Made by a program: the position numbers and the translations under genes. A model generated the notes under the pieces. That model was not told where the DNA came from. It searched no databases and saw nothing but the letters and a program-made list of their open reading frames with translations. Positions 1 to 64,000 of a DNA stretch of 64,000 nt are shown one piece after another. Each line of letters starts with the position of its first letter. The first letter of the stretch is position 1. Source of the stretch: Podarcis muralis (lineage: Eukaryota); contig NC_135663.1 of the NCBI RefSeq assembly GCF_964188315.1, positions 24,924,001 through 24,988,000 on the forward strand, read 5' to 3'.

Positions 1-132
1 GGATAGTGTTTTCGAGGTTACCAGCATGAGTTTGACCAAACTGCGGGAGGTAGTGGAGGACAGAGGTGCCTGGCGTGCTCTGGTCCATGGGGTCACGAAG
101 AGTCGGACATGACTAAACAACAACAACAACAA
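1..132 (+). mobile_element. 3' end of an RTE/Bov-B LINE with (AAC)n tail
   Basis: gcctggcgtgctctggtccatggggtcacgaagagtcggacatgact resembles the recalled Bov-B 3' terminus and is followed by a CAA repeat. Confidence 0.75.
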
Positions 133-236
133 GAGGTTCTTGACAGGAGCATTGTTCAGAATGAAAGGGACATGGGCCTTGTTGCCTCCATCAGGCCGGA
201 TTGATGATCTAGCATCCATACTAGGGACTCGGGTAC

Positions 237-416
237 CAGTGGCGTAGCGTGGGGGGTGCAGGGGGGGCCAGCCGCACCGGGCGCAACATCTGGGGTTAGG
301 GCAAATCCACAGGTTAGGGGGCGCAAATCCACGGGTTAGGGGGCGCAAATCCACGGGTTAGGGGGCGCAAATTACTTGCCTTGCCCCGGGTGCTGACAAC
401 CCACGCTACGCCACTG
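237..416 (+). mobile_element. hAT-type MITE, TIR CAGTGGCGTAGCGTGGG
   Basis: Perfect 8-bp TSD tcgggtac; internal 21-22 bp tandem repeats; inverted sister copy at 8226-8393. Confidence 0.9.
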
Positions 417-1124
417 TCGGGTACCCAAAAAGCTACTGCTTGGGCTATTGCTGTATCTGGATTCAAGGTAAGGAAAGGAGGCTCCTTACAGGCAGATTCA
501 ATTAAGAACTATGGGTGGGGCAAATAGTGCTTTCTTCATAGTGCTGGTGAGTACTATGAATGGAACAAGTTCTTATTTAGAGTCAGGTGACTTAATTGGA
601 AAGGCTATTAAACTACTTCTAGTACCTTAGGCTGCAATCCTAACCCCACTTTCCTGGGAGTAAGCCCCACCGAATTCACTATGACTTACTTCTAAGTAGA
701 CACGATGAGACTGTGCTGCAAGTCTCATCACAATTTTGCTAGAGCCTACTTGGTGCATTCTGGCTGTTCTGGAACTGCAGTTCAAAACCAGCTTTGTTTC
801 AGACTTGATATCACTGCTGCAACTTTCCAGATTTAAGTCAACCACAGCAGCAGGTTTCATTCATTAAATATAAAACACGCACCTTTACATTGTTGGATGG
901 CTATCTAGTTTAACGTCCTTCTGATGCTGGAATACACTACTAGAGCATCCCTGATGTTGGTCATCCAGTCCCACTGTGTATTGGGAGACTCACTCTAATG
1001 GAGAGTAAATCTCCCACTATCACAACACAGTCTTCCACCTTTCTTCCTAATGGTGCAACAGAAAACATGAGTGTTTCCATCCTAGTGGCAGCCCTTCAAA
1101 TATTTGGCCATCATATATGCTCTT

Positions 1125-1475
1125 GGGACGCGGGTGGCGCTGTGGGTTAAACCACAGAGCCTAGGACTTGCTGATCAGAAGCTCGGCAGTTCGAATCCGT
1201 GCGATGGGGTGAGCTCCCGTTGCTCGGTCCTTGCTCCTGCCAACCTAGCAGTTCGGAAGCAAGTCAAAGTGCAAGTAGATAAATAGGTACCACTCCAGTG
1301 GGAAGGTAAACAGCATTTCTGTGCGCTGCTCTGGTTCGCCAGAAGTGGCTTAGTCATGCTGGCCACATGACCCAGGAGCTGTACACCGGCTCCCTCGGCC
1401 AATAAAGCGAGATGAGCGCCGCAACCCCAGAGTCGGCCACGACTGGACCTAATGGTCAGGGGTCCCTTTACCTTT
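1125..1475 (+). mobile_element. Sauria SINE, full length
   Basis: tRNA-like head gggacgcgggtggcgctgtgg...gttcgaatcc and ACCTTT tail; homologous to 32640-33003 and 61753-62116. Confidence 0.85.
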
Positions 1476-1531
1476 TTATCTGCTCTTACTTATTGCTATT
1501 ATAGTTCAGCTATTGATTTGTCGATCTGGAT

Positions 1532-1666
1532 CAGGCATAGGCAAACTCGGTCCTCCAGCTGTTTTGGGACTACAACTCCCATCATCCCTGACCCCTGGTC
1601 CTGTTAGCTAGGGATGGTGGAGTTGTAGTCCCAAAACATCTGGAGGACCGAGTTTGCCTATGCCTG
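1532..1666. mobile_element. Palindromic hAT-type MITE (actacaactcccatcatccc core)
   Basis: Near-perfect hairpin; TSD atctggat/atctagat. Sister copy 8900-9035 has TSD ctgtagtc; degenerate relatives near 17310, 24680, 30370, 60690 and 62800. Confidence 0.85.
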
Positions 1667-1871
1667 ATCTAGATACTTTGAATCAGTTCAACTCATAAGG
1701 AAACTAAGCAACTCTGACAGTACCATATTTCTTTTCTATGATTATTATTTTTACTGTTACACGTTTTTATCAAGAAAGGGTTAAACAAAAGGTTTTAAGT
1801 TGAACACATTCACTATTAAAGCTGTATCATAATCATAGCAGAATTTACTCAAATAAAGCAAAGTCACTTAC

Positions 1872-4800
1872 CGTTGTAAATGTTTTGCAACACTTCAACT
1901 GCTTTAAGGTCATCAAAGCACTTCACTTCAAACCCAAGCTCCGTCAAACTAGTATAAACAGGAACAAGAAAAGTCTTACAAGTTGCATTTGTTTCTTGAT
2001 TTTTCTCTTCTTGAGAAAATGCAGTATTAGAAATGTGTGGGGTACTAATAACTAACCAATGACATATGACATGGTTTCTCCAAAACAGCAATAAAGGAAC
2101 AGGCAAGGAAACAACTTTTTTAAGAGAAAGCTATCCCAACTGTTTTAACTTGAGTAATCTGCTGGGAAGCAGTTTACGAGTGGCTTGATCTTAATTGAAC
2201 AGGAACCAGGGGTTCCTTTCGAAGCTTTCTTGGGACTTCTCAAAGCAAATACTGGATCAAAAAAGTATATTGATAGCTCAACACTCTCCCCTCTGCACCC
2301 CATTATTGATCTGCCATATAATTTATTGGTTGATACAGTGTTCAAGAATAGAGGGAAAATAAGGTATTTTCTCTCCTACAACTCAACAGGTTGCTCTGTG
2401 TACTCCTATGCTGCACTCAAAACTGCTTAGAAGCCATTTTTGGCAAGTAGGTGGTCTATAAATTTAATAGAAAAATAATGTGCAGCCACAAGAGTGGGCT
2501 GGGTGTCTTCTAAGGTACACTTTCAGTTCATGTGGCGTCATGCTTCTCTGCAAAACACAGGTGGCTTGTGACAGACAAGTCAACATGGGAAGGGTTGCCA
2601 TAGGTTTGAAAGCTGCATTCAAAGTGCTTTATATACAGTCATTCTTTCAACTGCACCTGTAATGTTCACCTGTATATTGGCCGGTGAGTCACAATGACCA
2701 GCTAAGAAGCACATGTCTGAGGCAGCATTTGAACTGTGGACTTCACAGCTCATGCTTTTTTAGTCCTTATAGTGCACTCATTGTCAGGGCTTCATCATTT
2801 TTATACACGATGATTTTGTCTTTAGGAAACTTCATTCTTTGGCTTTTTTATGTATAAATGGCATGAAGTTGAACTGGATTCTTCCTACTCCACCCACAAA
2901 CTCACGCATGCTTAAAAATAATTTGAGAACATCTCCACACCTGCGTTTTAGGTTATCCCTGTCAGCTTGGGTGCCACGTCTCTCTGGTAATGTCAAGTGC
3001 CAGAAAAAACGTTCGTGGTTGAAGATCAGAGCAAGTCCCCTCCTCTTGTGGTTCATGTTATACTCCACTGCTGGATCAAAAAGCTGGATGTTTCTACAAA
3101 AATAAGGAGTTTTCAGTTATTAAATGCAGTCTCTCTCTCTCTCGCTGAATCCACTGGATCAAGCCAGGATGCAAAGAACTGTACAACTAGTTATACATGG
3201 CCAGAGGACTTGTATGCTTCTAAAATAACAGGTCCCAATTCCATATGCCAGTTGTAGTTTTGCCAATCAAACAGGATTTATTCCATATGAAGACAGTCCA
3301 GTCATTGTATATACACACACAAATATAAACACATTGCTTTAGGATAGAAAATTTACGCAGCACTGACAACTCTTAATTCTGCGATAAACCCAGTTACAAA
3401 AGTCAAATAATCAGCAAGTACAATTTTGGCTGCTCCTAAAAAAGTTATATTTTGTATTGTGAGCACTTCAGAGCACAGCCATACTTATTAGAGATCCAGT
3501 AAATATTGGGGGTGTGGTTGTTAGAACAACAAGCATATACTGTGGAAAATACTTTTCCGTCTCTTTGTTTTCAGCTACAAACAGCTGTTCAAGGACAATA
3601 GAGATCCTTACCTTTCACCAATGGCATCTGTTTCAGTGTGGTTTTGCTGTCCATCTATAATTTGAAAATAATTCAAAACATGGTTGGCCCAATATACTTA
3701 AAGGCACAAATGAAGTGCATATAAATGATCTATTTTTCAAATAAGCTTATAAAGAATGTAGCATCAACATGTTCCAAAGATGTTTTCATTTGAGATAACT
3801 GGGTTTGTTCCTGTATTAAGATTTTGCTGTAGTAAATCAAGAGCTTCTACAACTCTTGCCCCCAAATCTGTAATTAGCAATCTAAAAAATAGCACCGCTA
3901 CTTTGACTCTTGTTGTTGTTTTTATGTATTAAATTTTGCTGACACCTTTCTCAAACAAACCCAAGGCAACTTACAACAATATAAAAATATACAAGACAAA
4001 GTGAAACAAACTGAAACAAAGTGAAAAACTGGCATTTATCCACACAATATGCAAAATGTAAAAACGGAGCCCCAATATACCAAGGTCTCAATAACACTGT
4101 GTGTTCCTGTAAAGAAGGTTGACACCAAGACAATAATTGCTTATCCCAGAAATTAAGTGTCTGCCTTCCAGTATTATCATATGCCTGAGAGCAGAAGAAA
4201 GTTTTTACATGCCATCAATTGTACTTATGCATGAATAGGTATGTGCAGATTTCAGTCCTGCTTTTCCCCTCCACTGTTCCTGGCTAACAATAAAAAACAG
4301 CATTTCATCTTTTTAAATATTTTACAACTTTTGCCCTAGTTAAAATATTGAAAGTGTATCTGAAGATCTATCTTTCTCAATCTTTTTGAAACTCGAAACT
4401 TCTGCCTCCTGTCTCTACTCTCAAGCCTAATCAATTGTCTTTGGCATAGGTGGACATGCACAAATCCTTAGAGATCTGTTTGTGTGTATCGTTGGATCAC
4501 AGCACCTGCAATGAACAGGGGAACATTCCATTCTAAATGCACATACAGAGAAGCTTCATTAGAACAATAAGCCATGCTTACAAATTTAATGTGTATTAGT
4601 TTATTCCCTATGCAAACTATCCAGCTTGGGTTAATGAAGCAAGAGTGTGCCACCTTCCCATAAATCAGATCCACCTCTGAATGTTTTCACCTCCACAGGA
4701 ATACACCCACACCCCACCTGGGGAGAAAGATTTCCTTCTCCTGCTTGCTCCCCTGTTCTGTTCCCACTTAGAAACGTTTTCTAAGTGGGAACAGAACACT

Positions 4801-7460
4801 TTTTTGAATAGCTTTCAATTATATTTTGAACGAACAGCAGATACTTTACCTCTGTCTTGCAGTACATTCTTGCTGTCCACATGGATTTCTCCTATGGCAG
4901 AAAACAACATATTTAGTGTTGCAATAAAAGTGTAGACTGTTCACTTCTTTTCTATATATAATTGTGTTGGTTCAAAGGCTATGTAGATTCTGCTTGCTCA
5001 TTAAACTCAAGAAGACTTTAATCCAGCCTTGGCCAGGTGTCCAAGCTGTTTTGTGCAGCTGTGTGCCTGCAGAACAGTGACAGGGAAACTGTAGCCTTCC
5101 AGACACTCTTGAATTATATAGAAGACCTTGTCTCTGGCCATGCAGGTTGGGACTGATGGGAATTGAAAGTCCAGCAATGATGCGGCTCTAAGACAAAACA
5201 TGGGTTAGCATGAACAAAAGGGTTCCCAGAGAAATCACAGCCACTGCACTCCTCCCCTGATCCACCTGCTGCAGCAAGGTAAATTATGATTGGGATTAGT
5301 GTGCTGACCAAACCTGGGCTCATAGCTTGTCTTCTTCAAAGAAATCATGAGCTGTAAAAGGAAGAAATGTACAGCTCACATTTTCTCTGGAGTAGAAAAT
5401 GGAAGTTGATGCTGCCCTAAAGACTGTCACATTGTTGTTGCACATGAGACAATGGAGTGTGCCTCTGGGGGGTGAAGTCAAATGGCTGCATTAGCAGCAC
5501 TGAAGTGACCTCCCTGGAGCACAAACCTGGGCAGTGTTTATGGATGTCCTGAGCTGCACAAGGACAAGACTCCCCCCCCCCCTCTTGGCCTCACTGATGT
5601 GTTTCAAAGGAAAGCAGAGGGATGCATTTGGCACCAGCTTGGCAGGAGCTGCTGGAAGACGCCAGCCAATTATCTTAGGGACACCACTCTAGATTTGTAT
5701 AGGGCATGGGTAGGCAAGCTAAGGCCTGGGGGCCAGATCCGGCCCAATCGCCTTCTAAATCTGGCCTGTGGACGGTCTGGGAATCAGCGTGTTTTTACAT
5801 GAGTAGAATGTATCTCTGGGTTATTTGTGGGGCATAGGAATTCGTTCTTTTCCCCCCTTCAAAATATAGTCCGGCCCCCCACAAAGTCTGAGAGACAGTG
5901 GACTGGCCCCCTGCTGAAAAAGTTTGCTGACCCCGGTATAGGGTTTACTCCTTAGCCTTGTCTTCTCCCGAAGATATTCCCCCAAAGCAGCAGAGGTTTG
6001 GGGTCAGTTTTCCTTCTCCTAGATGGGCTACCTCCCAGCTGGATGAGCCCCACCTGCCCCTCACTTCCCTCCACAGCACATGCAGAAACTGTCTTCTTGA
6101 CCACTGGTCTTGTCTGCTCAATCCGCAAAAGCCTGTCTTCGCATGCAGGGGAAGTCCCTAACTCACTGAAGGTTTGAGACCCACCAGGCCAAGTCAAAGC
6201 CATTCTCGGGCATAGCTGTCAACTTTCAGATTTGAAAACAAGGGCTCAGCAGCCTCGAAAATAAGGGATCAGCAACCTCACCTGTTCCGGGGACAGTCTA
6301 CAGGATACAGTATCTAACAAGCCGGGATAGCAGCGGGAAACGGCGCTGGAATAAGGGAATTTCCCGCAAAAAGGAGGGAAGGTTGACAGCTATGTTCTCG
6401 GGGTGTGGCTTCTGCGGCCGCCTGCTGGCAGCTTCTAGGAGCCACAGGTGAGAGCTGAGCGCACCCTGTACTGTTCTTTCCAGTTACCCCCAAATCTGGG
6501 CGTGGGTCTGGCTGGCTTTGCAGCACCACGGAATAACCGGCTCTCCCCAGCAGCCAAGCACCCGACTCCCTGCCCTGCGGGAGCGACAACAAACGTGCCC
6601 GGCAGCTACAACCCAGCCCAAAACACAGCGACGCGGCCACGTGACGACAAGGAGAAGGAGGGGCGGAGCGGGAGGAAACACAGGAAGGCGAGAAAGAACA
6701 AAGGAAGGAGGCGAACAGAAGCCGACTCGAAGCCAGGAGGACAAAGGGCGGGCGTGGACAGCACTTTTGCTTTCTCTCTCCCCCCACCCCAACGGCAAAA
6801 AAGAATAACCCTTAGTGCCCCCCTGCTTGAACCAAGCCTCAGGAGGTCCGTGTATCATATATTGATCGCTAAATGCAAGTACAGATGCACAAGCCATTCT
6901 TTCCTGAACACGAGCGTTCTGCAGAGGATGCGAGTTCTTGCATGCACACCACCCATTTCAAAGAGTCCTGGGAATCGCGGGTTCATAAAGGGTGCTGGAA
7001 ACGGGGGCTCACTGAGGGGTGAGCTGCAGTTCCCAGGGCTCTTCCGGGGAGCAAAAAGGCTTTAAATGGACTGGGTGTCCCCCTGGTTCCCATTCAGACG
7101 TTGACACGCAGGCAGACTCCAAACCCCACCGACGGGATCCCTCGCTCTCTCCGGGGGTTAAAGGCGGCGCGCAGGCTTCCTACTGGGGGGCGCCTTTTGG
7201 AGACCCGTCTCCCGCGGCTGTTCCTCCCCGCCGGGAGAAATCTCCGAGCTCTGACCATGCAGGCGGAGAAGCCGAGCGAAGGGGAAGGAAGAGCCGCCAC
7301 CGGCTGCACCCGGGCCGCGCTCAGGCTTCCTGCCCCGCCGCCCCTCGGTTTCCCCACCAGTGCGCAAAGGGCGCCTTTGTGCACAGACGCCCCTGGCGCT
7401 CGGCTTCCGGCGCCTACCTGAGCCGTTGTTGGAGTTTCTCTGCCGCTTGGAGCTCGCCAT
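1872..7460 (-). CDS. CASP6: Caspase-6, 5' part (exons 1-4); remaining exons lie left of the window
   Basis: join(7418..7460, 3612..3654, 2941..3093, 1872..1948), GT-AG introns with consistent phases. Translation [105 protein letters not shown] keeps the TETD prodomain site and the [24 protein letters not shown] motif. The catalytic SHG/QACRG exons were not found in the window. Confidence 0.95.
5705..5935 (+). mobile_element. hAT-type MITE nested in an older interspersed repeat (~5445-6200)
   Basis: 8-bp TSD gtataggg; sister copies at 11527-11840 and 47980-48231. Confidence 0.85.
6211..6394. mobile_element. hAT-type MITE, TIR CATAGCTGTCAAC
   Basis: Perfect 8-bp TSD ttctcggg. Confidence 0.9.
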
Positions 7461-7800
7461 GGCTGGGCTTTCGACTCGCACGCCCGAGACTGAGGGAGGA
7501 ACCCCCTTGGGTGCTGCTTCTGCCGGAGTCAGCGTTTCTCCTCCTCCAGGCAGCCGCCTCCCTCCGCCCACCTTTTTCTCCCCCTCCACCCAGCCCGAGT
7601 TATCTTCCTCTGTCCCTCTCGGTTATCCAGGCGGGGCGTGGGCTGCTGCTCCTGGGTGGACGCACGGCTCGAGGAAGCTTCCGTGTTCCTTCCCTCCGAA
7701 GGTCAAAGAACTCGCCAGGGCTTGTCCCCGAGGCTTGTTTTCGTTGCCAGCCCCCAACCCTGCCGTCCCAAGACGTGTCCAAGCAAAGCAACAAATGCCA
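6400..7800 (-). promoter_or_regulatory. CpG island around CASP6 exon 1 and promoter (approximate bounds)
   Basis: High GC and CpG content spanning the ATG at 7460 (context cccagccATGG). Confidence 0.7.
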
Positions 7801-8225
7801 ACCGCCTCCCCTCCCCAAGGTGTATACAGTAGTTCCAAGGCTGGCCCAGTTGTGAGGTAGAAAAATAGCACAGGCTTTCTTTCTGGCATTAAAAAACACA
7901 TTGATAATAAATATAATAGCAGATAATAAATATATAGCAGTTTGCTGCCTATTGCCTAATGGCTGGGCCGGTCCTGTTCCTACAACTTAATTTATTTTTA
8001 TTTTATTCTATAATTTTTCATAACATTTTAGAATATTCATTTAAACAACCTTAAAATATCGATGACTTCCCTTCTTCTCTTATCATGATTCACTTTGCAA
8101 AACATAAATCCCTGCATATTTTACATAAACTAAACCATTCAATATTTCATTATTACATCCATCAAAACTTATTTACAGTACACTGTTGTATTTATCTTAA
8201 TGCTGCCAACGGTCTCAAGTGTACG

Positions 8226-8393
8226 CAGTGGTGTAGCGTGGGTTGTCAGCACCCGGGGCAAGGCAAGTAATTTGTGCCCCCTAACCCGTGGATTTGCGCC
8301 CCCTAACCTGTGGATTTGCACCCCCTAACCCTAACCCCCAGATGTTGCGCCCGGTGCGGCCGGCCCCCCTGCACCCCCCACGCTACGCCACTG
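8226..8393 (-). mobile_element. hAT-type MITE, inverted sister of 237-416
   Basis: TIR cagtggtgtagcgtggg; TSD agtgtacg/agtgtaca. Confidence 0.85.
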
Positions 8394-8517
8394 AGTGTAC
8401 ACAATTCCACCCCCCCAATATATTAACTAAACATTTTCCAATCTTCTTTAAACATAATTTAAAGTGCATGTTAGTAGGAGCAGGCCAGTGCATTTTGCCG
8501 CCTGAAGCAAAAGATGT

Positions 8518-8803
8518 TGTTCAATGTCTTTATAAACAATTCGGATGAAGGAATTGAAGGGATACTCATCAGATTTGCAGATGACACCAAACTGGGAGGG
8601 GTAGCAATGCATAGAAGACAGAATCAGAATTCAAAATGACCTTTCCAGATTGGAGAACTGGGCCCAAGCTAACAAAATGTTTTTCAATATGTAAGGTTCT
8701 GCACTTAGGCAGGAAGAACCAGATGCACAGATATAAGATGGGGGACACCTGGCTTACTAGAAGCACATGTGAAAAGGGTCTCTAGGGGTTTTGGTGGACA
8801 CAC
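8518..8803 (+). mobile_element. CR1 LINE ORF2 (RT) fragment
   Basis: Decayed frame ..EGIEGILIRFADDTKLGGVA..RIRIQNDL..LENWA..KVLHLGRKNQMHRYKMG. Confidence 0.85.
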
Positions 8804-11526
8804 TGAAAGGAAATTTCCAAAAGGCAGTTTTTCTGCCTTTATCTATGGGTATTCTCATTGCCTCCATCACCACCCCGCAACTACTGTAAGGCTGTAGTCC
8901 AGGCTTCCTGAACCTCAGCCCTCCAGATGTTTTGAAACTACAATTCCCATCATCCCTGACCACTGGTCCTGCAAGCTAGGGATCATGGGAGTTGTAGGTC
9001 AAAAACATATGGAGGGCCGAGGTTGAGGAAGCCTGCTGTAGTCCTCCTCTAGAAAGAAAATGTAATTGACTAGACATAAAAATGGTTAGCATTCAAGGGT
9101 GTGTACCAATGTTTCCACTTGACAAAAATAAAACATGATATACAGGCTGCTGGCAGGGTGGTAGAGGATATAAACATCACCTGTGATGTAACCCAACACA
9201 AAAAAGCCACTAGCACAACATACACTGTTTCTAACATGTAACATACTGAAGACTAGGAATCGTATCTAATGGTGACTTTGGGCTAGCAGAAGCGTGTCTG
9301 CTTGCATAAGTTAAACATCTGGTTGCTGCTAACCACAATTCCTCCTACCCCAAAAAGCTTTCCCTGCCAGCTGGGTAGAGAATTGGTATGGCCCACAAAT
9401 TGTAAGGAGGGTTGGTGAAAATGGGTTGTCTCACCTTGTTAGCAGAAGCACTTCTAGCACAAGGGTACCATTGACTGCAACCCAGTAACTCAAATGGACC
9501 TTAAGTCTAAGGATCTATCCCTACTTAAATGGGAGTGAGCTCCAATGAATCCATTGGGACTAACTACTGAGGCGTTTTTAGGATTGTGCAGCAAGTGTAA
9601 TAATGTAAATGTTGACAACTTCCAGAGGGATCACTGTTTGTAAGTAGAAAAGCTTCTTCATGAGGCTGGCAAGTTCCCACTTAGTACCACTAAATCCAGT
9701 GTCTTCTGTGGTGACCACTTCCAGGACCGTCTGATTAACATTGCAGGAAGCTGCCTCATACACTGGTCCACCTAGGCCTGCATGTTTGGATGATGGGGGC
9801 TTTCAAGAGTTTCATGTAGAAGCAGTTCCCAGCCCTATATCAGAGACTGAACCTAGGAAAATGTGCATGCAAAAAATCCACGTGCTCTACCATTGTCTTA
9901 TGGCAGGCATCTCCAACAGGTACATCACAATCTACTGGTAGAACACAGGGGTGTCCCACGTAGATCACGGAATGAAGTTTAGTGATCGCCTTTGGTCAAC
10001 TCACCCCTAAAAAAAGCTCAACAACTCCTGCAATGGCAATGGGTAGATCGCAGCCGGTCTTTTTATACTGTGAGTAAATCACAGTCTCTTGAGAGTTGGA
10101 CGTGCCTGTGTTATGGCACTCCTATATAAGAATCACCTTTTCTTTCCAAACTTAAAAATTAAACCTTGGTCAAGGTATACCTGGAATCTTTGATCTCTTA
10201 GTCACAGTTGTGTCAACCCTGTGCTAACATAAATAAATAAAACTATTGGGTCACAGTAACCTGATTTCTGACCCATATACTGTATAAATTTATTCAGTTT
10301 GCATTAACAACAACAACAATAATAATCCCAGACACATATTGACATGCTGTAACCTTTTATTGTTAACTTTAATTGTATTTTAAATTGTTTTAATTATTTG
10401 GTTTTAACTGGTTTTCATTGATAATTTTAATATTTCTTGTAAACTGTTTAAAGGTTTTTATGACAGTCAAGCAGTATACAAATCTTTAAATTGTGGGGAA
10501 ATACAAAAGACCTACGGTATGTGGAGTATGGAAGCCCAATCACCACCTGTAACTAGATATTCTCTTCAGAGCTGCAGACGCCTTTTCTTCTGCACCTAAT
10601 TTTTCACCAGGCACAAACATCTCAGTATAAAGGGCTAGAAATAAACTTCCTTTTTCAGAAACAAATGCAGGTATTTTTCAGGATATTGTACCATGTGCAA
10701 TAGTTTATAAATGTATTGACATTTTTTTTGAATATTCAGAAGGAACCTTGGTCACTATTTATATAACTGACATTTCAATGCCAAAAAAAGTCTTATGCCA
10801 TGTTTGTTGAATTAACATTTGTTAAGAATGCAAAGGGAACATAGCTCAGCATTCTGTAACTGGCCAGAACTTTTATGATTCTCCAGCATTAAATGGTTAA
10901 CACAGTATAAATGCTTCTACCCCAAAGTGTGTTTTGGCAGGGGGGTATGTAACTCTATCAGTTCTAGATTTTAGATCCATGATTAAAGTTTACACTCCTT
11001 CAAACTTCTCCAAATTGAAGTTCTCTTGCTTCTGGCTTGTCATTGCTTTCATTAAAATATCTAGAGAAAGTAGTTTGCTCTTCCTTTCCTCTGGCTTTGG
11101 TTTGTGTTTCGCAGATTGCTCCTACTGAACTTTGTACCTACAGCAAGCTAATAATATAAACTACTAGCTTTGAGTCACATTGCTAGGAATGCTCTTGGCA
11201 GGCCAAAGTAGTCCTGAAATTTGCTGTTTGAATTGCATCTTCATTGCACTTGTGTATTTCGATGAAAGGTTGTTATAGTGTACTTTTTAGGAGCCTTGTA
11301 TTAAATACTTCTTCACAAACCTACAGCTTTAGTTCTGAACCTACTCTTAACCAGAATTTTATTGAAACAAGCCAGCTTCATAAGTCAGTAAACAAAAGCT
11401 ATGCCTAACCACAGTTTGTCTAGCTTCAGACAATTGCAGTTAGCCAAAAATGGAAGGGAAAGTTTCTGACCTTGCAGCCACACTGGGTGCTGCAGGCTCT
11501 CATGTTACATCCAAATGCAGCTAGAA

Positions 11527-11840
11527 CAGGGGTTAGCAACCTTTTTCAGCCATGGGCCAGTCCACCGTCCCTCAGACCATGTGGTGGGCTGGACTATATT
11601 TTTTTTGGGGGGGGGGGGGGGAATGAACGAATTCCTATGCCCCACAAATAACTCAGAGATGCATTTTAAATAAAAGCACACATTTTACTCATGTAAAAAC
11701 ACCAGGCAGGCCCCACAAATAACCCAGAGATGCATTTTAAATAAAAGGACACATTCTACTCATCCCGAATCATCCATGGGCTGGATGGAGAAGGTGATTG
11801 GGCCACATCCGGCTCACGGGCCTTAGGTTGCCTACCCCTG
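11527..11840 (-). mobile_element. hAT-type MITE
   Basis: TIR caggggttagcaa/ttgcctacccctg; TSD agctagaa/agcaagaa; internal tandem duplication. Confidence 0.85.
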
Positions 11841-13117
11841 AGCAAGAATAAAGGCTTGTAAAATGAATCCTGCAGATTTTCCTCAGTATAGTATGCTTCT
11901 CAGTTAAGTTTTATTTATAGCAAAATGACATGACACACACACTGCTTTGACTCTTTAATTCTTCTCCCCCACTTTACACAAATACAGTTCTTTTTTTCTT
12001 TTTCTTTTGCAAATTTTCACGCTAAATTATTTCCCAGAAGAAGATATATCACAGACCACTTTTCAAGTAATTTCATTCAGTAGTTTCTAGTGCTTGTGTG
12101 TTCAGAACTTGAGAACAACTCAGCATTAAAAGTTCACATTCTTTTATAAAAGACAAAATACATTTGACAAAAAACTCTATAAAATCAAAGATAAAAAAAT
12201 GGAACACCCATTTTGTAGGTTTCGATCCAACTAAAGTTGGTTGTGACCAAGACCTATTAAAATTAATAGGGCAGACAGCCCCACTGTTTTGATTGGGTCA
12301 GTTATAATTAACATTAGCAGCATGGGAACAGATTATTTCTCACAAATTACTTCATTTTAATATATATATATAGAAAAGGTTAAGAGAAATTCTATTTCTA
12401 TTAATATCAAATAGGCAAGTACAGACAAATAAATTAGAATCTTTTTCTATTAAAGTCAAATGCGAAAGTACAAATAAATTATTAAAAATCAAGTGGGAAA
12501 CAACCCTTGCAGAGTTCACAAAGCAATTCCATAAGCCTAAAACACAGAAACAATGGTAAAAGTATTCACTAGTCATATTAAGTTCTGAAACAGTACAGAA
12601 GAAACAGGTTTGATAGTCAAATGCTCCGCACACTAAATGCAAATAATTCTCTTGTTCAGGCCAATAATACATATTAAGACACCTTTACTTTACAGAATGT
12701 CTATGTGTCTAAAAACACTTGATTAGAGATCAAAAATAATTTTAAAAATTTATAGTGTTCTTGGATAATTGGGGAGCAGGGGAATCAATAGCTTGGTTTC
12801 ATTGCTTTGGCAGATGGATTTGATGCACCCTAGAATTCCAACATGTAAACAACTTAACTTGGTCAGTTAAAACTTCAAGGGAGATATGCAACCAAGTAAT
12901 CATCAGAGTAGATCCAATGAGGTTAGTGTGCTTAATGTACACAATAGTGGATCTAGTCTGAATATGACTCAGTCAGGTACCATCTATAGTTTTAAGGCAC
13001 TTGAGAATCTGTTGTTAAAGTAATCCTTAAACACTGAGATTAATAATCTGACATGCTATAATTGTTGGTAGAGGCAAATAGTGATCTGGCGCCTATTCAC
13101 TCAAAAGTAAGCTCCAC

Positions 13118-14752
13118 CGGAATCTGGGGTGAGCAGAGAGGCAGTTTGGGGGTCGATGCTGGAGCTGGTAGGAAGCGATTGGTGAGTAAACAGCAGGATG
13201 GTTGCCACTTTTGCTGCTTGGTACAAAAAGGACCTAAGTACGGAGACCTTGAAGGCAAAACTTGCCCACCAAAAGTCCATTTCCCGAAAGGAGACCAGAC
13301 ACAAGGAGTTTAATAAAGGCAGGCAGTTTGGACTCACTGATGTCAATGCACAGGCATCAAGAAATGGTGAGTCTCCACTGCCGGAGGAGACAGGTGAAGG
13401 GTACTTACTAAGGAGCAGCACAAAGTCAAGCCAAAAATCAAGCGTTTCAGCTAAGTCTCATGCCTTCCCTGCCTTCCTTTCAAAATCAACAAATATACCG
13501 GTGCTTAACAAGCCAAAGGAGACGGTAACAAAAGGAGCAAGTGTGGAAATGCGGTTAACAAAGTCAAAGATGAAGAACCAATTGCAAGAATCAGTCAGAC
13601 CACTAGCTAGACCACCGCATTCAGTGATGGTACCTAGCAAGGGCTCCACTCTGCAAACAGCTCAGCATAACCAGAGGCAGATCTTCGTAGAGAAACCCCC
13701 CAAAGAGAGGAAAGGGGCACAGCCTACAACTTCCACAACTGCCGCTGGAAGAGTTACAGGAGCCACAGCTGCTGCTCTGACCAAAATATCACAGATATCC
13801 TGGCCTGCTGTGAATGCAGGTCTTCCGCTGCAGAAAAGCGAAACAAGGAATAGAAAACAGCAGCAGAGAGGGGTCAAAAATGCAAAGGTAACAGTGTTGT
13901 GTGGCATGAAAGAGAACCATTCAGTGGAGCCTCTTAAAGAAGGCGTGATCACCCAAATCCCTTTGGATACAGCCACAGAGCTGGTTAAAGATAACCTTCC
14001 AGCCCCTATCATCCTGGCTCTTGCACCACAAAGGAGAGAGTGCTCCTTTGCCCCTGAGAATTTTGTGTTCAAGCCTCCGGAGGGTTTGACTACCTACAAA
14101 GTCAAGCCAATGTAAGATGTGCTCCTGTCGCCCAATCTTTGCTGGAGCCCTGCAAAAGACCACCAGCAAAGTCCCTGGAGAAGGTGCTCTGGAAGTTTTG
14201 CCACAGGGCTGTGGGCTTAAACAGAAGGTCTCTAGCCCAGGAATGACAAAGGCAGTTCTTCAGGAACATCCATCTTGAATTTCCAGGTGCTAAAACAGAA
14301 TGTGTTAACTAAAGAAACAATGGATGCTACTCCCTTTGAAAAGCAGATCAATCCACAGAAAGTGGACCTGCCAGCAAGTGATTCGTCTGACCCAGCAGGA
14401 GAGCCACAACAAAATTGAATCACTCAAGTCCTTCCCAGGTTCTCTTCTCAGTGACTTCTCCTGCGATGGTGCAGTGCTTGAGCTTCAGCCCAAACTGGAT
14501 GGCAGCCTCTTCATCACTCTGAGGAACGAGGCGGAGAAATTTGCAGTTCCCACTCTGAGGAACGAGGCGGAGCGACCTCATTGTTTTCTCTCCCCTTACT
14601 TAATCAGAAGGGGCAAAATAAGTTTGATTTTTATTTACAAACCGGGGTGGGTGGGGGGAGTGGACAGAAAGAAAATTTACTGTGGTTTTTCTATGTTAAG
14701 TACTATTGAATGTTTAATAAAGCTGGTCTGTGTCTTCTCGGGGGGGGGGGGG
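13118..14752 (+). pseudogene. DLGAP5: Processed (intronless) DLGAP5/HURP retrocopy with open N-terminal ORF 13198..14115
   Basis: ORF start WYKKDLSTETLKAKLAHQKSISRKETRHKEFNKGRQFGLTDVN matches the recalled DLGAP5 N-terminus (RKDISTEMIRTKIAHRKSLSQKENRHKEYERNRHFGLKDVN). SFAPENFVFKPPEGLTTYKVKPM matches SFAPKDFMFQPLDGLKTYQVTPM. C-terminal DLIVFSPLT* at 14574-14603 matches NLITFSPL. AATAAA at 14716, homopolymer tail, 12-bp TSD agtaagctccac (13106-13117 and 14753-14764). Confidence 0.9.
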
Positions 14753-15418
14753 AGTAAGCTCCACTGTTTTTAAAGGGGCTTACTCCTAGGTAAGCATGCA
14801 GAGGATTGCTGTGTAAGGCTGAAAAATCTAAATATACTTACTAAGTGGTAAGCCTCAGTGAATAGTGAGACTTAATTGAACATACATAAGGTTCATTAAT
14901 TAACTGAACACACACAGGACTGAACTACAGAAGCAGAAACAGAATATCTACTCAAGGGAATATTCCACTATAACAGCAGCATAAGATTGCAAACAAAACC
15001 CATACATTTTTAAGGCATTTCCCTTCTGTCCATAAAGCAAGGCTCTGAGGAGATGCCAAATGCTGGTAAGACCAAAGTTTGACCTACTTTTTACCCCATG
15101 CAATAGTTACGGGTGTTCACCTCTATCAGTTTAAGAGCAGCATCCACAATCCCCTCAAGAGGAAAAACTCACGTAGAGGTACCACTCCGAGGCCAGTTGC
15201 CAAAATTGCAATTTTCGCTTTCAAAGTTGTATGCAAAAGATCCTTAAAGATTAAGGATGCAAAGGTGACAGAGGGAAGAAGTGCTATATAAAAAAACTAG
15301 TGTCTTCTACAGAAGTGTAGACCAGCTTGACGCTCCGACTGTATGCTTTGAACAGCTTTGTAACAACAAAAGGGCTCTCACAACACAGATGAACTGAACC
15401 AGGTCGAAAGCTTCTCTC

Positions 15419-18400
15419 TTAAAGGTCTGTCTTGTCTTCATACCGACACATACATGCTGCTCTTTGACTGTCAAGGTATGGCTTGCATCCTAAATGTATG
15501 ACTGCGTCAAACACTAGTTGAACTGTTGATTCACACGCTGCAAGGAGGAAAAAGCAAATAAATTTTTAAATTATTGTACTGAGGCCCAGTTGGCACTATA
15601 AAGAAACAAAGCATCCACTTAACCTAGACCCAACACAAGGTATGCAGCTTATTCTGCTGAATGACATAAGATGAAATTTCAATCTATTGAACAACCAACT
15701 TATACTTGTCACTTCCATCACCATCATTGCTCAGAGTAAGACCACCACCATGGGAATTGGGGTGGATGTGGAAATACGATCCATGTAGAGGTACCAGCTC
15801 CACACGTGCTTGAGATAATGACATGTAGTCAGCTATAAGGTGAGTGAGCCCTATATCTGTTTGGGCAAGTTTAAGGTTTGGTGGGCATCCGGTTCATAGC
15901 AATACACAAGCAATTCAGCTCCTGCAATAAGACAGAAGCTGCTTGTATTTTGCACTGCGCTGATCACAGCCTGCAAGATTTGGCTAACTCATAAGTGTGA
16001 CTGTGGCCAGTCTACACTGTGCCAAAAGTAGAATTAGCCCCAGAAAAAGACATTATGTTGTGACCTTCTTTGCACCAAACTTGCAGAAATCAAAACTGCA
16101 ATGAAGGCCTAAAATTAAGAACTGGCAGATAATAAACCATCAAGAGAAGTTTTTTATTCATCATATGGTAAATCTAATATTCACTCTCCACACTGCTATA
16201 GCAATTTGGTGGAATTGCTACATGCTAATGGCTTTGCTTAGGTAGGACATCTGCTAGGAGGACGTGTCTTTTTCACATTCTACTGTAAGGGGAGGAATGT
16301 TCAGTGGTGACACAAGATAGAGCAGCATTTGCAAACAGGATACCCTCCAGATGTTTCGGACCACAGTACAAAACCTATCCAGTCCAGGACTACACTCCAA
16401 AACCTACTGACCCAGCCAAAACCTATCCCAAAACATCATCTTACAGAGCTGCACAAGGAGAGAAGAATTCGACCAAACTGGGCAGCATAATCATGCATTG
16501 CTCAATGCAACATTTCCAGTATCAGGCAAATCCTTCCACTTTTGTGCAATGATGAACACAATCCATACTTCATCATCTGTTAGAAAGTGCTCTTCTTTAT
16601 TAGCTGCACACAGGCACTGGGAAAACTGAACAGAGTTAAGTCACGTTACTTTGTGCCTCCTGGTTTTATTATTTCTAATAAAACACTACCTACAGTTATA
16701 TGTCAGCTCTGTAAATATCTGTTATAGCTGCGTTATTCCAGACAAGCTTACCTTGTACGCTCTCTGGTATTCCCAGTGTCTTCTGTACATCTCTACAGAT
16801 CTTAGAGAGGCAATATTGAAACTCCTCGTCGCAATCGTGTTTTTTGTTGCCACAGGTATCGTAACACCTGTCATGTTGATTGCAGCATTTTGTCATTGAA
16901 GGAATGCCAATGTCAAACTGAGAAGCAAGTTATAATAGTCAGCATTCCTTGAGAACAGTTGTGAGACTTGTTATTATTATTATTTTTAATGTACTAGAAG
17001 ATGAAATTGTGTCTCCTGAGGGAAACTCATGTATTCTGTGGTTTTTATATTGAAATTTTATATTGTGAACCACCCTGAGATCTGCAGATGAAGGCTGGTA
17101 TATAAATATTAACAACAACTCCTCAGAACCAGCTAGAAGAGGGATGAATTTATGCTCCAAAAATATATCAAGAAGTTAATAAAACAGATCAAGTCTTAAA
17201 GGAGAATTTTAATAAACCAAATAAAGAAAAGCCCACAGGAAATTTAAGATGGAAATTGGAAAAGGATTTTCATCAGAGAAACCAAATTATAAAAGTTTCT
17301 CTAAAGCAGTCATGGGAGCAAAGATCTTGTTGGATTTGAGCTCCCATCAGCCTCAGCCAGCATGGCCAATGGTTAGTGATGGTGGCAGATGTAGTTTAAA
17401 ACATCTGGAGGATCACACATCTTAAAGTACCGGTAACTAGGAAAAGGGGAGCCCAGTTACTCAGTCTGGAGAAACTGGCACTTTGTTGTTCTAGTTAAGC
17501 ATATATTTCAGAGGAGCCGAAACCTAGAATTTGCACATTCAGAGACAAACTGATAATCTCATAGGGGTCAGAGAGGACTTTTTGAGCATATTGGCTGATA
17601 ATCTTGTAATGTGGTTTCCTGTAACAAAATTTACTAGCTTTTGCTGTACAGGATAGTTCTATTATCAGATTCTCAATGCATCCAGCACCCCGCCTAATAC
17701 CCTCAAGCAAAAAAAAAAAAAAGTGTTGATCTATCTACAGGACTAAGAGACAGCTTTTACACAACAGGAGCATTTAGGCTGGCAGAATAAGGGGTAGATA
17801 TCTTGACACGTGAGGTGGCAATGAAGGAGAAACAAATCCACAGTGCTTCTTCATGCAGTACATGGTTAAACTATGGAATTCGGATTTATGGGAGGCATTG
17901 ATCCATGATCAACCGAGATGGCTTTAAAAGAGGATTGGACAAAGCCATGGAGGGGAATGCTGCAGATGATGGCAGTAATGCTTCAGAATACCAGCTACTG
18001 GAAAACACAGCAGCGAAGAGTGCTGTTGCGTTCAAACCTTGCTTGTGCGTTTCCCACAAGCATCTGGTTGGGCCACCGTGACAATAGGATGCTAAACTAA
18101 ATGGGTCATTGGCAAGGCCCAGCAGGCTCTTCTTATGTGTTGTGCGATGGGATTCAGCTGGTGGAGTTGGCTGAATGCGGACAAGGTGCTGGCAGCTTAG
18201 ACGCCTAACTACATTTTCTCTAGACTTCTGCACCTCTTGGCTTACTGAATCTAGCAGAGAGAGTTTGACTAGTTGGGTGCAGAGTGTGGTTAATGTTTCA
18301 ATGCACGAACGGGTGGTCCCTGCAGCCTTGAAAGAGGCGGTGGTGTCATTACTTATAAGGAACCAGCTGTGGACCCCTTGGACTGGAATAACTACTGACC

Positions 18401-21400
18401 AATCACAAATAACTCCTTTCTGGGGAAGGTAGTGGAGAGTAGTGGTGGAACAGCTGAAAACATTATTGTATAACATAATCCCAATGTGGGTTCGGGCCTG
18501 GCCATGTAACTTTTTGTGCTAAAGCACCTGCACAAAGCATTTTTGTTTATCCAAAGCCTATCTAGACACAGATGTTGACTAGTTCAATCTTTTTCCTGTT
18601 AATTTTAATTATCTTTAAATGTTTAAAATAATTATAAACTGTTTTTATTAATATTATCTGTAAATCGTTTAGAGGTTTTACTACAATCAAGGGGAATAAA
18701 ATTTAATAAAATAATAATAATAATAACTGGCCACTGTCTCAGAATGAAGGTTCTCATATTTTAGACCTATACTTCTGAGGCTGCGAAGACTCCTCTTGGG
18801 AGACTGAAAGATTTAGTTTTTTTAATTTTTCAAAAGCGATTTTGAGAGAATAATCACAACACTTTGTGCTTAGATGAAAACAATAGCCTACTATTTACAT
18901 AAACTAGTTGCACATTTACTATTTATATATTACAGTCTCTCCATATAAATGTGAGTGTTTTCATAAATTTAATACAGGTTAATCCAGTTACATTGCCATT
19001 AAAGCATCTTTCCTTCTTTTCATCCAAGCACAGATGAAGCTACTGAGCAGGAGGAAGTACTTGATAAAAAGATACTTACGTGAACTCCAAAAAGAGGAGA
19101 ACCGCAGCCATTGGGTGGCGAAGGCTTATAGCCATAGCGAGGTAAAGGCTTATATCCTGTAAAATACAAAGAATTCTGAATATTCAACATGTTTTATTTC
19201 CACCTGATTAGATGTCTCAAGGCAGGAGCCAGTGAATAATATCCAACTGGTACAGATGTATATAAATTATCTGTACCGTAGAATTCAATAAAATAACCCA
19301 GTATGAGCTGTTATATACACTTGTGTGTTTGGAGACTTTAGCGTAAGGAAAATTAATTTATTACTACATTTAGATTCTATCTTTCCTCCAAGGATTTCAA
19401 AGGGGAGTCCACATGTTATCCTGACAAAAACCCAGTATTGGTTAGGCTGAGATGTGGTGACTGACTCAAGGTCACCCGGGGAGGATCATGGCTGAGTGAG
19501 GAAGTGAATCCTCACCTTCCAGGCCCTAGCCCAACTCTAACCACTACACCATTAACTTGGAACTACAGTGGCGTCCCGCAAGACGAATGCCTTGCAAGAC
19601 GAAAAACCCGCTAGACGAAAGGGTTTTCCATTTTTCAATGCGCTTCGCAAGACGATTTTCCCTATGGGCTTGCTTCGCAAGACGGAAACGTCTTGCGAGT
19701 CTTGCGATTTTTTTCGCTTTCCCCCCTTTTTCTAAGCCGCTAATAGCCTTTAATAGCCGCTAATAGCCTTTTAGCCGCTAAGCCTTTAATAGCCGCTAAG
19801 CCGCTAATAGCCTTTTAGCCGCTAAGCCGCTAATAGCCTTTTAGCCGCTAAGCCTTTAATAGCCGCTAAGCCGCTAAACCGCTAATAGCGCTAATCCGCT
19901 AAGCCGCTAATAGGGTTGCTTCGCAAGACGAAAAAACCGCTAGACGAAGAGACTCGCGGAACGGATTATTTTCATCTTGCGAGGCACCACTGTATTCTGT
20001 ACTAAGGGAGCAATCCTATGTTCCCTGGGAGAGCAGCTGAGTGGGGTGGGGAGGGACAGGATGATGGAGATCTTTCTCCTTGGGGGTGGAGAAGGAGTTC
20101 TGCTGCTGGAGGTGTTCCTAGGGCAACAAAAGAAAGCTCTGCTCCTCTTACTGGTCCACCATACCCAGACATAAGCTGTTTTATGGGCCTGTCAGAGGAG
20201 GCTGTGAATCGTCAGGATCCTAATTCCCCTCATGTGGCTCTCAAGAGGTTGTCCAGAAGGGAATGTGGCCCTTGAGTTGAAAAAATCTTTTTTGCTCCTC
20301 CAGAAGTGGCATCTCCTGCATCACAGAATCTCCCTTCCCTTAGGATTATTTAAAAAGATGCATTTCTCAAAACACATAGCATATCTAACAATTTAGGGAA
20401 AAGGTATACAACCATAGTTATGAAGTTATATTTTTAAGCAACACCGTTTAAAACGTAGCTTGTTTTCCACATAGCCATCTTCTCATCTCCTTGACCAGAG
20501 ATAACTAGGGGTAAACCTCAATCAAATTGGTTTTAAAAACTGGACTCCAACTGGTTAACCTGAACTTTCAGTGCTGATGAAGGAAGAATGGATTATTTTA
20601 CACAATGATTTCCAAATACTTCAATCCACAGTTTATCAAAGTGGTGCCTAAACAAAGAAGGATGTATTTATAAAAGCTTAGTCTTTCTGTAATATAATCA
20701 TTTGGCACCATTACAAGTTAACCTCAGACCTGACAACACTAAGAAGCACTCTGCTGGATCTGATCAAAGGCCCATCTAGTCCAGCATCCAAAACAAAGAG
20801 AACTTTGAGGTCATGATAAAACAACCAACAATACTAACACAGGCTTATTAAGCATCCAGGAACCAAGACAACAATGCACTAATCTTTACCGTCAACATTT
20901 TAAAAGGTCACTGTTGTTGGCTAGCATCACAAGTGAGATCCTAAGGACGCATGTAAGTATGCAAAGCTTTAAGATTGAACTGCCATAAGGTTGGCAAACG
21001 TATTTTAAGCGGCAGCTTTTACTCCTTTACATAGAATATGCCCCATTAAAGCTCAGTAGAACTTATAGGTCTGCATCTTTCAACCAAATGGACCCAGTGT
21101 GCACCTTCTGATCTAAAGAGAGTTTATTTATAACATTTATACGCCAGTGTGGCATGATAGTTATAATGTTGGACTAGGACCTGGGAGAGCAGGGTTCGAA
21201 TCCCCACTCTGCCAATGAAGCTCAATGGGTTACCACGGGCCAGTCACCATCGCTTAGCCTAACCTACCTCACAGGGTTGTTGTGAGGATGAAATGGGAAG
21301 CAGAACAATGTACACTGCCTTGATCATTGGAAGATAAAGGTGGTATATTAATGTAATAAATAAAAAAAACCTTGCCTTCTGAACCCAAGGAGGTACATAC

Positions 21401-22018
21401 AGGATTCCCAGGAGATCCCTTATCTGATCACACTTCATGCACCTTCCAAACTGTTTAGACTTGAACCTAACGCTTTCAAGATTCAGTAAAAAAAGGTAAA
21501 GGTACCCCTGACCAATAGGTCCAGTTGCGGACGGCTCTGGGGTTGTGGCGCTCATCTCGCTCTATAATAGGCCAAGGGAGCCGGCATTTGTCATGTGGCC
21601 AGTATGACAAAGCCGCTTCTGGCGAACCAGAGCAGCGCATGGAAGTGCCATTTACCTTCCCACCGGAGCGGTACCTATTTATCTACTTGCACTTGACATG
21701 CTTTCGAACTGCTAGGTGGGCAGGAACAGGGACCGGTACCAACCGGGAATTGCCGCGTTACCCTCCACCCCGCTCTCCCCACTTCTTTAGGGCACTATCG
21801 GCATTACCATCGCTGCACTTATACTGACAGAGCCCATCCTCTCCTCCCAGGAGATCCAAAGCAGCATTCAGGTAAGTGTCGATCTTGTGGACGCCGTTCC
21901 TGATGGTCTTCAGCGTCATCCTCCAGTCGGGGGTCTGGGCCTCCTGGCACTGGGCGGGCAGGGGCCGCATCCCCAGCAAGCCGCAGGTCACGAGAAGCGG
22001 CAGCAGGGCCCGGCTCAT
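15419..22018 (-). CDS. PLA2G12A: Group XIIA secretory phospholipase A2, 4 exons, 190 aa
   Basis: join(21808..22018, 19080..19156, 16752..16917, 15419..15537) = 573 nt. Signal peptide, TDWRMTLKTIRNGVHKIDTYLNAALDLLGGEDGLCQYKC, PPNGCGSPLFG, catalytic CCNQHDRCY, C-terminal YEDKTDL*. Confidence 0.97.
17790..18138 (+). mobile_element. CR1 LINE 3' end
   Basis: gatggctttaaaagaggattggacaaa...ggctcttcttatgt terminal pattern; bounds approximate. Confidence 0.65.
18200..18460 (+). mobile_element. L2-clade LINE ORF2 fragment
   Basis: Frameshifted ..VPAALKEAVV.LL..(LDP)..NY.P....PFLGKVVE motif. Confidence 0.7.
19566..19992 (+). mobile_element. Tc1/mariner-pogo-type MITE with internal AGCCGCTAA tandem array
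   Basis: TA TSD; TIR cagtggcgtcccgcaagacga; inverted sister at 59185-59520. Confidence 0.9.
21487..21750 (-). mobile_element. Sauria SINE, 3' portion (PLA2G12A intron 1)
   Basis: Reverse complement of the SINE body and ACCTTT tail. Confidence 0.75.
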
Positions 22019-22620
22019 CGTCTCTCCCGGGCGCGCAGGGGCCAGAGTGCCAGAACGCCGCCCACGCGTGGCGCAACGGAGCTCCGCGGATTCGGAGGGC
22101 TCGGGAGGGAGGCGCGCGCGCTGCCGGGCCGGCTAGTCTCCCGTTCCTCCCGCGGGCAGCTGCATTACGCACGTACAGTCGCCGCCGCAGGCAGCCGCCT
22201 CGCCTCCACGGCGCTTACCGCTCGGAGGCCACGGAAGCGCTACCATCCCGGACAAGCCCCTCCGGTCCCTGTTTGCAGGCGCGCCGTCCGCCTCCAGCAG
22301 CCCCGCCTCGGTCGCGTCGCGTCAGGGCGCTTCGGGCGCAGAGAAGGAAAGGGGGCGCGGCTAGCGCTCTCCCGGTAGGGAAAGAGGTCGTGGCGGTTGG
22401 AGGTAGGCGGTGCGCGGTGGGCAGGCTCTTGAAGCTCTTCCAGAGGCCTTAAAGGAAAAGCGCGCATTTTTTCCCTGGATCCCACGGCTTCCACTTCGGG
22501 GGTGGGTGGGTGACGGACCTGTATTACGGGGACAAAAGTCACCTTTCCCTCCCCACTGCGGGCGCAACGGCGCGCGATGGAGAGCGCACTGCTGAGCGAG
22601 TGTCGTTGTTTTGGCTCCAC
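21750..22620 (-). promoter_or_regulatory. CpG island / promoter of PLA2G12A (approximate bounds)
   Basis: Dense CpG around exon 1 and upstream. Confidence 0.75.
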
Positions 22621-22765
22621 CGCCTTGCCTAAGCTATTTTCACACCATGCTGTTTCTATTTTTCTTTTGGGGCTAGCTACCACAATTGGTAGAATCTTCT
22701 GATTGAGGGGAATAGATCAGTGTGGGTGGCTGACTTAAAGCAAGATTTGCTTCTGTGCACTGGTA

Positions 22766-22901
22766 TGCTTTCAAACTGCTAGGTTGGCAGGAGCTGGGAC
22801 AGAGCAATGGGAGCTCACCCCGTTGTGGGGATTCGAACCGCCGACCTTCTGATCGGCAAGCCCATGAGGCTTGGTGGTTTAGACCACAGCGCCACCCGCC
22901 T
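22766..22901 (-). mobile_element. Sauria SINE, 5' portion
   Basis: Reverse complement of the tRNA-like head. Confidence 0.75.
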
Positions 22902-22977
22902 TTTAACTATACTTCTGTGTCTATATTTGAGGTGGTATAGAGCCTATGTTGTATAGACCCGTGTTGTGCTTTGTTTG

Positions 22978-23930
22978 ACAATGGAGAACTGGTAGAATGT
23001 GTAGTGTAGATGGAGCCATACAGCATGAAGGCCTAAAAGGCCACTTTGTTCTGTATCTTGATGCAAGGCAAGGCCACCTGCCCACCATTCCCATTTGAGA
23101 GTTGCCCAAGCCTAACAGTGCGCAGATGTCAAAACCCAACAGCCCCCCCAATATAAACGATAGCTGTCAACCGTCCCTTATTTGGCGGGAAACTCCCTTA
23201 TCCCAGCCCCGTGTCCCGCTGCTGTCCCTTATTGATGATGTCCCTTAAATTTCCTGGGTTTCATGCTCTCCCGGCTTGGGAGGGAAGCAGCGGCTCGGGG
23301 TCCTCCGCTGCGAGAGCGCGCGCACGAGCTGCCGTGTCTCTGTCTCTCCCTTTTCCCCCTCGGGTGTGTCGTGAGGAGACGGGTGGTGGCGGGCGGGCAG
23401 GCAGCCCCTCTCTTGTGAGACTTCCGCCGTGCTGCCAGGGGAAGCCGGAGGCGGCAGTGGCTGAGTAGGCGGCCTGAGGGAGGTGGAAGAGGAGGGAATG
23501 GGGAGGGACGCAGAAAGGCGGTGCTTCAGCAGCCGCTGCGGCACCGCCTCCGCCTCATGCCGGGCTCGCGGGCGGCATGGGTAAGAGTCTCTCTCCCTCC
23601 CTCCCTCTCTCTTGGGCGGGGAAGGGCCTATGGAACTCCTCGCGCCAGGACAACGGCAGCCCCGACGTGCTGCTTAGCATACCCTCCAACCAGTGCAGCA
23701 TCTTAATGTAGTGATTTCCCCCTCTGCATCCCTTTCATAACTCTTTCATAACTGCAAAACAGCATGGCTCCATCAGTGCCGGATTTATGTATAAGCAAGC
23801 AAAATCCCTTATTTTGGCTGCTGATCCCTTATTTTCGAGGCTGCTGGTCCCTTATTTTCAAATCTGTAAGTTGACAGCTATGATATAAACTCAACTGCAG
23901 TTCACTGTGGTCCATTCACCTCTAGTGGCC
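22978..23930 (-). pseudogene. Degenerate duplicate of CFI exon 10 plus adjacent intron, interrupted by a hAT element
   Basis: 23891-23930 matches 27635-27674 at 32/40 nt. 23100-23158 matches 27569-27634, and 22978-23100 matches the intron at 27462-27570. Reads ..[20 protein letters not shown]; the splice donor is lost. Confidence 0.85.
23159..23882. mobile_element. hAT-type non-autonomous element (CATAGCTGTCAAC family), 724 bp, CpG-rich interior
   Basis: Perfect 8-bp TSD atataaac; the terminal ~65 bp match 6211-6275 in reverse. Confidence 0.9.
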
Positions 23931-25015
23931 TCAGCTGCTTTAGCTAGCTATATTAAGGGCTTGAATCATGTTCTGCATTTGCTGGCTTCTGAAGGTTAGA
24001 ATAATGATAACCTAGTGGAGGAACATTCCCCAGAGCCTTCTTGCTCATTGGAGGAGTCTGAAGTCTACTCCTCTGAGTCTGGGTGGTGACGACAGTGTTG
24101 TTGTTTTGATACCACCCTTCCACCTGAGGATCACAGGGCAGTTTACAGTACTTCCCTGGGTTTTATCAGATTGGGTGCAGGATCCAAGCATAGGTCCTCC
24201 CCTTAAATCAAGTTCTGATTTTTCTTCTGAGCTACTGCTGCATAACTAAGTTTATTGGCCCAAGGCCATGACATTCTCCATGCATTTTTGGAACAATAGG
24301 GAAAATAGCACCTAAACAGGACTTCAGAGTTTTAAGGATTCTGCAACTGTTTGAAATGTTTGAAAATAGTCTGTACAGTAAGATACCTAAATATTCTCCG
24401 TCCATGGCTATTATGCCATCTTGTGTACAGTGGAGCCTGCTTAGCAAATTTCAATACAACATAAAAACAAACATTTCCTTGGTGGTATGCATCACTTTTA
24501 TTTGAATATACAATGAGTACAAAAGAAATGCAGTAACTGTTTACAGAAGCACACATACTTTAAAATTTATCAAATGCAAAATTTCACAACTCATAACTGA
24601 TGATCTTTCGCAGCATAATCCAGCCAGAGCTGAGTACTTCTAACTTTCACAGATGAGAGATGGGAAATCAGTGGCCTTCCACATGTTAATGGACTACAAA
24701 TCCCATCAATCCTAACTGCTGGCCATGCTGGCTGGGGCTAATGGGAACTGGAGCCTGAAACATCTGGAGGGCCAAAGGTTCCTTCCCCATCCCTTCCACA
24801 GTTTTCAGCAAGCTTAAAGCTACAACTGCACACATATTTACTTGGGAGTAAGTTACGTCTTCCGAGTAAACTTGATCATGCCATACATTTCTCTCATTGA
24901 AACCACTAGAACAATGCTTCACTTTGGCTGGATTGAGCCACAAGTTCTACAGCCTATCTTTAGTTATTGCCAAGGCAAAAAGAGGTAATATTTACATTCC
25001 AAATCACATTCCAAA

Positions 25016-40848
<15,833 letters not shown>

Positions 40849-43599
40849 GGTGAATAGTTTCTGTCCGTATTTAGAATATTTTCTTTCCCTAAAATTTCCC
40901 CCCAGTCTCAGACTTCTGCTCTGTGTTTAATTTTTAACCATTAGCAAATATTTAAAAAGATGGTTCTGAAATAACTACGAGAGCATCCATGTGCATGGAT
41001 GGTTCTCAGCTCTCAGACAAGATCCTGCTTAAACCTCAGTTCAATGTTCACTGCAAAAACGATAAGAGAAGCAAACGGGTAAAAAGAGTGGTAGATCCCT
41101 GAAGGAATGTGCTCTCCTCTGCATAACTCTCACACAACTTTCTTAATACTTTCACTTATTTATGTAGCTGCTTTATAGTTGCCTGCTTCTCTGGAACAAA
41201 AGATAATGGATGATTTGCATATTTAACTGACAGGAGACTAAGATTTCAAGGTTGTGTTTGGCCAGTTGCTCAATGCCTTGGCAAACGGATAAAAAAAGTA
41301 TTTGTGCACTAAGCTCTGGGAGTGCCAGTTTCCGGGAATGGCTAATCAACTAGCCCTTCAAAATCAACAAATAGTGGGGCTGTACAGTTCAAAAATCCTT
41401 CTATTTAATCATAGCAAGGGAAGGTGGTTTGTGTTTTAGTTTTTCTTCTTAGGAACAAACTCAGTCCATTGGTCCATCTAACACAGTGTTGTCTGCAGCC
41501 TGTAGCAGCAACCTCTTCACACAAGCCTTCCCACTAGGGGCCGCCTCCAACTTTAAGTTACAGTACACAGTTCCTGCCCCCTCCCTTCATCTGTACTGAT
41601 ACTTGGGGGACCACACCATAAAACAGTTGTAAGGGGAGTGGAGCAACAAATGCTCTTTGTCAGGGCTTTTTTTCAGCTGGAACTCACCAGAACTGAGTTC
41701 CTGCACCTGAAGACGGGCACCATTGCCGTTATAAGAGAACAAGGTTCATGGTGAGTTCCAGCACCTCTTTTTCTGGAGAAATAGCACCGAGCACATTAAG
41801 ACATACAAGAAAATGGCTTACCTCCAGGAATTTTGTCATGGGCTTAGGGACCCTGGAGGCCTGCATGTCTACATTGTGTAACTTCTCTTGCTGTACGCCA
41901 ATAGTTATTTGGAAAGAAAAGTTCTGTTTTGGCCATGCCTGCTTAGAAATAAGCACCACTCAGTTCAATAGGGATTAATCTCAAATCAGTGTGCAGAAGA
42001 TTGGGCTTTGTGTGATTAAAATACACGTATTTCTTTCACTTTAAAAACACAGTAGCTGATTTCTCAGTAATTCTTATCACTGACGATTAGGAAAGAAGGA
42101 AGTAAACAGAAAATTAGCCCTACAGATATTTCCCATACATTGCCTGATTTAGTAATGTATGCAACTTATAAAAACTTTTCTGTTGTTTCCGTCTGTAGCA
42201 GGAACCCCCCCACCCCAATCATTCTGTTTGCACAAACTTCACACACACTCACACTCACACACTACATACGCCACATTTCTGTTATAAATTCATAGAAAAT
42301 CAACCATACATCGGATTTGCACTGTTCCATTTTATTTACTATCAAAGGAGGGTGGCTTGGTTTCTGGTCAGCCATGATCCCTTCAGCATACCAGCACATC
42401 CACAGGGGCCCTGCCCAGTTGCTATGTCAGCCTTGATAATCCCAGACAGAAGACAATCAAAATGACAAAGAACTTGCATATGGTAGTGGATTCAGCACAG
42501 ACTGAAACAAAGGACAATGATCAGATCTTCCCTCTGGGGGGCAGGAAACTGCAAACTCCCCTTTGTCACCTGGAAAGTACTCATGGGGAGGGGGAAAGGA
42601 GGAACCAGCCAGGTGACAGGACACTCAGGTTACCACCACAACTCCTCCCTCAACCCCTCCTTTCTGTAATGTATGCATGATGTTTCTGGGGGTGGGCTTG
42701 ACCTAGAGGAGGGGAATTTCAAAAGTTTTTATAAGACCTGGCACACTATTTTTCTGGGTCTTTCCTCTCTCCTGCAAGTGAGGGGAACACCCTGATGCAT
42801 CAGTTCAATAAAGGCCAAGCCTACAGGCTGCTGTTTTGCTCCAAGTTATCCTGGTTGGTGTCTTTGTTTTTGTCCAAGGGAGCCCTCAGATTTTTTCCGT
42901 TAACACGTCCAACAAATTCCCAGTAATCAAATGCAGTGTCATGGAAGCTTCTTAATAACTAGCATTCAAAACGCTAGTTTGGAGACAAATTTTGCATGCA
43001 AAATTCAAAATAAAGCGAATAGGCATGTTTAGATATTTGCATAAGAATGCCTACAGCTACAATAGACATTCTCATTCTTCTGTTATAATTTGATTTATTA
43101 TATGATACATAAGGAAACACCAAAAGATTGAGGGAAAATTCAATCAATTTTTCCCCCTGGAACCTGATTCATAGATCTTTTGGACTACGACTCCTATCAG
43201 CCCCAACCGGCTCCGATCAAGGATACATATATACATTTTGTCCACAGCAGTTGACAAAAAACTTCACTTTGGAAGTTTCGCTTAAATTTTCGGGGGGATA
43301 GCAAGCGTCCCACCGTTGCAGAACCACAAACTTATTGCGACACCAGCTTCCATCAGGTGCATGCAAACAACACAGTAATGTGGAAACAAGCGAATTACGA
43401 AAACAGACACGGCGTTCATTTTTTTTCGCAATATGATTTATTACAAGGTGCGGCTTCTGCTGCCGCCAGTGACGTCCGAACTGTGCTAAATACTGCAAAT
43501 TTTATAAAATAATGCAATTTTCTCTGTGTGTGCGTGTGTGGGTTTGTTTCTGCTGCACACGAACACACACTCCGTGAGATAATCCGTAAGGTAATAATA

Positions 43600-44120
43600 T
43601 TCCACGAGACAACCTGCGCCCTGCGGAGCTCCGGGCGCCCGTCAATTCGCCTGCCTCGCTTCGCCGATGGGATCGCCGTTCCTCGGGGAAACAAAACATC
43701 TCTATGGTTGGCTACGCGTCGTAAAACGGAAGCGCGTGATTTTACGGCGGGCCTGCGATTGGGTGGATCGCCGGCAAGCGTGGAAGGAGGAGGAGGACCG
43801 CCGGAAGTGGCCTGCGCGCGTGAGTCCTTGGCGGAAGAGCAGTGCGTCCACGTGGGGAGGAAGAGCGGAGCGTGCCGCGCTTAGGTGGGAGATCCTGTTA
43901 GAGTCGGAAGGGACCCTGGGGGTCATCCAGCCCGACCCCCTGCAATGCTGCTTGCAGGGGCTTGCCTCGTCTTGCAGGCGCCTGGAGCCCGTGTGGGCTG
44001 GGAGGAGGAGGGGCGGGGGTCGTGGTTGCTGCTGCAGCCTTGCTGTGCTTCTTTGCAAAGCCCCGGGTTGGGCGCCTGCTTCTGAACCTCCCTTGAAGCT
44101 CCTGGCCGTTTATGGAGCGG
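43600..44120 (+). promoter_or_regulatory. CpG island / promoter and probable non-coding exon 1 of GAR1
   Basis: CpG-rich; ETS motif CCGGAAGT at 43801; candidate donor GTGAGT at 43820; coding exon begins after the AG at 46687-46688. Confidence 0.7.
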
Positions 44121-46703
44121 GGCTGTGTTGGGAAATACGTGGCTCTTCGGTTGGGGTGTGGAACGCACTTACTTGCGAGTAAACCCCATTGAACTCGGTG
44201 AGGCTTACTCCTAAGGCGATGCGTGCTATTAAAACGACCCGCTTCCTCATATGTTGGTTTTTGCCGTTGATTATGAAGTCATACTGAATACAGTGGTACC
44301 TCAGGTTACAGACTCCGCTAACCCAGAAATATTACCTGGGATTAAGAACTTTGCTTCAGGATGAGAACAGAAATCGCGGCCGCAGCAGGAGGCCCCATTA
44401 GCTAAAGTGGTATCTCAGGTTAAGAACAGTTTCAGGATAAGAACAGACCTCCAGAACGAATTAAGTTCTTAACCTGAGGTACCATTGGTTTTTTTTGACA
44501 GGGGCAGGTTTTTGTCCCTACACCTGAAGCACTGTGGTTCGTTGTTATTTTTTAAAGAAACATCACGCATGTTGGAAGCACAAGATTCGGATCGCTCGTT
44601 GGGTTTTTCGAGGCTAGGCAGCATCACTGTGCACGTTTTGGGAAATGGTGTGAGAGAAGGAAGGGAGAAGATAAGCTTTTGAGGAAGGTAGCAGCATCAA
44701 AAGTTTGGGGTTTAGGCATTTTGCAATGCTTACACTGTAGAGTGGTCATTTCCCCACCCGTAATTGCCAGGAGCCTCAAGTACCTGGTTGGGGAGGGGCC
44801 CTGGTCCCTAGGGACTAAAAATAATTGGTGTTACATGGTGTTGGTTTCAAGGTTGCATAGTTGGGACAGTTCTCTGCCCACCATGGAACCTTAAAACTAC
44901 AGTCATTGCAGCAGTCCTCTTGATATTATGGACTACAGTTTTCATCACTCCTGATCGTTGGCCTTGCAGGCTTGGTCTGATGGAAATCAATAGTTCAAAA
45001 CTTCTAGAGGGCACCAGGTTGGGAAGGCTGGTTTAAGGGCTAAAGAGTAGTTCTTATATAATCGTTTAACAGTTTTCATTATATAAAAATGAATTTTTTA
45101 CTATACTGAAGAGTAAATAACACTTCAGTATAAGTTTAGTGTAATATTTAAGTTGGAAGTGGCGTAAGGAAGATAGTGGTGGGTGAAGAAATAGCTGTTC
45201 CCCTTCTCCCTTTTTAAAAAATAAAAAACAGTCCTTGCTATATGTCCTTTCACAACACTGATACAATGCCTGTGATGATTTGAGTATTTAGGTAAGGTTT
45301 TGGTTCACTTTCATGGGCCAAATGCTAAAGTTGCATCATTTTAAAGAATTATGGTTCAAGCTAGAGGTTGCTTCACTCCTTGAATAGTACCTCATTTCTT
45401 AATTTCACCTTTTGTTGGAATAAAGTTGGGTTGTATAACAGAATTGAAATGTAGGGAGTCTTAGTTATTTACCAGGTGTCTTAGACCAGGGAGCAGCAAG
45501 GTTTACCTCACCTGGGCCGGTTCACTCCAGCGGAGATCCCTCTGTGGGCTGGATCACCCACGCCCACAATTTTCTGCATCTGCACAGACGCGATTTCTGG
45601 CCCCACGGAAGTGAGTCCCCACGCTGTGCTGCATGCAGGGACTCGAGTGGGCGGCTTGGTTTGGGGCTGGCTCATGGGACGATTAAATGACCCCTGTGGG
45701 CTGCTTGTGGTTGTCGACCCCTCTCTTAGACTCATGGTGGCCCTTGGCAGACTAATACCTTCCTACTCCCTCATTTAGCTCATGAATGTGGTAGACTTGC
45801 TGTCTAAAACTACAAGTACAGTGGTACCTCGGAAGTCAAATGGAATCCGTTCTGGAAGTCTGTTTAACTTCCAAAATGTTCGGAAATCAAGACACGGCTT
45901 CCGATTAGCTGTAGGAAGCTGCTGCAGCCAATTGGAGCCGCATTAGACATTCAGGTTCCAAAGAATGTTCACAAACCGGAGCACTCACTTCCGGGTTTGT
46001 GGCATTTGGGAGCCAAAACGTTCGAGTCACAAGGTGTTCATCAACCAAGGTACGACTATCTGTTTGATTCATAGACAGCAGTACCTCAGTTTTCGAGCGT
46101 CTCAGAAGCCGAACGTTTCAGATGACAAAAACCTGGAAGTAAATGCTTTTGTTTTCAAACACGCCTCAGAAGTGGAATGGCTTCCGCTGCGTGTTTTTCA
46201 GTTTTCTCCATTGAATTTGCAGCCAACCCCTTTGTGCCTCAGTTTTTGAACATTTCAGAAGACGGTCTTCCAGAACGGATTACGTTCGAGAACCAAGGTA
46301 CCACTGTATTACAACTGCTGTGTGGAAGCCACAGGAACAGCTAAGGAATTAAATATATCTGTGCATCTAGTTTAAGGATGGTTGGTGCAACTGAAATGTG
46401 AAAAAAGAAAGTTTTTTATGGGAGAAAAAAATCTCTTGTTAAGAGGAATTTTATGAGGATTAAATGACTGTTTGATCTCAATAACCTAAAAAACCCAAAC
46501 TCAAAACCTAACGTCTTATGTCTTCAAGGTAACTGATCTTTTGAAAAGTATTTTGGATGATGTAGATTAATATATGATAACGCTAGCGAATGCATGCAGT
46601 GAAATGACTGGCACAAGTCTAGAGTGATTCAAGCGCTACAGAGATATATAGGAGTGCTGTTGATTTTCATGAATTCTTTATTGAACAGAAGAGAGAGAGA
46701 GTC

Positions 46704-49700
46704 ATGTCGTATCGAGGAAGAGGCGGTGGTGGAAGCTTCAATCGTGGCGGTGGCAGCTTCAATAGAGGTGGTGGCAGCGGCGGCTTCAGTCGAGGTGGCG
46801 GTGGCTTCAATAGAGGTGGACGGGGTGGTGGAAGAGGTGGATTTGGCCGTGGAGGTGGTGGACGAGGAGGTTTCAACAGATCATATGACCAAGGACCTCC
46901 AGAAAGTGTAGTCAGTAAGTTACAGTCATTTCTTAATGTACATGAAATAAAACGTTTTGATCCTGACTTTGAATTCCTGATCTAAATATGTTTCCCTTTT
47001 TTATTTACAGTCCTGGGAGAGTTTATGCACCCCTGTGAAGATGACATTGTTTGCAAATGTGTGACTCAGGAGAGCAAAGTACCTTATTTCAATGCACCCG
47101 TCTATTTAGAAAATAAGGAACAGATTGGGAAAGTGGATGAAATCTTTGGGCAGCTCAGAGACTTTGTATCCTTTAGTTGTGTACTTTTGAATGTTTGCAG
47201 AAGATAAATTACAAGCATTTCCTCTCTCTTTAATTTTCTAGTGTTCCGTAATCTAGAACCTAATTCCAGTATGTCTTTTAAGATTAATCTCAGCCTTGTA
47301 TTTTAACCATTTACCTGATTCCTGTGGTTCATTCAAGCAAATGGGCTGTTGGAGAAGGGGTGAAATGCAACCCCATACATTACCTTTGCACCCAGCATAG
47401 AAACTTATTTTGTGGCTAGCCTGTGTTTTTACTCACGCAAGGGGCTTGTACAGAGATGGAATCATATGTCTGCCATCCCTTCCTATGAGTATAAAGCAGG
47501 CTAGTAAATATATATATATATATATATTTGCAGGCATAACTTTGTCAGCTGATTTACAAAGTTAGTTTGTTGGGATCCTCATTTGGTTTCTCTGTTTGTG
47601 GGGGAAAGACAAAGCTTAATGTCCCCCTAGGGATGTGTGTAAGAGCATCTCCACCCCCATCGTTCAGTTTGGACACTGAGATCCAGCTCCAAGGGTCCTC
47701 TGGCAGTTCCCTCACTGCGAAAGGTGAAGTTACAGGGAACCAATCAGAGGGCCTTCTCAGCAGTGGTGCCCTTCCTGTGGAATGCTCTTCCATCAGATGT
47801 CAAAGAGATAAATAACTATAAAACTTTTAGAAGACATCTGAAGGCAGCCCTGTATCATGAGGTTTTCAATGTTTGATGTTTTATTATGTTTATATGTGTT
47901 TTAGAAGTTCCACAGGGTGGCTGGGGCAACCCAGCTGCATGGACAGGGCAGTTGTTGTTGTTGTTGTTGTATATTAGGACATGGGTAGGCAAACTAAGGC
48001 CCGGGGGCTGGGATCCTGGCCAATCGCCTTCTAAATCTGGCCCATGGATGGTCCGGGTATCATGTTTTTACATGAGTAGAATGTGTCCTTTTATTTAAAA
48101 TGCATCTCTGGGTTATTTGTGGGGCATAGGAATTCGTTCTTTTTTTTCTTTTTCCAAAATATAGTCCGGCCCCCCACAATGTCTGAGGGACAGTGGACCG
48201 GCCCCCTGCTGAAAAAGTTTGCTGACCCCTGTATTAGGACCTATTGCTTGTGCATTTCATAATTACAAGGTGCTTTTTAACCCTTTTCACAGTTGTGCTG
48301 GGTTCATACATAACACTAAGCCATGGTTTACATGAGCCAAGATTTATAAGCTAACATGGCACTGACTGCTTCTAAAATGAAAGTGTTCTGATGGCAACTG
48401 TTGCCTTTGTCACATTTTAAAGTTCAATAGCAGCATCTTTGTAGATTTTGAAGCCAGTGTGCACCACTGTATCAATCATATCTGAAATCCAAAGTGAAAA
48501 AGAGGATAGTGCATTCTCAATCTCTTTGGGAATTCTAGGTCTTTGTTTTCTAATATAAATGACAAAAAAGCTGTAATAAGACTCAAACATTGCTTGAGGC
48601 ACTTTTCATCCATATGAAAAGAATTGGACATGCATTTAATGTAATCTTTCCTAAACAAGTCAAATAGTATTTTTCAGTCAAATTGTCGGAAAACATGAAA
48701 GCTGCTTCCTTCAAAAAGTTGCAAAAGGTAAAGTACCCATTAACCAGCGTTTCAAAATTCTGAACTTGGATAAGGTGCATGAAAGCTCTCATACCATGGG
48801 GTGTTATTTTAGCTTACCTTCTAAATGCTTGTTCAGTAAGTATTAATGGTATGTAAGTAGTCATTGAGTGTGTGTGTGTGCGCACGTGCATGTCTGCCAA
48901 TTGCAAAATTATAGTGTACACCAGGGGTTGTCAACCTGGTCCCTACTGCCCACTAGTGGGCGATTCAGGATTCTAGGTGGGCAGTAGGAGGTTCTATGGC
49001 AGAAGCTGAATCCCCCTTCCATCGAGCACTGGTGGGCAGTAAGGAAATTTTACCATCAAGAAAGATGCATTAGTGGGCGGCAGGTATAAAAAGATTGACT
49101 ACCCCTGGTGTAGACCTAGTGTTAGCCTTATTAATTTAAACAGGTTGGACCCAGAGTTTCCCTTCCAAGAATGGAAAGGCTCCCTTTGCGAAAGGAGCTG
49201 GCAGAGGTTCCTGCTGGAGGAAGGGATGTTGATTTCTGTCCAATTTACCCACCCTTTGCACCAGCTCCCACCCTGTTTGATAGCTGTTGTCTCCCAACCC
49301 TCCAAAGCAGTTTTTCAGGAGCCGTGGCTGCTGCAGAGCGAAGAAGGGATTAGCAAAAATCCCATGAGTAGAGTTCACATTCTGGCCCCTCTTCACCCAA
49401 GCCATAGGGTATTCTTGCTGCTAAGTGATAGGGCGCATAGAGATGATGTTCACCTTGTTTAGTCTCTTGGATTCAGCTACCACAGCAGTCAAGCCCAACA
49501 TTTTGAGACTGGACTGGGATCCAGCATTTTGGACCCTCTGCTGGCTGCTGCCAATGAGCATCCTGTCAGCAGCACTGCATATTTGGTGAACAGAAGGGGG
49601 AGGGCTCCATCCACAAGCCTTATGAGGAACGACTGAGGGAGTTGGGTATGCTTAGCCTGGAAGAGAGCAGTCTGAGAGAAGATACAATGGCCATCTTCCT

Positions 49701-51910
49701 ATAACTAAAGGGCTGTCGCATGGAAGATGAAGCAAGCTTGTTTTCTCCTGTTCCTGAGGCAGGATATTTATTTCTTTGGTTTTAAAAAGAAGTAAAACTA
49801 TATACATATGTAATATCAGTGTTCAATTGCTATTTAATTATTGTTTTCCCCCCTATGGTGTTACAGGTTCTTGTATGTAAGCTGCCTTGAGTCGTGTCAG
49901 AGAAAAAGGCAGGAAATAAATAAATATCATTATGATGCTGTGAAACTTGATATGTCTAGCATTTATTTCAGGGGGACTTGTTGATGACTATACATGGATC
50001 AAGAAAGCAGTGAAACATAGGGTTACAGCAACACCTAGTTCTTATATTAGCTGTTAAATCTAAAGTAAACTTGTTTACTCTAACTTTTAAGTTATATACA
50101 CATGTAAGAAAGGTTTTGGACAAAACCTAACCTCGGCCTCCCCCCCCCCCCCGCAGTTTTATATCGATCCAGCAAAATTGCTCCCGCTGCAGAGATTTTT
50201 GCCAAGGCCTCCAGGTGAAAAAGGGCCTCCGAGAGGTGGAAGAGGAGGCCGTGGTGGAAGAGGAGGTGGCAGAGGTGGAGGTGGCAGAGGGGGAGGTAGG
50301 TATTGTTGTCTGGATGCATGCAATAAGGTGGTAGAGATCTCTCTCTCACTCTCTCTCTCTCTCTCTCTCTCTCTCCCTACCCCCCCAAAAAGTTTGAAAA
50401 TCCAGGTCTGGAAGCAAGATGTTCCTGATGGTTTTGGAAGTTGTACTGCCTCATTGCTGTCATAAAATATACCTATGTTTTATTGTGCTTTTAATAATTA
50501 ATTAATTAATTAATTACTTTCTGCTTTTATTTTCCAGGTGGTTTCAGGGGTGGCAGAGGTGGTGGAGGGTTCAGAGGAGGACGAGGTGGTGGAGGTGGCC
50601 GAGGATTTAGAGGTAAGTATAATGGCAACATTACGGAGTTAATTACCTATGGTACTGTTTCTGGTAATATATCCATGCAATATTCAGCTACCTTTCTCTT
50701 ACTGTGACTTAAGTAATTGTTTTAAACCTGTTTCAGAAAACTTAGGGTTTCTTGGAAATTTATCAAGAGCTCCTGATCCTTACTGGACGATAGGTTTTCT
50801 TAATAGCTTGTTCACAAGTACCCATTCCCCCCCAGCAATGTGCAACCAAAGGAGAGCGTTGGATGTGCTCTGTGGTGCATGTTAAGTTCACGCACAGGGC
50901 ACTGGTGATGCTCCAAGGATCTGGTAAGGGGTCCAGTGAAATTCTGTACAATATACAGCATAACCCCGTAGCGAATGAACAGAGGAGTCCTCTGCAGTGT
51001 GGACAGTGTTTGTTGATGGTAAAATGCTTTCAAACTACCAGGAGTAGAGTCAAGGCTATCGGAATCATTCATTCATGATCGATTGATTGATTGAATTGAT
51101 ATCCGGCTCTTCCTCCCCAAGGAGCCCAGGGTGGCAAACAATTCCAAAACAGAAGCAAAGCAAAAAAAATTTAAACTGATTACAGCATTCCAAAAACAAT
51201 TACAATGGTAAACGTCTAAAAGCAGTTACACCTAGAAACATACCTGAGCCAATGATCTTGAGGTTGGCAGCAACAATATTCTTCAGCCACCAAATCCCCG
51301 GGTCAACAGAAATGTTTTCAAATTTGCCCTGGAAGTTTATAATGATGGAGACAGGTGAGGTACAGAGGTCCAGCTGCTCCAGGAGGGCTTGCTGTTGTTT
51401 GGGTAGGCGCTCCAAGCTGAGCATATTCTCTCACCTGAATTTGTCAAGGCACTAACAGTTAAGTAATATTTAAGAAGATGCCCATTTTGATGTTCCCACA
51501 TGTAGGATGTTGCTGCATTGTTACAGCGATACGGAAGGAGTCTCGCAAGTGTTTGCTGCGTATCACAACAGTGTTGTTACTACTGTTGGTAGTAATCCTG
51601 CGCAAAGGCGCTTATGGTAGTGATGGGAAACACTTGGGAGCCCCATTTCATGTTACTTTTCTGGGAGATCCTCACATGTGAAGCTGGCCTAGGATAGAAT
51701 ACCTAGCCAGACTTCTACCAGTAAATGGTAGGATGTTATCTATAGTCCTTCAGTGGAATGTTAAAACCACAAATGCAGATGTCTACAATATTGCAGGTAC
51801 TACAACAACAACCTACCCGTTTGTTATAAAAACTTGTTGCATTTTTCCAGGCTAGATGGGAATGATGATCTGATTTGTGTTTTTCTTTCAAATTAGGCAG
51901 AGGACGTTAA
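46704..51910 (+). CDS. GAR1: H/ACA ribonucleoprotein subunit GAR1, 217 aa
   Basis: join(46704..46914, 47011..47165, 48668..48727, 50157..50295, 50538..50612, 51897..51910) = 654 nt. N- and C-terminal RGG boxes around the core [26 protein letters not shown]...[19 protein letters not shown]. Confidence 0.97.
47660..47960 (+). mobile_element. L2-clade LINE 3' end inside the GAR1 U12 intron
   Basis: agggccttctc..gtggtgccc..cctgtggaatgc pattern followed by a TTG tail; bounds approximate. Confidence 0.65.
47980..48231 (+). mobile_element. hAT-type MITE
   Basis: Perfect 8-bp TSD tattagga. Confidence 0.9.
48922..49107. mobile_element. hAT-type MITE (GAR1 intron)
   Basis: TIR caggggttgtcaa/ttgactacccctg; TSD gtgtacac/gtgtagac. 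Confidence 0.8.
49615..49765 (+). mobile_element. CR1 ORF2 C-terminal fragment
   Basis: [23 protein letters not shown]...KGCRMED-like decayed frame. Confidence 0.7.
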
Positions 51911-52425
51911 GTGAAGAAGTTCTGGGAAATTCCAAGTTAATGGTTTCATCTTCAGAATATAATGAGAGATCTTTTTTATGAACTTGAATGTCGTAAAGTG
52001 GACTTTTAATACGTTATTGTCTAAAGGAGCGAAGTACTGCCACACGTGTTCCTGGATTTCTGCTGAGATGAACCAATTTCAGATCCACAGATACTTCTCT
52101 TGAAATCCCCTTGGACCTCTTGTGCTCTTGACATTAAACAGAATGTTGTTTTTAAACACTTTTTATGAGCTATATTTTTTTAGTCAAAAACTCATCTTGA
52201 AGTTGGGAAACCAGTGACTTCCTAAACAATAACAGAAGATGGTCTGCTCAATATATTTTTTATTATCCGTCTTTGTATTTTGGTTTTTGTCAATTTTCAA
52301 ATAGTGTTTCATGGATTCATACAAAATCGTATCAAAACAACTTGAATATGCTTTCGCAGTTATATTTAACTTAGTTGTCTAATGAATGATATGTCTAAAT
52401 GACAAAAGTTTTCTTGTTTTTTAAA

Positions 52426-52431
52426 AATAAA
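52426..52431 (+). terminator. Candidate GAR1 polyadenylation signal
   Basis: AATAAA about 520 nt after the stop in an AT-rich 3' UTR; ATTAAA also near 52133. Confidence 0.5.
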
Positions 52432-53837
52432 ATTGGTAATAACTTAGGTTAAAGCTCAAAAGTATAATTGATGGGCATTTGTGCTAAATTCATTTTTCCA
52501 TTCACACATCACAGTAAAGCATAGTTAATTGTTTATTGTGTACACATCTAAGAGAGCCTTTTAGATATGATCCCTTGCTTGGTGTTATGTCCAAACCAGG
52601 CATCATGGTTTGTTTCACTTCCAGCAAACCATAATATGTAGCCGTGGTTTGTTCTTGACTTACCGATTATGATTTGTTTGGGAGTGAAACAAACCAAGAT
52701 ACCTGGTTTGAATGTACCATAATAATTTGGAACCAGCAGGGAGGAAAGAAACTGGCATTATTTCACTCATACACAGCTATCCATAATATGTGGTTGGCCT
52801 CTTGGCTGCTTGTGCCATCAGCTCCCAGTCTGTGTGTCACACATCAAGTGCTCTCAACTGGATGTTTTTATGAATGCCATTTCACCAATGAAACTTCGAA
52901 GAGTTTCAGCTAGGAGTCTTTTCCAGCCATACCTGGAGTTGCTGAGGATTGAATCTTGGGCTTCAACTGAGCCATTGAGCTACAGTTCTGATATAGATAA
53001 TGGACTCCATGGACAAATAATCAAAGTTGATGCTCTTAGAGCAGATACATTACAGTTATTTCGAATTGGGATTTCAAATCAGGATGTGAATCTTCAACCT
53101 CTTCTTGCAAATACAGTGGTACCTCGGTTTAAGAACAGTCCTGTTTATGAGCGATTTGGTTTACGAACTCTGCAAAACTGAAAGTGTCCCGGTTTGCGAA
53201 CTTTACCTCGGTCTAAGAACGGAATCCGAACGGTGGAAGGGCAGCGGGAGGCCTCATTAGGGAAAGCGCGCCTCCGTTTAAGAACAGTTTTGGTTTAAGA
53301 ACGGATTTCTGAAACTGATTAAGTTCGTAAACCGAGGTACCACTGTAGATTGAGATGTGTTTTGCCCTGTCTTTTGCAATAGGGGTTTTTTACAGTTATT
53401 GTTTTGCTTAATAGCTTTTAAAAACTTGGTTCAGAATTCTCAAATGCAAACATACACATGATGAACAATCAACTCCTGCCGGGTTTTTTGAAACATTGAA
53501 AGAAAGAAAATGTGAAGTCCAAAGTGTGGGGCCTATGCAGCCGCTAATCTCTTTAGTAATAAGGCCATGAACCGTAAGGATCTTGTTAAAAATGGGCTTG
53601 CAGCTCTGTACTGTTCTTTGTTGAGCTAACAAGCCTTCCCCTTTCATAGTTTGGGAATGTAAACCCCTTTGCTCTTGAGTGGAAATCCATTTGGGAGCTT
53701 TTCAGCAGGGAAGAACTTTTATAGTCAGTTTTGCAGGACAAGGATCTGCCTACAAAAGCTGGGGATGTGTGTGTGTTTCGAATGGCCATATACAGGATAA
53801 CCCTGGAGGGTGTTTTTCCAATTTTCATTCCCCTGCA

Positions 53838-56800
53838 ATGTTTTTGAATGATTCTGCTAACTTTTCGGAAAGTGAACATGAACCTCATTCGGCCTTTTCA
53901 CAGACTGAGCACAACATAGTTGCAGCTTATTTGATAACAGCAGGTATGAATGTTGATGGAATTTGTGGCAGGGGGATGAAAAACCAGGATTTAAGACTTG
54001 GAATAGAGGCATTCTGTGTTATTCAAGTGCAAAAAAAGCTGTTAATTGGTTTTTGTCCAGCATTTTCTAAAGATAGGGAAGTTTTAGAACAATCAAATGT
54101 GAAATGATAAAACTATGATCTTAAACAAGTATTGAACATGCACATTAAGGGTGCAATTCCCTATATGCATATATGTGGGTGGATGTGACTCGGATGGTAC
54201 ATGTTAACTTGCAAAAGAAATGTAATTTATTTAGATTTGTAAAATGATGTGTTTGTCACTGTTCTGGGAGCCATTTATCATAAAGATAGAAGGTTGGACC
54301 TGGACATAGTCTTGCTTAGAGTGGGCTAACTGAAATCGTGTAAGTCCCAATGGCCTCTGTTTGTCTACTGAACATTAATGGCTTTGTCTCCAACCTGTCG
54401 CTTTAAGGAATAAAAAGTATGCAGGGATATTGGCTCTCAGCCCTATGTTTGTTTCTCCATATGAAGTTCTTTGTTTGCTAGTTCTAGGCTGGAATGGTCT
54501 GAGAGCTCAGAGAGTTCACCCATTTTGCATTCCTCTCTGCCTTGTTCTTGGTTTTGGGGTCCTCTGCTGCAGCCACAAGTGGCAGCCAGTGAATGATTAA
54601 GCAATACAGCCTGAAAACTATCCTCAAGAAGCAAGTGGCTTGTTATTTCAACAGCTCTAACTCCACTCCCCATAGCAGTAGTTATGGAATATATTTTAAA
54701 AACAACATTGTGCATGGATTAGTCATAATTGATTTCCCCCTAATATAATCTTACATGCATTTTATGGGAGATGTTGGAATTGCTCGTGAGGAAAAAGCTC
54801 CCAACTATAGGTCCTTGTTTCAGCTATATGTTTTGTTGAAGACTTGTATCTATATTGGACACTCAGAAATAACATTTGGTCCCTAGATGTGCTCTAGGTC
54901 CGTAAAGGAGGTGGCCAGTGTGAGCAAGAATTCTCTTTAAAGATTGAGTAGCTTATTATGACATATACAACAAGCATTGCCATGCTTCTAAAGGAGCCTG
55001 TTGCATAGTCTCAAAAAGCCTAGAGCATCTCTATTTTGGCTCAAGCAGTGGCTGTACTGGGAGATCTGGAGAGCTGTTTTACGCAGCAAAGCAATGGAGG
55101 TGGTCATAGATGCAAAGGATACCTCCTGTCACCAGTATAAGATTCCACATTCTGTGAGTAGGTGGTGGTTTTACTATAGGTCGGGTATATTGCATTATCT
55201 TTTTTCAATTAAATATTTTTTTAGAAAAGTTTTAAAAAAGTCAAATTCTTACAGTGCTATATTTTTAAATGGATGCTTTTCATTATAGCAGTTGGATCAT
55301 AAATGCTTCAACCCATTTTGCTTAAAGATGTCACTCTCGGCCAGTCTTATCACGATAAATTGAGTCACAGTTTTCTTAGAGGCAAATCTTTTCCTTCTAA
55401 GGAAAGACTCACTGAGCAGTACAGTGGTACCTCAGGTTACATATGCTTCAGGTTACATACGCTTCAGGTTACACACTCCGCTAACCCAGAAATAGTACCT
55501 CGGGTTAAGAACTTTGCTTCAGGATGAGAACAGAAATCGTGTGGCGGCAGCAGAAGGCCCCATTAGCTAAAGTGGTGCTTCAGGTTAAGAACAGTTTCAG
55601 GTTAAGAACGGACCTCCGGAACGAATTAAGTACTTAACCTGAGGTACCACTGTATTGGCAATGTGACAGTGTAACAAATGCGATACCATCCGAGAGTTAA
55701 TCTTACTGCCAGAGTGCTCAAATTTTAGTCAGTATTACTTTTATATTCACAAACTGAACAAATGACAAAATTCTACAACTTTTCTGTTTAAATGCATTGC
55801 TACTTGAGTTTGTTTAGCAATAGGAATGCTGTGTCAGTATCTCAGCTCACAGTCAGAGGTAAACTGGCCTCACCCGGGGCGATTGAGTGAGATACTGTGT
55901 TTACCTTCCGTCTGCTACTCCCGGCAGGCTAGGTAATAATCCGGCGATTCTCCTCATTAGATGTGAAGAGAACACACCCTCTGCTTTTCTCTCCTTGCTT
56001 TCCCCCCCCAGGGAGGGGAAATGAGACAGACAGGAGTCTATTTTACATGACTTTTATTCCTGTCATTCAGCAGTACATAGAATCGTGACTGCACCCTTCA
56101 GACTCCATTAGAAGAGTCACAACTCCGCCCCTGCACTTCCAGCACAGGTCAGATGACACTCTGAGCTAACATCCGGTGCTCAGCACAGAGAAAAGACTCC
56201 CCCTTTTCTCCAACAGCACATCTCCAAACCACAACATCCTGTTTTGCTTTCCAGCCACCTGCAGCTGGCTTTTGCATTGCTGCTTTTATCCAACATGCTG
56301 AACATGTTCTGTTATCTTCTGGGCTTGTGTCTTATGTTACTTTGTGTAGGAGGAGAATATATATAGATACACTGAGTACCCACTGATGGTCTGACACCTT
56401 ATAATAAATAGTAGCGTATATGCTGATGAAGAAATAATGTTTTATTGTTGCTCTATTTGCTTCAGACTGTATTGCCTTAGACAAAAAAGCTTCAAAGAAA
56501 GCAAGGAGCTGTTTTCTGAAGTGCAGCTCTTTGATGCAAATTAGATGTCACCAACCTTTTTGGACCTGTGGGCACATAGTGATGCTTTGCTGATTCTTAC
56601 TGCTGAAAATAGGGCCTGGTGATCATAGAATTGTAGAGATGGAAGGGGCCTAAGAGTCATCTAGTCCAACCCTTGCAGAAATCTTTTTGCCCTACATAGG
56701 GCTCAAACCCATGACCCTGTGATCAAGAGTCTCATGCTCTACCGACTGAGCTATCCCACTGATGAACTTGTTATACTCTTTGATTGTGTTCCTAAAGGGT

Positions 56801-57683
56801 ATAGATTCAGTGATGGGATGGTTCCTGCTCACTGATTTGTACACAGGACCATGATTTATTTTCACTGCTTTGGATAAGCTGCAGGATCCAAATGCTTTTT
56901 AAAGGCAGCCCTATATAGAACATACTACAGTAATCCAGTCTTGAGGAAAGGAGGACATATGTTGGGTACAATATTGCTGAATGCATGAATAATTCTGAGT
57001 TGGAAAGGGTTGAGGTAAAGAAAACCATCCATTTTCAAAACAAACAAGAGCTTTGTATAAAAGCCTGCAACACAGCATTATAAGACTATATTAACATTAG
57101 CATACATTTCCAAGTTTTATAGAAATATTAAAAAAAAATGCCTTGCTGAGTTATGGATACCCTTAATAAATTAGCCATAATAGAGTTGTTGTTGTTTTCC
57201 AGAATGCCAATGTTAATTATTTGCTATTGTTTAGTTTCCCTTTTTGGTCTTTTAACAGGAGTCGTAAGTCTTCTGAGTAACATAGTGGTCCTAGGCATCT
57301 TTGTTAAGTATAAGGAACTTCGAACAGCAACCAATGCCATTATTATTAACCTGGCTTTCACTGACATTGGAGTGAGTGGGATTGGCTACCCCATGTCCGC
57401 AGCTTCAGATCTGCATGGAAGCTGGAAATTCGGCTATGCAGGCTGCCAGGTACTTAGAAATGAAAGACCAAAGCATGTTTGTGTTTATCCCTGTTCCAGT
57501 TGAAGTGCACATAAGGCCTTTGGTTGATTTGATTGACATCCTATGCCCTTTTAAAACGTGGGTTTTTGGGGGGAGGGGGGTGACTGGGTTGTTGTTTTTA
57601 TTTTGATTATATATTTTGTGGTTTTATATTTTTATTTTGTTTTCGAACTGCCCTGAGACCTCCGGGTATAATAGGGCGGTCGG

Positions 57684-57719
<36 letters not shown>

Positions 57720-60700
57720 TGAATGCATGTAAACAAGTGAGATGCATCTAGGCCATTCCTACAATTGCTCATGTTCCGTTCAGAGCACAAACAGTGATGC
57801 AGACCTAACATCCACTCCATATGTTACAGCAGAGGCAGTTATTATGGAGTAGGTCGTCCCTATTTTCAATGGAGAAATGTTGGAGGGTATGCATGCTCCC
57901 AAAGAGCGAATAGCTGATAAAATAGGCTCTAGAGAATTTAGTGAACAAAAGTTTATGTCACAATAAATCTGTTAGCTTTTCAGATAGCTCAAAGCTGTTT
58001 GCTATCGGCTAACCCCTCTGCAAGCTGGAAATGAGGCATTTCAGAATTGTAAATTAAAACACATACTAAATCGGGCTTGCCACTAGATGGCTGCCTAGAG
58101 TAGAACGTCTGACTCCTAGCACTGTCTAGCTATTCATAACATTTTTCAGCTGCGAAGACTATTAGGGGCAACAAATGGGCAGAAGACCTGGTGGGTAAGG
58201 GACCCAGCACAGGGGCAAAACACTTCACATGCCCCACAGGCCCCTCAGTGCCTCCAGCTAAAAGGATCAGGGAGTAGGTGAAAATAAAAAACTACTGCCA
58301 GCTGGAGCAGGAAACAGAGCTTGAGATGATGCCTTAGGCCAGAGGTTTTCAAACCTTTTGAGTCCACACCTCCTTTGACCAACTACGTTCTTTCTGTAGC
58401 CCCCCTGTGGAGCTCAGGAGCCCAGTTATGTCACCCCTTGTTCGGCAGCCTCTCATCCTTTTTGTCACCCCTTGTTCGGCAGCCTCTCATCCTTTTTCAA
58501 ACACCCTCCCTTGTGGAGTGTTCCCTCAGCCTCCTCTCCTCTCCCATCTCCTTGGGAGTCCTCCAGGCAGCCATCGCAGCCCCCCCCCCCCCCCCGGTCT
58601 CTGAAGCTCCTTAGCTCCTGGCAAACAGCATCCCTTGGCCAGCCACAGAGGCACCAATTGTCTGGGGAGCTTGTAACCAAGGCTGCTGCAACAAACAGCT
58701 GTGCAAGCCTTTGGGAGGCAGAGGCGCAAGAGGGAAACAGAGGAGGGAGGGAGGGAAGGAAGGAAGGAAGGAAGGGAGGAAGGAAAGAGGCCAGTGTTGC
58801 CGGTGGCACACTAGTTGTAAACCCACTGAGGCTGAGTCAGACCAGTGGTCCATTTTTCTCAGTATTATCTATGCTGGAATTGTAACATAGAAATGTCAGA
58901 TTAGTAAAAAATATACAGGAAATGGCAATTTATTTACCAGAAAAAACAGGGGGGGGGGAGTATATAGATAGCACCATCCACCTATAAAAAGTCACAGAAC
59001 AAATCTTCAATTTAGTCCACTCTGTTGGAGAGGATTCAGCAAATGGGGGTTTATCTCCATAGGTGGTGGAGCTGCAAGAAAGTTCAATCCTTTGGGGAAC
59101 TAATTATGAATGAAGTATATGTTGTTATAGGTCAAACAGTACCCTTTGGTCCCCAAATAGCATTGTTCAGCTTGTTTTAAAATACAGTGGTGCCTCGCAA
59201 GATGAAAATAATCCGTTCTGCGAGTCTCTTCGTCTAGCGGTTTTTTCGTCTTGCGAAGCAACCCTATTAGTGGCTAAGCGGATTAGCGCTATTAGCGGTT
59301 TAGCGGCTTAGTGGCTTAGCGGCTAAAAGCTATTAGTGGCTTAGCGGCTTAGAAAAAAGGGGGGGAAGCGAAAAAAAATCACAAGACTCGCAAGACGTTT
59401 TCGTCTTGCGAAGCAAGCCCATAGGGAAATTCGTCTTGTGAAGCGCATCGAAAAACGGATAACCCTTTCGTCTAGCGGGTTTTTCGTCTTGCGAGGCATT
59501 CGTCTTGCGGGGCACCACTGTATCTGATTTTTAAAACAAGCTGAACAAATAGCTCATGATTTAAAATAGCTAACGTAGACAACAGATAACAATGCTCAGC
59601 TAGCCAAAATCCAACACGGGAACTTCAGTGTTACATTTTTTAAAGCTAAACTTGATATTATTTGGGGTGGATTTATGTAACAATGCATAATAACTGCAAA
59701 AATAACAGTAACAAGGATCAGAGTTCAAAACCTTCGAAAACAATGACGCTTATTCCTTGAAAATGATTATATAATCTCTCCAATTTCAGATCTATGCTGC
59801 TTTAAATATCTTTTTTGGAATGGCAAGTATTGGTTTGCTTACTGTTGTTGCAATTGACCGTTACCTGACAATCTGCAAGCCACATATAGGTATGTTATAT
59901 TCTTGCACACAAAAAATGTAGTATATCACAACTTCTGTATAAAACACAATATAGGTTTTGGTTATATTTTATTGCCTAAACTCATGAACTGGTTTTGTAC
60001 GCAATCTGATTTTTCATGTAGACTTTTTGTTATAGATGCTTGAGTTGATTGTTGCTTACACATAGCAGGACCAGTTGAGCAAACAAATGCTACAGAGTTT
60101 TGCTATTTAAAGCACCAGCAGTTCTGTTTGCTTTCTTAGCGCTCTTTGGAAACTTTGTTACCCACACAGAGTTAACCAAGTCATATTTTAATAAGGTTTA
60201 TGAGATCCGGCACTTGAGAAATTGAAAGGGGTGAAGACGAAAGCAGACAATCTTGGTGACCAGTTTGCATGGGTAGGTGTGTGTGTAGAGGGAGATTCAA
60301 CTGTCATAAAACAAGATATAGGTAGGTAGCCTTGTTGGTCTGCTGTAGTGCTACTGGAAGGATTTTTTAAAATTTTGTTTTGTCAAAAATCAAGATAGGC
60401 TGCAGTGCAGCCACAAGACTCAGAGCACTGATAATGATGGTTTTGTGGGCAAAAGCACCATTTTAATATTTTACTTACATATCTTGCATTGGAGATCCAG
60501 CACTGAGCAACTTGGGATAGATTACCTTTCAGGTCTCTACTAACTCTAAAATCCTATGATTAGGCACACAATGAAGCTACCTTGCTGAACCTAATCCTAT
60601 GCATGCTGCCCTGAATTCCATCATGGGAGAAAGGTGTGATATAAATGAAAATAAAGTACAGGGGTAATCCTATTAGTGAAAGGTTCATGGTAGGTGTGGG

Positions 60701-63700
60701 GAATCTGTGACTCTCCAAATGCTGCTGGAGTGCATCTCCCATCATCCCTGAACATTGGCCATTCAGGCTGGGGCAGATGGGACTTAGCAGACCAACAGCA
60801 TCTTGTGGGCAGTGATAGGTTCCCTACACCTGGTTTGGGGGAATGGTCTTTTGTCATCTCTTGTCTTTTGGGGGCCAACTTTTGATTTCAAAAAGTTTGT
60901 TGATGGAATGAAATGCTTCCATTTCATTCACTGTATGAAGCCAATATATAATTTGGGTATTTATTTGTCTGAGGGCTTTCTTGTGTAGATCTACAATAAG
61001 TGTAGATTAACTTTGTATTTTTATGGGTTTATACAGTTTTGTTATCATTAAAGCACTGCGTTTACTTTAGTGTAAAATGTTATAAGCGACCAGGGAGAAT
61101 AAACAGAGCTATCATTGTTTTGTCTCCATAGGTAGTAGACTTACTGCTAACAACTACACAGTTCTGATTCTTGCTGCCTGGATCAACGCAGTCTTTTGGG
61201 CCTCAATGCCGATTGTGGGCTGGGCAAGCTACGCCCCAGATCCAACTGGAGCTACCTGTACAGTGAACTGGAGGAAAAACGATGCGTATGTTTTGACTTG
61301 TCGGGTAGTACGTGTGTGTTTGTTTGTTCGTAAATTTGTACTGGGCTTGTGTCAGTGCAGCCTCACCATAAAAGGTGGCAAATATTGAGATGTTGGTGGG
61401 GAGGAAAGATCTTCTAAAAAAGGCAAGAAAGGTTTCCAAACTCTGTTTTCTCCTCCAAGAATATAAAACATGGGAGATATATATATATATATAGATATAT
61501 AGATATAGTATTGATTTTATATTAAAATTATGTTTGATTATTTTGCTTTATATCGTAAATAAAAGTAAGGGGTTTTTATTTTATTAAAAAGCAAAATTTA
61601 AAGTCTTCATAGTGCACCATTAATAGATTGGAGTAAGAGACTCAAGAGAGTCTGACTCCCTAACTGTTGACAAGGGTAAACAAACCCTTGTGGGCAGTTG
61701 TGAAGGTCACAATCGTTTTTTATATTTACTCAGAAGTAAGTGCTACTGCAGGGGGACGCGGGTGGCGCTGTGGGTAAAAGCCTCAGCGCCTAGGGCTTGC
61801 CGATCGAAAGGTTGGCGGTTCGAATCCCCACGGCGGGGTGCGCTCCCGTTGCTTGGTCCCAGCGCCTGCCAACCTAGCAGTTCGAAAGCACCCCCAGGTG
61901 CAAGTAGATAAATAGGGACCGCTTACTAGCGGGAAGGTAAACGGCGTTTCCGTGTGCGGCTCTGGCTCGCCAGAGCAGCGATGTCACGCTGGCCACGTGA
62001 CCCGGAAGTGTCTCCGGACAGCGCTGGCCCCCGGCCTCTTGAGTGAGATGGGCGCACAACCCTAGAGTCTGTCAAGACTAGCCTGTATGGGCAGGGGTAC
62101 CTTTACCTTTACCTTTAAGTGCTACTGGGTTCAATGGGAAATACTCCCTATTAAGTGAGTATAGGATTTGAGGCTGTGTGTCTAAACTCAGCCAAAATGG
62201 AGCCACTATTGATGGGTACAGTTTTAAAAAACACTTTTAGAACATCTTGCACAGTACATAAAATGTTTCACTCTAATCTTACAGTTAAACCAGGATGAAA
62301 GGTGGTGTTTTCTAGTCATCATCTTCGTGTTTTCCCCACTTTCAGATCCTTTGTTTCTTTTACGATGTCTGTGATTGCCGTTAACTTTGTCATCCCGCTA
62401 TCGGTCATGTTTTACTGTTACTTCAATGTTTCGCGAACTATGAAGCGGTACGCCAGAAGCAGTTGCCTGGAGAGCATCAACATAGATTGGTCTGATCAAG
62501 TAGATGTAACAAAGGTATGGTCATTCTGGCAGAGCTCCCTTTTCTGTTTCAGTGGGGAGGAAATCAGTTTATTTTGCACGTTGAGGTGCTGAAGCAAATC
62601 ATCAGATCACAAGATGCTGCCTTAGACTGTATCAGACTATAGGTCCCTCAAGTTCATTGGATTGATTGGTTGTGGTTTCCCAGGGTTTTAGAAAGGGGGC
62701 TTCCCAGCCATACGTTCTGCATGAAAAGCCGTTGCTCTACCACTGAGCTACATATGTTCATGCCAAACACAAATACAATATCCTAGGGCACTGTTACCCA
62801 AACATGGGTCTCCTGCTGCTTTGGGACTACAATTCCCACCATCCCTGACCACTGGTCTTGCTAGTTAGGGATGACAGTAGTCCAAAAACACTGCACTAGG
62901 GGTTGCCGCCCCTGCTCATGTCGCTTGACAACTCTGCCACTCCTCGCCATCCACCTTGCCAAACCAAATTCCTTCCTTTTCACTTCACAAAACCCCCATA
63001 TCTTCACAGCTCCTTCAAGTCTCCCTCCTCCCACGTCCTCACATCTCCTCTGTGTCTCTCCATCCCTACTTTATTCCAACCTTAGATGGGCTTGTAACAA
63101 AAAAGGGAGACTGGATAGAATGAAGGTCTGAGGTAACGATCAAAGAGATGCTAGAACAGAACTGGAAATATTTTGGGGCATCACACTTTGTTCATTTTCC
63201 TTTACAGATGTCTGTTGTCATGATTTTAATGTTCCTGGTGGCGTGGTCACCATATTCTATCGTGTGTTTATGGTCTTCGTTTGGGGATCCCAGGAAAATT
63301 TCTCCTGCCATGGCAATTATAGCGCCATTATTTGCCAAGTCCTCCACATTCTATAATCCCTGTATTTATGTCATTGCGAACAAAAAGTAAGTGGTTCACT
63401 TCTACCACAACTTAAGAGGTGGATATTCTGTGGGGAGAGAATGTGTTATAATGAGTTCCGGTGTGATGCAGTGGTTAGACTCCTGGACTTGGATGGTGAA
63501 GCTCATGGGTGGCCTTGAGCCATTCACTTCTTGAAGGTGGAATTCTTGGAATTTGAGGGATTGGCACTGAATTCATGCATCCAACACTGAAAGGATTTCT
63601 CCCTCTTTCAGGTTTCGAAGGGCCATCTTTGCAATGGTCAGATGTCAAACACGGCAGGAGATCACAATCAACCATGTCTTCTTGCCAATGAGTGCATCTC

Positions 63701-63717
63701 AAAGCACAATTACCTAA
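53838..63717 (+). CDS. RRH: Peropsin (RPE-derived rhodopsin homolog), 7 exons, 334 aa
   Basis: join(53838..53943, 57259..57449, 59790..59889, 61132..61285, 62346..62514, 63208..63386, 63612..63717) = 1005 nt. FSQTEHNIVAAYL, DRY motif, WASYAPDPTGATC, retinal-binding Lys in FAKSSTFYNPCIY. Confidence 0.97.
55832..56218 (-). mobile_element. Possible solo LTR
   Basis: TG...CA ends and AATAAAA on the minus strand; no TSD identified. Confidence 0.35.
56622..56757 (-). mobile_element. tRNA-Lys-derived SINE with CR1-like tail; sisters near 32481-32600 (-) and 35373-35497 (+)
   Basis: Minus strand gggatagctcagtcggtagagcatgagactcttgatc resembles tRNA-Lys, followed by ggactagatgac..ccttcca..ctacaattctatgat. 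Confidence 0.7.
59185..59520 (-). mobile_element. Tc1/mariner-pogo-type MITE, sister of 19566-19992
   Basis: TA TSD; TIRs; shorter internal array. Confidence 0.9.
61753..62116 (+). mobile_element. Sauria SINE, full length (RRH intron 4)
   Basis: TSD aagtgctactg (61738-61748 and 62117-62127). Confidence 0.9.
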
Positions 63718-64000
63718 GGATGCTGATGGAAAGCATTGCCTCTATGTTTACTTGCTTGCCGAATCCCTGGAAAGAAGCAAGTCTGATCTGTTTTGCGGAT
63801 AGTTGTGTTACAAGGCCTTTGCTTACTTTCAAGTCATTTGACTCCATAGCTGGATCCTGTGGTAGCTATGATGGTAACAAGCACCATATATTTTATTCCC
63901 CGAGATGTACCAGGGTCCTGGCTGGCCCAGGCTGTATGGTTGCTGACCCCTGGTGCCAAGCTATCTGCTGCAGCATTGTATTAGCAAAAGGACCCTTGCG

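Follow-up and report, generated by a model that had tools for sequence, protein, structure and literature searches.

A probable old processed pseudogene of DLGAP5/HURP with a long surviving N-terminal frame downstream of PLA2G12A in Podarcis muralis

The intronless DLGAP5 copy at 13118-14752 (plus strand) of the window, by which we mean the whole 64,000-nt stretch of Podarcis muralis DNA analysed here, is very probably an old processed pseudogene of DLGAP5/HURP. It extends from the parental 5'UTR exon to the poly(A) site at a locus unrelated to that of its parent, it separated from the lacertid parental genes before these diverged from one another, and it has since accumulated substitutions in a pattern that fits neutral evolution both within and beyond its open reading frame. 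The first-pass annotation of this DNA had regarded the copy as a candidate truncated retrogene. We describe below why its long frame is better read as a survivor, and where some evidence for an alternative is left.

Results

Origin of the copy

The origin of the copy is demonstrated by its exon structure. Thirteen to 14 consecutive blocks of the window can be aligned, in order, with the exons of DLGAP5 in P. muralis, P. raffonei, Lacerta agilis and Zootoca vivipara, where the gene has its introns, and the ends of these blocks coincide with GT/AG splice sites in the parental genes. The 5' end of the copy includes a 5'UTR exon that in the lacertid parental genes precedes the ATG exon by about 2.6-3.3 kb. 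Parents were found by a library-wide search followed by a Varanus query, which gave the 856-860-aa DLGAP5 proteins of P. muralis (XP_028583436.2, 860 aa), P. raffonei, P. lilfordi, L. agilis and Z. vivipara. The four lacertid genes and that of the outgroup Rhineura were fetched with their introns, and all comparisons with the parents were made exon by exon (MAFFT), with no joined spliced sequence and with codons split by exon borders dropped. Short fragments from the library search were parental exons of other reptiles and birds, and not additional copies.

The parental DLGAP5 adjoins a galectin gene, while the window instead holds CASP6, PLA2G12A and CFI. Both the identification as an intronless DLGAP5/HURP retrocopy and its non-syntenic position, as first described, are therefore borne out, and on these alignments 13118-14752 reads as a processed copy of DLGAP5 mRNA. 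The accompanying statement that the copy runs from 5'UTR to 3'UTR holds for both ends but not for the whole mRNA, from which 105 nt of exon 3, about 184 codons and about 170 codons are absent.

Several observations concern the parental gene itself. In the L. agilis DLGAP5 model (5497-6108; window 13546-13714) the end of exon 4 is longer and the start of exon 5 shorter than in Podarcis and Zootoca. An ENA metagenome contig, ERZ27260045:k141_34305, is a DLGAP5 fragment 94.5% identical to L. agilis, and as such is host DNA of a Lacerta-like lizard. The contig may be chimeric, as a repeat from another part of the gene is matched by its first 145 nt. Between the new and the old P. muralis assembly the DLGAP5 protein shows 25 differences in 860 residues, a number similar to that separating P. 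muralis from P. raffonei or P. lilfordi; this would point to a haplotype at the parental locus that is deeply divergent or introgressed.

Boundaries and host repeat

The 12-bp target-site duplication at a TC/AAAA site that had been claimed for this insertion was recovered exactly, with AGTAAGCTCCAC at both ends and CACTC/AAAAGTAAG as the upstream context. When the insert and one duplication are removed, both flanks rejoin as a single unbroken copy of a SINE-like repeat (pattern search and alignment). Since the flanks restore one repeat copy and the duplication is exact, the boundaries of the insertion are fixed to the base (Table 1). The same repeat recurs at about 650 and about 44170 of the window; a BLAST search with the reconstituted empty site gave no match in the remainder of the window, the repeat being seen by pattern search and alignment instead. 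This host repeat (...GTAAG.CCCA.TGA.TTCAATGGGGCTTACTCCCAGGTAAG...GGATTGCAGCC) is represented in the window by at least three copies, at 13106-13117/14753-14900, 560-780 (minus strand) and 44080-44300 (minus strand).

Table 1. Features of the DLGAP5 copy and its surroundings (window coordinates)
Feature	Position	Strand	Remarks
CASP6	up to 3.1 kb	-	
5' target-site duplication AGTAAGCTCCAC	13106-13117	+	exact 12-nt repeat; preceded by CACTC/AAA
Two untemplated bases CG, 5' junction	13118-13119	+	parents read TT before GAATCTG; homology from 13120
5'UTR from parental exon 1 (13120-13184) and start of exon 2	13120-13197	+	68-nt match to upstream parental exon
ORF, 305 codons	13198-14115	+	parental codons 1-87 and 123 to about 344, with deletions
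Scar of 105-nt in-frame deletion, parental exon 3	13460-13467	+	8 nt replace 113 nt; parental aa 88-122 gone
KEGV, 12 nt	13935-13946	+	in copy and outgroup Rhineura; deleted in 5/5 lacertid parental genes
TAA stop	14113-14115	+	specific to window lineage; older P. muralis copy has Ser (TCA inferred)
+1 frameshift, GCAAAAG vs parental GC-AGAG	14152-14158	+	common to P. muralis model, whose 339-aa frame stops at 14218-14220
-5 nt frameshift	14273/14274	+	exon-by-exon alignment
+1 nt frameshift	14305	+	exon-by-exon alignment
Junction of ~184-codon deletion, CA(A/C)AAT microhomology	14410-14415	+	parental aa 448-631 missing
Exon-exon junction skipping exons for parental aa 641-811 (~170 codons)	14440-14441	+	
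22-nt direct repeat, spacing 36, copy-specific	14515-14572	+	replaces parental sequence in last coding exon
Position of parental stop codon (TAA)	14601-14603	+	3'UTR follows
AATAAA (parents: ATTAAA)	14716-14721	+	parental genomic match stops 17 nt later, at 14738
G13 tract where poly(A) expected	14740-14752	+	directly before 3' duplication
3' target-site duplication AGTAAGCTCCAC	14753-14764	+	12/12 nt identical to 5' one
C-terminus of Ensembl P. muralis model A0A670IV42	14919-14981	+	21/21 residues encoded; flank beyond 3' duplication
PLA2G12A	stop 15419-15421; exons near 16.9 and 19.1 kb	-	
CFI	25-27.6 kb	-	
Opsin-type first exon	57 kb		

The AATAAA reported at 14716 is present, and beyond 14738 the parental genomic sequence diverges from the copy. 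In place of a poly(A) tail there is a tract of 13 G, and the AAA that would make the duplication 15 nt long is absent at its 3' copy. Homopolymers of G or C of at least 9 nt number 12, against 4 of A or T, in this AT-rich window (for example at 11607, 14740, 27221, 33244, 50140 and 58580), and such G/C runs are frequent also in four independently assembled lacertid loci. Orthologous composite runs switch between A-runs and G/C-runs, one being A10C4 in Zootoca, A6C5 in P. muralis and C11 in Lacerta, and a second G10A in Zootoca, G5A3 in Podarcis and G4A4 in Lacerta. A plausible origin of the G13 tract is a poly(A) tail that has been overwritten. Neither a promoter nor a CpG island was found at the retrocopy.

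Reading frame, lesions and domains

The frame was reproduced as described, with an ATG at 13198 in strong context (cagcaggATGG) and 918 nt open for 305 aa, and lesions are present from its end onward (TAA at 14113, +1 near 14154, -5 at 14273/4 and +1 at 14305). Relative to the parent the frame is not intact, being broken by the TAA, by these +1, -5 and +1 shifts and by two large internal losses. The segment of the copy for residues 123-447 carries 15-nt and 12-nt deletions, and the TAA is located at the 12-nt in-frame deletion of PSKA, which is common to the window copy and the older P. muralis copy. Parental residues 632-640 are retained between the deletion and exon-skip junctions, and residues 811-860 and the 3'UTR after the skip.

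A Pfam scan of the window ORF, the downstream frames and the 339-aa RefSeq protein XP_028599755.1 described below gave no domain. The Pfam GKAP domain (PF03359) occupies parental aa 444-598, inside the region of the ~184-codon deletion, and the part of HURP whose structure was resolved on microtubules (PDB 9duq, chain r) corresponds in alignment to parental aa 91-129, of which the copy lacks all up to aa 122. In human HURP, MTBD1 (aa 87-132) is a constitutive, high-affinity, structured microtubule site consisting of a helix and a groove loop, and MTBD2 (aa 22-50) is a weak, importin-beta-regulated one (PMC11549086). Since parental aa 88-122 are deleted, of the two sites the frame retains just the MTBD2-aligned stretch, in which the conserved N-terminus RYKKDLS...GRQFGL (aligning to human aa 22-50) is present with R8W and other changes. 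Compared with parental DLGAP5/HURP (P. muralis XP_028583436.2; human PDB 9dhz and 9duq), the copy shares the N-terminal 87 residues including the MTBD2-aligned stretch, the central low-complexity region, the SFAPxNF motif, the extreme C-terminus and the 3'UTR, but has lost MTBD1 (aa 88-122), GKAP (aa 444-598) and aa 641-811, and it evolves at an omega of about 1 where the parent has about 0.4.

Orthologous gene models in P. muralis

A word search among proteins of 168-534 aa gave, besides distant GKAP-bearing DLGAP5 proteins, the RefSeq model XP_028599755.1, 'disks large-associated protein 5-like', with 339 aa and 95% identity over 305 residues. It has the MTBD1 gap, the PSKA deletion and the +1 frameshift in common with the window copy, and both frames finish ...GLWA. 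It differs in having Ser for the TAA, which extends it to 339 codons, and in a 1-codon (3-nt) deletion and 5-8 substitutions of its own. The two-exon Ensembl/UniProt model A0A670IV42 takes its N-terminus from the retrocopy, with nearly all of the frame spliced out. As this model joins the copy to the flank at 14919-14981, the window and older P. muralis copies occupy the same genomic site, and its spliced structure hints at transcription of the copy. An exact look-up in the gene-position index found neither the 305-aa window product nor XP_028599755.1 on record. In both Podarcis copies compared the frame has stayed open, with its end at different stops (Ser versus TAA). The RefSeq 'DLGAP5-like' coding model of P. 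muralis is most likely better read as a retropseudogene.

Age of the copy

Identity of the copy to every lacertid parent is 79-96% per exon block, and dS between copy and parents is 0.12-0.15, against 0.07-0.11 among the parents. With Rhineura as outgroup to the four parents, the copy stands alone at 36 sites; at 11 it has the base of Rhineura and the four parents have a shared derived one, and at none is a derived base common to the copy and the Podarcis parents. These 11 versus 0 sites, together with the retained KEGV codons, demonstrate that the copying of the mRNA predates the ancestor shared by the DLGAP5 genes of Podarcis, Lacerta and Zootoca. As such, the copy is seen to branch outside the parental clade, which makes it old and not young.

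Substitution pattern

Changes in the frame along the copy lineage comprise 9.5 synonymous and 35.5 nonsynonymous ones over 204 and 663 sites, an omega of 1.15 with a wide confidence interval of about 0.6-2.5, compared with 0.30-0.51 for the same region in the parents. In a binomial test the parental omega of 0.42 was rejected (p=0.0014), and an omega of 1 fitted (p=0.36). Pairwise omega between copy and parents was 0.65-0.81. We took a Ka/Ks significantly below 0.5, or a branch omega below 1, as the mark of a functional retrogene, and found neither. Copy-specific substitutions are as dense in the frame (51/882, 5.8%) as downstream of it (35/555, 6.3%; p=0.73). The two checks that had been suggested for the retrogene proposal, dN/dS over 13198-14115 and the rate of this part relative to the downstream part, thus both gave the neutral answer: the lineage value fits 1 and rejects parental constraint, and the ORF has evolved no more slowly than the dead part.

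The same picture is obtained between the two Podarcis copies. Of the 18 differences between the window copy and XP_028599755.1, the derived state is on the window side in 10 and on the P. muralis side in 5; they include R8W, R202W and R282C, which replace residues that are invariant in all parents and outgroups. The nonsynonymous distance between the two, from protein differences polarised by the parents, is about 0.024; the introns of P. muralis and P. raffonei diverge by 3.9%, which when scaled by parental protein differences becomes roughly 2.5-3% for the two genomes compared, and this rough scaling suggests a ratio near 1. Taken from the alignments, the substitution pattern of the copy is neutral.

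Preservation of the frame

The 915 nt of the frame hold no stop and no frameshift despite 45 substitutions, and its deletions are in frame only (105, 15 and 12 nt in the copy lineage and 3 nt in the P. muralis copy). When 45 random substitutions were simulated on the reconstructed frame with the observed transition bias and CpG excess, the probability of no stop was 0.22. In introns of the same loci the indel rate is 0.133 per substitution and 23% of the indels are in frame, which predicts 4.6 frameshifts and a probability of 0.01 for none; at a rate of 0.05 this probability is 0.18. The next ~490 nt of coding-derived sequence contain 4-6 disabling lesions, a clustering with a post hoc p=0.002-0.015. 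Taken jointly, these figures give an intact frame a probability of about 0.002-0.04. An Anolis genome holds about 400 retrocopies (PMC3136929), so that one to about sixteen such frames per genome would be expected by chance, and the present locus was selected because of its open frame. The small excess of frame preservation would therefore be weak evidence, outweighed by the neutral substitutions. Nevertheless, because the copy is old, low divergence cannot account for the open frame, and a small unexplained excess is left. A transient early functional period after insertion is possible.

Discussion

The structure of the copy is consistent with the following history. A parental mRNA in which the exons for aa 641-811 were already skipped would have been reverse-transcribed and inserted, by LINE-type target-primed insertion, into a SINE-like repeat at a TC/AAAA site, at a time when the lineages of Podarcis, Lacerta and Zootoca had not yet split. 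Arriving without a promoter, the copy would then have drifted neutrally; MTBD1 would have been lost by the 105-nt deletion and GKAP by a deletion at microhomology, although the internal deletions may date either from reverse transcription or from later. The +1 frameshift would have capped the frame at 339 codons, the TAA in the window lineage shortening it to 305, so that the long N-terminal frame would be a survivor and not a maintained gene. The LINE machinery and an original poly(A) tail are putative elements of this history. The closest known systems are vertebrate LINE-mediated processed pseudogenes, with which the copy shares an intronless cDNA from 5'UTR to poly(A) site, a target-site duplication at a TC/AAAA-type site, the absence of a promoter, a microhomology deletion, frameshifts and neutral substitutions. 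In contrast to typical members of this class, it has a G13 tail, an exon-skipped source transcript and a frame open unusually long for its age.

The open frame could in principle reflect youth, the frame being intact for want of time, but nothing beyond the frame itself speaks for this. The modest identity to every lacertid parent in each exon block, a dS to the parents exceeding that among them, the branching outside the parental clade and the presence of the same insertion at the same site in the older P. muralis assembly make such an explanation extremely improbable, and low divergence as a reason for an open 918-nt frame, a caveat attached to the original proposal, is excluded for a copy that predates the lacertid parental ancestor. 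The proposal itself, a truncated retrogene active now or transiently after insertion, would have the copy encode an N-terminal HURP fragment with MTBD2 but without MTBD1 or GKAP, acting as a decoy or modulator; its transcription might come, for instance, from upstream antisense activity of the CASP6 CpG island about 5 kb away. We consider this unlikely. A frame of 305-339 codons is indeed open in two lineages of an old copy, the deletions inside it are all in frame with the disabling lesions clustered downstream, the joint chance of its preservation is low, its start context is strong, and both RefSeq and Ensembl place models at the orthologous P. muralis site. However, omega differs significantly from the parental value, substitutions are as frequent as in the dead part, the position of the stop is not conserved, and otherwise invariant residues are replaced, including some in the motifs RYKKDLS and RRERSFAPQNF. 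Almost the whole frame is removed by splicing in the Ensembl model, a promoter or CpG island is missing at the copy, and one to about sixteen such frames would be expected by chance among some 400 retrocopies (PMC3136929). With omega near 1, a rate equal to that of the dead part, an unconserved stop and a fragment from which MTBD1 is missing, the retrogene proposal does not stand up well. Its strongest form, an ancient retrogene whose frame was kept for tens of millions of years as an importin-beta/MTBD2 decoy tuning germline spindle assembly, is in our judgement a shade less credible still.

A different possibility is that the ORF is irrelevant and that the copy has a non-coding role. It is antisense to PLA2G12A and begins some 650 bp past the stop codon of that gene, within its 3'UTR or a little further on, where it could serve as donor of a poly(A) signal or as part of a spliced lncRNA. 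From the minus-strand PLA2G12A stop at about 15419 to the copy there is no minus-strand AATAAA or ATTAAA (a scan for these two forms), the first two minus-strand signals lie inside the copy at 14713-14718 and 14630-14635, and the two-exon Ensembl model links the copy to flanking DNA. Substitution and indel rates along the copy are neutral and show no sign of constraint, and we hold such a role to be improbable. An old processed pseudogene is the reading that we prefer. As such the copy is of little importance in itself, but it corrects the RefSeq coding model of P. muralis, preserves an ancestral lacertid DLGAP5 state in its KEGV codons, and implies that other Lacertini should carry the orthologous insertion downstream of PLA2G12A. 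Were it a maintained gene it would be a natural separation-of-function allele of HURP, with MTBD2 and without MTBD1; the evidence is against this.

The surroundings of the copy offer some further observations. GC-rich, CpG-island-like stretches lie at 6300-7900, 21800-22700, 33000-34250 and 43500-44200, corresponding to the presumed 5' ends of CASP6 and PLA2G12A, the vicinity of the 5' side of CFI, and the place where we would expect GAR1. The opsin-type first exon at 57 kb stands at the position where we would expect RRH.
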